Source of the DNA: a virus
Lineage: Duplodnaviria > Caudoviricetes
IMG/VR virus record: IMGVR_UViG_3300033121_002300
Coordinates: 18,084-82,083 of that record
DNA length: 64,000 nt
Direction: 5' to 3' (one strand)
Made by a program: the position numbers and the translations under genes. Shown here in pieces: positions 1 through 64,000 of the stretch (position 1 is the stretch's first letter; each line of letters opens with the position of its first letter). Below the pieces are notes generated by a model that saw nothing but the letters and a program-made list of their open reading frames with translations, was not told where the DNA came from and made no database searches.

Positions 1-1
1 T

Positions 2-823
2 ATGTGGTTTGACTCTATACCTGATGTTTCTTTCCCTAAAGGGACGCTTAAATCAGATATAGCTAATTATATTTTAGCTTTAACTGGATTATCAGTTCCC
101 GATCTAATGAATACAAAAACCAATGAATTAAGTTTAACTTATAGTGGATATATATTTAAAGTTAACACGGAAGAAATTGAATTAGAAAATCCAGAAGATC
201 AGGTGACTTGTAATGAAACCGGTTTATGGTTATTTAAAGAATTAGCTTATCCGGCTGATTTATTTGATAGACCGTATCAAGTTAATCCAGAAGTGCATTA
301 TTTCTTAAACGATTTCTTTTATGACTGCTTCATTGGTCATGTATATTCCAAAGATTTTGGATATGAATATTGTGAGGGATGTGATAGATATATATGTGAA
401 CAAGATCCTTCTTGCGGTTGGACGACTCACTTCAGAAGCATTGATGAGGAAGGTTATTATCGTGAATGCCTAAAATGTGTAAATGACAGAATGGAAGAAG
501 GTGAATTCTCTAAACCGGAAATATTCGGAGAAGAATATTACGGAAAAGATAATGATGATTGTGTGGAAATAGATGGTAAAAAATATAAACCATACAATAA
601 ATCAGTAAAATTTCCCGCAAATTTTGTAACCCCAAGAGATGAAGCGGGCTATGAAATAGATGAATCATTCTCATTTGTGAACCATCATAATATCAAGAAA
701 TTAAATAAATATTGTCTGGAAAAGATAAAAGATAATTGTCTTATAATAATACAATTAAACCATATGTCTATAATAGGAGATGAGGGGTATATAGACTTAT
801 GGATTAAAAAAGGAGGTAAATGA
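2..823 (+). CDS. Hypothetical protein, probably 5'-truncated by the window edge; Cys-pair motifs
   Basis: 273-aa ORF open from the window start; CEGC...C and ECLKC motifs suggest metal binding; RBS aggagg at its 3' end serves the next gene. Confidence 0.45.
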   Translation: MWFDSIPDVSFPKGTLKSDIANYILALTGLSVPDLMNTKTNELSLTYSGYIFKVNTEEIELENPEDQVTCNETGLWLFKELAYPADLFDRPYQVNPEVHYFLNDFFYDCFIGHVYSKDFGYEYCEGCDRYICEQDPSCGWTTHFRSIDEEGYYRECLKCVNDRMEEGEFSKPEIFGEEYYGKDNDDCVEIDGKKYKPYNKSVKFPANFVTPRDEAGYEIDESFSFVNHHNIKKLNKYCLEKIKDNCLIIIQLNHMSIIGDEGYIDLWIKKGGK

Positions 824-1579
824 TTGAAAGAAGTAACGGAATTGGATTTATTCAAATTGACAGAAGTATTTCCACCTAAGTGGAGAATACAGAGTTTCGA
901 TAAATACGAGAATAAAGCAAGATGTGTTGCTTATTTCAAAAAAGAAACAGCTGAAGATATTCTTAATAACAATATAGGGAGAGGTAACTGGCAAAGAAAA
1001 CACTCTTCTTTCATATATGAGAAAGACAAATCAATTGTTTCATGTAGCATTGGAATAAAAATAAAAGGAGAGTGGATTTGGAGAGAAGATGCTGGAGACT
1101 CTGGCCAACGAGAAGAGCTTGAAGAGAAATCTCTCATGACAAACTCATTTAAAAGAGCAGCATCAGCTTGGGGAATCGGTGATTTTTTGTATAAATTAGG
1201 ATTCCCTACCATTGACACTAATAAGGTTTTACCAGAGCAGGTAACAAAAACAAACCCAAAACCGCATCCGGTAGATGAGAAAGGCGAAAAAATACCGGAC
1301 TGGAATTTTTCTGATTATTTAAATGAAACATCTTCAATAAAAAAAAAATTAGAAAAATTAAAAAATGAATACCAAGAAGCTTTATTTAAATTAGGGGACA
1401 AAGATTGGAAGAATATTTTAATAGATATGGCAATAAAAGATGTTTTAAACTCATCCAATTTAGATGAACTAAGGATAGTGCGTGAAAAATTTATATGCCT
1501 AGAAAAACCCAAAGTAGCAGAATATATAAAAGTCCTTAAAGAAAGAAAAGAACATTTGGAGAAAGTTGAAAATGAATAA
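824..1579 (+). CDS. sak: Rad52/Sak-family single-strand annealing protein
   Basis: RCVAYF...GRGNWQ...VSCSIGIKIKGEWIWREDAG...EKSLMTNSFKRAASAWGIGDFLY follows the Rad52/Rad22-like phage Sak pattern; TTG start after ggagg. Confidence 0.8.
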   Translation: MKEVTELDLFKLTEVFPPKWRIQSFDKYENKARCVAYFKKETAEDILNNNIGRGNWQRKHSSFIYEKDKSIVSCSIGIKIKGEWIWREDAGDSGQREELEEKSLMTNSFKRAASAWGIGDFLYKLGFPTIDTNKVLPEQVTKTNPKPHPVDEKGEKIPDWNFSDYLNETSSIKKKLEKLKNEYQEALFKLGDKDWKNILIDMAIKDVLNSSNLDELRIVREKFICLEKPKVAEYIKVLKERKEHLEKVENE

Positions 1580-1880
1580 AATAAAAAAGAAATTAATAGC
1601 ATACTTTTTAGATCATGAGCCTAAATATATCTCAGAAATAGAAAGATACCTTTTTGAATCAATGAAAAACAAGAAGTGCACTCATATTGTTTTATCAATA
1701 TTCCCACCAGAAAGCATGAGATTATATTCATCTATTTTTGTATATAAAAGTGATGATGTGAGTAAAAAACTCAAGGAATATGATTACTCACTTAAAACGA
1801 ATACTAATGAAAAAGCCAGAATATTTTTAATTGATATGGAAAAAGAATTAGTGAAAGAAATTATAAATAGTATAGCTTAA
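1566..1880 (+). CDS. Hypothetical protein
   Basis: 104-aa ORF overlapping the upstream stop in a tightly packed + strand operon. Confidence 0.5.
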   Translation: MKMNKIKKKLIAYFLDHEPKYISEIERYLFESMKNKKCTHIVLSIFPPESMRLYSSIFVYKSDDVSKKLKEYDYSLKTNTNEKARIFLIDMEKELVKEIINSIA

Positions 1881-1891
1881 TATGAGGTAAA

Positions 1892-2386
1892 ATGGAAATA
1901 ATTGGAACGTCTTTAATAAATAATGTAAGCCTTATTAAGTACGAACCCAAAAATGGTATCCATGTTTTTTTAATAAAAAAAAATGAGGATGAAATAATAA
2001 ACATAAAAGAAAATCAGTACAATGCATTTGAATGGGATTGGAGGAATGATTTTTTAGACAAAGATATAATCACTTTATATATGGGAGATAAATTAATAAT
2101 TTCCGCAGAAACATTTGATGATTATTTTCATTTCATTCAAAATCCATTGCATTATATTCCGGAAGGAATTAAAGTTGAAGTTGATTCTTTTTCTTTGAAA
2201 AAATTCCTCAGAAAAAAAATAACAAAAGCTCAACATTGTTGGTTTTATGTTTCAAAAAATGAAAATTATGTTAAATTAAATCTATGGTATAGAGAACAAA
2301 AAAGGTTGCAAGAATTAAGCATATCAGAATTACTTGATGAACTTATAAAAAAAAGACATTTATTAGAGTTAAAAGAAGGAGAATAA
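1892..2386 (+). CDS. Hypothetical protein
   Basis: 164-aa ORF, RBS gaggt, operon context. Confidence 0.55.
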   Translation: MEIIGTSLINNVSLIKYEPKNGIHVFLIKKNEDEIINIKENQYNAFEWDWRNDFLDKDIITLYMGDKLIISAETFDDYFHFIQNPLHYIPEGIKVEVDSFSLKKFLRKKITKAQHCWFYVSKNENYVKLNLWYREQKRLQELSISELLDELIKKRHLLELKEGE

Positions 2387-2387
2387 A

Positions 2388-2741
2388 GTGGAATTAGAAA
2401 AAATAAGAAAATTATTATTTTCTGTAATGATATTTTCTCTTATATCAATAATTACAATCCTAGTTGGATTAACCTACATATCTAGTAAAAATTCAGCTGG
2501 ACCTTATGATATAAATAAAGATGGGAAGCTTGATGGTAAAGACTGGCTCTTGCTAGGCACCAACCAAAAAGTTGAAATAATAAGAGCATCTTATATCCAT
2601 CAAAATGTCCCTTTTACAGACGGGACAGTATATTCCGGTATATACGAGATGGATATTTATTATGGAAAGGAAAAAGGTGAAAACGAACTTGCTCAAATGT
2701 TGTTAATATTGTGTAAATTAGTAAGGGAAAATAAAATATAG
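2388..2741 (+). CDS. Membrane-anchored protein with dockerin/EF-hand-like Ca-binding loop
   Basis: N-terminal TM helix (LLFSVMIFSLISIITILVGLTYI) followed by YDINKDGKLDGKDWLLL (DxNxDGxxDxxD). Confidence 0.6.
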   Translation: MELEKIRKLLFSVMIFSLISIITILVGLTYISSKNSAGPYDINKDGKLDGKDWLLLGTNQKVEIIRASYIHQNVPFTDGTVYSGIYEMDIYYGKEKGENELAQMLLILCKLVRENKI

Positions 2742-2760
2742 TCCCTAAAAAGGATGAAAT

Positions 2761-3180
2761 ATGAAAAAAATCATAATAATGTTGCCAATTGTTTTATCTT
2801 GTTCAATAGCAAAAGCGGAAACGGCAACGTTTTATCATGACTGGTTTATTGGAAGAAATATGGCTAATGGTAAAAAATTTTATCAATACAAAACCAAAAA
2901 CCAGAAATATGAGTATGCAGCCCATATGTCTTTACCGCTTGGTACTATAGTTGAAGTATCAAGGGGGTATAGGAAAATAAGGGTGAAAATTTCTGACAGA
3001 GGCAACTTTGATAGAAACAACTTTGATTTATCAAAGGGGGCTTTTGCTAAATTAGCTCCATTATCAAATGGAGTGATTAATGTTAAAATAAAGGTAATAT
3101 ATAAACCACAAAAAACACACAGGAGGAAACATGAATCAAAAAACAATCTATTTAGGAGCTTACCTAGAAGTAGTAGATAA
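2761..3180 (+). CDS. rlpA: RlpA-like (double-psi beta-barrel) lytic transglycosylase with signal peptide
   Basis: ATFYH...MANGKKF...YAAHMSLPLGTIVEV...VKISDRG...FDLSKGAFAKL...GVINV; cleavable signal peptide MKKIIIMLPIVLSCSIAKA. Confidence 0.85.
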   Translation: MKKIIIMLPIVLSCSIAKAETATFYHDWFIGRNMANGKKFYQYKTKNQKYEYAAHMSLPLGTIVEVSRGYRKIRVKISDRGNFDRNNFDLSKGAFAKLAPLSNGVINVKIKVIYKPQKTHRRKHESKNNLFRSLPRSSR

Positions 3181-3469
3181 TCAAGAGTTCGCTTTCGATG
3201 TTTATGAAATAAATGAAAGTTTATCCAAACATGATCAATGTTCAATTCAAAAAGAAAACAAGATTTTCTGGCTACCAAATACCTCGTCAGAGGGTATAGT
3301 TATTTTCGACCATCCCAAATCAGAACAAGTTGAAATAGAAATAACCCCGGAACAAATAGAGAGATCAATCAGAAATTTCTCGTTAGCATTTTCTGATGCA
3401 ATTGATAAGCTGAAGGACTTTTATGGAGGAGGAACAGTTAAATTCGGCTACGTTACAGGTTGGAAATAA
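3131..3469 (+). CDS. Hypothetical protein
   Basis: 112-aa ORF with strong RBS aggagg at 3121-3126. Confidence 0.6.
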   Translation: MNQKTIYLGAYLEVVDNQEFAFDVYEINESLSKHDQCSIQKENKIFWLPNTSSEGIVIFDHPKSEQVEIEITPEQIERSIRNFSLAFSDAIDKLKDFYGGGTVKFGYVTGWK

Positions 3470-4050
3470 TGAGATTAATAAATGAATTAGCCGATAAACT
3501 ATCGAACTGGCCAGGAATAGGAGATAAAAAAGCAAGGAGACTTGCTTATTTTTTAATAAAACAACCTGAAAGATATACAGATGATTTTGCTCAAATGCTT
3601 TTATCTTTAAAAGAGAAAGTAAAAACATGTTCAATATGTTTTAATTATTCTCTAAACCCTATATGTGAAATATGTAACAATCCTCAAAGAGACAAAAGTA
3701 TAATATGTGTTGTATCTGATCCTAAGGATATTGAGCATTTAGAATTAACTAAAGTTTTTAAGGGAACTTATCATGTTCTTCATGGATATATCTCAATAGG
3801 AGAAGGAATAACCCCTAAACATATAAAGTTGATTGAGTTGTTAAAAAGAATGCAGGAAATTGACGTTTCAGAGTTAATATTAGCATTTGACGATTCAAGT
3901 CAAGCTCAAGATACAACAAACTACATCAAAACCATCTTGCCTGATTACAAAATAACCAAACCGGCAACCGGTTTATCTATAGGGACAGAGCTTGATTATG
4001 CGGATGAGAAAACACTGTCTCAGAGCATTAAACAAAGAACAGAAATATAA
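3460..4050 (+). CDS. recR: Recombination mediator RecR
   Basis: HhH LSNWPGIGDKKARRLAYFL, C4 finger CSIC...CEIC, Toprim ICVV...YHVLHG, C-terminal GTELDYADEKTLSQSI. Confidence 0.92.
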   Translation: MEIMRLINELADKLSNWPGIGDKKARRLAYFLIKQPERYTDDFAQMLLSLKEKVKTCSICFNYSLNPICEICNNPQRDKSIICVVSDPKDIEHLELTKVFKGTYHVLHGYISIGEGITPKHIKLIELLKRMQEIDVSELILAFDDSSQAQDTTNYIKTILPDYKITKPATGLSIGTELDYADEKTLSQSIKQRTEI

Positions 4051-4076
4051 TTTTAAATTTTTAAAAGGAAAAAAAT

Positions 4077-5174
4077 ATGCTTACTAATGATGAAATCATA
4101 AAAAACAAAGAAAGAATTCAAGAATATTTTAATCAAAAAACTTTTATAAATAATAGAGGTGAAGTATCCAATGTTCAAATTAAACTACCTTTTTATGAAC
4201 TTGAACTTATTGATTACATAAATGAAACTATAAAAGTAAATAAACCGGATATTTATAATGAAATAATTCAATGGTTAAAACAGCCTTTAATAAAAACATC
4301 ATCCGAGGTAACACCTCAGGTCTCAAAACCAGCTTTTAAATTATTTGAAGTTGATGAATTTAATGAAATAAAAGAAGTGGATATTTATAAAAAACCTGAG
4401 GAATCAAAGTTAAAGATAAATATACCTGAAGCTCAAATAATAAACACAAAACCAGAAATAAAAGAACAAGCAAGCAATCTTTCTAATGTCATCAACAATG
4501 CTATGGACGAAGTATTAGATAGTGTCAATCCCGATCAATTTAAACCATTAGAAGAAAAAATAGATTTAGACTTCAGCATGGATGCCTTCAATGATTTAAA
4601 TATTGGTATTAAATCTGGCTTAATTCCAATTAAATCCCCTCCACTCTTAACGGTATTAAATAATACTCATATTAAATTTCGATACCTTAACTGTCATGGC
4701 GTAAGTTTTAAACCAGTAAAGGCTCATGGCAATAAAGACACCGGCTATGATTGCTTTGCTTTTATTGTTGACGAAAAAGGAGAGCCTTATTTTAAAACAA
4801 TAAGACCGAGAAGCAGAGAACTTATTAAATTAGGGTTCAGTCATTCTCTCGATAATGAGGTTTATGAATTTTATTCGAACGGAAAAATAATCAGACAAAC
4901 ACTTGCCGCTCAACTAAGACCCAGATCTGGTTTAGCATCAAAAGGTATAAAAACTGAATTCGGGACACTTGATCCTATCTGGGACAATCAATCAATGGCA
5001 ATCATGGTTAATGATACAGATCAAGCTGTAACAATAAAGTTCGGAGATAAAATTTGCCAGCTATGCATTGAGTGGGTTCCAATTCTTGATGAAGAATGGG
5101 AAGAGTTTTCCGGAACAGATGATAGTGTATTAAATCTAAACGGCAGAGGAGGATTTGGAAGCACGGGAACTTAA
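4077..5174 (+). CDS. dut: Trimeric dUTPase with ~200-aa N-terminal extension
   Basis: Motifs TGYDC (I), PRSGLA (II), GTLD (III), GDKICQL (IV), GRGGFGSTG (V) in the C-terminal ~165 aa. Confidence 0.88.
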   Translation: MLTNDEIIKNKERIQEYFNQKTFINNRGEVSNVQIKLPFYELELIDYINETIKVNKPDIYNEIIQWLKQPLIKTSSEVTPQVSKPAFKLFEVDEFNEIKEVDIYKKPEESKLKINIPEAQIINTKPEIKEQASNLSNVINNAMDEVLDSVNPDQFKPLEEKIDLDFSMDAFNDLNIGIKSGLIPIKSPPLLTVLNNTHIKFRYLNCHGVSFKPVKAHGNKDTGYDCFAFIVDEKGEPYFKTIRPRSRELIKLGFSHSLDNEVYEFYSNGKIIRQTLAAQLRPRSGLASKGIKTEFGTLDPIWDNQSMAIMVNDTDQAVTIKFGDKICQLCIEWVPILDEEWEEFSGTDDSVLNLNGRGGFGSTGT

Positions 5175-5191
5175 ATGTTAAAAGGAGGAAC

Positions 5192-5692
5192 ATGGTATTT
5201 TTAATTTATTGTTTTTTATTACCTTTATTGGTTGGAATTATTTGCCTTAAGCTCAGAGAATTAAATTACGAAGAGATCGCTGAATTTTGGATGCTTAGTT
5301 TATTTGCTGAGTTAGGTATAACTATATATTACAACGCAAGAGATCCGTATTTACCTATCATTGTAATGTATCAAATGACAATGCTCATTCCGTTTGTCTT
5401 CATCGCATTGTTTTTACTTAATATTCACAGGATTCCTTCATACATGAAGAATACAGATATTAAATGGGAAGGTTCTAAATATAGAAGTATAATATTTTGG
5501 TTCCTGAGAGTACTAGAACAAATAGGAGAATTAACAGAGGAAGAAAAACAAGATATAGAAAAACAAGAAAAAATAAAACAAGATAAATTTAATTCCGAAA
5601 TAGAACTTGAACAAGAATTTAAAACCGAAAAAGAATTTATTGAAAGTAATGAAAGATATCTTAATGCTTGGAAGAATATATTTTTTAAATAA
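5192..5692 (+). CDS. Membrane protein (about 3 TM helices) with charged C-terminal coil
   Basis: Hydrophobic segments in the N-terminal half; RBS aggagg. Confidence 0.6.
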   Translation: MVFLIYCFLLPLLVGIICLKLRELNYEEIAEFWMLSLFAELGITIYYNARDPYLPIIVMYQMTMLIPFVFIALFLLNIHRIPSYMKNTDIKWEGSKYRSIIFWFLRVLEQIGELTEEEKQDIEKQEKIKQDKFNSEIELEQEFKTEKEFIESNERYLNAWKNIFFK

Positions 5693-5703
5693 AGGAAAAA
5701 AAG

Positions 5704-5973
5704 ATGAAAGGTACAAATATACTGTCAGCATATTTACCATTAATGATGGGAGCATTTAGCACCAGACCAATTAAATCTGTTAATAATAAGAATAGTTATG
5801 AGCATCATTTATCTAATGAAACAGTTGATAAAATAAATGAAAATCTTCAAAAGGCAGAAAAGAAGGAAAAAGAAAAAAGACAGAGAAAGATGGAAAAAAG
5901 ATTAAGAGATTCACGCTCTCAATCTGATTCTAAAAAGAAAAATAAATCTAAAAATAAAATATGGCTTGGTTAA
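5704..5973 (+). CDS. Small basic hypothetical protein
   Basis: 89 aa, K/R-rich C-terminus; operon context. Confidence 0.5.
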   Translation: MKGTNILSAYLPLMMGAFSTRPIKSVNNKNSYEHHLSNETVDKINENLQKAEKKEKEKRQRKMEKRLRDSRSQSDSKKKNKSKNKIWLG

Positions 5974-6286
5974 AGGAATGCCAATATTTTACTTTTTAAT
6001 CAAACTTGAGATACGACATGGTGAATATAGCTTTGAAGCAATATCCTTGCATACAGGCTCCTCAAATACAAACATTTATGCATTTGCAAGAAAATATGCA
6101 TCTGAGTTTTATGGAGCAGCAGATGAGTATCTGGTTTCAAAAGATGATTATTTAAAACCTATAGATAACATTTCCTTCTCTTTAACTGATTATTTTTATT
6201 TTCATTGCGGGGAAATCGCAGTTAAAGTAAAAGAAGTAAAATATATAACTGAAGATGAATACAAAATACTAAATAAATATATTTAA
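5966..6286 (+). CDS. Hypothetical protein
   Basis: 106-aa ORF overlapping the upstream stop. Confidence 0.55.
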   Translation: MVKGMPIFYFLIKLEIRHGEYSFEAISLHTGSSNTNIYAFARKYASEFYGAADEYLVSKDDYLKPIDNISFSLTDYFYFHCGEIAVKVKEVKYITEDEYKILNKYI

Positions 6287-6333
6287 TATTCCATGTAAAT
6301 CTCACAAAAGTTAATTCATATAATTTTCTCGGC

Positions 6334-6345
6334 ATAAGTATTTAG
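6334..6345 (+). promoter_or_regulatory. Repeated promoter-like motif ATAAGTAYTTA, copy 1
   Basis: ataagtatttag upstream of the 6371 ORF; near-identical copies at 6620 and 54537. Confidence 0.5.
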
Positions 6346-6370
6346 AGAATATTTTTAAGAGGAAAAAAAT

Positions 6371-6526
6371 ATGAAAAAAAGGCTTAGAAAGCCTGGGGTC
6401 TTGTATATTAATTTTTTGGGTGAACCCCACACCCTAAAAGAATTACTGCAAAAAACACTAGGAGCTTTAATGCTCTTATTGTTTTTTGCGGTATTTTATA
6501 TCCTGCTTTTCATAATAGCAGGATAA
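6371..6526 (+). CDS. 51-aa membrane microprotein (not in ORF track)
   Basis: MKKRLRKPGVLYINFLGEPHTLKELLQKTLGALMLLLFFAVFYILLFIIAG; RBS agagg; lies between the promoter motif and a terminator. Confidence 0.65.
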   Translation: MKKRLRKPGVLYINFLGEPHTLKELLQKTLGALMLLLFFAVFYILLFIIAG

Positions 6527-6536
6527 ATTCTCCTTT

Positions 6537-6570
6537 GAGGCCTTTGGTCTCTTTTTTTTAGCTTATTCAA
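6537..6570 (+). terminator. Intrinsic terminator with conserved tail TTTTTTTTAGCTTATTCAA
   Basis: gaggcc-ttt-ggtctc hairpin (one G-U pair) followed by T8 and agcttattcaa. Confidence 0.7.
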
Positions 6571-6619
6571 AAATGGTGAAAAACGGTGAAACCATATCAA
6601 TTTGTATCATTTTTCTGGT

Positions 6620-6631
6620 ATAAGTACTTAA
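6620..6631 (+). promoter_or_regulatory. Repeated promoter-like motif ATAAGTAYTTA, copy 2
   Basis: tggtataagtacttaa (TGnTATAAG, extended -10-like) upstream of the 6673 ORF. Confidence 0.5.
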
Positions 6632-6672
6632 GAATAATGTCAGGTTCAAGACGTTAAAACCAGGAGAAAAAA

Positions 6673-6918
6673 ATGTTAGGAAAATTTATAAATTCGTATG
6701 GTTGCCAAGTGCACCATTATGGTTATAACAATATAACAGAATGTACATGCATCAAGCCATGCATGTACCACGACCTAAAAACCTCGGAAGATTATGATGA
6801 CTGCAACTGTAGTTCACAAAAGTGCAACTGTAGAACCTGCTCCTGTAGGACGTATTTCGCCTCAGAGGATGAGGTAAGTACAAAGGCTATGAGGGAAGAC
6901 TTTGTGGAATGGGTATAA
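6673..6918 (+). CDS. Small Cys-rich, probably metal-binding protein
   Basis: 10 Cys and 3 His in 81 aa, with CxC repeats; RBS aggag; own promoter motif and terminator. Confidence 0.65.
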   Translation: MLGKFINSYGCQVHHYGYNNITECTCIKPCMYHDLKTSEDYDDCNCSSQKCNCRTCSCRTYFASEDEVSTKAMREDFVEWV

Positions 6919-6928
6919 CCTATTCCAT

Positions 6929-6963
6929 AAGAGGTCTTTCCTCTTTTTTTTTAGCTTATTCAA
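6929..6963 (+). terminator. Intrinsic terminator with conserved tail T-run + AGCTTATTCAA
   Basis: aagagg-tcttt-cctctt hairpin, T-run, agcttattcaa. Confidence 0.7.
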
Positions 6964-7015
6964 GTTTAATAAGTTCTTATTTAAGGCGATTGAATAGATA
7001 GAAAATTATCCTGAA

Positions 7016-7630
7016 TTATCTTACTAAAATCCTATCTAATTCTTTGTTTATTAACTTCTTATCAATTAATGCAGTAAAGCAATCAGCGGTTGCTCTTACA
7101 TCATTTATAGCTCTATGAGCTCCAGGAAAATCTTGTGAAAATAAATATTGATATAATTCTTTTAATGAAGGATTCTTAAATCCAGATCCAATTTTCTTTC
7201 TGGTTCTGCAGACATCCTTAGTTAGTTCCATTGTACACAAACCGGTTAATTCATTTAAAACATTAGCATCAAAAGGTCTATTTAATCGGCGAAACTCCCA
7301 TTCAACAATAGGCAGATCAAACTTTAAATTGTGAGCAACTATAAATTTGCAATGCTTCATATCATTATAGAAAATATCCATAACATCAGAAAGCTCTTCT
7401 CCGTTTAATGAAGCATACTCAGTAGTTAATCCATGTATACTAGATGCCCCTTCAGGAATTGAAAATCCATTTGGTTTAATTATATAACTTTTAAGTGTTT
7501 TTTCCTGAAAATTTTCATCAAGAACAACCCAAGCCAATTCAACTATTCTTGGCTGAATTTCATCTTCGGATATATTTGCAGATTTACTTTTAGGTAAACC
7601 GGTTGTTTCAGTGTCAATTATTAAGTACAT
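7016..7630 (-). CDS. DEDDh 3'-5' exonuclease (DNA Pol III epsilon-like)
   Basis: IIDTETTG (ExoI), VAHNLKFD (ExoII), AHRAINDV (ExoIII). Confidence 0.92.
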   Translation of the reverse strand: MYLIIDTETTGLPKSKSANISEDEIQPRIVELAWVVLDENFQEKTLKSYIIKPNGFSIPEGASSIHGLTTEYASLNGEELSDVMDIFYNDMKHCKFIVAHNLKFDLPIVEWEFRRLNRPFDANVLNELTGLCTMELTKDVCRTRKKIGSGFKNPSLKELYQYLFSQDFPGAHRAINDVRATADCFTALIDKKLINKELDRILVR

Positions 7631-7632
7631 GT

Positions 7633-8265
7633 TTACCTCAATAGTTCTACAAAAATAAATTTTCTTTTATCCGATTTTAAATCCTGAAAGTATTTAATTG
7701 TATTTGATTTCACACTGTTATAATAGTGACCTATATCCCATCGCTCAGCTTTGTACCCATCTTCCTTTGCATACATTGCATGATCTGCTATAACATCAAT
7801 GTTAATTGAGCCAGGTATTACTTTACCTAAATGCATTTTAGGTAAGGTTATTTTATTCACAGGGGAAATATTTTTCCAAGCACATATTTCAGCGGCTAAT
7901 ATAGCCATTGTATCCAACATATTATTTGTGGGTTTTAAATAATTAGGAGGCTTTCCTGACATACTACATAGAGTTATGCCAATGGAACCTGAATTTCTTC
8001 CCCAGAGGTGTTGACCTTTTTCTGTCCATTTTAATGTTTTAATAACATAAACTTTTCCATTAATATCAGATATATTAAAATGATAATCATCATAAATATC
8101 ATTTAAAGAATCCGCTGTCCAGTGAAAGATTATTTTATTAGGTGAACCTGGATTTTCTTTTCTTTGAGAATTAGGTCTATGAAAATCGAAATTAACTCCT
8201 TCAATTTTACATATTCCAGACGGTAAAGAGGTTACATCCTCTTGAATAAATTTAATCAATTTCAT
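7633..8265 (-). CDS. N-acetylmuramoyl-L-alanine amidase (Amidase_2-like), putative endolysin
   Basis: IIFHWTA...YHFNI...QHLWGRNSGSIGITLC...ADH...WDIG pattern with Zn-ligand His residues. Confidence 0.75.
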   Translation of the reverse strand: MKLIKFIQEDVTSLPSGICKIEGVNFDFHRPNSQRKENPGSPNKIIFHWTADSLNDIYDDYHFNISDINGKVYVIKTLKWTEKGQHLWGRNSGSIGITLCSMSGKPPNYLKPTNNMLDTMAILAAEICAWKNISPVNKITLPKMHLGKVIPGSINIDVIADHAMYAKEDGYKAERWDIGHYYNSVKSNTIKYFQDLKSDKRKFIFVELLR

Positions 8266-8929
8266 CTACCTCCATTTCTTCCAAATTATTTGGGGTTAAA
8301 ACTAATACTACTTTAGTTATATTTCCCTGAAAAAAAGATTTACAATTATCACCTGTAACAATTTCAACTCCAATAAAAGGGCCTCCGTAATGAATTTCTT
8401 CTACTATATCAGACTCATCAAATTCCTCTTCATTTACTTTGTTGTCAGTGGAGTTATTATTAATGTTATCAGTTAATAAATCTTTTGACAATTGAATAAA
8501 ACCTTGAGATATAAATTTTCTATCAGCAAAAGGTATTACTTGTTGAGATACATTTAAGGTATTATCAAGTGATTTAGGCGTTTCTTTTAATCCTTTAATC
8601 ATATTTTGTTTAAGTATTTTTGAATTAATTAAAGTTGAATCAAGCTCATTATCAATAATTTCCTGTCTTTTATCTGATGCTGTGAATTTTTGAGTTAACC
8701 CTAATCTTTTATCAATTTCTTTTAAGTTTTTTGGCTTATTTAATTCATGTAAAGTCTCCATTGCTATTATTTGGCAAGTAAAGACACCTAAAACCGTAGT
8801 TAAAAAGGATTCGTTTCTGTTTAACTCATTAAACTTATAATCTATGAAACACTTTTTAGTTGCCCTGTTATAAATGACTGCACATAAACATTCTGAATTA
8901 TTATTTTTCTTGGAATAATTATTATGCAT
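8252..8929 (-). CDS. Hypothetical protein
   Basis: 225-aa ORF with RBS aaggag, first gene of a - strand unit. Confidence 0.55.
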   Translation of the reverse strand: MHNNYSKKNNNSECLCAVIYNRATKKCFIDYKFNELNRNESFLTTVLGVFTCQIIAMETLHELNKPKNLKEIDKRLGLTQKFTASDKRQEIIDNELDSTLINSKILKQNMIKGLKETPKSLDNTLNVSQQVIPFADRKFISQGFIQLSKDLLTDNINNNSTDNKVNEEEFDESDIVEEIHYGGPFIGVEIVTGDNCKSFFQGNITKVVLVLTPNNLEEMEVDEID

Positions 8930-9019
8930 TGAAATCTCCTTCTGGTTGATTGAAACTGTTATTTAAATTATAATAGATGTAGTTGATTTAAGGTATACCT
9001 AAAAAGGAAAAAAATATCA

Positions 9020-10036
9020 ATGTTATCTAATTCTATTTTAGACATCTCAGATGATAACCAGAAAGCTATATTGAAAATAATAGAGAAAGAGACCGAGATT
9101 CCGGTGTTTGTCAAAACAGCTTCAGTAACTGAGGAAAAAAAAGTTTATGCCATTCCTGAGATGAAAAAATTTGCATGTGACACTCCTTCAGATATATGGT
9201 TAAGTTATCAATATCTAAAGAAAACAGCTTCAAATTTAAAACCTTATGTAGCTGATGTTGCTATGAGAAATATAATGAAATACGCTAATTGGATGGGTGT
9301 AAATCTCAATTCAAGGGAGAAAAATATTGAATTAAAAGAAGAATATGAAATAGATAAAAATGATTTTGCACTAAGGATTCCTAAGAATGAACTTTCTGAA
9401 GAATTTTTATCTAAAAATGCCAGTTACATTTATGGAAACGATTTAGTTTTATATCCCTTAAATAATAAGGAAAATATTAAAAAAGCTAATATGAATTTCC
9501 CAAAAGGATTAGATGGAGATTTAGAAGGCTTTCGCCCTATGGTAGCAACCGGAATATCAGAAAAACTCCCGAAAGATGAATTATCAAGTCAGGTTAAATC
9601 CTATTTACCTATTCCAAAATCAGCCGCTATTAATCAAATTGAATATAGAGAAAATAAATTCCCATTATGGAAGGATGACTACAACAGGGTCAAAAAAATG
9701 ATTCAAGAAGAAAATCCTAATATAATTAAAGCTGCAAGTGAGTTAGAAAAAATAGATGATAAAGTTGGAGCATCTGTTTTATATGGTGATAATTTTTTAT
9801 CACCTTTAAGATATTTACAAGGGATATATGACGACACTGATTATTCATATAAAAAGGTAAAACTTGCTTCAAAGGAAATATTTTTTAGGGACTTACTATC
9901 CAAGAAAGCTGAATTAATTGATTCAATTCCTGAAACATCAGATGATGACTTCAAATCTCCTGCTACTTTTAATCAATATTATTCACAAAAACCTGAATAC
10001 TTAAAACAAGCAATCGGAGTTATATTAAATGGATGA
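9020..10036 (+). CDS. Head-associated hypothetical protein with K-x-A-S motifs
   Basis: FVKTAS, LKKTAS, VKLAS motifs; two genes upstream of the portal. Confidence 0.5.
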   Translation: MLSNSILDISDDNQKAILKIIEKETEIPVFVKTASVTEEKKVYAIPEMKKFACDTPSDIWLSYQYLKKTASNLKPYVADVAMRNIMKYANWMGVNLNSREKNIELKEEYEIDKNDFALRIPKNELSEEFLSKNASYIYGNDLVLYPLNNKENIKKANMNFPKGLDGDLEGFRPMVATGISEKLPKDELSSQVKSYLPIPKSAAINQIEYRENKFPLWKDDYNRVKKMIQEENPNIIKAASELEKIDDKVGASVLYGDNFLSPLRYLQGIYDDTDYSYKKVKLASKEIFFRDLLSKKAELIDSIPETSDDDFKSPATFNQYYSQKPEYLKQAIGVILNG

Positions 10037-10700
10037 TATATATAATTCATATATTGAATTATTGAAAGAGGTTTCTGGAAATAAAAGCAAGCCAAAAATC
10101 ATCGAAAAAGCCATACAAAAAAAAGATACTCAGATTCTTGATAAGAAAAAAATATCGAGAGAAGCCTTAACTGTATTTTTTTTAGCACAGGCAAAATTTC
10201 CGGATTTTTTTCAGTATGAACCTGAAACAATTAAAAGTAAATTGAATTTAGACTTAATGGAATTAGAAGAGTTACTTTGCTGCCAGAATATCTGGCACAA
10301 TTTAACACCGTTTGAAGATTGGCATATTTTTGAAAAAACAGTTTGTGTATTAAATCAAAGGCATTCAAACTTTCTAATAACTCAAGATATAAATCCATCA
10401 GAAATATGTTGGGCAATTAAATCAATGAGAAGAATTGATGATCAATCTCTTTTCAGTGATGAAGTTCTTGAATATATCTCAGTCATCTTGCATCATGAAG
10501 GATTTATTACAGCTCCTGATATTTTAAAAACGGAACAAAGTTATACCGGATTAGGAGTTGATTTTTTTCTTAAACAATTAAATAAACACCATGAATATCA
10601 TGATTATAAATCAAAAAATGAAATATTCAATAACATAAACAATTATGTATCAGACAGACAAGTAAAATTTGAACATGAATCCAAGGAAGAAAAGGTATGA
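10029..10700 (+). CDS. Hypothetical protein adjacent to the portal
   Basis: 223-aa ORF overlapping both neighbours. Confidence 0.55.
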   Translation: MDDIYNSYIELLKEVSGNKSKPKIIEKAIQKKDTQILDKKKISREALTVFFLAQAKFPDFFQYEPETIKSKLNLDLMELEELLCCQNIWHNLTPFEDWHIFEKTVCVLNQRHSNFLITQDINPSEICWAIKSMRRIDDQSLFSDEVLEYISVILHHEGFITAPDILKTEQSYTGLGVDFFLKQLNKHHEYHDYKSKNEIFNNINNYVSDRQVKFEHESKEEKV

Positions 10701-12685
10701 ACTCACCAATAGACAACGCTCCGAGAGGATCTCTTAGCACCTGGAACAATTCGCTATTTGGCAATTATAATTATGCCTCTTCACTTGCTTATCCGGCTCC
10801 TTTTCTTAATTACGAAAAGCATTTAATACCAGAATCTTTTAGAAAGGCGGCAGAATTACTTTGTCACCATTTTTTTACAGATAGCAATATAAATTCAGGT
10901 ATTGAGGTGATGAGTGTTTATCCTATTACTGAATTTATGTATCCAAATAAACCTAAAAAAGAAATTCGTGAAAAATGGGATGAAATATTAAGAAAAAAAA
11001 AGTTAAAAAGCTTTAACAAGAAACAAGGGATTGACTATTTTCTTTATGGAAACACTGCCGTTAGTCTTTATAAACCATTTCAGAGGCATGGAACATGTGT
11101 AAAATGTAATTCTAAATATAATTTAAATTCTACTTTAACCAAGTGGGAATTTAAATCACTTAAATTTAAAGTTTTTTGTTCAAAGTGTAAAAGTAAACAG
11201 GAATTAGTTAATATAAAGGATATTCCATTATCCGGATTAAATGCTTTAAAGAAAATAAATTTAATAAAATGGAATATTTTTGATTTAACACCAAGAGAGC
11301 ATTTTACATCAAGTGAAAAAAAATGGCGATTAACTATTCCCCAAAAAACAGTTAATGAAATAATAGCAGGAGATTCTTGGTATATTTCCTTAACACAAAT
11401 AGATTTCATTGAAGCTGTTCAGTCATGGAAAGCCGGAACATCAAATAAACCTGAAATAGAATTTGATGAAAATCAAATAATGGTAATTCAAAGACCAATG
11501 CCGAGCATGCCTGGTGGAGAAATGTTGGGATGGGGTTTACCTCTTGCCATTTCTGCATTAAGAGATTTAATGTTCAAGAACACTATAAGAAGAGCTCAAT
11601 CTGTTTTGCTATATGAAAATATACTGCCATTTAGAATATTTTCACCCCAGCAAATTTCAGCGGATCCTTCTTTGGTTGATAATGGAGCTTGGGTTAATAA
11701 CCTACAATTCAACTACCAGGCTTGGAGAAAAAACCCTCAACATATAATGACATCTGGAGTTCCAATTAACATTCAACAAGCGGGTGGTGATGGAAAAATT
11801 TTAAGCATGTTCCCTGAAATGCAGTTACTCGACAAGAATATTCTTAAGTCAATTAATACTCCGGCTGGGATAATTGAAGGAAATCTTACCTTTAGTGGCG
11901 GTAGTATAGCTTTAAGAGTGTTTGAAAATACATTGATAAATTTCACATCTGAGCTTGATGAAAGTAATACCTGGATAGTTGAGCAAATTGCCGAAATAAT
12001 AGATTTCGAGAAAGTTGAAGTCGCATATATGCCATTTAAGACCGGTGACGATCCTCAGTACAAACAATTGCAAGCTAATGCAGCGGAAAAAGGGTGGATA
12101 TCTAAAGATGCATATGTAAGAACATTAGGCTATGATTATGAGACAGAGCAAATTAAAGTTTCAGAAGAATTAGTCAAAGAAATGGTAATGAATGCCATCG
12201 GTCAAGCTAAAGCTCAAGCTAAAGCTCAAAAAACTATTGAGTATATTCAGACAAATAACTCATCAGCTTTTAATAATGGTACTATGCCAATAGATCCTCA
12301 GCTTGTAGATCAAGTATTTTTACAATTAAGTCAACTTCCTCCTGAACAACAGAAGGCAGCAATACAAAGTGTTCAGCAACAAAATCCTTTACTTGCCAGA
12401 GAATTATCGAATAGAAATGATTTATCCCCTCAAGCTGGTATAGACTTTTTAACTGAATTGCAGCAAACATCTCCCGAAATAGCTAACCAGAGAATACAAA
12501 GCTTAGAAGTTGATGATCCTATAAAGATGATGATAACAAAAGCAGTCGCAGATGCTATGTCTATGTATTTACCAACAATGGCTAACGGAGCTCTTCAACC
12601 TCAACAGCAAGGAGCGGTATCGAATACGGTTGACATGAGACCAGCACCAGTCCAAAAACCTCCAATGAGAAACTATCAAAAATAA
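10697..12685 (+). CDS. Portal protein (putative), with Zn-ribbon insertion and Gln-rich tail
   Basis: Size and helical character, GWGLPLAISALRDLMFKNTIRRAQ segment, CVKC/CSKC pair; no other portal candidate in the window. Confidence 0.65.
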   Translation: MNSPIDNAPRGSLSTWNNSLFGNYNYASSLAYPAPFLNYEKHLIPESFRKAAELLCHHFFTDSNINSGIEVMSVYPITEFMYPNKPKKEIREKWDEILRKKKLKSFNKKQGIDYFLYGNTAVSLYKPFQRHGTCVKCNSKYNLNSTLTKWEFKSLKFKVFCSKCKSKQELVNIKDIPLSGLNALKKINLIKWNIFDLTPREHFTSSEKKWRLTIPQKTVNEIIAGDSWYISLTQIDFIEAVQSWKAGTSNKPEIEFDENQIMVIQRPMPSMPGGEMLGWGLPLAISALRDLMFKNTIRRAQSVLLYENILPFRIFSPQQISADPSLVDNGAWVNNLQFNYQAWRKNPQHIMTSGVPINIQQAGGDGKILSMFPEMQLLDKNILKSINTPAGIIEGNLTFSGGSIALRVFENTLINFTSELDESNTWIVEQIAEIIDFEKVEVAYMPFKTGDDPQYKQLQANAAEKGWISKDAYVRTLGYDYETEQIKVSEELVKEMVMNAIGQAKAQAKAQKTIEYIQTNNSSAFNNGTMPIDPQLVDQVFLQLSQLPPEQQKAAIQSVQQQNPLLARELSNRNDLSPQAGIDFLTELQQTSPEIANQRIQSLEVDDPIKMMITKAVADAMSMYLPTMANGALQPQQQGAVSNTVDMRPAPVQKPPMRNYQK

Positions 12686-12701
12686 TTTTTTTTTAAATTA
12701 T

Positions 12702-13031
12702 CTAACTATTGGGTAATTTATAAATAATAAAAGGAGGTAAATTTTCCCCAACTTCTGGATTTTCCATTACACCGAAGACTTGAGGTATTTTGTCTAACTC
12801 CAAGAAAATTTGTTCAACAGTTGCTTTAGTTAAAATCATTTGCTCTGGAGTCATGTTTGGTGTTACATTAGCTAAAGAAGATATTATTGAAGCCTTAACT
12901 TCATCCGGTAAACCATCATTTGAATTAATATCATTCGTAATTTGCTCAACTACTGGACCAACGGCATTTACCATATCCTGATTAAGTTGATCTGTTATCC
13001 TTTGAACGGTTTCCGAAACACTAAATTCCAT
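12702..13031 (-). CDS. Hypothetical acidic protein
   Basis: 109-aa ORF overlapping the holin-like gene. Confidence 0.5.
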   Translation of the reverse strand: MEFSVSETVQRITDQLNQDMVNAVGPVVEQITNDINSNDGLPDEVKASIISSLANVTPNMTPEQMILTKATVEQIFLELDKIPQVFGVMENPEVGENLPPFIIYKLPNS

Positions 13032-13575
13032 CAGAATATACCTCTAAACCATTTACCAATCCTCTAGGATCTCTTGAGAGGGCTGGAACTTTATGATTTT
13101 TTTTAACGTATGACATTTTAAGTGAGTTAAATTGAGAATCTAATTCATTTCTCAAGACCGGAATTACTGCCTCTATTTCTTTGCTAAGAATGTTTTTGAA
13201 TTTCTCTTTTTTTTCAGGATCCGTTATTGATGTATTAATTCTATCAATTATATAACTTTTTGCTATATCCATTTTTTCTGTGCCAGTCTTTTCTTTAACA
13301 GAAGGATCTAACCAAGTTTTATGAGCAACCTCCTCAGCCAGAAATATACCCTTTTTTACCCAATCCTCGAACTGCTTCATTTCATCTTGCTCTATTTTTA
13401 ATGAATTATAGGCATCAATTTGAGCCTGAGATGATTGCTTCAGCTTAAGCTCTTCCACTTTTGCATCAATTTGCCTATTAAGAAGTAAACTACCTTTCCT
13501 TACTATATATCCAACAAGAAGCGGAACAGAAACATCTATCAACACGCTTATTAAATTTTGAACAATGGTATCCAT
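13021..13575 (-). CDS. Holin-like protein (resembles LL-H family)
   Basis: One N-terminal TM helix, then FLAEE...TGTEKMDIAKSYI, similar to the AAEQ...GxEK pattern. Confidence 0.5.
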   Translation of the reverse strand: MDTIVQNLISVLIDVSVPLLVGYIVRKGSLLLNRQIDAKVEELKLKQSSQAQIDAYNSLKIEQDEMKQFEDWVKKGIFLAEEVAHKTWLDPSVKEKTGTEKMDIAKSYIIDRINTSITDPEKKEKFKNILSKEIEAVIPVLRNELDSQFNSLKMSYVKKNHKVPALSRDPRGLVNGLEVYSDGI

Positions 13576-13583
13576 AAAATCTC

Positions 13584-15284
13584 CTAAGTATGAACTAACA
13601 TAATTTTATCGCCATTAAATATAGGAATATTTAAAATGATTTGTTGAGGATTTACTGATAAATCATAATCTTCAAATCTAATCCTTTTTGGCCCTATAAA
13701 CAACAAAGTATTGTTCTTATTTGATATTGGATTTGAAAATGTCAATATAGTATTTGCCGGTTGATTAACTTGCACAGTTAAATAATCAAAATATAATAAA
13801 TTTCCATACGAATCATCACTAACATAAACAAAAACTATATCATCAAATCTTGATGAATTCGGCCTTGTATACGGCATGCTTTCCATGATTTTTTTATCAG
13901 ATGGATTAACGGAAAAATCTCCAAATTGAGGAAACAGAGCTTCACCGCAGTAAAACATCATTACCTTATTTTGCTTAACAGCTTTCTGAAGAGTAAATGT
14001 ATCAGGGCCAGAATTTGTTCTTTTGAAATACTCAACATTTAAATGAGATTGAGAAAAAGCATCATTAAATGAAACAATGTCAAACCAATCAGAATTCTGA
14101 GGTATTATAATCGGAGTAACTCTATCTGAGTCCCATCTTATAAAATTATTATCCCTTGTATATTCCGGCAAAGTACCAGGATAAAGAGTACCTATTGCCC
14201 CATTATCATAATTAGATCCAAAAGCAAATGCACCACGAAAAAACACCAATGTTTTTTTATTGGTAACACTGAATTGACTGGCTTGATTGTATTGAGTTAG
14301 ATATACTGAAGGATTTCCTCCATCCTCTGAAGTTCCAGCATCAACTTCTTGAGTTACCATTATTATAGGGGAATAAGCTGAACCATCTTTAAAATAAGAG
14401 AAATCAATATATTTCCCTGTAACGGCTACAGGTTTTAATTGACCCCCATTCTGAAGAAATGTTGATGGATACTGGATTAAATAATCAGACCCGTAATTAT
14501 ATCTTAATGTGTCATAAAATAAATTACTACCACTATTCATTGATGTTTTTGGCGGAGCCGTTATTTCAAAGCTATCAGGATTATCCTCAGTTAATTCTAT
14601 AATATTTCTTGATAAAATCTGTCCAAGAAGAAAAGGAGAAGTGCTTGTTTTGTTATAATAAAACGCAAAAACAAGAGAACTGTTTGAAATTGGATAATCA
14701 ACTTGTTTTAACCAAGAAATCTCAGAAGTTAATTCATCATAAGTAAAATCAATTCCAGGCAAGAAAACTTTTCTATCAACGCAAAAATATATTGAAGATT
14801 GATTATAAGGTAAAGTGTTAATATTCCCGTTAATACCTTTAAGCTTAACCTTTGGAATAGGACCAGGTGTAAAAACATTTTCACCAAGTAAATCTATTAA
14901 TTCAATAGTAATCGCATTTGCTGTATAAAGATTACCGGGACCCCAAGCTGAAACCTCATCAGTTGGATTAATAGCAGTTGAGCTTAGCCATTTAATAGCA
15001 TTATATCCACTTGAAATAAAATCTAATCCAGGTAAAAATATTTCACCTTTAACAGATAAAACGCTTTTACCGGCTCCATAAACAGCAGGTAATATTAAAT
15101 ATGGATTAGTAATAGAATTAACTTGACCCGGTATGTAAACTGGTTTTGAATAAACAATTAATCTTGTATCATCAGGGAGATTGTCAAGTAAGGGCGTTAT
15201 ATCAGGTCTAGTTGAACCAGCCATAGAGCCCTGAAGCGTAATACCTGAGTTATCTATAATGAAATTCAGTCCATTTATAGCCAT
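13584..15284 (-). CDS. Virion structural protein (baseplate/fibre-associated) with internal repeats
   Basis: Repeated unit (V/G)F(L)PG(L/I)DF, LRYNYGSDY, LFPQFGDF, IRFEDY; beta-rich; in the tail cluster. Confidence 0.55.
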   Translation of the reverse strand: MAINGLNFIIDNSGITLQGSMAGSTRPDITPLLDNLPDDTRLIVYSKPVYIPGQVNSITNPYLILPAVYGAGKSVLSVKGEIFLPGLDFISSGYNAIKWLSSTAINPTDEVSAWGPGNLYTANAITIELIDLLGENVFTPGPIPKVKLKGINGNINTLPYNQSSIYFCVDRKVFLPGIDFTYDELTSEISWLKQVDYPISNSSLVFAFYYNKTSTSPFLLGQILSRNIIELTEDNPDSFEITAPPKTSMNSGSNLFYDTLRYNYGSDYLIQYPSTFLQNGGQLKPVAVTGKYIDFSYFKDGSAYSPIIMVTQEVDAGTSEDGGNPSVYLTQYNQASQFSVTNKKTLVFFRGAFAFGSNYDNGAIGTLYPGTLPEYTRDNNFIRWDSDRVTPIIIPQNSDWFDIVSFNDAFSQSHLNVEYFKRTNSGPDTFTLQKAVKQNKVMMFYCGEALFPQFGDFSVNPSDKKIMESMPYTRPNSSRFDDIVFVYVSDDSYGNLLYFDYLTVQVNQPANTILTFSNPISNKNNTLLFIGPKRIRFEDYDLSVNPQQIILNIPIFNGDKIMLVHT

Positions 15285-18200
15285 TAAAAAATCTCCCTAT
15301 AATTTTCTTCTAATTCGCAAATAAAGGCTTGATCCTTATCCTTGAGAGCAAAAACCCCTTCTCTGCATTCGAATAAAAATAACCTTATACATGTAAGTTG
15401 TTTAACCAAGCAAAACCAAGCAGCTAAACCTGTGTAAATCTGAACAATGCCAGATAGGATTAACTCGCCATTGAAATCTATTTTTTCTCCTTCAATAAAA
15501 GGTCTAACCTGTTGTTGATAAATGAAAACATCATTCATTCCAAGATTAGAAGGAGGTGTATCCAAACCAACATATGTAACACCCTGAACAACCGGAAGCT
15601 TGTAATCAATCGGAGAATATATTGATGAAGAGTCATTTGCTGTACCATCAGTTGATAAAACTAAAAAACCTCTATTAACAACTGTTGCTTTTTCATCTGA
15701 AACATAAGGCAATCTAGCCTCACTTGTTGAATTATTATATTCAAATGATGAGTTATCCGGAATAAAAGGCATAAAAGGCAATGAGTTATATTGATACTGT
15801 AAATAAACTTGACTCGATTCCAACATTAAAGATTGCATAACAGGAATTCTTATAGTTACTCCATTTGCAGGGACATATCTATTCAATGAAACATTCAATT
15901 CCCAATTAGCTCCGGTGAATAATGTTAATTGAGCTGCTGTTAATTGAATTACGACCTTTATAAGATTATCACCTATACCGTGTATACTTGCTGGAACTAA
16001 ATCATTCCCAACAAATACCATAAAATTATTTTTCATAGAACTGGCACCGTAAATTAAATGCCCATTACTGAAAAAATAAATTCCATCAGGGTGAGATATT
16101 TCTGAACCAGTGGTGGAAAAAATATGAGTTTCTGTAAGATTAGATATTTCTAAAGACCCAATACTTATATCAATTTGTTTTCCTGCATCTCCACCAACAC
16201 CAAAAACAAATTCAACAGGATCTGAAACAGCCTCAGCCAGTCTGATTAAAAAATTATTATTTGAATTATATTGTTGTTTAACTTTCGTAATAGGAATTTG
16301 TTCGCCGGTAACAGCATTGAAAGCATTTATTAAACCGATAACCGTATAATCACCTATAATTTCATCAATTTCATAATCATTTGCATTTGAGTTATTTCCG
16401 GCCATAAAATAATGCAACTCATAAGAGTAATATTTTTTATCACTCCCCATCTTTATAATAGAAAGAAAATCAGTATAAGTATCTAACCCTATAACTTTTG
16501 ATGATAAATCCTTTACCTTTGTTGGGTTTATATAAGAATCCAATGCTATTGCATAGCTTTCCGACAATATTGAATAACTATTATTATTTGCAGCGCTAAT
16601 TATATTAGATGGAATTTGTTTCAGTCCAACATCAACTATATCTTCATACCTAATGTAGAATATAATAGCTATTTCTCCATCAGCAATATAATCAGGATCT
16701 CCTGTATCAATTAAAGCAGATGAGTTTCTCATTTGACCAATTGACCAGTTATTAGCCAAAATAACAGGGCGACCGGTTGATACCCATTTCAGAGAAACAT
16801 TTAAAGGCATGCCGGTTGACTGATCTGAAACGATACTTCCAAGTGTATCATCAGGAACCTTTATCACTAAATATTTTAAGTCTTGATCATAAGTAATTGT
16901 CGGAAAATTATAAGGAGCAATTCCTGAATCTTCATCAGCTTTTATAAGTCCATACATTTTTACTATCTTAGATTTATTTCGACTCCAGAGATACCTTATA
17001 CCATCAGTTGTTCCAATAAATGAACTATCAGCCATAGGGGCATTTGTACCAAGTCTATCAACTTGAAGAGGACTCCTTGAAAACATATAAGGATCACTGT
17101 AAGTAGGTTGAAGTAAATTATTATGTTTACTATTCAATATTTTAAATATAGTTGAATTAAGAAGAGATAGGCTCTCATTTCTTTTTAATACAGGAGCCTT
17201 CTTTTCAACTTCTTCTAAATTTATTCTTAATGCTGTTTTATTATCAGGTCTTCCAATTCCACCAGCTTTATTTGTTTGAGCATTATAGGCGGAAGAATTA
17301 AATCTGGATACCACCATTATAGGAATGGCATGAGTTTTTCCGTCAACTAAATTATCAGCAAAATCTGATGAGTAATGCCCCATTCTTTGGTAAACATAAG
17401 GATTATCATCGTCATTCTTTACTGTTGCAACATTAAGAAAAGGGTCTCTATAAAGAAGATAATTAATATCTTCAACTACTTTTATTTTATAGGATAACTG
17501 AATCCAAGGTATTGATTTTTTTTCTATTTCAAAAAAAACAAAATCCTGCCTATATCCAGAAACACTTGGGGCGGGCAGCGTAACATCAACTCCCTCAAAA
17601 TATAACAAATAACCATCGAAACATAAAATATTCGGTTCTATTCTTAATTTGTTATCTTCCGCTAATTCAGTAATAACGAGTGGATTCAAAAAACCACTGC
17701 AGTATTTAGTTCTCAAATATCTGGAAAAATTATCCAGAAACAAAGACTGCCCAGATAAATTGTTTACTATATAAAAATGTACATCATCAAGTACACTTTC
17801 AGAACCAACCTGAGCATAAGCTATAAGATAATAATCAGCCTCTTCAGTAACAGTCCAAGTTGTTTCAACTCTTAATTCTCCGGAATCTTTTTTTACGCCA
17901 ACATAAATTGTTTTATTCTGAAATTCAGATGCTAAAGTGAATTTTCGCATAAATGAAGTATCAGCAGGAGTATATCCAGAATCAGTTTTATTATGGTAAA
18001 TAAAATATTCGCTACCAACTCTGCCCATATGCCTAATATCTTTTACTATAACATTTAATCCATCTCCATATATATCACCACCAAAAGTTCCTGAAGCTTC
18101 TCTTGCAAAAGTAACAAAATAGCTATCTCCAAAATTTAGCAAAGATTCAGATTGAAGAACCTCCGTAAGAACGGAAATGTTAGCATATTGTCTGTTAACA

Positions 18201-18718
18201 GATGCAGCAGTCCACGTTTGACCATCTTCATAAAATAACCTCGGTTCTTCAGGATTTAAAGTTGAAACAAGTAAAGACTCTGTTCTTACTGAATAATCAA
18301 CAACTAAATCATTTATATTAGCAGCCGCTAAATTAACCCAACCGGGCCATGTTATTTTACAAAAAATAGGTGTTCCTGCAGCCGGAGGATTTATACTGGT
18401 GCTAACAACTAAGTCGCCATCACCTTCTGAATAATAAATCCAAGCATTTCCTGCAGAAAAAATATTTATTGTTAATATAAATTTAGGAGATTCAAGATTT
18501 TCCCTGTCATAACCAGGGCTTGTGGCAAGGGAATCAGAGAAGCCAAGAAGAATCTGTTTAGCAAAAGTATTGTGATAAGAACCAACACCTCTTAACTCAC
18601 CGTTTGACAATCTGATAGTAAATGGCGATATATTAATTTGATTAGGCGCTTCAATAGTAACATCCCCGCCACTATAAATACCAAAATCACCGTATTGTTT
18701 TATTGGAGTATCAGTCAT
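15284..18718 (-). CDS. Large virion structural protein (baseplate/tail-fibre associated)
   Basis: 1144 aa, beta-rich; RQDFVFFE, HAIPIMVVSRFN, RPD segments; follows a baseplate-type gene. Confidence 0.55.
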   Translation of the reverse strand: MTDTPIKQYGDFGIYSGGDVTIEAPNQINISPFTIRLSNGELRGVGSYHNTFAKQILLGFSDSLATSPGYDRENLESPKFILTINIFSAGNAWIYYSEGDGDLVVSTSINPPAAGTPIFCKITWPGWVNLAAANINDLVVDYSVRTESLLVSTLNPEEPRLFYEDGQTWTAASVNRQYANISVLTEVLQSESLLNFGDSYFVTFAREASGTFGGDIYGDGLNVIVKDIRHMGRVGSEYFIYHNKTDSGYTPADTSFMRKFTLASEFQNKTIYVGVKKDSGELRVETTWTVTEEADYYLIAYAQVGSESVLDDVHFYIVNNLSGQSLFLDNFSRYLRTKYCSGFLNPLVITELAEDNKLRIEPNILCFDGYLLYFEGVDVTLPAPSVSGYRQDFVFFEIEKKSIPWIQLSYKIKVVEDINYLLYRDPFLNVATVKNDDDNPYVYQRMGHYSSDFADNLVDGKTHAIPIMVVSRFNSSAYNAQTNKAGGIGRPDNKTALRINLEEVEKKAPVLKRNESLSLLNSTIFKILNSKHNNLLQPTYSDPYMFSRSPLQVDRLGTNAPMADSSFIGTTDGIRYLWSRNKSKIVKMYGLIKADEDSGIAPYNFPTITYDQDLKYLVIKVPDDTLGSIVSDQSTGMPLNVSLKWVSTGRPVILANNWSIGQMRNSSALIDTGDPDYIADGEIAIIFYIRYEDIVDVGLKQIPSNIISAANNNSYSILSESYAIALDSYINPTKVKDLSSKVIGLDTYTDFLSIIKMGSDKKYYSYELHYFMAGNNSNANDYEIDEIIGDYTVIGLINAFNAVTGEQIPITKVKQQYNSNNNFLIRLAEAVSDPVEFVFGVGGDAGKQIDISIGSLEISNLTETHIFSTTGSEISHPDGIYFFSNGHLIYGASSMKNNFMVFVGNDLVPASIHGIGDNLIKVVIQLTAAQLTLFTGANWELNVSLNRYVPANGVTIRIPVMQSLMLESSQVYLQYQYNSLPFMPFIPDNSSFEYNNSTSEARLPYVSDEKATVVNRGFLVLSTDGTANDSSSIYSPIDYKLPVVQGVTYVGLDTPPSNLGMNDVFIYQQQVRPFIEGEKIDFNGELILSGIVQIYTGLAAWFCLVKQLTCIRLFLFECREGVFALKDKDQAFICELEENYREIF

Positions 18719-18727
18719 AATAACCTT

Positions 18728-19309
18728 CTAATTGAAAATATAAAGCCACTCAAGGCCGATATAAATTTTTTCGGTCGTTTTAGGAATATCAGCGTCCGCA
18801 ACAAAATGAGCAAACATTAATCCTTTTGGATGAAGTGAATTGGGATTAGACCTTAAAGCAACTTCCCTAACAAATGGATAACTACTACTTGGAGGCAAAC
18901 TTAAAACCTCATTGGTTAGCATTGTCGTTATTTTTAAGACATTTTCAGCAGATGTTGGGAATGTATAACCAGAGATATTCGTATAAACAGCAGGAGTAAA
19001 TGGTCCCGATAAATCAGTATTACTTCTCTGGGCGATATTACTACCATACCCCCATTCAACCCTAGTTAGCTTATAATCATTGTCACCAGGAATAAGTAAA
19101 TGAGCATGACCTTTTCTTGAATCAAGAGTAGCCATATTATGTTTAAATGGATTAAAAAAACGAGCATAAGTTTTCAGTTTTTTTTCATCAAGAGTTTCCC
19201 CTGTATCAGCATCAATTAAAGTCATTCTAGCATGACCTTCCCATTCAGCGGATCTTGTAGCAGTAACCTTTCTTATAAAGTGAATGAACCTATCAAACAT
19301 TATTAACAA
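18728..19309 (-). CDS. Baseplate/tail-fibre attachment protein (similar to the P2 gpH N-terminal fold)
   Basis: VEWGYGS...DL...VREVAL...LMFAH...IPKT...LEW pattern. Confidence 0.55.
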   Translation of the reverse strand: MLIMFDRFIHFIRKVTATRSAEWEGHARMTLIDADTGETLDEKKLKTYARFFNPFKHNMATLDSRKGHAHLLIPGDNDYKLTRVEWGYGSNIAQRSNTDLSGPFTPAVYTNISGYTFPTSAENVLKITTMLTNEVLSLPPSSSYPFVREVALRSNPNSLHPKGLMFAHFVADADIPKTTEKIYIGLEWLYIFN

Positions 19310-19371
19310 CCTTTATTCATAATCTTTTTCAATTTTAACATAATCAAACGAAAACTTAAAGAAAACTATAA

Positions 19372-20028
19372 TCAATATTTTTCAATATTTAACTCTCCTT
19401 CTTTAAATCTGGCTACTATTTTGCGAACCCTCCTTCTTGATGACTTTATCCACGTAAAAGGAATGCAAAACAGTTCAGCTACCTCCTCTCTTGTTAAATT
19501 AAATTCTTCAATAGCTGAATGAATAGCAACATCTAATACGTTATCATTAAATATTTTAAGCAATCTATCGTTGTCTTCTTTAGACAATTTAAAATCAAAA
19601 TCATTATCGGATTCAATATTAGGAAAGTCATCAATGTTTTCAAAGGAAAAATTAGCTTCCTTTTTATGATTAATGGTCCAACCTGACGCTACTCCTTTAC
19701 CTTCATACCCTTTAACAATATGAGATAAATCAAATCTCAAAACATTAATATAATACGTCATGAAACTTGCTTTTTTGTCTATCCTGTACCTTTTTATACA
19801 GTCCATCATAATGATAATAGCATCCTGAAGTAAATCCTCTTCATATGATCCATATAGAACGAATACCTTTTTAATATAAGGAGTTAATATTTCAAGTAAT
19901 TCCGAAAATTTTTTTTTATCTGCAAATAACTCAGGATCAAGAACTAACTTCTGAACCCTGTCCGAAATAACTTTCAAATCCATTCTTGATCCCGTTTTGT
20001 TTAAAATCAAAAGCACATGTTTTCTCAT
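19372..20028 (-). CDS. Phage sigma-70-family factor (regions 2 and 4 only); true start may be Met at 19983
   Basis: Region 2: EEDLLQDAIIIMMDCIKRYRIDKKASFMTYYINVLR; region 4 HTH: NLTREEVAELFCIPFTWIKSSRRR. Confidence 0.8.
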   Translation of the reverse strand: MRKHVLLILNKTGSRMDLKVISDRVQKLVLDPELFADKKKFSELLEILTPYIKKVFVLYGSYEEDLLQDAIIIMMDCIKRYRIDKKASFMTYYINVLRFDLSHIVKGYEGKGVASGWTINHKKEANFSFENIDDFPNIESDNDFDFKLSKEDNDRLLKIFNDNVLDVAIHSAIEEFNLTREEVAELFCIPFTWIKSSRRRVRKIVARFKEGELNIEKY

Positions 20029-20386
20029 TTACAGGTTCCGCAACCTTTAATAATACATCTTCACTACCTTCATCGAACCTTATTCTTGTTATTAATAAAT
20101 TACCAACGCTTTGCATTGTCATTACAATTCTTAAAAAGAAAAAAGAAATATTTTCATAAGAGTAATCTTTAGGCTTATTTTCAGTTAACCCAAGATCCAA
20201 TTCAATAGGTGAATTATTTGGGAACTTTAAATCAAAAAAGGTAACAAATTTATTTTTACTCTCAAGTTCTCTACATATTTGCTCAACTGCAAAACATAAT
20301 TGATCTGGCTTAAAGTCCTTAGATTGCAATAATAATCTTAAATTTGTTTCGTAAAACTTTTTTATATCTATTGTGGATTGTTCCAT
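19937..20386 (-). CDS. Hypothetical protein co-transcribed with the sigma factor
   Basis: 149-aa ORF downstream of an extended -10 promoter. Confidence 0.55.
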   Translation of the reverse strand: MEQSTIDIKKFYETNLRLLLQSKDFKPDQLCFAVEQICRELESKNKFVTFFDLKFPNNSPIELDLGLTENKPKDYSYENISFFFLRIVMTMQSVGNLLITRIRFDEGSEDVLLKVAEPVNEKTCAFDFKQNGIKNGFESYFGQGSEVSS

Positions 20387-20430
20387 TACCTTTTTCCTTG
20401 CACCATATTCTAAATATGAAGGTTTTCTTT

Positions 20431-20439
20431 ATTATACCA
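20431..20439 (-). promoter_or_regulatory. Extended -10 promoter (TGGTATAAT) for the sigma-factor operon
   Basis: Perfect TGnTATAAT on the - strand, 45 nt upstream of the 20386 start. Confidence 0.55.
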
Positions 20440-20489
20440 GTTCGGTGTAAAAAGAAACAGTTAGTATTATGTTAATAAGGTGAAAATGT

Positions 20490-23400
20490 ATGGCAATAAC
20501 CTTTCTTTCAGCAAAAAAACCCGGAGTTTACGTTAACCAATTCGTAACAGGGCCAACTGTTGTCACTCCAGCAGAAAGTGATCTCCCTGCCTTAATTATT
20601 GGACCTAAGGTAAACCTTGTAAGGAATAAACTTGCAGGTGTTTATGAAGGACAGGAAGTTGAAGTTCCTTTTCCTGAGTACGAGGCGGGCTCTAAAGTTT
20701 TCAAGGACAGCGTAAGGATAGTTCTTCAAAACATTATAATGGCTATAACTGAGTCAGAAAATAATACAGTTGTAGACGGTTCAGCTTCCGGAACAGGAAG
20801 AACTTTATCGGGAACAATTTTAACCGATAAAAAGCAAGACTTATCAAGCGCTCTCGTTGGCGATAGCGTAACAATAAGTTACACTATATCAAGTATTTTA
20901 TATTCAATAAAAGCCAATGTAGTTGAAGTTAATCCGGTTATTTCACCAGCATTCAATCAAGCTGTATTAGCTCCGGCAGGTGAAACTTTAAAAATAAAAA
21001 CATCAGCACATGATCCGTCAGCTGTATCAGTTCCGGTAACTATTTATTTCATAAACGGAAGCGATTTACCAGATTCAGAGGTAATAACTCTTGACAATAC
21101 TGATACCAGTACTCCAATCGCAGGACTTGAAACTTGCAAAAAAATATTATCAGTAGATGTTGGGGCTGCTATTTCTACCGTATCTTTAATAGTAACAGAT
21201 TCAGCGGATAATACTATTGTAACCATTCCAACACCAGGTGCTCAAACTTATGTATCGGCTCTGACAAGATTAACTCTTGACAAAGCTCTACCATCAATGA
21301 CATCAGGTATTACATATATAGTTACAAGAAATACAGGTAAATTTGAAGCTTTTGGAAATATCTTAAAAACAGATACCGTTAATGGATTTTCAAATGTCTT
21401 TCCTGGTTATGAAATAAAAGTAGATCATCCAACTCAAGGTTTAATCTCAGCTAAGGTAAACAAAGTAATTGACGTTGATGAAATACAATTAAATAAAAGC
21501 TTTGCTGCTGCAACAAATGTTGGATATGAAATAACTCAAAAAAATAGTAATAGAACTTCAGTTATGGGTATTCGAGCTGGGTTGTTCGCAACAGCTAACA
21601 CTGATATCCTTCAAGATGCATCAAATACCGGTTTTACTACCGTTAAAGTTGGAGATGATGTAAGGATACAAAATGGGCAAGTTATTCAACAAGCAACTGT
21701 TTTAAGTAAAATTGATAATTACAGAATTCAATTAAGCAAAAAATTTGACGCAGGTTCTATCTATTTTTCAATAACAAGACAACAGGTTTCAAATAGCCCT
21801 ATCGAATTATTCGATAAAGTTAATCAATTTGTTCTAAACAATGCAAATAGTGATAAGTATGTTGATGATAATACTTTCACAATAAAAGATGCTCTTCAAG
21901 TAAGTGGGCTTGATGGTGATATTTCCATAAAGCAAGCGGATATTTATGTTGATTATGATGCATTAAGCGTAGCAAAAGCTAATACAGTTATAGAAGTTGA
22001 AACTGATTTAGTAATTGAAGATAGAGTTGGATTAATGAATGATAAAAATCCATTAGGCTTAGCCGTTGGTATAGCTTGTGCTAATACCATTGCAAAAGTT
22101 TACGCAATACCAATTGATGATACAACTAATGCTGCATGGTTAAGAGCTTTATCAATTGCTGAAAACCAAAAGGCGTATAACATTTGTTTGTTAACTCAAA
22201 GCGGGACAATCCAAAGTTATGGAAGAACTCATGTTGACGGAATGTCTACAGCCAATAAACATGGTTGGAGAGTATTATGGATGAATCTTGAGCACCCGTA
22301 TGAAGAAACTCTTATAACAACAACCCCAAATGGGACTATTACTTATAAGACAAATTCAACTCCTTTAGATCTCACTGATGATTATATTGAGTTTTACGAT
22401 CCTTTAGGTGATTATAGTTCAGTACCAGCATCTGATACTTATATAGCTTTCTGGGAAAACGGGGAACTATTTGACATAAATGATAATCCAATAGACCCAG
22501 TGTTCCTTAAGGTCAGCGAAAAAGGTGAAGACAGCAATGTTTTAATTTGTGAAACCATAGAGTACCTTGGAACACAAGGAAAGGGCTTGTATATTCCGAA
22601 TAAAAAAGTGTCCTTAAATGCGATACCGGTTGGCCCTGGATTAGCTACCTACGATTATCAAAATAAAACATTTACAATACCTGATTCAATATGGCAAACA
22701 GCATTTGGAACAGGAACTTTTGCTACTGCTGACAGAGTGGTAGTAAACGCTCAAGTTGATGAAGACCAAGAAGGGATATTTACTGTTAGTCAGGTTGGAA
22801 GCGCAAGTCCAGCAGTTGATTGGATAATCAAAAAAGATTCAACAATATCTGAGATTGATGTAAATGATTTAGTTAATCTTCCAACATCAGCAGCTCCAAA
22901 TAAAGTTGGCTCATACAAGATAATTAAATTAAATAATTTAACAGAACAAGCTCAGGCATTGGCAAATATCGCTAATTCTTTCAGCAGTAGAAGAGTTCTT
23001 TATATAACAAATGAAACATGTATAGTTGAAGTAGATAATGTTGATAAAGAACTACCAGGTTATTATATCTGTGCAGCGTATGCTGGTTTATCATCAGGAA
23101 CAATGCCTCATCAACCGATGACTGAATTTGAAATAAATGCAATCAAGGGAATAAGAAAAGGTAATCCATATTTTGATTTAGATCAACAGGGTATTGTTGT
23201 TGCCGGAGGTGGATGGATAATGATTCAAGATGTTCCTGATAAATCATTACCTAAAGCTTGGAAGCAAACAACAACTGATACAACCAGTATTAAAACCATA
23301 GAGTTTTCTTTCACCAAAAACCTTGATGATATTTGTTATAAATTATTTGAGGATCATAAAAGATTCCCTGGAACCTCAAACAATCTACCTATAGCAAGAG

Positions 23401-23612
23401 AAGATGCAGCTTCTCAAACTGAAGTCACACTTAATGAATTAAAAAAAGACAGGGGAAGAGGGCCAAACAACGGTTATGTTGGGCCGCAAGTTGTAAGCGC
23501 AACATTTAATGGATTTGTTCCGGATCCTATATTAGCAGATACAAGTTATGCTGATATAGATCTTCAACTACCACTTGTTTGGAATGTTTATGTATTTAAT
23601 GTTAGAGCATAA
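20490..23612 (+). CDS. Contractile tail sheath protein with large Ig/beta-rich insertions
   Basis: N-terminal KPGVYV, C-terminal LPGYYICAAYAGL...PHQPMT and TTDTTSIKTIEFSF; followed by tube genes. Confidence 0.88.
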   Translation: MAITFLSAKKPGVYVNQFVTGPTVVTPAESDLPALIIGPKVNLVRNKLAGVYEGQEVEVPFPEYEAGSKVFKDSVRIVLQNIIMAITESENNTVVDGSASGTGRTLSGTILTDKKQDLSSALVGDSVTISYTISSILYSIKANVVEVNPVISPAFNQAVLAPAGETLKIKTSAHDPSAVSVPVTIYFINGSDLPDSEVITLDNTDTSTPIAGLETCKKILSVDVGAAISTVSLIVTDSADNTIVTIPTPGAQTYVSALTRLTLDKALPSMTSGITYIVTRNTGKFEAFGNILKTDTVNGFSNVFPGYEIKVDHPTQGLISAKVNKVIDVDEIQLNKSFAAATNVGYEITQKNSNRTSVMGIRAGLFATANTDILQDASNTGFTTVKVGDDVRIQNGQVIQQATVLSKIDNYRIQLSKKFDAGSIYFSITRQQVSNSPIELFDKVNQFVLNNANSDKYVDDNTFTIKDALQVSGLDGDISIKQADIYVDYDALSVAKANTVIEVETDLVIEDRVGLMNDKNPLGLAVGIACANTIAKVYAIPIDDTTNAAWLRALSIAENQKAYNICLLTQSGTIQSYGRTHVDGMSTANKHGWRVLWMNLEHPYEETLITTTPNGTITYKTNSTPLDLTDDYIEFYDPLGDYSSVPASDTYIAFWENGELFDINDNPIDPVFLKVSEKGEDSNVLICETIEYLGTQGKGLYIPNKKVSLNAIPVGPGLATYDYQNKTFTIPDSIWQTAFGTGTFATADRVVVNAQVDEDQEGIFTVSQVGSASPAVDWIIKKDSTISEIDVNDLVNLPTSAAPNKVGSYKIIKLNNLTEQAQALANIANSFSSRRVLYITNETCIVEVDNVDKELPGYYICAAYAGLSSGTMPHQPMTEFEINAIKGIRKGNPYFDLDQQGIVVAGGGWIMIQDVPDKSLPKAWKQTTTDTTSIKTIEFSFTKNLDDICYKLFEDHKRFPGTSNNLPIAREDAASQTEVTLNELKKDRGRGPNNGYVGPQVVSATFNGFVPDPILADTSYADIDLQLPLVWNVYVFNVRA

Positions 23613-23623
23613 GGAGAAAATAT

Positions 23624-24451
23624 ATGGCTGATGTATACGTAGATGATTTAATTAAGCCGTTTTTATATGCAGCCTCAACTGCATTAGAAAACTTGAATTT
23701 TTATGAACAGGTCGTTGAAAGCGATGATGATCCCAATAATGTGGCATCAAGCGAAGCTACTTTTGTTTTCTCCGGTCCACCTGTATTAAAAAGGAGTTAT
23801 ACTACTTATTATGCCCCTGACGGAACCCAAAAAAATAATCCATATGCAGCTAAGTTATTACCTTCATTACTCAAGCCAATCGGGGCGGTTCAACAAATAA
23901 ATGTTCAGGCGGGCAAACAAATAATCCCATTCAGGGAGCTCGGTTCAAAACTTTTAAGACAGGCTGCCGGTTCAACTCAGTATTCAGGTTCAATGTCAAG
24001 AGTTTTAACCAGGCAGAATAACCTAAAATATGCTTTTTACAGATGGCTGTTTGAAGGTTTAATAGGCAAAGATGATAAGCTTAATTTAGCAAGAGTTCCC
24101 TCTGATAACAATAAACAATTTATTGGGCTTGAATCTGAAGTTTATAATATTCCATTTGGACTGTTAATATTGGTAGGTTCTGCTGGAGGCAAAGTTATTC
24201 AGGCTGAATATCTTGAGAAGTGTCATATAGCATCAGATGGAAGTAGTAAGCAAGTTGGAAATACACTAATAGTTGATAATGTTCAATTTACAGTTTCTCG
24301 ATCAATACCATTTGTTCACAATGTTGGGGCTGCAACTACTAAAATATCAACAGATACAAATGTACTGAGGAGCAAAGGAACTGATGGTTCTCAGATAGGA
24401 ATGTTCGGCTTTAGTGCAACTGATTCAATTGGTGAAGTCGATCCAGTTTAG
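23624..24451 (+). CDS. Tail tube protein 1
   Basis: Directly after the sheath; PIGAVQQINVQ...IPFRELGS...GSMSRV...YLEKCHI...DNVQF pattern. Confidence 0.7.
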   Translation: MADVYVDDLIKPFLYAASTALENLNFYEQVVESDDDPNNVASSEATFVFSGPPVLKRSYTTYYAPDGTQKNNPYAAKLLPSLLKPIGAVQQINVQAGKQIIPFRELGSKLLRQAAGSTQYSGSMSRVLTRQNNLKYAFYRWLFEGLIGKDDKLNLARVPSDNNKQFIGLESEVYNIPFGLLILVGSAGGKVIQAEYLEKCHIASDGSSKQVGNTLIVDNVQFTVSRSIPFVHNVGAATTKISTDTNVLRSKGTDGSQIGMFGFSATDSIGEVDPV

Positions 24452-24514
24452 AACTAAATTGAAATATAAGTTTAACAGTTTATCTGTTAATATGTTCGAA
24501 ATCTGTGTGTGGAT

Positions 24515-24537
24515 GCGGGGGAGACCCCGCTTTTTTT
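24515..24537 (+). terminator. Intrinsic terminator after the sheath-tube 1 unit
   Basis: gcgggg-GAGA-ccccgc stem with GNRA tetraloop followed by T7. Confidence 0.85.
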
Positions 24538-24538
24538 A

Positions 24539-24547
24539 TGATATAAT
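24539..24547 (+). promoter_or_regulatory. Extended -10 promoter (TGATATAAT) for tube 2
   Basis: TGnTATAAT directly after the terminator, 25 nt upstream of the 24572 ATG. Confidence 0.5.
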
Positions 24548-24571
24548 AAGAATTATTTACAAGGTGAAATA

Positions 24572-25435
24572 ATGAATTTAAATATTTTCGATATTTTAAA
24601 TCCAGTGAATTCTTCTGGAAGAAGAGCTGATCCTTTATTAACTGAGGTTGTTGAAGATAAGGATAATTTATCTTATTTTGACCCATACAATAAAAGTGTA
24701 GAAGTTGACTTAAGTGCCGGGGATTTTATTTCAGGTGAAACAGTTCTATTAATGTCCGGGCCTCCAACTCTTGATATGGCACTAAATATATTAATCGGAA
24801 CTAAAACTAGAGTCGGGAATCCTAATGCATTAAAAACAATAGGCTTAACCGTAAATGCAAACATCCAAGATTCTAAGCAATATTCAACATGGGATGAGCA
24901 GGGATTTTCCGGATATAGGGCTGTTCCTAATAAAACCAGTACAAATTTGACATTACAGAGAGTTAGAAGTAATCATAATTCTTTAATGTATGCGTGTTAC
25001 AGGTGGTTAATTGCAGCAATGCAGACCAATCAATCAGGAGGAGTAGAACAAATTAATCACATGTTATTCGGTTCACCTTCTTCTCTTGTTTTTCAATCTT
25101 ATCCTGGATTTGTTGCTACTATAAATAACGGAAAAACAGTATTAGCTGATAGGCATTATGATAATTTAATGTCAGAATTTTTTCTTTTCCCTTTTGGGGT
25201 ATTATCATTAGAATTGGATCATTATATGAATATTGTAACTGCTTTTTATTTCGAAAATTGCAAGGCCGTGACATTATCAAGGACAATATCAGAATCTCCT
25301 TTAATAGTAGAAGGAGTTCAGATTCAAGCAACAAAAAAACTACCAGCTTTAGGTTTAAATTTTCCGGGTATACAAAAGAAAATATTTGAAATAAAAGATA
25401 CAATTGAAGAAGGATTTAAATCTATAAAACCTTAA
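24572..25435 (+). CDS. Tail tube protein 2 (paralogue; possible tube initiator)
   Basis: Aligns by eye with tube 1: ETVLLMSGPP / ATFVFSGPP; TIGL...QYSTWDEQG / PIGA...IPFRELG; LQRV / MSRV; FPFGVL / IPFGLL; YFENC / YLEKC. Confidence 0.7.
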   Translation: MNLNIFDILNPVNSSGRRADPLLTEVVEDKDNLSYFDPYNKSVEVDLSAGDFISGETVLLMSGPPTLDMALNILIGTKTRVGNPNALKTIGLTVNANIQDSKQYSTWDEQGFSGYRAVPNKTSTNLTLQRVRSNHNSLMYACYRWLIAAMQTNQSGGVEQINHMLFGSPSSLVFQSYPGFVATINNGKTVLADRHYDNLMSEFFLFPFGVLSLELDHYMNIVTAFYFENCKAVTLSRTISESPLIVEGVQIQATKKLPALGLNFPGIQKKIFEIKDTIEEGFKSIKP

Positions 25436-25773
25436 ATTCCGCCCATATTTTTTAAGGTAAAATCAATCGCTTCCTTAGCTACGGTTCTCATTTTATCGTC
25501 AATATTAACTAATTCATTGCTTGAGTTCATACTTACTTTATCAATTTTTATTTCAGGTAATTTAACAAACGGTAAGTCAATAGGCTCAGAATTAATTGGT
25601 TCAATTATTTGCTCCATATTTTTTACAACTATTTCACCGTCATCTAATTGAACTAAAAATTTATTAAGTTCCGGATTAGATATTTTTAAAGTATTAATCC
25701 TTGAAACTATTTTCCGAAGAAAATTTCTATCAAGAGGCGTTAATTGCTGCTCTAATTTCGTTACGAATTTCAT
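25432..25773 (-). CDS. Hypothetical protein
   Basis: 113-aa ORF with a 44-nt overlap with the upstream gene. Confidence 0.45.
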   Translation of the reverse strand: MKFVTKLEQQLTPLDRNFLRKIVSRINTLKISNPELNKFLVQLDDGEIVVKNMEQIIEPINSEPIDLPFVKLPEIKIDKVSMNSSNELVNIDDKMRTVAKEAIDFTLKNMGGI

Positions 25774-26623
25774 TTATCTGTAAAAACATTTTATCCCAAT
25801 ATATTCTATTATTAAGAGATTTGGAAAAAGGTACTTTTTTTCCATAAAGAGGATGATTAGAATCTTCCTGCTGAACAGCCATAATTGTTGATACGGGTTG
25901 ATTTCCCGTTTCACTCTCTTGAGCTATCTGACCAACGCAATAAAGTCTAAATGGTGGTATTAACTCTCGAAAATAGTCATTTACTTTCGGTACAATAAAA
26001 AATGAAGATGTTGTGGCTATTCTATTGCTTGGTTGCATTTTTATTACACCTTGATCTTGAACATCTTTATTATTAGCATTTTTATAATCAACCCATGCCA
26101 AAACAGGAGGATAGTACCCTCCTTCATATCCGGTACCTTCACAAGTTGGACATTTTGAACGAATACTCCCCATACTTTTATTTATTCCACAACTGCTGCA
26201 CAAAATTCCAGATGTTCTCTTTTGATAAAATAAAACCGGTATATTTACTATATCAGACACATTACAAACTAATTCAAATAAATGAGTTCTCATAACATTG
26301 AACATAGCTTTAAGCATTTTAGGATAAATAGTCATAATAGGGCTTTCAATTTTTTTGTCAGAATCTGTTACAAGTTCTATTTTATAATAATGATTTTTAA
26401 ACTTATCATAATTAAAGGTTACATGATGATAAAAATATCCATCTATTATTTCTTGATTTACCTTTACTAAACTTTCAGGATTTTCTGAATAATATAAATT
26501 AAAACCTTTAATTGGTTCTTTAACAATATTTTTCAGAAAATTTTCTTGATCTAAAATAACCCACTGTAAATCAGTATAATTAGGGGTGATATTTTGCACT
26601 ATTAAATTAACAAGCAATTGCAT
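25730..26623 (-). CDS. Putative head-closure/neck protein with Zn ribbon
   Basis: CSSC...CPTCEGTGYEGGY motif; position after the adaptor-like gene. Confidence 0.5.
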   Translation of the reverse strand: MQLLVNLIVQNITPNYTDLQWVILDQENFLKNIVKEPIKGFNLYYSENPESLVKVNQEIIDGYFYHHVTFNYDKFKNHYYKIELVTDSDKKIESPIMTIYPKMLKAMFNVMRTHLFELVCNVSDIVNIPVLFYQKRTSGILCSSCGINKSMGSIRSKCPTCEGTGYEGGYYPPVLAWVDYKNANNKDVQDQGVIKMQPSNRIATTSSFFIVPKVNDYFRELIPPFRLYCVGQIAQESETGNQPVSTIMAVQQEDSNHPLYGKKVPFSKSLNNRIYWDKMFLQINEIRNEIRAAINAS

Positions 26624-26662
26624 TATTCACCTAAAATATAAGCGGTTAACATTTTATACTCC

Positions 26663-27151
26663 TTAAAATATAGGGAAATTTGGAGGTATTGCAAATATCG
26701 AACCATTTGCTTCATTGATATTTTGCCGACCTTTTATTGTCTTCAGTTCCGTAATAACATTTGCCTCTAAACTTGCCAAAAAATTAGACAATAAAGGAGC
26801 GTTATTATGAATTGAAACCTCAATACCTGAATTATTTCCTTGTAATAAATTTTTTATTTTATAAAGAACAACATCTCTTAAGACCTCAATCATGCTTAAA
26901 CTCATCAAGAGATAAGCATGTCTCTGAGGAAAGCTTTTTGGGCTCCATGATGAATAAGGAGGAGAAGAGTTAAATCTCATTACAGCACGGCAAATAGCGT
27001 GATCATACTCCTCCGGAAGAACTAATTCATCAAATATTTCATTCCATTCAGATTTATCTTTCCAGTATTCTTTCAAATCATCTTTAGTTACAACCCATTC
27101 ATTTCTAGGTATGGATAACATACCGGTCATTTGTCTGGAATAAAAGCCCAT
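26663..27151 (-). CDS. Putative head-tail adaptor (neck) protein
   Basis: Helical 162 aa; AVMRFNSSPP and G...V.I motifs; downstream of the major capsid gene. Confidence 0.45.
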   Translation of the reverse strand: MGFYSRQMTGMLSIPRNEWVVTKDDLKEYWKDKSEWNEIFDELVLPEEYDHAICRAVMRFNSSPPYSSWSPKSFPQRHAYLLMSLSMIEVLRDVVLYKIKNLLQGNNSGIEVSIHNNAPLLSNFLASLEANVITELKTIKGRQNINEANGSIFAIPPNFPIF

Positions 27152-28608
27152 TATATATGATGCTCCCTTAATACAAAAAATGGCTCAAGAGATATTTGAT
27201 TCCTTTTTTGGGAAAACTTCATAGGATCAATATAAGCTTTTATTTTAAAATAATTTATTTTTTTTCTAATTGCCGAGAAAACATCCATCTCAGCTTTAGA
27301 TGCCAAATCTATTATCTTAACATCATCAATAACATCACCTGATAATGAGGTGCATATATCAAACACTTCTTGATTATAAGGAAGATGAACTGGTTGAAAT
27401 AAAACCTCAAACTTGTTATTTGACAATAAAGATACCCCAAAAGATTGTATACGGTTGTTTATTGACTCACTTACATAAACTTTATTGTTTAAAATAAAAA
27501 TACCAGACAAACCATTAAAATAACCTAACGTTTGATCCATTCCCAAAAGGCTTTCATCAGCCAATTTACCAAAGGTTCCAACCAATTCATTACTAGAATT
27601 AAGAGCAATAACTTTACCAATGCTTTTAGAGGTAATATACAAAATGCCGTTTGATAGCACCAATCGCTGTAAATCTCCATTTTTAATTCCTAATTTTGAA
27701 GGAAGATTAATAACACCTTTACTGGTTAATTTATTTTCCGTATTTAAAACATTTGTATCAAATTTACCAATAGAATCATCCCCATTCAATACATAAATAA
27801 AATCCCTGCCGTTAACCTGTGTGACAAACATATCTTTAGGTTCTTTTATTTCACCTTCATAACACTTTCCGGTACCACCATTTATACCACAGTAAAGAGC
27901 AATGCATTTGAACTTATGTTGATAGTCATAAACGGCCACAAATCCATTTCCGGTCGAACCAGAGGGGGCTCCATCTGAACATAACACATATATGTAACTG
28001 GAACCCAATGCAATAGCAACCGGCTTGCTTAATTTAGAGGTAGTTGTACCTATAGTACCCTCAGCCCCAGCAATGCCGCTACCAATAGATCCTGAATATT
28101 GTTTAGTCTTGGAATCATAATAATGAACTATATTATCAGACTTACTTACTATGTAATAACAAGAACTTTGTTCAGAGTAAGCTAAGTCAACTGAATCTGA
28201 ATATTCTCCGGAATTTAAATTAGAACCCACCTTACCTATATAACCTCTAAAATTTAAATTTAAATCCAATTCACAACAAGAAACATTTTCAATTAAAGAG
28301 CTGGTATTAGAAACTAATATTTTATCACCGAATAATCTTAAATTATTTGGTGATGATATAAATAAATTATCTTGCCTATTAAGCTCAACACCCCAGCTTT
28401 CTTCCAATGAAAGAGATAAATTCTGATTCACTAACCCTTGACTGATTGATTCAATACCATCAACTAAAGTAAATCCACTACTTGATACTAAATTAAATTG
28501 ATTCTCCACATCCTTAAGATGCTCAGATGTAACCTCAGGAAAAGAACTAAGAAACTTAGGACTTTTAATCAAGTTTAAAATATATTCCAAATTTAAATTA
28601 TTTGTCAT
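27151..28608 (-). CDS. NHL/beta-propeller-like structural protein, paralogue A
   Basis: LSKPVAIA, IKEPKDM, FNGLSGI...VYVSESINNRIQSF NHL-type repeats. Confidence 0.6.
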   Translation of the reverse strand: MTNNLNLEYILNLIKSPKFLSSFPEVTSEHLKDVENQFNLVSSSGFTLVDGIESISQGLVNQNLSLSLEESWGVELNRQDNLFISSPNNLRLFGDKILVSNTSSLIENVSCCELDLNLNFRGYIGKVGSNLNSGEYSDSVDLAYSEQSSCYYIVSKSDNIVHYYDSKTKQYSGSIGSGIAGAEGTIGTTTSKLSKPVAIALGSSYIYVLCSDGAPSGSTGNGFVAVYDYQHKFKCIALYCGINGGTGKCYEGEIKEPKDMFVTQVNGRDFIYVLNGDDSIGKFDTNVLNTENKLTSKGVINLPSKLGIKNGDLQRLVLSNGILYITSKSIGKVIALNSSNELVGTFGKLADESLLGMDQTLGYFNGLSGIFILNNKVYVSESINNRIQSFGVSLLSNNKFEVLFQPVHLPYNQEVFDICTSLSGDVIDDVKIIDLASKAEMDVFSAIRKKINYFKIKAYIDPMKFSQKRNQISLEPFFVLREHHI

Positions 28609-28617
28609 GATTACCTA

Positions 28618-29034
28618 TTATTGTTTAATTTTACTTTTTTTATTTCCATTACCATTATTTTTTTTAGAAGAAACACCTGTATCTGTAACTGGTAATTTAA
28701 CTTCATTCTTTATTTTAGATACATCAGCATCTGCAATCACAGGCTTCACTTCAGGTTTAACTTCAACAGTTTCTTTAACTATAACAGAATTTTCTACCGC
28801 TTTTATAATAATTCTAGGCTTAGGTGTTCCTACAAAAAATTTCATAGCACTTCCGCTCATGATATTTACCAATTCTGACTTTGAAATTTTAAGCTCTTCA
28901 AGGCTCATTTCTTTACCAGACGGAATAGAAACTCCATCTCTTAATATAGCAGTACCATAACCTATATTATGCAACTTAAACGTTACAGCATTTGGGTTAT
29001 TTAAAATATCCAACTGATTCATATTGTTCCTCAC
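28618..29034 (-). CDS. Hypothetical head-associated protein
   Basis: 138 aa directly after the major capsid gene; K-rich C-terminus; RBS gagg. Confidence 0.5.
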   Translation of the reverse strand: MRNNMNQLDILNNPNAVTFKLHNIGYGTAILRDGVSIPSGKEMSLEELKISKSELVNIMSGSAMKFFVGTPKPRIIIKAVENSVIVKETVEVKPEVKPVIADADVSKIKNEVKLPVTDTGVSSKKNNGNGNKKSKIKQ

Positions 29035-29044
29035 TTATGACAAT

Positions 29045-29077
29045 AAAATAAAAGGAGGCTGAATACTCAACCTCCTT
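29045..29077 (-). terminator. Intrinsic terminator after the major capsid gene
   Basis: - strand aaggaggttga-gtat-tcagcctcctt hairpin followed by ttatttt. Confidence 0.75.
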
Positions 29078-29095
29078 CTATTTTAACAGATTTTA

Positions 29096-30049
29096 TTAGT
29101 TAAAATCAATCTTAGCTATTGAATTAACGTTAACTATAGATTGAGCAATTACTTCTCTCATCTTAATAGATAAGATGTAATCTTCCCATTTTACGGTAGT
29201 TTCAGGTGAACCGAACTCATAGAACTTACCAAGCATATTGTTAGGACCAAAACCATAAAGAGTTCCTTCCTGAACAATATCAGAATTAAGAGTGGTAATC
29301 CACTTTAAGTTAAATAAGTTTTTGTATTTACCATCATCACCCATTAATCCCTTTGTAACTAAATCTTGCATTATACGTGAACCAACAAGGGAATTTTCCC
29401 AAGAAAGTATATCAGAATAAGTAGCTTCATGGCAAAGCACAGTCACAAGAGGTATTCTCATTCTGTCAAACGCTTTTTTAAGCAAAGCTATATCATTTGG
29501 CTTAATTGAAGAATTTGGTGAATTGATAATATTTCCAGAAACAGCAAGGCATCTTTCAACTTGTTCCATAAATCTTCCATCTTCAACAGCAAGGAAGTCA
29601 TTTCTGATAACACCCTCAATATATTGTCTAATAGGAATAGGACTGTTTATAATCTGATTTTCAGACATCTTAAATGTTCTACTTACCAGAGGGTTAAATC
29701 TAATCCTATGTAATTTAGATGTATACCAGATGTCTTTACTAGGCTGTAACCAGTCACTAGCTGAAACAAGATACCCATTTATCGGATCTTCAACCGGAAC
29801 GAACTTAGTTAGAACGTCAGGGTTATAAGGGTCACGATTTAAATCTTCACGAGTACATTGCTTATAATCAACAATTTGTCTTGAAAAACCATCTTCACGA
29901 ACAAACTTGAAGATCATTTCCTCATTTACAGTTTCAGCAATTTTCTCAAGACCTTCTTTTCCACCATGTTTAGCTAAGTTTAGAAGCTTTTCATTTTCTA
30001 ATTCAGCTTCAGTTAATTCATTTGCCATATTTTTTGTCTCCTTTTTCAA
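29096..30049 (-). CDS. Major capsid protein (HK97-like fold, putative)
   Basis: Size; last gene of the protease-scaffold unit and followed by a terminator; FVREDGFSRQIV motif; N-terminal LEKIAE motif. Confidence 0.75.
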   Translation of the reverse strand: MKKETKNMANELTEAELENEKLLNLAKHGGKEGLEKIAETVNEEMIFKFVREDGFSRQIVDYKQCTREDLNRDPYNPDVLTKFVPVEDPINGYLVSASDWLQPSKDIWYTSKLHRIRFNPLVSRTFKMSENQIINSPIPIRQYIEGVIRNDFLAVEDGRFMEQVERCLAVSGNIINSPNSSIKPNDIALLKKAFDRMRIPLVTVLCHEATYSDILSWENSLVGSRIMQDLVTKGLMGDDGKYKNLFNLKWITTLNSDIVQEGTLYGFGPNNMLGKFYEFGSPETTVKWEDYILSIKMREVIAQSIVNVNSIAKIDFN

Positions 30050-30054
30050 CTTAA

Positions 30055-30732
30055 TTAAACAGCGAAATTAAATCTGAATCGAACTTTTGTTCTTGCATTT
30101 TTTGTAAACTTGTATTCGACCTGAGCAAGTTTTTTCTCACTGCCAACAACTTTTTTGAACTTACCTTTATAGGCTGTCAAATAATCACCTGGATCAATAT
30201 TAGTTAAGTCAAGCTCCTGAAATAATCTAGCTCCAGCCCAAGCCTCACCTGAACCGATAACTCCGGTGACGTTATAAGATCCCATAGTTCCTGGCTCATA
30301 AGCCGCATCAAAAACAGGCTTCAATGGACTTCCTGCAAATTTAGGAATCCAAGGATCATCAGTCTTATTAACGTAATCATGAACGATGTTTTCAAGCCCA
30401 GAGACTCTGAATCCAATCTGATTCGTGAACACCATATAAGTAGGCAAATCATCGGCATTTGCAGCGAAATCATAGAATCCATCAGGGCTCTGAATATTCA
30501 AAGCAGCTAACTGAGGCTCTGTATATCTCGCTGGATTAACCCTTGATAAAATCATACCATCCTCTAAATAATTGGGATAGTTGTCTATACCATTTGGTCC
30601 CCAAGATAAACCCGTGTAAAAAAATGGTAACGGGACAAACTCATAAGCACCAAATTGAGCGATTTCCAAATCATCAACTTCTGGTCTTAAGGGTTCATTG
30701 TCATTTCCCGGTTTCCCTAGCAAGAGTGTCAT
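30055..30732 (-). CDS. Putative capsid decoration/minor head protein
   Basis: Immediately upstream of the major capsid gene; beta-rich C-terminus DPGDYLTA...GKFK. Confidence 0.45.
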   Translation of the reverse strand: MTLLLGKPGNDNEPLRPEVDDLEIAQFGAYEFVPLPFFYTGLSWGPNGIDNYPNYLEDGMILSRVNPARYTEPQLAALNIQSPDGFYDFAANADDLPTYMVFTNQIGFRVSGLENIVHDYVNKTDDPWIPKFAGSPLKPVFDAAYEPGTMGSYNVTGVIGSGEAWAGARLFQELDLTNIDPGDYLTAYKGKFKKVVGSEKKLAQVEYKFTKNARTKVRFRFNFAV

Positions 30733-30753
30733 AGTTTTCCTCCTAATAAAATT

Positions 30754-31083
30754 TTATAAACTCATTATTTTAGAACGCCATCCAGACCAGCGATCTTCAC
30801 CGGCGTTAGATACATTCGGATTATTTATTACAGGCTTACCAAGACTCGCACTTTTAACGGGAACGTTTCCTGATATATCAAGTAATGATTGAGTAATTAA
30901 CTCCAATTCTTTGGAACTCATTGAAGCAAATTTAGTCCTCTGAGTGCTTTCCTCATCATCGGTCTGAATAATTCCAGATTCCTTTAGCTTACATATAGAT
31001 GACTCAACTTGGTCTTCTTTTTCAAGAGTATCAGCTAAATCACTTAATATATTAGCAGCCTTCATCAGCTTAGCTTTGAACAT
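30754..31083 (-). CDS. Small head-assembly protein with KxA motifs
   Basis: LMKAAN, TKFAS, VKSAS. Confidence 0.55.
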   Translation of the reverse strand: MFKAKLMKAANILSDLADTLEKEDQVESSICKLKESGIIQTDDEESTQRTKFASMSSKELELITQSLLDISGNVPVKSASLGKPVINNPNVSNAGEDRWSGWRSKIMSL

Positions 31084-31270
31084 TTCCTAATACTCCTTTT
31101 CCTACAGCATCAAGATATTCAGCAAGTCTAACCTGGGTAAAAACTTCCGCATCTACGGACAAATCTCCAGTTGAAGCTGTTTTATTTAAATCAACTTCAA
31201 TTGACTCAGCCGCTTCTTTTATTAACTTAGAAGCTTCTCTTAAGCCGCTTATAAGCTTTGAACTATCCAT
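31070..31270 (-). CDS. Small head-assembly protein with KxA motif
   Basis: LNKTAS; RBS ggag. Confidence 0.55.
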   Translation of the reverse strand: MDSSKLISGLREASKLIKEAAESIEVDLNKTASTGDLSVDAEVFTQVRLAEYLDAVGKGVLGNVQS

Positions 31271-31330
31271 ATTATTACTCCTATACTATTATTATGGTGC
31301 AACCGTGATTATTTCGGAACAACCTACAAC

Positions 31331-31888
31331 TTATTTTTGAATATTTAAATATTCAAGTTCAAAGGCTGAAGCTATTTTCTTTAAGTTATGCCCAAAAACC
31401 TGACCGGTTATCTCATCCATATAAGCTTGAGCTGCAACTTGAAGAGGATCGTGTGATGCTGATTTATTCATTTGAGCTATTTCAGCTTCAGTTTGAATAA
31501 ATGCATTTGAGTAAAGATCCTGGCATTCTTCAGGCCAATTAGCAGACTTATTTAATCCGTATCCAGCCATAACATCAACAGGTTCAGATAAGTTATACAT
31601 ACTCAATGCATCACAATGAGCCTGTTTAACAATTAAATTAGCCACATCTTCAGCGGTAAGCTGAGGTTCATTTGAATTATTAACCGTAACCCCAGCTTCA
31701 GCAAGTTTGACTAAAGTTTGCTCTACCGTATAATCATATAAAGCCTGGTCATCATCTGAAAAACTTGCAGACTTATTTAATCCATATTCCTGAAAAAAAT
31801 CACGAGAATCAGTTAATTGATATGATGACATAACATCGTTTTCTGCTTGAGAAACAATTAACTGATCCTTTGAAGTATATTCACTCAT
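31331..31888 (-). CDS. Scaffold/core-like protein with internal repeat
   Basis: YGLNKSA twice, MNKSAS, LKKIAS; C-terminus resembles that of the 32008 ORF. Confidence 0.55.
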   Translation of the reverse strand: MSEYTSKDQLIVSQAENDVMSSYQLTDSRDFFQEYGLNKSASFSDDDQALYDYTVEQTLVKLAEAGVTVNNSNEPQLTAEDVANLIVKQAHCDALSMYNLSEPVDVMAGYGLNKSANWPEECQDLYSNAFIQTEAEIAQMNKSASHDPLQVAAQAYMDEITGQVFGHNLKKIASAFELEYLNIQK

Positions 31889-31972
31889 AAAAACTCCTTC
31901 TAAAATACTATTAAAATTTATTGCTGAATTCTAATGTCAAGGTTGACAATAGCAATACAACCCTGATATTAA

Positions 31973-32003
31973 AATTCAACGATCCATTCAGGATCGTTGA
32001 ATT
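31973..32003. terminator. Perfect 13-bp inverted repeat after the 32008 ORF (terminator or RNA-processing hairpin)
   Basis: aattcaacgatcc-attca-ggatcgttgaatt. Confidence 0.55.
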
Positions 32004-32007
32004 CTTC

Positions 32008-33243
32008 TTATTCTCCGCCTAATGCAACGTATTCAAACAAACTGGCTTCTTTTTTGAAATTTTCATTATAAACCTGTTCAAAAATTTCACCAACATATGC
32101 TTTAGCAGCCAAAGCCATAGGGTCTGAAACATTAGCTGATTTTTGCAACTCATTAACATCTATCCCAAGATCAGCAAGAGCTTGATTATAACCATCAGCA
32201 AAAATTTCGCTTCCCATTGACTGCTCTTTTGTCATTCTGTTATAACCATACAGTCCAGCCCCACCTAAAGCAGCAGCTCCAACACCAGCTTGAACATAAG
32301 GGTTTTTAGCTGCATTCATAACATGAGCCGCACCTTGTCTTAATGTATCAGAAGCCTGGTTATAAGCAGCATTAGCTCTTCCAGAAAAAGAACGAGCGTA
32401 GGCTTCTTGATTTGCCTGCTGAATAGCCGCATGAGCCTGAGCAGCTCTTTCAGCTTCCATCATCGCAGCTTGAGATCTTGTAGGCATGCCTCTCATGTGA
32501 GCAACTCCGTCCCCTGCCATTCCATAAAGTTCTTTAGCACCAGAAGCTATTGATTTTCTACCTTTATAAGCACCGAGAGCAGCTAGACCTGCAGCTCCTA
32601 ATCCCGCACCTATCGAACCGTATCCAGCAGCTCTTTCAACGCCAGGTGAAGCTCTCAATATATCATCAAGATTAATCTGACTTTCTAGGTGAGAAATATC
32701 TCTAATTTCATTTTTTACAGAGCTTGGCAATACTCTATTTCCAAGATCCATAACACGCTGATCAACAGCGCCAGCTAACCCTTTAATAGAACTCCCGGCA
32801 GCCCTGAGTTTATTTGCGGCGCTTGCCTTAAGACCTTTAATAGCCTCCATCCCCGCTGTGGCTGCGGATGCTGTTTTAACAGCAAAACCATTCCCTGTAT
32901 CGTACATGTTTCCCCCTTTGTTAACTGATTCTCTTATGATATTAGCATGTTTGGCAATATTAATAGCCTGTAAAGCTGCAACTTTATCTAACTTAAACAT
33001 AGTCTGTTCATCTAAGTTAGACACAGCCTGCTTGAAAGCATCCTCAATGGTTGAGGCTTTTTTTTCTTCTTTTTTTTCTTCTTTTTTATCCTCTTCCTTC
33101 TTATCTTCTTTCTTTTCCTTTTTGTCTTCTTTTTCTTCTTCATCTTCTTTCTTTTTATCTTTTTTTTCTTCTTCTTTTTCAGAAGCAGACTTATTGAGAC
33201 TACCAGAAAGATGGTTGTTAATAAAATCCTGCAAAGATGGCAT
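32008..33243 (-). CDS. Scaffold/internal head protein with E/K-rich tract and Gly/Ala-rich helices
   Basis: LNKSAS-EKEEEKKDKKK...EKKAS; GAGLGAAGLAALGAY and GVGAAALGGAGLYGY segments. Confidence 0.6.
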   Translation of the reverse strand: MPSLQDFINNHLSGSLNKSASEKEEEKKDKKKEDEEEKEDKKEKKEDKKEEDKKEEKKEEKKASTIEDAFKQAVSNLDEQTMFKLDKVAALQAINIAKHANIIRESVNKGGNMYDTGNGFAVKTASAATAGMEAIKGLKASAANKLRAAGSSIKGLAGAVDQRVMDLGNRVLPSSVKNEIRDISHLESQINLDDILRASPGVERAAGYGSIGAGLGAAGLAALGAYKGRKSIASGAKELYGMAGDGVAHMRGMPTRSQAAMMEAERAAQAHAAIQQANQEAYARSFSGRANAAYNQASDTLRQGAAHVMNAAKNPYVQAGVGAAALGGAGLYGYNRMTKEQSMGSEIFADGYNQALADLGIDVNELQKSANVSDPMALAAKAYVGEIFEQVYNENFKKEASLFEYVALGGE

Positions 33244-33309
33244 TTCCCTTTTCCTCCAAAATAAATTCTTATATTAAATATTAATTAGCAAATCAAAAAC
33301 TTATGATAA

Positions 33310-35097
33310 TCATCCTTTATCAAAAAATTTTCTCCTATCATTATAGTACAACTTATCAGTATTAGAATTCAATAACCCTTGCAATATTTCAGCATTTGTA
33401 GCATCAAATTTTATCCCAGCTCTAAGTAATTCTTTTTTTACAAGAGGGGAATTTAGAAAATTTGAGAGCTTGGGTAGTAATTCTGGTTCCGATAAAATCC
33501 TAGCAATCAAAACAGCCTGAGCTTGTTGACCCAATTGATCTGTAACCGCTGAATAGTCAACAGCAGGTTCAGATGCTGTTTTACTAAACCCACGAGAAAG
33601 AACAAATTCAGGTGAATAACTTTTCCTTTGTAAAAAAGGTTCAACAATATAAATAACCTTTTTAAACTCATCAATATTAGGCTCTGATTTATTTATATTT
33701 ATCTTTATGTCAACCTTAAATACCGGTTCATCATATGAGGATAACCTAAAATCCCTGCATGATGATACTGCCCTTGAGATTAAACCACTAACACCTAAAG
33801 GTAGATCAAATAATAAGTTAGCAATATCCTGATTAGTCGGATTAATAGACATCAAACCCAAATATGATAATAAATTACTTAAAGGGAAGTTCCTTAATCT
33901 TTTTATTACTGGTAAAGGAAACGGTTCTTCGGAATTTCTCCAACTGCTTAAATTATTAGAAACAACATTAGCAAGCTCATGAGAATAATCCATATTTTTC
34001 ATGTTCATAGGTTTAATGGAAATAGGCTGCTGATTACTGTCAAAAACCGGAAGATGCACTCTTGGTTTATATTCATCCAAAGAAGACTTAAATGTTGGAG
34101 TCTGCACCTGCTTATCAGCACTTAAAACATTTACATCTCTATCGTCAATAGCAATTTTATCAGCGATTGACTGATTTCTTGATTCCAACACATCTATGTT
34201 AGCTTGTTTCGAATAAATTAAATAATCATTACCAAAACACCAGGTATTTTCAGAATAATAAATTTTATCCGAATCAAAGGCAACTTTAGTCAACATAGCA
34301 GCAACAGGATCTGCTGGTCTATCAGTTAAAGTCATATCAAAGAAATAAGGGTAATCATTCGCCATTGCATATAAACGACCATTTATATCAATAATTCCAC
34401 GAGTTCTCCTGTCTCTCAAGCATGAACAGTAATTACTTAATGATGTTGATAGATTACCACAGTTCATACAGCGATCAAATCCAACATCACAAGCCATTGA
34501 AACCCCAACAGGTTCACCATTATCAATTTTGTACACCCATTTAGGAAATTTCTGTTCAGAAACAGTTTGAATTATCTCAACACGATACACTTTAGGGTTC
34601 CAAAATTCTTTTAGAATATAACCACCACGAGGTTCTTTAGGATTTGAGTAATCAACCGGTTTACCCATTAACTCAGGAGGGACTCTATTATTATGTTCTT
34701 GAAAGGTATTACCACCTCCAATTTGAATCCCTCTGGAATCAAATTTAGTTGGAAAAGTTGAAATACCCCAGACCTTTGGTATTTTATTTCGATACTTATC
34801 GAAATGACTTTGAGGAACATCAGAAGGGTGCTTACCTAACAAACCGTTTATAGGAAATGTATCAGCTTTTTTATTAGCCCCCCAATATTCTGTACTACCA
34901 ATACCGGTAACAAGTATTATCCTATATCCCGGAATAGGTTCAAGCTTTGAAGCATATTCTAAAGCCTCCTCAGAGGCTGCGGTCTTGGAAAAACGATCAT
35001 CAAACTCATATCCTGATTTTGTTAATACAAACGGGGTTACTCTTTTCTCTTTTGAAGAAAGATATTCACTGTTTGATAATGTTATTCGTTTTTCCAT
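33310..35097 (-). CDS. Prohead (capsid maturation) serine protease with Zn ribbon and C-terminal extension
   Basis: FQEHNN (His), GVSMAC (Ser), CMNCG...YCSC, FFDMTLTDRPADPVA; upstream of scaffold and capsid genes. Confidence 0.75.
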   Translation of the reverse strand: MEKRITLSNSEYLSSKEKRVTPFVLTKSGYEFDDRFSKTAASEEALEYASKLEPIPGYRIILVTGIGSTEYWGANKKADTFPINGLLGKHPSDVPQSHFDKYRNKIPKVWGISTFPTKFDSRGIQIGGGNTFQEHNNRVPPELMGKPVDYSNPKEPRGGYILKEFWNPKVYRVEIIQTVSEQKFPKWVYKIDNGEPVGVSMACDVGFDRCMNCGNLSTSLSNYCSCLRDRRTRGIIDINGRLYAMANDYPYFFDMTLTDRPADPVAAMLTKVAFDSDKIYYSENTWCFGNDYLIYSKQANIDVLESRNQSIADKIAIDDRDVNVLSADKQVQTPTFKSSLDEYKPRVHLPVFDSNQQPISIKPMNMKNMDYSHELANVVSNNLSSWRNSEEPFPLPVIKRLRNFPLSNLLSYLGLMSINPTNQDIANLLFDLPLGVSGLISRAVSSCRDFRLSSYDEPVFKVDIKININKSEPNIDEFKKVIYIVEPFLQRKSYSPEFVLSRGFSKTASEPAVDYSAVTDQLGQQAQAVLIARILSEPELLPKLSNFLNSPLVKKELLRAGIKFDATNAEILQGLLNSNTDKLYYNDRRKFFDKG

Positions 35098-35105
35098 TTA
35101 ACTTA

Positions 35106-35672
35106 TTACTGAAGGTAAGGAATTAATTCCTGTGGAACAAGACCGTTTGCAATCATTGTAGGAATAAGAACACTTACATCACTCGCTGTTTTATTTAAAG
35201 CATTTTCAACCATTTGCTCATAAATAGCAGGTTCGGTTGGAACAACATTTTCAAAAACAGGAACAAGCTGATCGTCAATATTAACAACCTTGCTTGCCAT
35301 TTTTTCCATAAAGGACTCAGATTCACTTACATGATTTGCAACTTTCCCCATAGCAGGACCAGCCATTGCAACATTATTTATTGCGTTTGAAATAGTCTGA
35401 TATCTTTCAGAAATAGTACCCTTATAAGGAATTAAGTTAGTTCCAGATATTTGACCATCAAGATAGTTCTGTCTATTGGCGGCCGCTCTCATTTCTGATA
35501 AAACAGAAAACTGAGCTCTACTTGGATCTGGATTTACCATACCAGCCCCATGATTTCCAAAGGCTGTAGGGAGAGCTTCCTCATTAGCCTGCTTAGCCTT
35601 AAAGAGAGCTCTTTCAGCTAAGTTTAATAGTCTGTCGTTTTGGTTGTACATGTTTGTCTCCTTACTGCACAA
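35106..35672 (-). CDS. Head-assembly protein with multiple KxA motifs
   Basis: AKQAN, GKVAN, EKMAS, NKTAS; start probably Met 8 after RBS aaggag. Confidence 0.55.
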   Translation of the reverse strand: MCSKETNMYNQNDRLLNLAERALFKAKQANEEALPTAFGNHGAGMVNPDPSRAQFSVLSEMRAAANRQNYLDGQISGTNLIPYKGTISERYQTISNAINNVAMAGPAMGKVANHVSESESFMEKMASKVVNIDDQLVPVFENVVPTEPAIYEQMVENALNKTASDVSVLIPTMIANGLVPQELIPYLQ

Positions 35673-35750
35673 GAAATTTTAAAAAAAATTTAACATAAAA
35701 ACATTAACAAGTATATTATATAATATCAATCATCATTCACGCAACTGCAA

Positions 35751-36842
35751 TTATCTTACCATGCTAAATAATTGAGTTCCGGTATTTGCTACATCAAAAG
35801 GTAAACTCATTGAATTACCGCTTATCTTTTGTTGTGCTTCAGCTAACTCTTTCATAATTACAGGAGTTGCTCCTCCAAAATTTACCATATTTTCAATAAA
35901 ATTAGCAGAGACCCTTATATCTCTCCCAACAGACGGAGCTATTCTGAAAATCATTCGATAATAATCAAGAATCATTTGTCTATCTAAACCGGCAAGCATT
36001 GGTTTTATTTCAAATATTTTTGAAAGATTATATCTTATAGGTATTTCAATTGTCGGATCTGGAACACCAATATTTTTAAATGTATCAATTACTTTCATAG
36101 CAGCAAGCCCTCCTCCGGCAAGAGCTGCTCCTCCGGCTAAAGGGCCCAATAATTGACCAACAGTTGATCGTTGCATTTTACCGATCAAAGTGTCGCTTTT
36201 TTGAAGCTCACGATTTAATCTTTCTTTTTCAAGAATAGACTTTTCTATTTCAAGATCTTTTAATGTATTTTCAGTTGAACGTAGTTGGGTTTCAACTAAT
36301 TCCTTTATATGTCTAGGTTCAACCCCTACATCAGCAAGTCTACCTATATCTCCGATCATGTTACTTAATTCCGGAGATAATTCAGACAAAGCCCTGGTTG
36401 CTTTATAGTCTCTATAAGCATTTGCACCAAAATGAGTCAAACCAGCTCCAGCTCCAATTAAACCCATAGCAGCTAAACCGCCAACTTTATTCGAATGAGC
36501 TTGCCTTAATTTCTGTATATCATCTAATCTCTGTTTCTTTTTCAATATATCTTCTTGACTTAATTTAAAGGCATTATCATATTCAGCCCTCTCTTTTCCA
36601 TGTAATAACTTAATCTTCTCAATCTCTTCTCTGCTAGGCATATCTCCAATTGGGCTTAAAGTTAAAGACGGAGGAGTGTAATTTCTAACCTGATCATTTA
36701 ATACCCTTTCTTCAACTTCAAGCAAAGGGTAAGACTTACTAAACGGCCTTATCTTTTCACTATATTCAGTAAGAGCTTCACCTAATGGTTTTACAAATGA
36801 AAAAATACTACCAGATTTAACCTTAGAATCTAAACTACCCAT
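35751..36842 (-). CDS. Internal virion protein with Gly-zipper helices
   Basis: GGLAAMGLIGAGAGLTHFG and LAGGAALAGGGLAAM; N-terminus MGSLDSKVK shared with the 52050 ORF. Confidence 0.55.
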   Translation of the reverse strand: MGSLDSKVKSGSIFSFVKPLGEALTEYSEKIRPFSKSYPLLEVEERVLNDQVRNYTPPSLTLSPIGDMPSREEIEKIKLLHGKERAEYDNAFKLSQEDILKKKQRLDDIQKLRQAHSNKVGGLAAMGLIGAGAGLTHFGANAYRDYKATRALSELSPELSNMIGDIGRLADVGVEPRHIKELVETQLRSTENTLKDLEIEKSILEKERLNRELQKSDTLIGKMQRSTVGQLLGPLAGGAALAGGGLAAMKVIDTFKNIGVPDPTIEIPIRYNLSKIFEIKPMLAGLDRQMILDYYRMIFRIAPSVGRDIRVSANFIENMVNFGGATPVIMKELAEAQQKISGNSMSLPFDVANTGTQLFSMVR

Positions 36843-37641
36843 CTATCATAACCCCCGCAACATTATTTAAACTTTGTCTCTTCTGATTTAACTCATCCAA
36901 TTCATTTACAATTGAAATAAACTCACCAGTTAAATGATTAAAATTACCCTCAAGAGATGCTAGTTTGGAAATTTTTGAATCCATTGGATATAAATTTGTT
37001 TTAATACCTATATGAGATTTAGCATTATTATTATCATAAAGATAATCAATTAAAGCAGAAGCCTTTTTAGATAAAGAAGTTAAAATATCAGATTTGGAAT
37101 AACCAACTCTTTTTAAGTCATCCACACAATCATTTGCCTCTTTTAAGATCTTCTCCATCTTAATTTCAGTTTTTACTTTTTTATCTTTTAAACTGTAAAT
37201 ATCATCATTAGCCAGCTTGCGCATAAGAGGAGCTACATTTATCTTTGGAGGAACACTTTTATTCTCACCAGAAAGATTAGCGCTTTTACGCAAAGAGTTA
37301 CTTAAGTCAACGCCCTCCCAGAAAGAGGAACTTGATTTATATTCTGGATAGTTATAATTAGCAACCTTTGTTTTTGGTTTATTATATTTATCCAAATAAG
37401 AAACAACTTCGTCATATCCAGCAATAGGAACATTATGAGAACCAGTTTTAAGAACATAAGCTTCATTTGTCAATCCGACCATGTTCTTGATTTTATTATC
37501 ATTGAAGTTTTCCTTTGTTGCAGCTTTAGCAATCAAGGAAGACAAAGGAACTCTTGCCTCCGGATCAACGCTAGAAGATAAATGATCTTCTATTATTTGC
37601 TCTGCAATTTTACGCATCCTCGGCTTTATATCTTGGACCAT
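36835..37641 (-). CDS. Head core/scaffold-like coiled-coil protein with six KxA motifs
   Basis: RKIAE, KVAN, RKSAN, RKLAN, KKAS, KLAS. Confidence 0.55.
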   Translation of the reverse strand: MVQDIKPRMRKIAEQIIEDHLSSSVDPEARVPLSSLIAKAATKENFNDNKIKNMVGLTNEAYVLKTGSHNVPIAGYDEVVSYLDKYNKPKTKVANYNYPEYKSSSSFWEGVDLSNSLRKSANLSGENKSVPPKINVAPLMRKLANDDIYSLKDKKVKTEIKMEKILKEANDCVDDLKRVGYSKSDILTSLSKKASALIDYLYDNNNAKSHIGIKTNLYPMDSKISKLASLEGNFNHLTGEFISIVNELDELNQKRQSLNNVAGVMIDG

Positions 37642-38341
37642 CGTACCTTACCTTTAACCTTTTATTATTTACTATAATAGGACTCTTATGAACCTCATTT
37701 CCTAGTTCATAAAAATTTCCATAGCCCCGTCTTTCGATTACAGTTATCTCGCCGGGCACGTTAACATCATTTCGAACTCGCCACTCTCTTTCTTGTGGTA
37801 ATTTACATTCAAATTCAACTTTAGGAATTTGTAATGCATAAACAGGCACCCCATCAGAAAGAGTACCCAAAAACTTGGATTGCCTTAAGTATAAAACAAG
37901 AGTTGCCATTTGATCTCTCCAGAACAGAATACACCTTTCTTCCTGAGGATCTAAATCATACTCAACAACGTATTGCTTTCTGTTTTCAGGTGTAGGCTCA
38001 ATTGGGGAAATGTTTTTTATAACCAACTCATTAGTCTCTTGATCTATATAAGCTGTATTTATATCTTCCGGAAATCTATTTTGAATCTTCAATTTATCTT
38101 TACTCACTATGATTTTATCTATCTCAGCCCAAGGGGTGTAACTTCTTCCGATATTAAAAATGTCAAACCCAACAAGGCCCTCTCTTTTAAAGATAAGAGT
38201 ATTTCCGTCTTCATAATCATCACTTAATGGAACTTGAGTTCCTTGTGTCATTCCTTTAACTAAAGCTGTCATAAATACCTCTCGTGTGTACAATAATAGA
38301 ACTATTAATAGTTTATCATTTATAGAATATGTTGTAAACAA
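37610..38341 (-). CDS. Hypothetical protein (probable start Met at 38270)
   Basis: RBS gaggt directly before MTALVKG. Confidence 0.55.
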   Translation of the reverse strand: MFTTYSINDKLLIVLLLYTREVFMTALVKGMTQGTQVPLSDDYEDGNTLIFKREGLVGFDIFNIGRSYTPWAEIDKIIVSKDKLKIQNRFPEDINTAYIDQETNELVIKNISPIEPTPENRKQYVVEYDLDPQEERCILFWRDQMATLVLYLRQSKFLGTLSDGVPVYALQIPKVEFECKLPQEREWRVRNDVNVPGEITVIERRGYGNFYELGNEVHKSPIIVNNKRLKVRYDGPRYKAEDA

Positions 38342-38510
38342 ACATTTTTTACTATCAAAAAAACCAACCTTCTTTGCACTATTTTTATGAAACGTGAGGT
38401 GAGTATGTTAATTAAATTTTACCAAAAAAAAGAAAATACTCACAATTACTATTTTTTAATTAATCAATTTTTGTTAAAATTTAAATGTATGTAAATAAAA
38501 GGAAAATCAA

Positions 38511-41500
38511 ATGAGGCAACCGGATCAGTACACAAAAGCAATACAGGATTCCTTGAAACAAGTTTTAGAACAAACTTACAGTAAGATAGACGGAAAAAAT
38601 AAATCAATAGAATTAAATAACATAACATTTGATCCTATTCCTGAAAGTGATAATTACGCTAAGCAAAAAAAGATATTATTAAACAAAGAAACCGAGGGTG
38701 TTAACTTTTATGGAGATGTAAGATTAGTTGATAAAGAATCAGGGAAAATAATTGACGAAAAAAAGAAACTTAAACTAGGTTTATTGCCCACAGTAACAGA
38801 TAGACATTCATTTATAATAAACGGAAAAGAATACAATGTTTTTAATCAACTTAGATTACAACCGGGTATATACACAAAAATAGATCAAAATGGATTACCA
38901 GTTGCGGGATTTAATCTGGAAAAAGGTAAGAACATGCAAATAACATATGTTCCCGCAAAAGAAAGGATGATGTTAAAAATTGAAAACACCAATATACCAT
39001 TATACACACTCCTTAAAGATGTTTATAATTTACCGGAATCAAAATTAATTGAAGCGTTTGGAAAAGAATTTCACGGGTATCAGATTGATAAATATAAGAA
39101 TGACTCTGAAAGATATTTAAACAATTTATATAAAGCTTTGACAGGTAATGAAGTTTCAGGTAGAACACCAAATCAGATGGCAATTGAAATAAAAGAGAGA
39201 TTAAGTAAAACATCTATGAATCCTGAAATAACCAAAATGACAACAGGAAAAGAATTTTCAAGTGTCACATCAGACTCTATTTTGGAAGGAGCAAAACAGG
39301 TACTAGGAATTCATCAAGGTAAAATCAACCCATCTGAAAGAGATAATTTAGCTTTTAAATCAGTATTATCGGCTGAAGATTTCATTAAGGAAAAATTCAC
39401 CAAACTTGCACCTCAAATAAAAAACAAGATTAAATTTAAGTTAGATAAATCAGATAAAATAATGGATACCGGAATATCAAGACAGGTGAGAGAAACTTTA
39501 AATGATTTTTTTACAAAAAGTAGACTGGTTAATTACTCTCAACAAATCAACCCAATGGAATTTCTTGAAAGCAGTCACAAAATAACCTCAATAGGAGAAG
39601 GCGCTATTTCAGATGTACACTCATTACCGATTGAGAATAGAGATATACACTGGTCATTTGGTGGGTTCATAGACCCTGTAAGGACACCTGATAATATGAG
39701 AGCTGGAGCGGATGTAAGAACAGCGATGTCAGCATGGAAGGAGGGTAATACACTTAAGTCATTAGCTTTTAATAAATCAGGTCAACCGGTCGAAGTTTCT
39801 CCAGCTGAATTGTTTTATAAAACCTATTCAATGCTGAATCAAAAATCAACAATTAAAGAAAACGGTCAAGAACTTTTTCCTGCATTTAGAAAAGGAAATA
39901 TTGTTTACGTGCCCAAGAAAGAAATTGATTTTTTTGTAAAACCAGATTATGCCTTTACTCCAACAACGGCATATATCCCTTTTCTTGAATCAAATCAAGG
40001 TCAAAGATGCGCAATGGGAGCTAAAATGTTAACTCAAGCCTTATCATTAAAAGACAGAGAGACTCCATTAATTTCAACAGATGCCAGTAAGTTAATAGAA
40101 AATTCTTACGTACCAAAGTCAAAAGTTGACGGAGTTGTTGAGAAAATAAATAAAGACACATTGGAAATAAGAGATGAAAACGGAAACATTCATCATCACA
40201 ATGTACCTAATAACTTCCCATTAAATTACCACTCATTTCTTGATTTTACTCCACTTGTAAAACCAGGTGATAAGGTTAAACAAGGTGACGTACTAGGTGA
40301 TACAAATTTTTCCAGGAACGGAAAAATGGCGCTTGGAGTAAACTTAAACGTTGCTTATATGCCATATAAAGGTTTAAATAACGATGATGCATTTGTTATA
40401 ACTCAGCAAGGAGCAGATAAGCTAACGTCACTGCATACATTTATATATGAATTACCATTATCTCCGGGAATAATTGCAGATAAAGAAAAATTCAGATCAT
40501 ATTATCCAAACAAATATTCAGTTCAGCAATTAATGAAAATACAAAATTCAATAATTAAACAGGGAGCAAAAGTTGAGCCAGGAGATCCGTTGATTTTAGC
40601 ATTAAGGAAAAAAAGTGAGTCACCTGAGGTCTTAATGATAGGAAAGATGTCGAGTCGAATATCTAATCCTTATGAGGATATTTCAATTTCATGGGATAAA
40701 GATTATCCTGGTGAAGTTATCGAAGTAGTAAGCGCAGGAGATCATTTAAAGGTAATTGTAAAAGCGGAAAGCCCTATGGTCATAGGAAGTAAGCTAGCTG
40801 GTAGATATGGTAATAAAGGGGTTGTAGCAGAAATTATCCCAAACCACCTTGCTCCAAAAAAAGAAAATGGAGAAATTCCTGATATAATAATGAACCCATC
40901 AACGATACCAAGCCGTATGAATGTAGGTCAAACTCTTGAAACAGGATTGGCTAAGATAATAAAAAATAAAGGGCTTAACTCTCAATATATTCAAAACTTT
41001 AGCGGAGTTAAGAATATAGAAGAAATGGAAAAAGCCATGGATAAAGCTGGTATAAAAGGAAGTGAAACATATATAGATCCTGAGACCGGAAAAAAAATTC
41101 CAAACGTATTTAACGGATATCAATATATTTTAAAATTATTTAAAGAAGCTGAAACTGCTTATTCAGCGAGAAGTACTGGTAAATATGATATTGACTTAAG
41201 ACCAATGAGAGGTGGGGTTGAAGGAAGTAAAGCAATTGGAATGTTAGACTTTTATGGAGTGTTGGCTCATAAGGGAGGTAATCGAGCTCTTTTATCAGAA
41301 ATGGGTACTCTTAAGGCTGAATACAATCCTGAGTTTTGGTCAAGCTTATTACAAGGTAAACCGCTCCCTGCCCCAAAACCTACATTTGCTTTTAATAAAT
41401 TTATTGGAATGATGCAGGGTATGGGAATAAACCTCCAAAAGAACGGTAACACAATGAAATTGATTCCATTTACAGATAAAGATATTGAAAAAATTTCAAA

Positions 41501-44486
41501 TGGCGAAATAACAAAAGCGAGTACAGTTTTTGCTAAACCAGATGAAAAAACAGGGCTACCATTTAGACCTGAAACAAATGGATTATTTGACCCAGCAAAA
41601 ACAGGTGGACTTAAAGGGACGAATTTCACTCATATAAATTTAGCTGTCCCTGTTGTCAATTCAATGTTTGAAAAACCAATAAGAACATTGCTTAATCTTA
41701 AACAGGACGAGTTTAAAAAAATATCAGAAGGAAGCAAAACTGTAACAATAAATAATGAAGAGTTAACAGGGGGAAAGGCAATACACGAATTACTTAAATC
41801 AATAAATCCCAAAACAGAACTAGATAAATTAAAAACAAATGTATTAACAACTAAGTCAATAACAAAAAAAGACGATATGATAAAAAAAATAAAATACTTA
41901 CAACCCTTGGTTGAAAATAAATTACTACCACATGAAGCTTATACTTTTACGAAATTACCGGTAATACCTCCAGCTTTCAGACCAATTTACCCTGACTCAG
42001 AAGGCAAAATGGTGGTATCAGATGCAAATCATTTATATAAAGAAGTTATTGAATTTAATAATCAAATGAAAAGTCCATTAATGCAAGCATTAGATCACAA
42101 TGATCCCATTTATCAAAAGGCACATAGGAATTTATTTAATTCAATAAAAAAACTACAGGGGCTTGATGGCACAACTGATTCAATGGATTTTTCAGCAAGA
42201 GAACCAAAAGGGTTTCTTCAGACGATAGTTGGAACAAATGCAAAGTATGGGTATTTCCAAAATAAATTAGTTTCTAAAGTTCAAGATTTGGTAGGGCGAA
42301 GTGTAATTACCCCTGATACTAAATTAGGTATAGATGAATTAGGTATTCCTGAGCCAATGGCCTGGGAATTATACACCCCATTTATCATTGGAGAGCTATC
42401 AAAAAGCGGATACGCACTTCCTCAAGCAACAGAAGAAGTTAAAAACCGAACACAACTTGCTAGGAATATTTTACAATCACAAATGAAAGAAAGACCGGTT
42501 ATATTAAACAGAGCTCCAACGCTGCATAAATTTAATATGATGGCTTTTAAACCTTCGCTAACTAACGGAAAACAAATAACAATGCCCTCGTTAGTTAATC
42601 GTGGATTTAATGCTGACTATGACGGGGATACAGTATTATCATCGGTGTTTTGTAGGTTTAAATTAGTTGACATTAAATCAATTAACAAGTATAATACAAA
42701 TGGAAACATTTATATTGAGGAAAATATTATGACATTCACAAACAAAATCTTATATCAAAATGGATTAATTAATCTTAGGGATTTTCCAAGAATTGAAGAA
42801 ACAAAAATAGTCAAAGATAATAAAGAATTTTATAAAGTGCCACAAGGGGTTGAGGTTTTAACTTTAAATAATGAAGGAGAGTTTAAATGGTTACAGGTTG
42901 ATGAATATTCAATACATAAAAACTTAATAATGAATGAGATTTCAACTCATAAAAACAGAACAGTTCAGGCTAGTAACGATCACTCATTTGTAACACTTGA
43001 TTCTGATTTAAATATAATAATGTCCAAAGCTGAATTAAATATGTTAATCCCGTGTAAGGTATCACCGGTTTTCCAGAGTTCTATTTATGATCTAAAATTA
43101 GAATTTAAAGATAGAACGAATAGAAAGCATACATTTAGAGATAGAATGGAATTAAATTATTTTACTGGTCACTTAATTGGATGTATTGTCGGTGACGGAT
43201 GGGTCTCATCCGTAGCAAAAGATAAAGGAGCTATTTGCTTTGCTTCTATTACACAGGAGTTAAACAAGCAGTGGAAAAAAACAATAGAAAAGTATATCGT
43301 TTCAGAATCAGAGGTAGTTCACTTATCATCAGTTAATTGTGATCATGTATATGAAGGGTTTGAATGTAAATCAAATAAAATAACTTGGTTTTCAGCAGGG
43401 GAATTCGCTTTATTGATTAAAGATTGGGTTGGACATGGAGCTCAAAAAAAACATTTACCACCATTCTTCCTTGAGTCACCAATTGATTTTCGTAAAGGGC
43501 TTTTGGCTGGATTACTGGATACAGATGGTACTGTTAGTATTAATTCATCAGGAATAAGAAAGAATAAGTCTCAAGCTAATATTTCTATTTGCACAACATC
43601 TTATCAATTAGCTCATGAGATTATAGCGTTATCTAATTCTTTAGGTTATATATGTGGATTACAATATTCACAAACACCAAAAGGAGAGCCTTGTTATTAT
43701 TGCATATTTGATACAGAGAGTATTCTAAAAATAAAAAAAGAAATATTGCTTTATCATCCAGAAAAGGCCAACAAATTAAAACAAATCAGAGACAATGCAA
43801 ATATTGAAAGAGAAAAATATGGCCCCCCATTAACGGTATCAAGATTAAATGAGCTAAGGAAAATAATAGGAGCTCCTCGTGTTTTCAAAAGAGGAACAAA
43901 GACACCAAGTTTTGAAGGTAAGGAACTTGAAATAGCATATTTAAAACGAAATTTAAACGCTGAAATTGCAGCACAAATAAAAAAATTAGACGGAAGATGT
44001 GGTCATTTAACGCTAGGAAAATGTAAGGAAATAATCTCCCTTAATTTATCTGAAATAAATGAAGACCCATTTTGGTTGCGTTGGAAAGATTGGGTATTAA
44101 ATCCTGATGTTTCTTGGGAGCGTATAACTGATATTAAGCCACTACCTTTTATAACCGAAGCTTACGATTTAACCATCCCTCCTGCATATACAATGGTAAC
44201 CGAGTCCGGTATTGTTGTTTGGGATTCTCTTAACGTCCATATGCCTGTGGCTCCCGATGCTGTTAAAGAGGCATGGAAGATGCTCCCGTCAAATAATCTA
44301 TTTAATCCATTAAATAAAAATCCAATGTTTATGCCAGATCAAGAAGCTGTAATGGGGCTTTATCAAATAAGCACGCCAAAACAAAATACACCGATAATGA
44401 AATTTAAAAGCATTGAAGATGCAAAAAAAGCTTATCATGATGGTAAAATAGATATAAATGATCATATTGAGGTACAAAACAAATAA
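38511..44486 (+). CDS. rpoBC: Multi-subunit-type RNA polymerase: beta fused to the N-terminal part of beta', intein-containing
   Basis: beta motifs SFIINGKEY, GSKLAGRYGNKG, IMNPSTIPSRMNVGQ; beta' motifs LPVIPPAFRP, GRSVI, NRAPTLH, NADYDGD. Confidence 0.95.
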   Translation: MRQPDQYTKAIQDSLKQVLEQTYSKIDGKNKSIELNNITFDPIPESDNYAKQKKILLNKETEGVNFYGDVRLVDKESGKIIDEKKKLKLGLLPTVTDRHSFIINGKEYNVFNQLRLQPGIYTKIDQNGLPVAGFNLEKGKNMQITYVPAKERMMLKIENTNIPLYTLLKDVYNLPESKLIEAFGKEFHGYQIDKYKNDSERYLNNLYKALTGNEVSGRTPNQMAIEIKERLSKTSMNPEITKMTTGKEFSSVTSDSILEGAKQVLGIHQGKINPSERDNLAFKSVLSAEDFIKEKFTKLAPQIKNKIKFKLDKSDKIMDTGISRQVRETLNDFFTKSRLVNYSQQINPMEFLESSHKITSIGEGAISDVHSLPIENRDIHWSFGGFIDPVRTPDNMRAGADVRTAMSAWKEGNTLKSLAFNKSGQPVEVSPAELFYKTYSMLNQKSTIKENGQELFPAFRKGNIVYVPKKEIDFFVKPDYAFTPTTAYIPFLESNQGQRCAMGAKMLTQALSLKDRETPLISTDASKLIENSYVPKSKVDGVVEKINKDTLEIRDENGNIHHHNVPNNFPLNYHSFLDFTPLVKPGDKVKQGDVLGDTNFSRNGKMALGVNLNVAYMPYKGLNNDDAFVITQQGADKLTSLHTFIYELPLSPGIIADKEKFRSYYPNKYSVQQLMKIQNSIIKQGAKVEPGDPLILALRKKSESPEVLMIGKMSSRISNPYEDISISWDKDYPGEVIEVVSAGDHLKVIVKAESPMVIGSKLAGRYGNKGVVAEIIPNHLAPKKENGEIPDIIMNPSTIPSRMNVGQTLETGLAKIIKNKGLNSQYIQNFSGVKNIEEMEKAMDKAGIKGSETYIDPETGKKIPNVFNGYQYILKLFKEAETAYSARSTGKYDIDLRPMRGGVEGSKAIGMLDFYGVLAHKGGNRALLSEMGTLKAEYNPEFWSSLLQGKPLPAPKPTFAFNKFIGMMQGMGINLQKNGNTMKLIPFTDKDIEKISNGEITKASTVFAKPDEKTGLPFRPETNGLFDPAKTGGLKGTNFTHINLAVPVVNSMFEKPIRTLLNLKQDEFKKISEGSKTVTINNEELTGGKAIHELLKSINPKTELDKLKTNVLTTKSITKKDDMIKKIKYLQPLVENKLLPHEAYTFTKLPVIPPAFRPIYPDSEGKMVVSDANHLYKEVIEFNNQMKSPLMQALDHNDPIYQKAHRNLFNSIKKLQGLDGTTDSMDFSAREPKGFLQTIVGTNAKYGYFQNKLVSKVQDLVGRSVITPDTKLGIDELGIPEPMAWELYTPFIIGELSKSGYALPQATEEVKNRTQLARNILQSQMKERPVILNRAPTLHKFNMMAFKPSLTNGKQITMPSLVNRGFNADYDGDTVLSSVFCRFKLVDIKSINKYNTNGNIYIEENIMTFTNKILYQNGLINLRDFPRIEETKIVKDNKEFYKVPQGVEVLTLNNEGEFKWLQVDEYSIHKNLIMNEISTHKNRTVQASNDHSFVTLDSDLNIIMSKAELNMLIPCKVSPVFQSSIYDLKLEFKDRTNRKHTFRDRMELNYFTGHLIGCIVGDGWVSSVAKDKGAICFASITQELNKQWKKTIEKYIVSESEVVHLSSVNCDHVYEGFECKSNKITWFSAGEFALLIKDWVGHGAQKKHLPPFFLESPIDFRKGLLAGLLDTDGTVSINSSGIRKNKSQANISICTTSYQLAHEIIALSNSLGYICGLQYSQTPKGEPCYYCIFDTESILKIKKEILLYHPEKANKLKQIRDNANIEREKYGPPLTVSRLNELRKIIGAPRVFKRGTKTPSFEGKELEIAYLKRNLNAEIAAQIKKLDGRCGHLTLGKCKEIISLNLSEINEDPFWLRWKDWVLNPDVSWERITDIKPLPFITEAYDLTIPPAYTMVTESGIVVWDSLNVHMPVAPDAVKEAWKMLPSNNLFNPLNKNPMFMPDQEAVMGLYQISTPKQNTPIMKFKSIEDAKKAYHDGKIDINDHIEVQNK
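42630..44225 (+). mobile_element. Intein (532 aa) with LAGLIDADG homing endonuclease, inserted directly after NADYDGD
   Basis: Removal restores NADYDGD-SLNVHMP (cf. NADFDGDQMAVHVP); block B TVQASNDH, blocks C/E GCIVGDG and AGLLDTDG, block F AYDLT, end VVWD/S. Confidence 0.9.
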
Positions 44487-46381
44487 TGTTTAATGAATTA
44501 TTATCCACCATGTCTAATATTAAAAGCCCTCAAACGGATTTAGGTCAATTTTTACCAACCGTTTTTGCTAGTCAAGGTAACTTTTCTCCCTTGTTATTTA
44601 ACAAGACCCTTGATTTGTACAATCAAAAATATAATAAAAATGAAAAAAATCCATTTAATAAATATGTTAATAATTATATGGGTTCAAATGTTGTAAAGAA
44701 TATAAAGGAATATAAAGGACTTATTGACAATGAGAAGGCTATTTATGGAGCAAAAGAACCTGGATTTTCATCCTTATTTCTAAATGCAAAAGGTTCTGTA
44801 AATAGAACTTCCCCTTACGAAGAAGTTTTAAAAGCAGGGAAGATTAGAGCTGAATCTTTAAATAAATTAGTTGATTCAGATATTTCTCATACTACCACAA
44901 ATCTAGGTACTAATATGGCATTGCTACAGGGAGAAAATCTAGCTAAAAATTTCATAACTCAAAAAGCCGTTGGCAAAGCTACTGAGTTAATAGCAGATAA
45001 AGTTGGAGATAAACTCAAAGATAAATTCAAGAACTATAACCAAGATCAAATAGCTAAAGTCATAACTGAGACCAGTGATAGGATATCAGGGTTTAATAGA
45101 TCGAAATTAGGATTAATGGATATTGCTAAGTTTATAAATCCAGTGCCTATAATGTTAGGTTCAGCTGGTTTAAAAGCTGGTAATGCGGTAGTAAAACAAG
45201 GTTTAATGGGAGTGCTTGGAGTGCAAGATGCCTATCATGCAACAAGTAATGAATCAGCTAAAAAGATAGTAGAACACGGGTTAGATCCATCAAGAGGCGG
45301 GCAAAAAGGTGGTGCGACAAGGGCTTTAATGAGAGAAGCTTATGAGTCTAATAAGATATACCCAACAATAAAAGCAGCCCCATTGATCTCCCAGCAGCGA
45401 GATGCTTATTTAAAAGTTCCAGTATATGACTTATTCGATCAGGCTGTTCAAAGAAGTTATGTTGGGACAGGTTTAGTCGGAAAGGGTTCAGTTGGATATT
45501 ATGCGGCAAAGACAAACCCTGAAGGTTTTATGGAAAAGGTTAAAAACGTTATTGAATCTACTGCATTAGCACGAAAACAACTAGAACAAACTTCATTCAA
45601 GAATCCAATAAAAAAAATAAAAGCATTTGCGAACACAGCCAAAGAAGTTGCTAAAACTCCACTAAAGGTAAATGACTTATACAATTTTTTATACTCAAAG
45701 AATCCTGAAGAAATGAAAATCGTTGCAACCGCAATGCCGTTCAATGAGTTCCATCAAAGATTTGAACCAGATCCTCAAGATGTTGCATATCTTAGAACAG
45801 GATACAGAACTAAGAGACCGAAAGAGATAGACCCCTTAGGTGAAAAAACATTTACGATGACTGATGATCAACTAGATAAACACGTATCAGATGCTCTTGA
45901 GGGTGTATCAAAGTCTGAATTGCAACCAATAAAAAATTTCAGACCTGGTGAACTATCATATGCTGACATAATAAAAGCGAGAACTCCTCTTTCTGAATAT
46001 GGTAAATTTCTTGGAACATCAAAAGGTAGAAAACATTTTGCAAAAGGGGTAGCCTACCTTGGTGGTGGAGGTTTATTGAGTTATCAAGGTGCTAAGGTTA
46101 TATCAAAGCCATATATTGGGCTCTATAATAAAGTAAAAGGGGACTCTGCTAAAGTGAAGGATTTAATAACTAAGAAGCGTGCTGTAGAACTTAATGAAAC
46201 CTTACCGCTTACTATTAACAAATCAGAAACAGTTGATGTAATTGATAAATCTTTGAAGGAAAATAAAAGTAAAATTATAGATAAATTTCTAACTAAAAGA
46301 AGTCCAATTTTAATGACATTAGGAGCAGGTGCTTTAGCGACAGGAATTGGAACTGGATTATATTATAATAAGGAAAAATAA
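44486..46381 (+). CDS. Putative internal virion/ejection protein with hydrophobic Gly-rich segments
   Basis: Start overlaps the RNAP stop (taatg); YLGGGGLLSY and C-terminal LGAGALATGIGTGLYY. Confidence 0.55.
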   Translation: MFNELLSTMSNIKSPQTDLGQFLPTVFASQGNFSPLLFNKTLDLYNQKYNKNEKNPFNKYVNNYMGSNVVKNIKEYKGLIDNEKAIYGAKEPGFSSLFLNAKGSVNRTSPYEEVLKAGKIRAESLNKLVDSDISHTTTNLGTNMALLQGENLAKNFITQKAVGKATELIADKVGDKLKDKFKNYNQDQIAKVITETSDRISGFNRSKLGLMDIAKFINPVPIMLGSAGLKAGNAVVKQGLMGVLGVQDAYHATSNESAKKIVEHGLDPSRGGQKGGATRALMREAYESNKIYPTIKAAPLISQQRDAYLKVPVYDLFDQAVQRSYVGTGLVGKGSVGYYAAKTNPEGFMEKVKNVIESTALARKQLEQTSFKNPIKKIKAFANTAKEVAKTPLKVNDLYNFLYSKNPEEMKIVATAMPFNEFHQRFEPDPQDVAYLRTGYRTKRPKEIDPLGEKTFTMTDDQLDKHVSDALEGVSKSELQPIKNFRPGELSYADIIKARTPLSEYGKFLGTSKGRKHFAKGVAYLGGGGLLSYQGAKVISKPYIGLYNKVKGDSAKVKDLITKKRAVELNETLPLTINKSETVDVIDKSLKENKSKIIDKFLTKRSPILMTLGAGALATGIGTGLYYNKEK

Positions 46382-46392
46382 GTGAGGTTTTT

Positions 46393-46841
46393 ATGTTGAG
46401 TTATATTATTGAAAAGTGTTTAATTGAAAAAAAGCATTTATGGATTATTTCAAAGAAAAAAAACATAAGAAAATAATAAGGGATTTAAGTAAACAAAAAG
46501 AAATTGCAGAGCTTGAAGATGCTATTGCATATCACAAAGCAAGAGTTCAACATGGGGCATCTTTTGAAAGTAAAATAAATGAACCTTCAATAAATATAGC
46601 AAATGAACTACGGGGTGGAATTAAGGATGTTGGGGATGTTGTTTCCGATGTAATAAAAGAACAGAGAGAAACTAAAATAAAAGGAATCGAAAGAGTTGTT
46701 GATAGAGTAGGTGATAATGTAGTCCAAGTTGCAGAAAAACTTAAACCGTTATACCCATTTCTCGGAACAGCAGCTGTAATAGGAGCAGCAGGCGGTTTAG
46801 TTAAACCAATAGCTCATTTATCCGGATATCAGGAAAAATAA
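46393..46841 (+). CDS. Leader-bearing virion protein interrupted by a -1 frameshift at 46428-46434 (body ORF 46440-46841)
   Basis: RBS gtgagg + ATG 46393 gives MLSYIIEKCLIEKK; a -1 shift continues as AFMDYF...; C-terminal FLGTAAVIGAAGGLV helix. Confidence 0.6.
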
Positions 46842-46851
46842 GGAGATTTAA

Positions 46852-47346
46852 ATGAACGAAGTAATAAAAAAAATAACCTGCATATCTATATCAGGTATAA
46901 TCATTTTATTTACCATTGGTGTATTTGTATTACCAGTAATGAGTAAACCAAGTCAAACCGTAAAAGTTTTAGAAATTATTTCAGGTGACACTATAAAAGT
47001 TTCTATTAATAAAATACAGGTCGTTGTAAAATTAGATCACATAAAAGCTCCATCAGTCAATGAAAATGGTTTCGAGGTAAGTCGCAAATTTTTAGAAACA
47101 ATGATACAAAATCGTTTAATCCAGTTATTTTATTATAAAATAGGTTATTCAGAAATTGCTTATGGCATTGTTTACAATCAAGGGGTTGATATTAATAGAT
47201 ATATGGTTTTATCAGGCTTCGCAAAAGCAACCGAACCTGAATACCACCAAGATAAAAACATAGTAAAAGCCCCTAAATATATTTCAGAGCAAAATGAAGC
47301 TATTAAAAATGATTGCGGTTTATGGAGTATAATATCAGGATATTAA
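46852..47346 (+). CDS. Thermonuclease (SNase)-fold protein with N-terminal anchor, catalytic residues degenerate
   Basis: VLEIISGDTI...VKLDHIKAPS...INRYMVLSGFA; TM/signal at the N-terminus. Confidence 0.8.
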   Translation: MNEVIKKITCISISGIIILFTIGVFVLPVMSKPSQTVKVLEIISGDTIKVSINKIQVVVKLDHIKAPSVNENGFEVSRKFLETMIQNRLIQLFYYKIGYSEIAYGIVYNQGVDINRYMVLSGFAKATEPEYHQDKNIVKAPKYISEQNEAIKNDCGLWSIISGY

Positions 47347-47362
47347 AATGAAGGAAATTTAA

Positions 47363-48559
47363 GTGATTAATTTAAACTCTCTTATAATAAATAAACAAGC
47401 TGAAATAAAAAACAAAGAAAATGAAAGCATTGTCCCTAAAATTATTGGAGGTGTATCATTAATTGCTGCTGGAAAATATTTACATGAAATAAATTCAGCT
47501 CTTAAGCATGAAGATTCGCTGAAAAATATAGAAACCATGTTTAAAGAAATTAAAAAGAATCCAAAACCAATTAAATCTGTAAAAATACCAGAAGGTGTTA
47601 GCGTTATTAGAAATGCAACTGATAAACAAAAATACCTTAACACCTATCAAGATTATATTGCTCCGGAAAAAGTCCAATTAAAAGATCTGTGGAAAAATAC
47701 AACTGAAGCATTTAGAAAACCAACGGCATCAACACTGGCTGATGTAGCTTCGCAATCAGATGGAATGTTTGTGGCTACAAGGAAAATTCCAGGATGGAAA
47801 CACCCAACAGAACAAGATTATGTTAAACCATTTGTTTTTGTTCCTGAAAAACATATAGAAACAGGGGGTCAAATTCTTGAACATGAATTAGGTCACTTTG
47901 ATCAATATCAAAAAGGAGATATTGAATCCTATTTAAGTTTAAAGAATAGAGCTAAGGGTTATGTTAAATCAATCTATAATCCTAAAAAAGATTCAATATA
48001 TCAAATGGAGGCAGATGCTTGGAGAAGAGCAGGGTATAGCGAAGATGATTCAGTTGCAAGACATGCACTAAAAACCTATGAAAATAATGCAAGATTAAAT
48101 AGAACTCATCTACTTAAAAATATTGCAGGTATTACTGGACTAGGAGTAGCCGGTAAAGCTATTTATGATTATAATCACACGTTAAATAATAAGAAAAAAA
48201 ACGCAAGTATAGCCTTGGATCGGTATAGAAAAATTTTAGATGCAGGATACCTATATGAAGGAAATGCTAAAAAATTTCTATATCGAAATATACTTAAAGG
48301 TAAAACACCGGAAGAAATTGGATTCATAAATTTAACAAGGAAAGATAGAGAATCAATAGCCAGGCTCTCATCTAAAGGTAAGGAATATGGAATTGATATA
48401 TCAAGAGACTTTGGTAGAGAAACCTCAAAGGGAGAAATTGGAGCAGTTATTAATAATAGATTATCCAAGTCCTTAAAAGAGGAAGGAAACTTTGACAATT
48501 TGGAAAATATCCTGAATCAATACAAACACAATTTACAAAAAACTTTCCATATTGTATAA
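47363..48559 (+). CDS. Leader-bearing virion protein with HExxH zinc-metallopeptidase-like domain
   Basis: Leader MINLNSLIINKQAE; ILEHELGH plus downstream MEADAW; flanking Gly-rich helices. Confidence 0.65.
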   Translation: MINLNSLIINKQAEIKNKENESIVPKIIGGVSLIAAGKYLHEINSALKHEDSLKNIETMFKEIKKNPKPIKSVKIPEGVSVIRNATDKQKYLNTYQDYIAPEKVQLKDLWKNTTEAFRKPTASTLADVASQSDGMFVATRKIPGWKHPTEQDYVKPFVFVPEKHIETGGQILEHELGHFDQYQKGDIESYLSLKNRAKGYVKSIYNPKKDSIYQMEADAWRRAGYSEDDSVARHALKTYENNARLNRTHLLKNIAGITGLGVAGKAIYDYNHTLNNKKKNASIALDRYRKILDAGYLYEGNAKKFLYRNILKGKTPEEIGFINLTRKDRESIARLSSKGKEYGIDISRDFGRETSKGEIGAVINNRLSKSLKEEGNFDNLENILNQYKHNLQKTFHIV

Positions 48560-48594
48560 TTTATGTATTATAAATACTACACAGGAGAACATTT

Positions 48595-50235
48595 ATGCAA
48601 ACTCCGGCAGAAAAAGGACCAGCCAATAATACTTTAAAAGTATTAACAGCTCTGAATCAATTCGATGATGAAAATAAGGAAATCGAATATCTTCTAAAAA
48701 GCGATCTTGCTGAAGCAATGGTTTTACTTAAAGGTAAAGTAATCTCTTATACCGATTACCCTATTCAAAAAGAAGTAATGAATTGCGACTCACATGAAAT
48801 TCTTTATTTTGGCGGAAGACAAATTAGTAAATCAACACTAGAGGGGGTTGATATAATAATTGATTGTATTTTACATGAATGGCTTTCTACTTTATACGTT
48901 GCCCCTGAATTAAATCAAGTAAAAGAATTTTCCACAATGAAGCTGAAGGCTATAATAGAAAAGTCACCTCAAGTTCAGGAATATATAGATTCAAGTTGCC
49001 TTACAAATGTATTTGAAAAGAGCTTCACAACAAATTCCCGTGTTGTTTTAAGGGCTATTAGCCAGGAAATAAGAGGTATAGAGGCAATGAAGATCAGAGA
49101 AGATGAAATACAAGATGCCACTATTGACGAGCTTAGATTAATTGAAATAGTTTTAGACGGTCAAAAGGAGTGGTGGAAATTTAGAGCAGGAACAGCTAAA
49201 ACATTAAATAACCCCATTGAGTACTATAGAAAACGTTCAAAGCAAATGGTCCCAGTTCTAAAATGCCCTGAATGTAGTTATCATAACATTCCAAGTCTTG
49301 ATAATATAAAACCAGATGGACTTAAGTGTAAAAAATGCAAGGGAGCTTTTCTAAGCGTAAGACAACCGTATCTTACAATGCAATGTATAGCAAATAAAGA
49401 TAATGATGCAGTATCTTTTTGGGTTCCACAAATCGCACTTCCCCTTCACGTTGAAGATAAAACGAAATGGCGTGAAGTTTATCGAAAATTTACAGAATAT
49501 CCAACAGAACAATTCTTAAATGAAGTTATGGGAATCTCTGCCGGTTCAGCTTACGGTTTAATAACCGAAGAGGATTTAGTTAAATGCTGTAAAAATAATA
49601 ATGGAATTGATTCATTTGAAATCAAGGAAAATCTACCAACAAATTTAGGGTTTAATTTATATATGGGAATAGATTGGGGATTAACTCAATTTGTTTCATT
49701 TACAGTTGTAAGCATATGTGGATATAATCCATTAACAAAAAGATTCACCGTTATTTACATGGAAATGGTTTTAAATCCAGATCCGGATTATCAGGTTGAA
49801 CGATGCTTTCATCTCGCTAGGAAATTCGGAGTATCAGTAGTAATACCAGATGCCGGTAGCGGATTCGATAGAAACTTCGAGCTAAAAAAAATGCTCTCAA
49901 TATTTAAAGTTCCGGTATATCCTATGTATAACGTTAAACAAAAGGAAGTTATAAGATGGGATGAAGTTGAAGAAAACTATAAAATTGATAGAACAAAAAG
50001 CTTGACGGATACATTTAAAGCTATCAGGAAAACAAAGATACATTTTTTTAGCTGGGATAGATTTAAGTATTTTGCACCACATTTTTTAGCAGAATACATT
50101 GAATGGGGTAAAGACAAAAATGGAAATCCAACCGTAAAATACGACCACGATCCTGATAATCCAGATGATTCATTACACTCAGTAAATGTCGTTAGAACTT
50201 ATTTAAAGCATATCATGCCAGCAAATACAGTTTAG
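48595..50235 (+). CDS. terL: Terminase large subunit
   Basis: Walker A GGRQISKS, Walker B IREDEIQD, RNase H-like YMGIDWG, C-terminal PDDSLHS; CPEC/CKKC ribbon. Confidence 0.9.
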   Translation: MQTPAEKGPANNTLKVLTALNQFDDENKEIEYLLKSDLAEAMVLLKGKVISYTDYPIQKEVMNCDSHEILYFGGRQISKSTLEGVDIIIDCILHEWLSTLYVAPELNQVKEFSTMKLKAIIEKSPQVQEYIDSSCLTNVFEKSFTTNSRVVLRAISQEIRGIEAMKIREDEIQDATIDELRLIEIVLDGQKEWWKFRAGTAKTLNNPIEYYRKRSKQMVPVLKCPECSYHNIPSLDNIKPDGLKCKKCKGAFLSVRQPYLTMQCIANKDNDAVSFWVPQIALPLHVEDKTKWREVYRKFTEYPTEQFLNEVMGISAGSAYGLITEEDLVKCCKNNNGIDSFEIKENLPTNLGFNLYMGIDWGLTQFVSFTVVSICGYNPLTKRFTVIYMEMVLNPDPDYQVERCFHLARKFGVSVVIPDAGSGFDRNFELKKMLSIFKVPVYPMYNVKQKEVIRWDEVEENYKIDRTKSLTDTFKAIRKTKIHFFSWDRFKYFAPHFLAEYIEWGKDKNGNPTVKYDHDPDNPDDSLHSVNVVRTYLKHIMPANTV

Positions 50236-50489
50236 ATGTGCTTACCCAAAAAATTTAAAAGACTTCTTTTATAACCTGACATTATTACAGGTTGGTTAGG
50301 GATGGTTTTATGTTCAGTGACATAATTTGTAAAGTTTTTAACTATTTGAGACGCAGAGTTCACATTACTAGCACCAGGCAACACAACATCATGACTTTTT
50401 AAATATTCTTTAGCTGCTTTTTGACTTTCTTCAGTAGCCTCTTTTCTAAAAGTATCCACAATGGCTAAATTAATTAATTCCTCTAACAT
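50232..50489 (-). CDS. Small leader-bearing protein
   Basis: MLEELINLAIVDTFRKEAT; RBS aggaaagga. Confidence 0.55.
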   Translation of the reverse strand: MLEELINLAIVDTFRKEATEESQKAAKEYLKSHDVVLPGASNVNSASQIVKNFTNYVTEHKTIPNQPVIMSGYKRSLLNFLGKHI

Positions 50490-50505
50490 TTTCCTTTCCT
50501 TTGCT

Positions 50506-50607
50506 TTAAATTAATTCCCAAAAATTTTCATCAACAATTTTTGATATTTCTCTTGGTAAATCCTCTTGATTGTCCGCTAATTTAATAAAAAAATCAAATA
50601 AGCTCAT
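50506..50607 (-). CDS. 33-aa microprotein with KxA leader (not in ORF track)
   Basis: MSLFDFFIKLADNQEDLPREISKIVDENFWELI fills the gap between the 50611 and 50232 ORFs exactly. Confidence 0.6.
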   Translation of the reverse strand: MSLFDFFIKLADNQEDLPREISKIVDENFWELI

Positions 50608-50610
50608 AAG

Positions 50611-52044
50611 TTAAGAACACTCCAAAGATAATATCAAACAAATTTTAGGATTAACAACATCATATTTCAGAATATCTTCTTTGGTTATAATAACCTTTAT
50701 GTAAAGATCTTCCATCTCGTTAATTGTTTTATTTCTCCAATCACTAAAATCAGTGAATGAGTTAATATCATCCTGATAACTAAATGATATAAGTTGATAA
50801 TTTTGGTTTCCGAAAAAATCTTGAATTCTATACTCTTTCTTTATAGTATTAGCTGGAATTCTGAATAGAAGAGTGGAATCATTGACACTTAAGATATTAC
50901 TCTTATACAAATTCATTCCAGAGATAAAATAAACAAAATTGCCATCAATTAATATATCATCTATATTTTCAAACTCATTAGGAAAACTTGAACCTGCTTC
51001 TTTTTTTCTGCCAAAATAAATCAATACATTTTTTAAATCTTCAGATAAAACTGAAATATGGCCACTTTCATCACCAGTTATTATCCTATTACCAGACACA
51101 TCAAAACTCTGAGGATTCTTAATCGAATCATATTGATTATCTTGAATATTGTTTTTAGTCATATAAATAGTAGCCGGCAACTCATTTTCGCTTAATTGTA
51201 ATATACCAAATTCTTTTTTTGTATTTAAAATAACTGATAATTTATCTCCGGGCAATATTTTTAATCTTGTTACATCAGATGTTTCAGATAACAATAAAGA
51301 TCCTTTATTCACTGAGTTAATATCAACAACCTGACGAGGGTATGAAATTATTTTTGTTTTAGCAATATCAATAGTGTTATCTGTTTTAAGAACAATTTTT
51401 TTAATGAAACCCACCTCAGAATTATCAGCATTTCCGGTACACGAAACATATATCTCAAAAAAAGATTCATTTGAACTTAATGTTTTAAAAATTCCGGATA
51501 CAGCAATTGGGCCATCTAAATCAGAGTCATTATTGCCAGCGACATCTAAAGTTCCAATTGTAACAACAAACGACCAAACTCCATCTGTATATTTATAAAC
51601 TTGGATGACATGATTTAAATCCTGAACAACAAATAAATAACTTCCAACTATACCAGATAAACTAAATGTAATAACTTCAATATCCTTAGGATCAATGTAA
51701 CCATCGAGATTAGCCCCACCCGGAACTACATACTTAAAAGGAATATCTCCTATAAGAGAAAAACCTGATGAGTAATGCTTAATAGCACCTCCATCAACCA
51801 TGACAAGAAAAGTCCCGTCATGCATTTTTTTTATTCTTTTTATTAAAGTATTCGTTCCTAATAATAAGGAAATATTTTCGATATTATGCTCAGAAATATT
51901 TCCGCTTACAAAAAATGAACTATTAACAGAAAGTTCTGCCGGAATATCAAAAGTTATACTGTCCAAAATTTTTTTCATTTCATTTGAAGTTGAATTTTGG
52001 AATTTTTTTTCAGAAATCATATCTGATACTATCTGCTTAAACAT
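50611..52044 (-). CDS. NHL/beta-propeller-like structural protein, paralogue B
   Basis: LDGPIAVS, IKNPQSFDV, FENIDDILI repeats; architecture and size match the 27151 ORF. Confidence 0.6.
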   Translation of the reverse strand: MFKQIVSDMISEKKFQNSTSNEMKKILDSITFDIPAELSVNSSFFVSGNISEHNIENISLLLGTNTLIKRIKKMHDGTFLVMVDGGAIKHYSSGFSLIGDIPFKYVVPGGANLDGYIDPKDIEVITFSLSGIVGSYLFVVQDLNHVIQVYKYTDGVWSFVVTIGTLDVAGNNDSDLDGPIAVSGIFKTLSSNESFFEIYVSCTGNADNSEVGFIKKIVLKTDNTIDIAKTKIISYPRQVVDINSVNKGSLLLSETSDVTRLKILPGDKLSVILNTKKEFGILQLSENELPATIYMTKNNIQDNQYDSIKNPQSFDVSGNRIITGDESGHISVLSEDLKNVLIYFGRKKEAGSSFPNEFENIDDILIDGNFVYFISGMNLYKSNILSVNDSTLLFRIPANTIKKEYRIQDFFGNQNYQLISFSYQDDINSFTDFSDWRNKTINEMEDLYIKVIITKEDILKYDVVNPKICLILSLECS

Positions 52045-52049
52045 TTTTT

Positions 52050-53120
52050 TTATTCCATTGGTGAAACTATAATATTAAAATCTTCATTAGCCGTCTTGGT
52101 TTTAGAGTAATCAATATTCCTACCCCACAACTCAGATGTATTTCCATTGTAATTCCAAGTATCAAAATGAGTAAAACCCATTTTAGAAGCCATCTTAAGC
52201 ATAGGGTAATTATCATGACAAACCTGCATCCATACTGGCTCTTCAGGTTGAAGAATAGACTCAATTATTTTCCTAGACAAACCTTCACCCCTATGTTCAG
52301 GTGAGGTATAAACAATTCTTATATATTTTATTTTAGGCTGACCAGGACGAATTTCTCTAAATCCATAATTAATAAACCCTTTTAAATCTCTTAAGTCTCC
52401 ATCAATTAATGTATTTTGACCGTACATCCTATCAACCAACATTTTATAATCTTTAGGAGTTGTAATTAAAAACTTATCTTTAAGAAAATTACAAATATCA
52501 ATTAAATAAGGTATTTCAAATATATCAGCATCTCTTAGATTTACAGAGCTTAAGTTATTCAAATCTTCTAAACCATGTCTTCTTCTTATTAATGCATCCA
52601 ATTTATTATTCCAATATCCATCATCATTAATACTCGGACTCGGCAAATTATCTTCACTACCTTTTTTTCTTAACTCTTTTAGGAAACCTGTTTGCTTTGG
52701 TGGGGTGAAAATTTTCTGAAGACTCTTTTGTTCAGCTAAACCTTCCATTGCCACATCTTGTTCTTTACTACCACCTAATCCGGTTAAATTTAAACCTAAT
52801 GATGCCATACCGATAGGTAGCTGAACTTTGTTAAACCCAAAATCCATTGCCTTGTCAAATGTTTTTAATCCACTTTGAATAGGCTTAGGTAAAGATTTAA
52901 TTTTGTTTGTGAATTTATTTTCTATACCGGTAACAGCTTGACCCAAACCAAAAGTATTATTTTTTTTAATATGCTTAAAAGCCATGCCACCTATATCCCG
53001 TGTTAATCCATAATAATTAACAACATCAGGAATAAATCCTTGGTTAACTAACTTATCAGCTTTACCAACAACTTTACCTAGAATATTTGCAGTTTTTATT
53101 TTAGAATCAAGAGAGGCCAT
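52050..53120 (-). CDS. Leader-bearing virion protein with GNAT acetyltransferase domain
   Basis: Leader MASLDSKIKTAN; acetyl-CoA motif VYTSPEHRGEGLSRKII and NYPMLKMASKMGF. Confidence 0.75.
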   Translation of the reverse strand: MASLDSKIKTANILGKVVGKADKLVNQGFIPDVVNYYGLTRDIGGMAFKHIKKNNTFGLGQAVTGIENKFTNKIKSLPKPIQSGLKTFDKAMDFGFNKVQLPIGMASLGLNLTGLGGSKEQDVAMEGLAEQKSLQKIFTPPKQTGFLKELRKKGSEDNLPSPSINDDGYWNNKLDALIRRRHGLEDLNNLSSVNLRDADIFEIPYLIDICNFLKDKFLITTPKDYKMLVDRMYGQNTLIDGDLRDLKGFINYGFREIRPGQPKIKYIRIVYTSPEHRGEGLSRKIIESILQPEEPVWMQVCHDNYPMLKMASKMGFTHFDTWNYNGNTSELWGRNIDYSKTKTANEDFNIIVSPME

Positions 53121-54471
53121 ATTTATTTTTTACCTCTTTTATAAAAGCTTCTCTGTAAGGATCTGAATAATGATCAACAAGCATCATCCGTCCCGCTGTC
53201 CCAATAAGACTTCCTACAGCAGCTCCACCAACAACTCCAGGTACCCCTCCTTTTATTTTGTGTCCCAAAACCATTCCAGCGGCAGTAGCCAGTGTAGGAA
53301 CAACGTCAACGTACTGATGTTTAAATGTAACAGCCGATTCTATATTTTTGGGAAAATTTTTCTTTTCAAGAATAGGAACACCCGTTTCTGAAATATATTC
53401 TTGAGTAACAGGAGTATCACTTGATTCTTTTTTTAAATATTTAGAGTCAACTGTTTCTACAAATTTTTCCATATAAGGATGGGAATACTTTCTCTCTAGC
53501 TCTCTTTTAGCTATAGAACCTCCGGCAGCGCCTAAAAAGCCATGCAACATTGCATCATTTAAAGTTGGAGACATTTTTCTTATCCCTTTCTTTATAACTC
53601 CACCGGCAATTATCCCAGACAAACCAGAAACCAATGGGAGATATTTTAAAGCAGGATGTTCCATTTGAACAGCATCTTCTATATCATCAGGAACTGTATG
53701 ACCAGGCAAAGGCTGAACATTTGTATCAGAAATAAAAGCATGTTCTTCTGAGCCATATTTGTACATAGAATAAGGATCTTGGTAAACCTGCTGATTTCCT
53801 CTGTTAGTAATCTTTGAAGCTAATCCACCGGCAACCGCTCCAACACCTCCCATTATTCCAATAGGAATAGCGGAAACTGGAATCTTTTTAAAAGCTTTTT
53901 GAAAAAGCGATAACTTATCCGGGTGCTTTGTAAATACTGAAGGATCAGTAAATAATGAAATAGGGGCTTTCATTAAAGCTTTTGATGTTACTTTTTTTGT
54001 CAAAGGGGCCCATTTTTCATAACCTGAAAATCCAGCCTTACTTGCACCCTCAGTTATTTTCTTAGATAAATGACGAGCTGCAAGCTCGGAACCTATAGCA
54101 GCTATTCCCGCTCCACTTGCGACTCCAGCCGCTCCACCTACTAACATTCCAGGCGTAACAGAATCATCTGCATATTTTTGTATAGTATTTGAATTCATGC
54201 CAGTATTAAGAACGCTTAAATCTGAAACATTTGAAAATAACCTCATTGCTGTAGACCTAACCCTATCATCACCCAAATCAGACATACCATGAATATCTTG
54301 AGAAAAAGCAGAGTCATAATCTATCGGAGTTATATTCGCACTAATACGAGCCTTTTCCCTAGTGGGAAATTTTCCCAACAGATCAACATTATCAGTCGGA
54401 TATTTTCTTTCCGGCGATAAATATTTTCCAAAAAAATTATTCTTTTGACTACGTAATCCCATAGCTATCAT
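53107..54471 (-). CDS. Multi-Gly-zipper membrane-like virion protein with tandem C-terminal repeat
   Basis: At least five Gly/Ala-rich helices; two units ending YSHPYMEKFV and YSDPYREAFI. Confidence 0.6.
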   Translation of the reverse strand: MIAMGLRSQKNNFFGKYLSPERKYPTDNVDLLGKFPTREKARISANITPIDYDSAFSQDIHGMSDLGDDRVRSTAMRLFSNVSDLSVLNTGMNSNTIQKYADDSVTPGMLVGGAAGVASGAGIAAIGSELAARHLSKKITEGASKAGFSGYEKWAPLTKKVTSKALMKAPISLFTDPSVFTKHPDKLSLFQKAFKKIPVSAIPIGIMGGVGAVAGGLASKITNRGNQQVYQDPYSMYKYGSEEHAFISDTNVQPLPGHTVPDDIEDAVQMEHPALKYLPLVSGLSGIIAGGVIKKGIRKMSPTLNDAMLHGFLGAAGGSIAKRELERKYSHPYMEKFVETVDSKYLKKESSDTPVTQEYISETGVPILEKKNFPKNIESAVTFKHQYVDVVPTLATAAGMVLGHKIKGGVPGVVGGAAVGSLIGTAGRMMLVDHYSDPYREAFIKEVKNKYGLS

Positions 54472-54536
54472 TTTATCATAAAAAAAGAGTCGCTTACAAT
54501 ATTTAATAGTTGGTTAATTTCAAGTTATTTTATGTG

Positions 54537-54548
54537 ATAAGTATTTAG
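54537..54548 (+). promoter_or_regulatory. Repeated promoter-like motif ATAAGTAYTTA, copy 3
   Basis: tgtgataagtatttag at the start of the + strand accessory cassette. Confidence 0.5.
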
Positions 54549-54684
54549 AATTTATTTTTAGATATTTGTATTATTTTTGGTAATGAAAGGAGGTGAGAAT
54601 AATTCTAAAGGTATCAAGAGCAGCTATAAAATTACTAGAACTGCTTTTAAAAGCAAAAAAATTTTAATTAAAAGGAGGTAGAAT

Positions 54685-54840
54685 TTGTTGGGAAAAATCA
54701 TTTTGTCATTCCTTGCTGGAATGACAAGTTATAAATTTAAAGACCCAATCTTAAAGATTGGGAAAGAAGCCGGTAAAAAAGTAAAACAAGAATTAAATGA
54801 TTACTTTATGGAGGATAAAAATGCTCCAGGAAGTAATTAG
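54685..54840 (+). CDS. 51-aa microprotein (not in ORF track)
   Basis: Strong RBS aaaggaggt + TTG; MLGKIILSFLAGMTSYKFKDPILKIGKEAGKKVKQELNDYFMEDKNAPGSN. Confidence 0.55.
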   Translation: MLGKIILSFLAGMTSYKFKDPILKIGKEAGKKVKQELNDYFMEDKNAPGSN

Positions 54841-55078
54841 AATAAATCAGGAGCGGGAAACTCCGGAAAGTAAAAGCGGAGTAATCAGGTCATTGAGCTG
54901 TGACCAGACTTATATTCCGTTTACTTTTTGCCTACTTTCAAACGACATTGAAAGTAGAAAGCCTAGAGGAATTTGCCATCAGGAGATGGTAACTTTAGGA
55001 AAAATCATCCACTCTCAAATCGGAGGGTGGAAAAAAAACATTAACTACAATTACAGCGTGCCTGAAAGAAAAAGTTAG
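54821..55078 (+). CDS. Hypothetical protein (start reassigned from 54797 to ATG 54821)
   Basis: RBS ggagg 8 nt upstream of ATG 54821; followed by a terminator. Confidence 0.45.
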   Translation: MLQEVIRINQERETPESKSGVIRSLSCDQTYIPFTFCLLSNDIESRKPRGICHQEMVTLGKIIHSQIGGWKKNINYNYSVPERKS

Positions 55079-55120
55079 GCACAAAAAAAAATAAACAAAA
55101 AATATAAAAAAAGAAGATTC

Positions 55121-55142
55121 AAGCCCCGATAAGGGGCTTTTT
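55121..55142 (+). terminator. Intrinsic terminator
   Basis: aagcccc-gataa-ggggctt followed by a T-run. Confidence 0.7.
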
Positions 55143-55167
55143 AATTATATAAAAAAGGAGAATAAAA

Positions 55168-56142
55168 ATGCAAACAATGATAAAAGAACAAATTAAAAAA
55201 AATGATATAATCGCAAATTTCAAAGAATTCTGGAGTAAATATTCCAGGTTCTTACCAGGATTCGATATAAAGGAAGTCTTTGAACTCCCTTCCAAGGAAG
55301 AACTAATTCGGGTAAGGGTACCCGGAAAAACAACAACTATTTTCTACCCTAGCTTGGGTGGGAAATTCTTCAAAGATTTTCTGAAGGTGGATGAAGAAAG
55401 ATTACCTGAGATGGTTTTTTCTGATTTACTTCAGGTATCTTTCAGTAACATGAATGATATCACTTTATATCACTGGAGAAATCCTGAGTTTAAAAAACAA
55501 CTCAGGAGCTTAATGATTCGAAAATGCGAGGCTGCATTTCCAGAGTTTAAAGAGGTGTGTAAAAGATTAGACATCCCATTAAATAAAGCGATAATAAAAT
55601 TATCGCATGATAAAGAAAAATTCCTGAATGAGTATGAAAATACTCATGATAACTTTAAATCGAATTTAATGAATTTTGAACTTAAAACAGTTCAAGATCA
55701 AAATAAAGAAAATTGTATGCTGTTTGCATACAATTTTCCGGACAGACCGAATTTGAATAACATATTCCTTTTCACTGAAAAAGACAATAAAGAGGAATTC
55801 AAATTTTCTTCGGAAATGGAATCAATAAAAAGCAACTTTGATGAGATAAAAGAAGTAAAAGAAATATCTCACGATATTGCTTTAAATGAAATATTAGAAA
55901 ATGTTTCTGAAAAAATGTTTGAATTGTACTTCGTTGATGATCTTAGCCTTTCACCGCAGAATGTAGGTGAGGTGTTGGACATGCCGGTATCTCCAAGAAA
56001 ATTATATTTCTCAGTTGAGGAAAACATCCTCAATGTGGTAGAATATGATAAAATATTCCTAGAAGATATATTTGAACTTACTTATGGGTTCACATATGTC
56101 CCAGCTAATGAGGCGTGCTTATTAAAAGCAGAAGGGGAATAA
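55168..56142 (+). CDS. Hypothetical protein
   Basis: 324-aa ORF, RBS aaggag. Confidence 0.6.
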   Translation: MQTMIKEQIKKNDIIANFKEFWSKYSRFLPGFDIKEVFELPSKEELIRVRVPGKTTTIFYPSLGGKFFKDFLKVDEERLPEMVFSDLLQVSFSNMNDITLYHWRNPEFKKQLRSLMIRKCEAAFPEFKEVCKRLDIPLNKAIIKLSHDKEKFLNEYENTHDNFKSNLMNFELKTVQDQNKENCMLFAYNFPDRPNLNNIFLFTEKDNKEEFKFSSEMESIKSNFDEIKEVKEISHDIALNEILENVSEKMFELYFVDDLSLSPQNVGEVLDMPVSPRKLYFSVEENILNVVEYDKIFLEDIFELTYGFTYVPANEACLLKAEGE

Positions 56143-56143
56143 A

Positions 56144-56320
56144 ATGATAAAAAATGCTAGAATTGATGAAGATGAAAAAACTTTATCCGAAGATTTAAGC
56201 TATTTAAAAAAATATTCTGAAAAAGGTCTTTTATCTGAGAAGCCTAAAAATGGAATAACTCCAGTTAGAACAGAAAAGGTAAAACCTTTTTCTATTGCAG
56301 ATTTAAATCCCAATAACTAG
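56144..56320 (+). CDS. 58-aa hypothetical protein (not in ORF track)
   Basis: MIKNARIDEDEKTLSEDLSYLKKYSEKG...; RBS aagggg; directly precedes a terminator. Confidence 0.55.
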   Translation: MIKNARIDEDEKTLSEDLSYLKKYSEKGLLSEKPKNGITPVRTEKVKPFSIADLNPNN

Positions 56321-56327
56321 CGTTTTC

Positions 56328-56366
56328 AGACCGGTTCATGCCCGGTCTTTTTTTTAGCTTATTCAA
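56328..56366 (+). terminator. Intrinsic terminator with conserved tail T-run + AGCTTATTCAA
   Basis: agaccgg-ttcatgc-ccggtct hairpin, T-run, agcttattcaa. Confidence 0.75.
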
Positions 56367-56950
56367 TGTTCTAAATAAAATTTCAAAAAAACTGAAATAG
56401 CTGTTCCGCATATACCTGTTGCAAAACCTATCAATGCGGTTATTAATTGTGTTTTTCTTTTATTTGACCTTTCAAGATTTTTTCTTTCAGCATCATTAAT
56501 ATCCATGGCAATTATTATTTCCTTAAGTCTCCTGAATTCAGCAGGGGTTAAATGATTACTTATGGAATACTGAAATTTATCCATTTGCTCTAATTTCTTT
56601 TTACAGTGCTCAAGTTCTACTTCTATTTTATCAAGAGGAGAGCTATTAAATTCATTAATAATATATTCAGTTGATTTAACAAGATCTAACATTTTCGCAT
56701 CAATTTCCATTAATCTACTGTTAAACTCTGATGAAATTAAATCTTTAGTATTAGATGACATAAGACTCTTTAAATTCGCTTTAACATCATTTTGCCAATC
56801 TTTTATTTTAATTAAAGACGACTCAAGCGAAAGAACTCTTTTTTCAATAGAAGTATGAACGCTATCTAATATTTTTAAAACAGTGTCTAAGCTTTTACCT
56901 ATTGCATCAACATCCTTTTGACTTAAGTGGCCTTTTTCTTCCTCTAACAT
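56363..56950 (-). CDS. Coiled-coil protein with C-terminal TM helix (holin/lysis-accessory-like)
   Basis: Heptad-rich body, C-terminal LITALIGFATGICGTAISVFL. Confidence 0.5.
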   Translation of the reverse strand: MLEEEKGHLSQKDVDAIGKSLDTVLKILDSVHTSIEKRVLSLESSLIKIKDWQNDVKANLKSLMSSNTKDLISSEFNSRLMEIDAKMLDLVKSTEYIINEFNSSPLDKIEVELEHCKKKLEQMDKFQYSISNHLTPAEFRRLKEIIIAMDINDAERKNLERSNKRKTQLITALIGFATGICGTAISVFLKFYLEH

Positions 56951-56968
56951 GAAACACCTCTGCTGTAA

Positions 56969-57160
56969 TTATTGTATTTTATACCTATCTTTATAAGGGG
57001 CTATTATTTGCTGTAATTCTTTTGATAGGCGAACTTGTGAAGTTTCAGTTAAACTCATCACGGTATTCATTGTGACTTCCTTCAGGTTCTCAACAGCTCT
57101 TTTAGAGATCACTGAATTGAAATTCCCATCTTTAATTTTGTTAATAGCAGATAATCCCAT
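56969..57160 (-). CDS. Small hypothetical protein
   Basis: 63 aa, RBS aggag. Confidence 0.5.
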   Translation of the reverse strand: MGLSAINKIKDGNFNSVISKRAVENLKEVTMNTVMSLTETSQVRLSKELQQIIAPYKDRYKIQ

Positions 57161-57349
57161 CTTTTAACTCCTAAAAAAAATATACCTATTATAATTAAAA
57201 GATTTTTTTTTAACAAAGTCAAATAATTAAAGATAACTTTTTATATTTCTTTTTTTTTCATAGTCAAGGAAGTTAAAATCTTTCTTTATTTTACAACAAA
57301 TGTTAAAATAAATGTATCCACATTTCAGGATTTCTAAAAGGAGAAAGCC

Positions 57350-57883
57350 GTGCAAAATATTTTCGGGCAAAACATTGGGTTTGGAAATAAAGGCCCATCA
57401 ATAAGACCTTTAAAACAAGAAAAGGTTAATAACTCTATACCGTTACCTCATCAGGAGCAATATTTTTCTGATAAAAATTATTATGCAAATACGGAAAATC
57501 AATCAAGTAGTTATCAAGACTCAGATTTTCAACAAAATATTAACAGAAGTGAAGACTATCAATCTCAACATAAAAATAGCGCAGCATTTGACCTTTCTAC
57601 GCTTACAGACGAGCAAATCGAAAACATTGAAGAGAACCTTTCCGTCCAAATTGAAGCGTTAAGAAAAATAAAAATTGAGCGTAAATTTAAAGATTGGATT
57701 CCCCCAATACTTGAATCATTACAATCTTTAGATGATACACCAGGCTGTATTATATTAATCCAAATGAATGAAAACGGAATGGAGTTATTTGAGCCATTAA
57801 ATGGAGAAGCTGGTGGTTCTGGTTTTTTTAAAGGAGTTATAAGCGGTAGATTGCTGGAACTCGCTCCCCCAAAAGAACAATAG
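57350..57883 (+). CDS. Hypothetical protein upstream of the RNAP beta'(C) gene
   Basis: GTG start with RBS aaggag; Q/N/S-rich N-terminus and short coiled coil. Confidence 0.55.
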   Translation: MQNIFGQNIGFGNKGPSIRPLKQEKVNNSIPLPHQEQYFSDKNYYANTENQSSSYQDSDFQQNINRSEDYQSQHKNSAAFDLSTLTDEQIENIEENLSVQIEALRKIKIERKFKDWIPPILESLQSLDDTPGCIILIQMNENGMELFEPLNGEAGGSGFFKGVISGRLLELAPPKEQ

Positions 57884-57901
57884 TTTAAAGAGAATGGAAA
57901 A

Positions 57902-59728
57902 ATGAAAACAACATTAGGAAATATTTTAATAAATGAAGTTTTACCGGAAAACATGCGGGATTACAACCGGCAAATGGACAAAAAAAATCTGAAATCAACT
58001 CTTCAGAAAATAGGACAAGAGCAACCTCATGATTATCCAAGAATAATTCAGGAATTAAAAAAAATAGGAGACAATCACTCTTTTCTATTGGGTTCGAGTT
58101 TTTCCATTAAAGATTTTAAACCGAAAGACATAGAACCTATTTATAAGAAGTATGATAAGGAAATATTATCTGCTATTAAAATAAAGTCTGATGTAGAAAG
58201 AGAAAAGGCTATGACCGACATTCACGCCAAGATAGATTTTGAAATAGAATCTAAGGTAAAAGAAGAATTGAAAAATCCAAATGACTTTCATAAATGGGTT
58301 GTATCCGGAGCTAAAGGTAATCTTAATAACATTAAACAAATGCATTATGCTGTCGGAAATCAAGTTAATGTAAAAAACAAGGTAATGCCTCATTTTGTTC
58401 GTGGGAATTTATCTGATGGATTATCTCCTGTTGATTATTTTGTTGCGGCAGCGGGAGCAAGAAAAGGTGTGGTAGGATCTTTCATTGCGGTTCAAGAACC
58501 TGGTGCATTTGCTAAAGAAATAAATACTTTAACGAATGACATGATCACAAGTCAGCATGACTGTGGAACTCATCAAGGTGAAATATATCCAGTAATGAGT
58601 ATGGATATTCTTGATAGAATGCTATGCAATGATGCTGGAAATTTCAAAAGAAATCAAGTAATAACACCATCGGTTCAGGATCATCTTAAGAAAGAAGGAG
58701 TTACTGAAGTTTCTGTAAGAACCCCTCTTCATTGTCAAGCAAAAGAAGGGGTATGTGCAATGTGCCTTGGTTTACTTGAAGATGGAACGGTTTCACCTAT
58801 TGGAGATACGATAGGAACAAGATCCGCTCAATCAATAGAGGAACCGCTAACTCAGATGGCATTATCATCTAAGCACTCTGGCGGTATAGTAAATAAAAAA
58901 TCAGCTTTCGGAACGGCAAAGCAAGTTATGCATGTTCCTGAAAATTTTCCCGGAGGTGCTGTTTTATCTTTAGAAAATGGTAAAATTGATAAGATAACAC
59001 ATTCCCCAGATGGAGGGAAAAATATATTTATAAACAATATTCCTCATTATGCATTACCATCTCATGAAATTAAAGTAAATGAAGGTGACACCGTTCATAA
59101 GGGAGACATGTTAACAGATGGAATTCCGAATCCAGCAAAAATCATTGAACTAAAAGGAATGATGGAAGGCAGAAAATCAATGGTAAATACATTAAGAGAT
59201 GTATATGAAAGTAACGGAATACAGGTTCATCCAAAGGTGTTGGAAACAGTTGTACGAGCCACAATGAATCTTGGAAGAGTTATAGATCCTGGAGATCATA
59301 TTGACCATAATATTGGAGATATAGTAAGATGGAATCAAAGTCAAGATCTAACAAAAGAAACCCATGAATTGAAACAGGTAAATGAAGACTTAATAGGTTT
59401 TAGAAATAGTGAAGCTATAAATCGTGGTCGCTTGAATATCCCGCAAGGGACGATTATAACACCAGACTTAGCCAATGATCTTTTATCCCATCAGATAAAA
59501 GAATTAAAAGTTCACAAGAAACCATTACAACTTCAACCTTTTATGTTAGGAACAGAAAGAGCCGCTCTTCATAAAAACGATTGGTTAAGTAATATGGGAT
59601 TTAGATTTGTTAAGAATCAACTTTTGGATAATATAGGTATAATGAAAGGGACAAATTTACACTCATATGATCCGATACCAAGTTACGTTTCAGGAAATTT
59701 TGGATTTTCCGAAGGAGGAAGATTTTAA
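57902..59728 (+). CDS. rpoC: RNA polymerase beta' C-terminal subunit (bridge helix, trigger loop, second Zn site)
   Basis: SGAKGN, GARKG, DCGT, RTPLHC...GVCAMCLG, SAQSIEEPLTQMALSSKH. Confidence 0.92.
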   Translation: MKTTLGNILINEVLPENMRDYNRQMDKKNLKSTLQKIGQEQPHDYPRIIQELKKIGDNHSFLLGSSFSIKDFKPKDIEPIYKKYDKEILSAIKIKSDVEREKAMTDIHAKIDFEIESKVKEELKNPNDFHKWVVSGAKGNLNNIKQMHYAVGNQVNVKNKVMPHFVRGNLSDGLSPVDYFVAAAGARKGVVGSFIAVQEPGAFAKEINTLTNDMITSQHDCGTHQGEIYPVMSMDILDRMLCNDAGNFKRNQVITPSVQDHLKKEGVTEVSVRTPLHCQAKEGVCAMCLGLLEDGTVSPIGDTIGTRSAQSIEEPLTQMALSSKHSGGIVNKKSAFGTAKQVMHVPENFPGGAVLSLENGKIDKITHSPDGGKNIFINNIPHYALPSHEIKVNEGDTVHKGDMLTDGIPNPAKIIELKGMMEGRKSMVNTLRDVYESNGIQVHPKVLETVVRATMNLGRVIDPGDHIDHNIGDIVRWNQSQDLTKETHELKQVNEDLIGFRNSEAINRGRLNIPQGTIITPDLANDLLSHQIKELKVHKKPLQLQPFMLGTERAALHKNDWLSNMGFRFVKNQLLDNIGIMKGTNLHSYDPIPSYVSGNFGFSEGGRF

Positions 59729-59997
59729 TGTCAAAATTAAACAACATATTAAATAATATAATAAAAACAAAAAAAGCAGAGATGCGGGAAGACCAAATTC
59801 CCGGAGGAAAGGCTGATCATAAAACTCCTAAGGATTTTAATGAAAAGGAGTTAAAAAAAGGCGTTAAAATAGAAATGGAACACACTAATGATAAGAAAAA
59901 AGCCAAGGAAATTGCAATGGACCACCTTGAGGAATTTAAAGGCAAGAAATATTATGAAGAACTTGTTAAAATGGAAAAAAGATTAATAAGAAAATAA
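59728..59997 (+). CDS. Small leader-bearing protein resembling the DUF5661-type family
   Basis: IPGGKAD...ELKKGVKIEMEHT...AKEIAMDHLEE...YYEELVKME; leader ends TKKAE. Confidence 0.6.
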   Translation: MSKLNNILNNIIKTKKAEMREDQIPGGKADHKTPKDFNEKELKKGVKIEMEHTNDKKKAKEIAMDHLEEFKGKKYYEELVKMEKRLIRK

Positions 59998-60023
59998 TTA
60001 TTTTATTACTAGGAAGAATGTAA

Positions 60024-62411
60024 ATGTTAAAAGAATTAATTGTAAATAAAACAGCTGAAATCAGAAAAAAAAATAAATGGAAAGAAGAATTTGGGGACAT
60101 AAAAACTCAAAATCCTCTTTTAGATCCTGGTGGAGCAATGCCGGTTGGAAAACCTTATACAAATACGACTCAAGCTGTCCCCGTTGGTAAATCTTATACA
60201 AATACAACCCAATCGGTACCGGTTGGAAGCCCTTACACCACTCAGTCAGTTGTCCCTTATAACAATCAAACGCAGGTTGTATCACCAAGCAATGCAATCA
60301 GACTAGGCGCAAAACCTGATGCTGAGGTTAATATAGGCCCCACATTTTACTCTAACATGCAAAGATCTACTGATAAAAGAGAATTAATCCCATCAACTGG
60401 TAATTCAATCATTAATCAAACTCAAGTTGCATCTTCGGGGAATCAAAATACAGCTCAGTCAGTTGTCCCTTATAACAATCAAACTCAAGTTGCATCTTCG
60501 GGGAATCAAAATACAGCTCAGTCAGTTGTCCCTTATAACAATCAAACTCAAGTTGCATCTAATATAAAAAACCTTTCTACAAATAGTATAAATACAACTC
60601 AAGCTGTTCCGGTTGGGAACTCTTACGGCACAACAATAGGTTCAACTCAAAAACAAATAAGGCAACTTACATCAGGTTCTCCAAACATAAATCAATCAAC
60701 TTCTTCTGGTAATAACTTTAATCCCCCAAAAAAACAAGACCCTAATTTTCAAACAAAAGGAAAGCCTTACAATACAGGCGGAACACCTCCTGAAACGGGA
60801 ATAGTTCGATATCAACAGCCTCAACATAATACTCAGTCAAAGGCTTATAATTCATCTAAAAACAGCTCACCGTCAGAAAAAAATAAAGCCGAACAAAAAA
60901 AAATACTTTCCGCCGAAGAAAAAAAGCAAAAATTTGATAAACTAATGTCAGAAGGACTACCAAGTGGAACAACTGAAAAGAGCAGATATGAAGCTCAATT
61001 GAATGATCCAAATAATTCACCGGAAATGAGAAAAAAAATTGAAGAACGATACAATAGGGTTAAACAAAATCAAAGTCAATCGAGTTCAACTGAGCCTGCT
61101 AAAAATAATATCCCACCAGAATCAGGTTCTCAACAGCCAAAAGGAAATTCTCAGGCCGGATCTTCTGTTCCACCTAAAAACAATGTCCCGCCGGAAAAAG
61201 GCTTTAATGAAGCTTTCAATTTAGACAAAATTCAAAAAGGATGGCAATCAGGGGTTGAAGGAACTGGTGGTGCATTGAAGCAAAGTCTACAATCACTATC
61301 AAATAAATTTTTAGGTACAGGATTTGCAGCTCAAGGCGGAGCTGGACCTGTAAACATGAAAAACCTAGAGAACTTGACAGGCGTAAAAGGAGCCCTGGCA
61401 AGAGGTGCAACCAGCGCATTCCAGCATGGCGGAGTGTTTGATAAGGCAGTTGGGGCTATAGGTAAACATGGGTTAAAAGGTTTAGCGGCGGGGGCTGGAA
61501 TATTAGGAGCAGGGGCGTTAGCGAAAGGAGTTGGTGGAATAGCCAGGTATGCAGTTAACAATGCAGGTGTACTTCCAACCGTTGCAGCCGGAGCTGCTGG
61601 TTTAGCTCATTTGTTTGGAAAACCAGATTTAGGAAATCAAATATCTTCAGGTCTTAAAACATTTAACAAAACAATGAAAGGAGCGAATATGAATATAGAG
61701 CAAGAATACATCATGAGAAAGGTTGCATCACAGGTAAATGATTATATTCCGGATGGATATAAATCAATAGAGGATACAGAATTGTCTGAAAAAAAGGCTT
61801 CCGTTTTACCTAAAATTAAAAGTGAAGCAGAGTTAATGGAGCTCCTTGGTGACTCAATTCCTTTGGATGTAAGAGAAAAAATATGGCAAGGTTTTTCTCA
61901 ATTAAGAAGAAGGGATAACACACAAAGAGCTCTTGAATTAGGGGCAGGCACCGCACTAGGTGTTGTAGGCGGAATAGCTTCAAATATACTGACCGACAAC
62001 ATAAGACAGGTAACAGGGAACCCTAATAGACCTCAAATTGTTATAGCTACACCTCAAGCTGTTAAATCTATAAAGGCAAACAATAGAATGGAATCAAATA
62101 TAAAAGAAGCAAGTGAATTAAATACACTTTCTCAAGCCATAGAAGACGGAATCCGAGCCGCTCATCATAAGGACTTTCTGGAAAGCGGAGCAGAAAAATT
62201 ACATAAATTTGTGAAGCTAAACCCAAAACTCTCACCTTATTTGGCCGGTATGGGAACAATGGCATTTGGTCCGGGATTGGTTAATCAATTAACTGGAGCA
62301 GCCGGTTCTGGATATAACTTTCTACAATCACAATACAATAATTTAAACTATGGATATAATGCAGGAGGATACGGAAATCCTTACGGTTATGGTGGTTACT
62401 ATGGCTACTAA
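60024..62411 (+). CDS. Large leader-bearing low-complexity virion protein
   Basis: MLKELIVNKTAE; Q/N/T/P/S-rich repeats, Gly/Ala-rich helices, internal RKVAS and EKKAS, Tyr/Gly-rich tail. Confidence 0.65.
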   Translation: MLKELIVNKTAEIRKKNKWKEEFGDIKTQNPLLDPGGAMPVGKPYTNTTQAVPVGKSYTNTTQSVPVGSPYTTQSVVPYNNQTQVVSPSNAIRLGAKPDAEVNIGPTFYSNMQRSTDKRELIPSTGNSIINQTQVASSGNQNTAQSVVPYNNQTQVASSGNQNTAQSVVPYNNQTQVASNIKNLSTNSINTTQAVPVGNSYGTTIGSTQKQIRQLTSGSPNINQSTSSGNNFNPPKKQDPNFQTKGKPYNTGGTPPETGIVRYQQPQHNTQSKAYNSSKNSSPSEKNKAEQKKILSAEEKKQKFDKLMSEGLPSGTTEKSRYEAQLNDPNNSPEMRKKIEERYNRVKQNQSQSSSTEPAKNNIPPESGSQQPKGNSQAGSSVPPKNNVPPEKGFNEAFNLDKIQKGWQSGVEGTGGALKQSLQSLSNKFLGTGFAAQGGAGPVNMKNLENLTGVKGALARGATSAFQHGGVFDKAVGAIGKHGLKGLAAGAGILGAGALAKGVGGIARYAVNNAGVLPTVAAGAAGLAHLFGKPDLGNQISSGLKTFNKTMKGANMNIEQEYIMRKVASQVNDYIPDGYKSIEDTELSEKKASVLPKIKSEAELMELLGDSIPLDVREKIWQGFSQLRRRDNTQRALELGAGTALGVVGGIASNILTDNIRQVTGNPNRPQIVIATPQAVKSIKANNRMESNIKEASELNTLSQAIEDGIRAAHHKDFLESGAEKLHKFVKLNPKLSPYLAGMGTMAFGPGLVNQLTGAAGSGYNFLQSQYNNLNYGYNAGGYGNPYGYGGYYGY
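60414..60560 (+). repeat. Exact in-frame 63-bp tandem repeat (2 copies plus 21 bp)
   Basis: Unit encodes NQTQVASSGNQNTAQSVVPYN; a partial copy lies at about 60240-60283. Confidence 0.95.
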
Positions 62412-63264
62412 TCCAAGTAGGGATGATGTTAAAAACGCTCTTGATACAATATTTTCATTACCTCAAAGTGAGCTGGAAAAAATAATAACTGGAGCTCAGC
62501 AGGTATTTAATTCAAGGGAACACTCCGAGGTTAACGATACTATACCAGCGGAAAGACCTAATCTAAAATTTCCGTCATATATAACTATAACTCACGCTGA
62601 GTGGATTATGACGGAATTTATAAAAGAATTATTTAACAATTACGATGAAGATTATTATATGGCAAATGAGAATGATGCAACCCATGACAATAGTATTATT
62701 GTAACAAATAGCTTCAACGATATAGATGAGAAAATAGGTCAAACACCAAGAATTGTAGTGGACGTAGGGCAATCAGCAGCTTCACAATCTTTTATGGCGA
62801 ATATAAATGCTAAAGCTTCTGATTTTATTTCCCCTGATACAATAAAGGGTAAAAATTCAGCAGCACTTCAATTACCTATTTCAATAAGCGTAATATCCCC
62901 AAAAAAGAATGAATGTAATATTTTAGCCTGTATGATTCAAATGGCTATTATAGAGAACATGGATTTACTTAGAGAAATTTTCAATATCTATAAATTTACT
63001 TTTCCGGCAGTCAATGGAGCAAAACAAATAAAAGATAAAGGCAAATTAATGATGGCTTCGGTTCAACTTCAGATGGAGAGATATGTAAGTTGGTCAACAG
63101 TGCTTAAGATAAAAAGTTACAAAAATCTTTATCTTAGACTTAATGCTTATGGGCACGGAGACAAAACTCCCCCAATAAGAACAATAATATCATCATATGA
63201 CTATCCACTTGATCCTCAGGTGGTAAAAATGCTTGATGAAATGGAAAAGAGGTTTAAAGACTAG
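62401..63264 (+). CDS. Putative tail-completion/terminator protein (start reassigned from 62350 to ATG 62401)
   Basis: RBS ggtgg; IIVTNSF...PRIVVDVG...LPISISVIS pattern. Confidence 0.45.
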   Translation: MATNPSRDDVKNALDTIFSLPQSELEKIITGAQQVFNSREHSEVNDTIPAERPNLKFPSYITITHAEWIMTEFIKELFNNYDEDYYMANENDATHDNSIIVTNSFNDIDEKIGQTPRIVVDVGQSAASQSFMANINAKASDFISPDTIKGKNSAALQLPISISVISPKKNECNILACMIQMAIIENMDLLREIFNIYKFTFPAVNGAKQIKDKGKLMMASVQLQMERYVSWSTVLKIKSYKNLYLRLNAYGHGDKTPPIRTIISSYDYPLDPQVVKMLDEMEKRFKD

Positions 63265-63640
63265 TGATAAATAATATTATTTTAGAAAAAAAGCTTCTAA
63301 ATTAAAAGAAGTCGCCGATGAATTATATCAAGGTCTAAAAGAGACTGCAAAAAAAGAAAGAACAGTTTCGGAATATATAGACAGAGATGTTTTAGGCACC
63401 AGAATGGGAGACTTGAAAAATTGGGCAACCGGAAAAGTTCCAGGTTTAAGTAATTCAAAATATTTAGCTCCAATAGTTGGAACCGGATTAACAGGTTTAT
63501 CTCTTTACGGAGTTCATGATATAATAAATAATAAAAAATATGATTATTCTTTTAATGATGTATATTGGGGTTTAACTGGATTGCCAGTATATGCAGCATA
63601 TAGAGGAACAAAAAAAATAGGAGAAAAATTAAATGTTTGA
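63264..63640 (+). CDS. Leader-bearing protein interrupted by a -1 frameshift at 63287-63293 (body frame open from 63275)
   Basis: GTG 63264 gives MINNIILEKK; a -1 shift continues as ASKLKEVADEL...; TM-like LAPIVGTGLTGLSLYGV. Confidence 0.6.
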
Positions 63641-64000
63641 TGAAATACTAAGAGTCAGCTTAATGAAAATTGCAGAAGGTGAAAATCCAGCTCAGCAACA
63701 ATCAGGACAAAACATTCAGCAAGCAGGTAACGTTCAAGTAAATACCCAGCAACCTCAACAACAACAACAACAAGGTCAAATGGCAAATCCCCAAGATTTA
63801 TTAAAAGAAGGACTTGCTATGATAATGCAAGGAGCTAATGTAATTCAAGAGGTGTTTTCCATGATAGGGATGCCTATGGCTATGCCAAATCAGGCGGGAA
63901 TACAAGTTCCACAAAATCCGCCACCTCAACCAATGAATCAAACACCACCTCAGACAATGGTTCAACAAGCTCCAGCCCTTTCAATACCACAGGTTCAACA
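63633..64000 (+). CDS. Leader-bearing Gln/Pro-rich protein, 3'-truncated by the window edge (not in ORF track)
   Basis: MFDEILRVSLMKIAEGENPAQQQSG...QQPQQQQQQGQM...; RBS aggag; open to the window end. Confidence 0.7.
   Translation, partial: MFDEILRVSLMKIAEGENPAQQQSGQNIQQAGNVQVNTQQPQQQQQQGQMANPQDLLKEGLAMIMQGANVIQEVFSMIGMPMAMPNQAGIQVPQNPPPQPMNQTPPQTMVQQAPALSIPQVQ

What the first reader, a model, noticed from the sequence alone, without database searches (positions are those of the whole stretch)
46393..46476. -1 frameshift at A-AAA-AAG joins the leader to the body and creates the KKA motif (site 1)
Seen: ATG 46393 has the RBS; frame 0 reads ...GAA AAA AAG (heptamer 46428-46434) and stops at 46474-46476 (27 aa). 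The -1 frame is closed by TGA just before the A-run, and a shift yields EKKAF-MDYF (149 aa). Known: A-AAA-AAG is the dnaX/IS3-type slippery site. I see no strong stimulatory hairpin or internal SD. Inference: programmed frameshifting, transcriptional slippage or phase variation limits how much leader-tagged protein is made; ATG 46440 could give an untagged form.
Basis: partly seen in the sequence, partly recalled or inferred. Interest (0 to 1): 0.7.

Follow-up and report, generated by a model that had tools for sequence, protein, structure and literature searches.

The report
One-base frame break after phage leader
A small orphan gene of an uncultured phage has its start codon and short targeting-type leader one base out of frame with the rest of the gene at a run of seven A's. 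This looks more like a recent one-base loss at a slippery spot, read through only occasionally, than a purpose-built frameshift signal.

Summary
Observation confirmed. ATG 46393 has a strong ribosome-binding site and opens a 27-codon frame that holds A_AAA_AAG (46428-46434). The 135-codon body, ending at 46841, lies in the -1 frame, which is closed by TGA just upstream.

The leader looks real. It resembles the in-frame N-terminal leaders of other genes of this phage and its relatives, ranking 13th of 4080 start peptides.

The body has no homologue anywhere, so site 1 cannot be compared with relatives. The twin site 2 (63264-63305, same 10-mer) can. Two relatives encode leader and body in one frame, and the one with readable DNA has GAA AAA AAG GCA. 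The window therefore lacks one base at site 2.

There is no stimulatory Shine-Dalgarno element or hairpin at site 1. In-phase heptamers are not avoided: 12 occur in other genes, two of them in the RNA polymerase. Homopolymers elsewhere in the genome are clean, so an assembly error is not favoured. Reads could not be checked.

The most likely reading is a derived one-base loss at a slippage-prone tract, leaving a leaky, mostly silenced gene. Selected frameshifting remains possible, at about 1 in 6.

The parts
46384..46387 (+). Shine-Dalgarno GAGG, 5 nt before ATG 46393
   Evidence: duplex with the anti-SD is -8.5 kcal/mol, stronger than 79% of the genome's gene starts.
46393..46476 (+). Frame-0 ORF of 27 codons. 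The first 14 codons are the leader; the last 13 are out-of-frame read-through of the body.
   Evidence: Leader-likeness: rank 13 of 4080 start peptides. A post-hoc pattern matched only sites 1 and 2.
46425..46427 (+). TGA that closes the -1 (body) frame directly before the A-run
46428..46434 (+). A_AAA_AAG in the slippery phase of frame 0, part of the run A7 at 46427-46433. This is the only place where leader and body can be joined.
46434..46841 (+). Body in the -1 frame: 135 codons with a Gly/Ala-rich helix near the C-terminus. It is an orphan with no family.
46440..46442 (+). First ATG of the body frame, two codons after the junction, with no Shine-Dalgarno. A possible start of an untagged form.
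   Evidence: -0.3 kcal/mol, weaker than 88% of gene starts.
46458..46464 (+). Second in-phase slippery heptamer, A_AAA_AAC, in frame 0 before its stop. A -1 slip here also enters the body frame.
63264..63305 (+). Twin site 2: GTG start and a 13-codon frame-0 leader ORF with A_AAA_AAG at 63287-63293 in the same 10-mer context.
63293..63640 (+). Body of site 2 in the -1 frame. Homologues P0018 and P0019 have leader and body in one frame.

Best explanation
46393-46841 is one small virion-cargo-type gene. It has a capsid-targeting-type N-terminal leader and an orphan body with a Gly/Ala-rich helix.

The gene has lost one base at the E-K-K|A junction, from GAA AAA AAG GCN or GAA AAA AAA GCN, so leader and body are now out of frame. 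Because the loss lies on A_AAA_AAG / A7, a small share of ribosomes can slip back one base, or RNA polymerases can add one A, and still make the 149-residue tagged protein. Most ribosomes make the 27-residue peptide.

This is a derived, lineage-private indel at a slippage-prone tract, leaky rather than designed. The same thing happened independently at site 2.

Shown: the frame break, the position of the start signals, the leader family, and the in-frame state of site 2 in relatives.

Inferred: that site 1 had the same history, that the base is really missing in the phage DNA, and that read-through is low.
For: - Start signals sit at the leader, not the body.
- The leader resembles in-frame leaders of other genes here and in relatives.
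- At site 2, with the same 10-mer, relatives P0018 and P0019 are in one frame. L006 reads A7GG against A7G in the window.
- An internal in-frame E-K-K-A-S at 61788 of the window also reads A7GG.
- The 43 residues of site 2 upstream of its first ATG are still conserved, so the break is recent or rescued.
- There is no downstream structure at site 1 (-3.6 kcal/mol, z -1.2) and no upstream SD-like element.
- In-phase A_AAA_AAG is not avoided: 12 observed against 15 expected, with two in the RNAP gene. Slippage at the bare motif therefore cannot be frequent.
- In the E. coli reporter system of PMC4066793, heptamers without a stimulator gave at most about 10 times a 0.055% background.
- Indels compensated by low-level frameshifting are a described class (PMC5009743).
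- The assembly looks sound. Run lengths decay smoothly, there are 64 runs of 8 or more, and the longest ORFs checked (up to 1991 aa) are unbroken across such runs.
Against: - Two breaks of the same kind, at the same motif position, in two unrelated genes of one genome is more than a single accident would suggest.
- Both bodies are fully open.
- Site 1 has no homologue, so its ancestral state is only inferred by analogy.
- Reads were not available, so neither an assembly error nor a mixed population is excluded.
Confidence: 0.5

Rival explanations
1. Selected (programmed) -1 frameshifting or polymerase slippage. The phage keeps leader and body out of frame on purpose, so that only a set small fraction of the product carries the leader and is packaged. 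The same device is used twice.
For: - The best bacterial slippery heptamer is in the right phase at both sites, in the identical 10-mer. That 10-mer occurs only 3 times in 82 kb.
- Both breaks fall exactly at the leader/body junction.
- Both bodies are intact, and site 2's N-terminal part is conserved.
- A second in-phase heptamer, A_AAA_AAC, before the frame-0 stop of site 1 leads into the same frame.
- The assembly is otherwise clean.
Against: - The arrangement is not conserved: both known relatives of site 2 are in frame.
- There is no stimulatory SD or hairpin at site 1, and only a weak stem with no spacer at site 2.
- In-phase heptamers are tolerated in 12 other genes, including the RNAP.
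- The phase and the K-K-A junction follow automatically from losing one base in GAA AAA AAG GCN.
Confidence: 0.17
2. The base is not missing in the phage, or not in all genomes. This would be an assembly or consensus error, or a length-variable tract (A7/A8 or G/GG) in the population, of which the assembler reported one state.
For: - This is a metagenome-derived contig without replicate.
- Homopolymer-adjacent positions are the usual place for indel errors and for real length variation.
- Relatives are in frame at site 2.
Against: - Run-length distribution is smooth.
- The genome holds 64 runs of 8 or more bases. Those inside the long ORFs checked, up to 1991 codons, leave those frames open.
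- Three other A7GGC sites and two A8GC sites are intact in frame.
- Two errors in one context, with the third copy of the 10-mer in frame, is not a systematic pattern.
Confidence: 0.2
3. There are two separate units. The 133-residue protein simply starts at ATG 46440, perhaps helped by ribosomes translating or terminating the overlapping 27-codon upstream ORF. That ORF is a small independent or regulatory ORF, and no fusion is ever made.
For: - ATG 46440 lies two codons after the junction.
- 12% of gene starts here have an equally weak SD.
- Short out-of-frame ORFs next to A-rich gene starts are common in this genome.
Against: - The strong SD and the tight 11-nt spacing after the previous stop belong to ATG 46393.
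- The frame-0 peptide is leader-like.
- The twin site 2 cannot be explained this way. Its first ATG lies 37 codons downstream of the junction, inside sequence conserved with relatives.
Confidence: 0.13

Closest known systems
E. coli dnaX and IS3/IS911-type programmed -1 ribosomal frameshifting at A_AAA_AAG
   Same: The same heptamer in the same phase. The -1 frame holds the functional continuation.
   Different: - No upstream SD-like element and no downstream hairpin or pseudoknot at the usual spacing.
- The shift is at codon 14 rather than near the end of a functional upstream ORF.
- The zero-frame product is a 27-residue peptide.
- The arrangement is not conserved in relatives at the twin site.
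Indels in homopolymer tracts compensated by low-level frameshifting or polymerase slippage ('savior'/corrective class; herpesvirus thymidine kinase G7 run), as reviewed in PMC5009743
   Same: One base is lost in or beside a run of identical bases. The non-shift product is useless, and a small amount of full product is possible by slippage.
   Different: There is no evidence here that the loss is advantageous. There are two sites in one phage genome, both at a leader/body junction.
Capsid targeting sequence of phage T4 internal proteins (PMC3012670)
   Same: A short N-terminal leader shared by otherwise unrelated small proteins encoded near head and packaging genes.
   Different: The leader sequence differs: aliphatic pair, then K-x-A followed by E/S/G. 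Cleavage and packaging are untested. In T4 the leader is always in frame with its cargo.
IS1 insA-insB frameshift at A_AAA_AAC (from my own knowledge, not checked here)
   Same: A bare A-rich heptamer without a strong stimulator gives low-level -1 shifting. The same heptamer stands as a second chance at 46458-46464.
   Different: IS1 fuses two functional ORFs and the arrangement is conserved. Here it may be accidental.

Membership tests
Programmed -1 ribosomal frameshift site (dnaX / IS3 type) | X_XXY_YYZ heptamer in phase with the upstream frame | tested here: met
   A_AAA_AAG at 46428-46434 is in phase with ATG 46393.
Programmed -1 ribosomal frameshift site (dnaX / IS3 type) | Stimulator: an SD-like element about 10-14 nt upstream and/or a stable hairpin or pseudoknot 5-8 nt downstream | tested here: not met
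   The downstream 66 nt fold at -3.6 kcal/mol with z -1.2. No SD-like run lies upstream of the heptamer.
Programmed -1 ribosomal frameshift site (dnaX / IS3 type) | The out-of-frame arrangement and heptamer are conserved among homologues | tested here: inconclusive
   Site 1's body has no homologue in 5.8 billion or 1.8 billion proteins. At the twin site 2 the feature is not met: P0018 and P0019 are in frame.
Programmed -1 ribosomal frameshift site (dnaX / IS3 type) | The trans-frame product is made at a reproducible ratio | not testable with these tools
   Needs a reporter assay or mass spectrometry.
Transcriptional slippage site | A run of A or T long enough for efficient RNA polymerase slippage, usually 9 or more in bacteria | tested here: not met
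   The run is 7 A. The slippage behaviour of the phage's own RNAP is unknown.
Phase-variable (contingency) homopolymer tract | Tract length varies among reads or strains | not testable with these tools
No second contig carries this gene.
Capsid-targeting leader of packaged internal proteins (T4 CTS-like) | A similar short N-terminal leader on several unrelated proteins encoded near head and packaging genes | tested here: met
   In-frame leaders occur at 47363, 59728, 60024 and 63633 of the window, three in L005 and one in L003. The site 1 peptide ranks 13th of 4080.
Capsid-targeting leader of packaged internal proteins (T4 CTS-like) | The leader is removed by the prohead protease and the cargo is found in virions | not testable with these tools
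   Needs virion proteomics.

The most novel reading that the evidence does not exclude
The phage deliberately separates a capsid-targeting leader from its cargo by one base at A_AAA_AAG in two unrelated genes. Ribosomal or polymerase slippage would then meter how many copies of each cargo protein get the address tag and are packaged. This would be a translational dosage valve for virion-delivered proteins, placed at the N-terminus rather than the C-terminus as in known phage frameshifts.
Probability: 0.15. Interest if true: 0.65.

Novelty: new member of a known kind. Interest (0 to 1): 0.35.

Why it matters
If the break is only a leaky indel, it is a routine annotation matter. The gene should be annotated as one frameshifted leader-plus-body gene, not as a 133-residue ORF. 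If the two matching sites turn out to be selected, they would be the first case of frameshifting used to ration an N-terminal capsid-targeting tag. They would also give a simple handle on how phages set the copy number of packaged proteins. Either way, the two sites give independent support that the shared N-terminal leaders of this phage clade are a real, functional module.

Tried and rejected
- Homologues of the site 1 body: none in Pfam or PHROGs (one PHROG hit at E 0.007, ignored). None in phage records by DNA or protein, in viral contigs, in the 5.8-billion protein set or in the exhaustive HMMER search. The Atlas gave scores below 0.8 and no structural hit.
- Exact-flank search for other strains with a variable A-run: none in viral contigs.
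- Synteny: the closest relative with DNA (L003, terminase 69% identical) has an unrelated 166-residue gene at this position.
- A terminase profile found only distant loci in viral and metagenome contigs.
- The bodies of sites 1 and 2 are not paralogues, so one cannot stand in for the other.
- Two loose scans for 'short ORF + run or heptamer + long shifted frame' returned many chance configurations at ordinary gene junctions and inside genes. That configuration alone is therefore not evidence.
- A systematic homopolymer error was considered and rejected on the run-length census.
- No tRNA genes lie in the window, so nothing can be said about Lys decoding.
- The promoter and terminator scan showed nothing above chance.

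Full report
**Context**

The window is part of an 82,083-base IMG/VR virus record, 32% G+C, estimated 45% complete. Around the finding lie these features:
- a 1991-codon fused RNA polymerase subunit;
- a 631-codon gene ending at 46381;
- the finding itself;
- a staphylococcal-nuclease homologue (46852-47346);
- a 398-codon gene;
- the large terminase (48595-50235).

**Check of the observation**

All sequence statements are correct.
- GAGG stands 5 nt before ATG 46393.
- Frame 0 reads 27 codons to TAA 46474-46476.
- GAA AAA AAG occupies 46426-46434, so A_AAA_AAG is in the slippery phase.
- The -1 frame has TGA at 46425-46427 and is then open for 135 codons to 46841.
- A -1 shift gives a 149-residue product with the junction E-K-K|A-F-M.

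The heptamer by itself means nothing in this A-rich genome: 76 copies in the window against 66 expected. Configurations of a short ORF, an A-run and a long shifted frame also occur by chance at many ordinary gene junctions. Two things are not chance.

First, the translation signals. The SD duplex is -8.5 kcal/mol at ATG 46393, stronger than 79% of the genome's gene starts. That ATG lies 11 nt after the previous stop, and the median same-strand gap is 9 nt. ATG 46440 has -0.3 kcal/mol, weaker than 88% of gene starts.

Second, the frame-0 peptide is leader-like. Several unrelated genes here start with a short leader: Met, a pair of aliphatic residues, then K-x-A followed by E or S. These are at 47363, 59728, 60024 and 63633. 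Relatives carry the same kind of leader, one in L003 and three consecutive genes in L005. Scored against three in-frame leaders from relatives, the site 1 peptide ranks 13th of 4080 start-codon peptides of the genome, and site 2 ranks first. A stricter pattern matched only sites 1 and 2, but I wrote it after seeing both sites, so it counts for less.

**What relatives say**

The body of site 1 is an orphan.
- No Pfam or PHROG family.
- No match in phage records or viral contigs.
- Only itself among 5.8 billion clustered proteins, and only itself in an exhaustive HMMER search of 1.8 billion representatives.
- In the closest relative with DNA (L003, terminase 69% identical), an unrelated 166-codon gene stands between the homologues of the two flanking genes.

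Site 1 therefore cannot be tested by comparison.

That 10-mer occurs only three times in the 82 kb: at the two breaks and once in frame at 60918. Site 2's body does have two homologues, P0018 and P0019, at 53-56% identity. Both carry leader and body in one frame, and the window's shifted product reproduces their N-terminus residue for residue across the junction. The DNA of P0019 (L006) reads GAA AAA AAG GCA where the window reads GAA AAA AAG C. An internal in-frame E-K-K-A-S at 61788 of the window also reads A7GG.

So at site 2 the window lacks one base relative to an in-frame ancestor. The 43 residues upstream of its first ATG are still conserved, so the loss is either recent or rescued. It is shown here only for site 2 and applied to site 1 by analogy.

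**Is the missing base an assembly error?**

Indirect evidence speaks against a systematic error.
- A-run lengths decay smoothly: 720, 267, 127, 67, 32, 7 and 4 for lengths 4 to 10.
- The genome holds 64 runs of 8 or more bases, and ORFs of 1991, 1144 and 1040 codons are unbroken across such runs.
- Other A7GGC and A8GC sites are intact in frame.

A sporadic error, or a mixed population of tract lengths, is not excluded.

**How efficient could a shift be?**

There is no SD-like element upstream of the site 1 heptamer. The downstream 66 nt fold at only -3.6 kcal/mol, z -1.2. Site 2 has a weak six-pair stem starting at the last base of the heptamer, which is too close, and a longer-range fold with z -3.4.

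In-phase A_AAA_AAG occurs 12 times in other genes, against about 15 expected from codon shuffles. Two of these are early in the RNA polymerase gene. Frequent shifting at the bare motif would therefore be costly, and it is evidently not selected against.

In the E. coli reporter system of Sharma et al. 2014 (PMC4066793), heptamers without stimulators gave at most about ten times a 0.055% background. In E. coli genes this heptamer is under-represented. Seven A's is also short for efficient polymerase slippage by bacterial enzymes. The phage's own polymerase is untested.

A second in-phase heptamer, A_AAA_AAC at 46458-46464, lies before the frame-0 stop and leads into the same body frame. It offers a second chance to shift, but may be accidental.

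**Best reading**

46393-46841 is one gene for a small leader-bearing protein. The shared leaders resemble in principle the capsid targeting sequence of T4 internal proteins (PMC3012670), so the protein is probably a packaged internal protein. Its leader and body were separated by a one-base loss at the A-run. The tagged protein can be made only by rare slippage, and most ribosomes make a 27-residue peptide. An untagged form from ATG 46440 is possible but has no ribosome-binding site.

This fits the described class of indels in homopolymer tracts that are partly compensated by low-level frameshifting (PMC5009743). I give it about 0.5.

**Rivals**

- A selected frameshift used twice as a dosage valve, about 0.17. 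In its favour are the identical context, the identical position at the leader/body junction in two unrelated genes and the intact bodies. Against it are the lack of conservation, the lack of stimulators and the tolerated in-phase heptamers.
- An assembly error or length-variable tract, about 0.2.
- Two independent units with the body starting at ATG 46440, about 0.13. This cannot explain site 2.

The coincidence of two sites is weaker evidence than it looks.
- Each gene has only two or three long A-runs where an indel is likely.
- The slippery phase and the K-K-A junction follow automatically from losing a base in GAA AAA AAG GCN.
- Indels at slippery sites are the ones most likely to be tolerated.

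**Novelty and verdict**

As a mechanism it is most likely a new example of a known kind, a leaky indel on a slippery tract, and not a new recoding device. Reads from the source sample, or a closely related strain, would settle it.

Noticed in passing
L005:4554-7138: In a relative (terminase 49% identical), three genes just after the RNA polymerase gene start with nearly the same 13-residue leader ending K-Q-K-E-A-G. The shared N-terminal leader is therefore a clade-wide module with lineage-specific sequence.
   Followed up: partly
window 63264-63640: Twin frame break (site 2). Relatives P0018 and P0019 have leader and body in one frame, and the window lacks one base (A7G against A7GG in L006). 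The 43 residues before the first ATG are conserved.
   Followed up: yes
window 46318-46350 and 61502-61534: A 33-nt stretch is 88% identical between the end of the 631-codon gene and the 795-codon gene. In both it encodes a Gly/Ala-rich helix. This suggests exchange or a common origin of these helices among the putative cargo genes.
   Followed up: no
window 60414-60539: Two perfect tandem copies of a 63-nt unit, plus a diverged third copy at 60201, lie inside the 795-codon leader-bearing gene. 39-nt repeats lie nearby at 60134-60235 and 60587-60625.
   Followed up: no
window 46852-47346: The gene after the finding is a staphylococcal-nuclease homologue (Pfam SNase, E 1e-5). Its N-terminus is a hydrophobic helix rather than the shared leader.
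   Followed up: no
window 38666 and 38759: Two in-phase A_AAA_AAG heptamers lie within the first 90 codons of the 1991-codon RNA polymerase gene. This shows the motif is tolerated in an essential gene.
   Followed up: partly
L003:2396-2896: The closest relative with DNA has an unrelated 166-codon orphan gene in the slot occupied here by the finding and the nuclease gene. This slot between conserved neighbours is a variable accessory position.
   Followed up: partly

Follow-up and report, generated by a model that had tools for sequence, protein, structure and literature searches.

The gene considered here occupies positions 63264-63640 on the + strand of the window, that is, of the whole 64 kb of DNA analysed, which is the last part of an 82,083-bp IMG/VR virus record with a CheckV completeness of 45%. 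Its GTG start codon (63264-63266) has one base (G) in common with the TAG (63262-63264) that ends the upstream 304-aa gene, and a Shine-Dalgarno-like (SD) AAAGAGG, read directly from the sequence at 63246-63252, stands 11 nt before it. Most genes in the contig have GGAG, GAGG or AGGA 5-10 nt before the start. The GTG opens a leader of ten codons in frame 0 (63264-63293, MINNIILEKK), which aligns to the N-termini of two homologous proteins, P0004 and P0005, described below. Frame 0 extends from the GTG for 13 codons (MINNIILEKKLLN) and ends at a TAA (63303-63305), three codons past an A_AAA_AAG heptamer in slippery phase (63287-63293), which is made up of part of an A7 run (63286-63292) and the G at 63293.

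The rest of the gene is in the -1 frame. This frame is open from 63275 to its stop at 63638-63640, and contains no ATG, GTG or TTG before ATG 63404. The gene body in this frame (63293-63640, 115 codons plus the stop), recognised by its coding score and by homology along its full length, consists of 37 codons without a start, followed by the 78 codons that gene callers report. When the two frames are joined at the heptamer, the product is 125 aa long. Glu8 is encoded only in frame 0 (its codon position reads as Arg in the -1 frame) and Ala11 only in the -1 frame, and the change of frame is therefore confined to 63288-63293. The initial annotation had given the overlap of GTG 63264 with the TAG, the frame-0 stop and the -1 frame open from 63275, all with exact coordinates, and was also right that this frame has no ATG before 63404 and that joining at the heptamer yields 125 aa.

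The ATG used by the gene callers (63404-63406) has no SD sequence before it and is probably not the native start. It gives the 78-aa product P0003 (63404-63640), which is the only form in which the public protein collection holds the gene. Since its Met is a Phe in both homologues, P0003 appears to be a truncated call of the 125-aa protein.

The contig has a GC content of about 32%, and its genes include a large terminase subunit, a major head protein and pieces of a split multisubunit RNA polymerase. In the window, the terminase large subunit is at 48595-50235, and a separate ORF, at 57902-59728, matches beta-type profiles of phage RNA polymerase over their C-terminal part. The nearest cultured relative of the terminase large subunit, from Salmonella phage Arash (181 kb), is only 28% identical, and the contig is thus part of the genome of an uncultured phage, roughly 180 kb in size and without close relatives. 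Upstream of the broken gene is a 795-aa protein (60024-62411) that is rich in Gln, Asn and Ser, with near-identical repeats of about 20 residues each in its first third and a Gly/Tyr-rich tail; it has no family match in Pfam or PHROGs. The end of its ORF overlaps the start region of the 304-aa ORF by 62 nt (62350-62411). There is no SD sequence before ATG 62350, and the true start of the 304-aa ORF may be further downstream, for example at ATG 62401.

Coding signal and homologues across the break

The codon tables behind the coding scores were trained on 60 long ORFs from this contig. For the 37 codons at 63293-63403, the -1 frame gives a score of +17.6 to +20 nats, and the other two frames give strongly negative scores. 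For comparison, true in-frame windows of 37 codons have a median score of 14.0 nats, and a score of 17.6 is reached by no off-frame window and by 0.6% of antisense windows. In the 82-kb contig, 124 ORFs have a positive coding score; of their 5' extensions without a start codon, that of the ORF at 63404 is both the longest, at 43 codons, and the best-scoring. The break lies inside a real gene. The coding signal shows no decay over the 37 codons after it, and so either the break is recent or artefactual, or the region is still translated.

A further start-less extension was seen outside the window, where 39 codons without a start lie upstream of a 751-aa ORF (G000:C1:3184-5438, 14,900 to 12,645 bases before the window start). 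Their coding score is mildly positive, at 6.9. This may reflect a wrongly placed start or a further frame break.

The -1-frame translation was used as the query in an exhaustive HMMER search of 1.84 billion representative proteins. It matched only the window's own P0003 (78 aa) and one relative, P0004 (126 aa), with no further homologue of the truncated, 78-aa type. A word-index search with P0004 as query added P0005 (123 aa). These two are the only homologues among the 1.84 billion representatives and 5.8 billion clusters, and the protein family thus has only three known members. Both are unnamed proteins from short Logan contigs, of 1040 bp for P0004 and 2880 bp for P0005. Related DNA was sought more widely: nothing was found among GenBank phages by blastn of 62300-64000 or by tblastn of P0004, nor was a related locus found in IMG/VR with the 304-aa neighbour, P0001, P0004 or the family alignment as queries, or in JGI metagenomes and GTDB genomes. 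A search of IMG/VR for near-identical contigs, using a pattern of exact flanks with free run length, returned none.

The 125-aa joined product aligns from its first to its last residue with both P0004 (65/124 identical, 52%) and P0005 (69/121, 57%), with no gap at the junction. The length of the leader before A-S-K is the same in both homologues, and the first 13 residues are identical at 9/13 and 10/13 positions, which bears out the proposal that the joined product is a real protein starting at GTG 63264. We conclude that a single gene, real and conserved, spans 63264-63640 and encodes a 125-residue protein, and the database annotation of the 78-aa P0003 can be corrected to this 125-aa protein.

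In the homologues the junction reads EKKAS and EKRAS, while the window has E-K-K in frame 0 and A-S in frame -1. Compared at the protein level, each homologue is called as a single ORF in frame across the junction, so that the frame break is kept in neither of these two proteins; the E-K-R-A of P0005 could not be written as A_AAA_AAG in that phase at all. Homologues uniformly in frame (2/2, protein level only) are the outcome that the initial annotation, in asking for a homologue alignment, had named in advance as refuting its -1 frameshift.

The 125-aa protein consists of the ten-residue leader, a charged, helix-prone (amphipathic) segment and a Gly-rich hydrophobic segment, and shares with its homologues an invariant block of 14 residues near the C-terminus. 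Neither the protein nor its neighbours match Pfam or PHROGs, an Atlas search with the 125-aa protein gave scores of 0.82 at most, and the AlphaFold model (pLDDT 47) is too poor for a fold search. Several neighbouring genes begin with similar short leaders. The protein may be cargo that is packaged in the head, a suggestion for which the sole basis is the resemblance of its short leader to those of the T4 internal proteins.

Slippery sites, homopolymer runs and the second broken gene

The initial annotation had proposed a programmed -1 frameshift. The site does have the defining feature of one, namely A_AAA_AAG in the X_XXY_YYZ phase with the -1 frame open to 63640. The stimulators looked for were an SD-like element some 10-14 nt before the heptamer, a stable structure some 5-9 nt past it, or both. 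Between the start codon and the heptamer, a stretch of 22 nt, neither GGAG nor GAGG occurs, nor anything else like an SD sequence. Downstream there is a weak 6-bp hairpin (GCUUCU, 8-nt loop, AGAAGU; 63293-63312), which begins on the last base of the heptamer. Because this leaves no spacer after the heptamer, a ribosome decoding the heptamer would have melted the hairpin beforehand. The predicted fold of the 91 nt around the site is no more stable than those of shuffled sequences (z = -0.01). With homologues in frame, no stimulators and a frame-0 product that is only a 13-residue peptide, the proposal was not upheld: the programmed-frameshift reading fails on two of its three testable defining features.

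Three other routes across the break were considered and rejected. A hungry codon after the heptamer was set aside, as the next 0-frame codon, CTT, is common (21% of Leu codons). A non-canonical start in the -1 frame would have to use an ATA directly before ATG 63404, the sole near-cognate codon there, and the conserved residues would still be lost. Ribosomes reinitiating past the end of the 13-codon ORF would find the next in-frame start at a distance of 99 nt. Slippage by RNA polymerase may be a further route; the only element upstream of the A7 run is an all-A/U palindrome, with no stable hairpin, and the phage encodes its own polymerase. Transcriptional slippage with bacterial RNA polymerase is efficient at runs of about nine bases or more, or at shorter runs behind a nascent-RNA hairpin.

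AAAAAAG occurs 76 times in the contig against 66 expected, and is not enriched. In slippery phase, A_AAA_AAG is found nine times inside the 60 long ORFs, with two each in the 1991-aa and 795-aa genes, and the motif alone is therefore evidently tolerated. Heptamers that lack stimulators raise shifting in E. coli to no more than about 10 times a background of 0.055%, and high levels of shifting need the IS911 or IS3 stimulators (PMC4066793).

There are 158 A/T runs of at least 7 bases in the contig, of which 48 are of eight and 16 of nine or ten. Besides the present one, 126 such runs, A9 and A10 included, lie within 89 predicted genes, and all keep the frame. When the contig was scanned for pairs of ORFs that could be joined at a homopolymer, site 1 (46393-46841) was the only further convincing break. 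On these two grounds, the assembly is not generally error-prone at homopolymers. The initial annotation had likewise judged a blanket homopolymer error unlikely, citing A8 runs at 9135 and 52003, and these do lie within intact ORFs. One or two indels per 82 kb are within the usual output of metagenome assembly. Only 10 of the 126 genic runs lie within the first 15 codons, and a random error would hit a leader only about one time in ten.

Site 1 is on the + strand, and has an ATG with an SD sequence, 14 leader codons, a G-A7-GC 10-mer at 46426-46435 and a body in the -1 frame. The body is a 133-aa ORF with an ATG of its own at 46440, four codons past the break and without an SD sequence. No homologues of site 1 were found. 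The initial annotation had treated the two sites as independent, and a comparison of site 1 with the family of the present gene (site 2) agrees with this (hhalign E = 0.1): judged by sequence, the two genes are unrelated. The site 2 family was also tried as a paralogue of the C-terminal part of the 795-aa protein (E = 0.023), and both relationships were rejected.

The recurrence at site 1 of the 10-mer context GAAAAAAAGC, likewise claimed earlier, is correct. This 10-mer is also present, in frame, at 60918-60927; its 3 occurrences compare with 0.9 expected, and 3 were reached in 8 of 100 shuffles. As a DNA motif, GAAAAAAAGSCTT was rejected, since its 3 occurrences were also reached in 9 of 100 shuffles. 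At the peptide level, E-K-K-A occurs 5 times against 0.7 expected from within-protein shuffles, and [L/I]-x-E-K-K-A 3 times in the proteins of the contig, counting both broken genes as read through, against 0.1 expected; both patterns were picked after seeing the data. The three [L/I]-x-E-K-K-A sites are in the leaders at 46393-46435 and 63264-63296, and inside the 795-aa protein at 61782-61802. This could be a processing or recognition motif of the gene cluster.

The preferred codons of the contig are GAA (78%), AAA (78% of Lys) and GCT (50% of Ala), and hence A8 followed by GCT is the expected spelling of E-K-K-A. We infer that E-K-K-A is most often spelled G-A8-GCT here, and that the present site is this spelling minus one A. 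Intact EKKAS is encoded in the 411-aa gene as GAA AAA AAA GCC TCA (A8; 33052-33066, - strand) and in the 795-aa gene as GAA AAA AAG GCT TCC (A7 then GG; 61788-61802, + strand). The identical 10-mer context is accounted for by the shared peptide motif together with codon bias, and the shared DNA context need not be a nucleic-acid signal.

A 51-aa ORF at 6371-6526 of the window encodes a small hydrophobic protein that starts inside the 13-mer GAAAAAAAGGCTT. This is identical to the 13-mer at 61788, and is not significant as a DNA motif.

Explanations of the break

On the basis of these observations, the break is probably a non-programmed loss of one base in a mutation-prone A-run, real or artefactual, with rare slippage at most restoring the frame. 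We favour this because both homologues are single ORFs and the E-K-R-A of P0005 cannot carry the heptamer. An ancestral GAA AAA AAA GCT, with a presumed A8, would have lost one A within the Lys9-Lys10 codons, and the break would be specific to this lineage or assembly and not a conserved recoding signal. As the sequence stands, ribosomes starting at GTG 63264 would make the 13-residue peptide, and full-length protein would be made only through rare -1 slippage of Lys tRNAs on A_AAA_AAG or, as an alternative and equally rare route, through insertion of an additional A by RNA polymerase at the A7 run; the level of read-through is presumably low. Initiation at ATG 63404 would give a 78-residue fragment without the leader and 37 conserved residues.

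Single bases are gained and lost at raised rates in phage A-runs of at least 6 bases (bioRxiv 10.1101/2025.10.21.683753). The missing base may well be a true allele, for which we would put the chance somewhat below even; that it is an error in the consensus is a more doubtful, though appreciable, possibility. Several points count against a one-base loss. A random consensus error would rarely land within the first 15 codons, the absence of decay in the 37 codons past the break would also suit a region that is still translated, and the in-frame homologues are two proteins from short contigs. At site 1 the identical 10-mer is likewise broken behind a leader, which a shared mechanism would explain better than two separate accidents. 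This coincidence of place is the best argument for something more than accident, and it is because of site 1 and the clean rest of the contig that we leave some room for recoding and for a switch.

The recoding in question would be specific to this lineage, with A_AAA_AAG kept at the leader-body junctions of several small genes, where a -1 ribosomal shift, or slippage by the phage's own RNA polymerase, would yield a small fixed amount of full-length protein. Of the heptamers known in E. coli this is the most prone to shifting (PMC4066793), and its phase is right; site 1 repeats the 10-mer and the layout in an unrelated gene, the coding signal past the break is intact, the contig is otherwise clean at homopolymers, and the phage encodes its own multisubunit RNA polymerase. 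Nevertheless we regard it as unlikely: both homologues are in frame, one of them without the heptamer, there are no stimulators, a 13-residue frame-0 peptide offers no two-product logic, heptamers in slippery phase are tolerated in large genes, and the shared 10-mer is explained by the E-K-K-A peptide and codon bias. Moreover, going by what is generally known of bacterial RNA polymerase, A7 is short for efficient transcriptional slippage. The intact coding sequence downstream and the two leader junctions 'off' in one contig would suit a selected on/off switch (a contingency locus) as well, in which the run flips between A7 and A8 during replication. The record would then be the 'off' state, and the population would be mixed for making the site 2 and site 1 proteins with their leaders. 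The single-base repeat of at least 6 inside an ORF is present (A7, 63286-63292), and in T2 and T4 genes such runs undergo reversible one-base changes at raised rates, giving selectable variation (bioRxiv 10.1101/2025.10.21.683753). Against this, A7 or A8 is rather short for a switch, the 48 runs of eight and 16 longer ones elsewhere are all in frame, and IMG/VR yielded no near-identical contig that might show length variation, and so a switch seems improbable. Finally, there may be no shift at all, the gene starting at ATG 63404 with 78 aa and the upstream open frame and 13-codon ORF being due to chance. This is the gene callers' own call (P0003), and the 139-nt gap that it leaves is not unheard of in the contig. 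It is, though, already contradicted by the homologue alignment, in which P0004 and P0005 have N-termini homologous to the upstream 37 codons and to the ten codons of frame 0, and a Phe in place of Met48; those 37 codons also score as coding, and no SD sequence precedes 63404. We consider it very improbable.

A more general and rather speculative reading, to which we give little weight, is that a Lys-Lys A-run at the junction of a head-targeting-type leader with the body of small accessory proteins acts as a slippage gate that sets the share of protein bearing the leader. It would have the genes at 46393 and 63264 use the same G-A7-GC junction at the shared [L/I]-x-E-K-K-A, and the gate could take the form of a heritable A7/A8 switch or of slippage by polymerase or ribosome. 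If the break is real and shared with site 1, the phage would be tuning or switching leader-bearing, possibly head-packaged, proteins by means of an A-run.

Comparison with known systems

The closest parallels for the heptamer itself are E. coli dnaX and IS3/IS911, which have the identical heptamer in the same phase, with the rest of the protein in the -1 frame. In contrast to these, the present site has no SD-like element upstream and no structure at a working distance downstream, the break comes at codons 9-10 instead of towards the end of the gene, the frame-0 product is a 13-residue peptide, and the break is not kept in homologues.

Rare slippage partly rescues one-base indels in the G-run of herpes simplex thymidine kinase and in the AAA-AAA of the pDEST17 vector (PMC5009743; PMC1851650). 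These cases resemble the present one in having a one-base indel in a run and a useless non-shifted product, the present case being known from sequence alone.

The T4 internal proteins have a leader of about ten residues that targets them to the capsid and is cut off by the prohead protease (PMC9958956). The 125-aa protein has no sequence similarity to T4 proteins and is known here only as a sequence, and no prohead protease family was recognised in the window. It nonetheless resembles IPII and IPIII in being a small protein with a short, conserved N-terminal leader, among neighbours with similar leaders.

In T2 agt the run spans nine bases (288-296) and its reversibility has been measured (bioRxiv 10.1101/2025.10.21.683753), whereas the run here is A7 and is represented by a single sequence. 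Like the contingency loci T2 agt and T4 rIIA, it is an A-run in a phage ORF with a one-base frameshift allele, and A-run switching at this gene, if true, would link it to the recent proposal that phage genomes contain many contingency loci.
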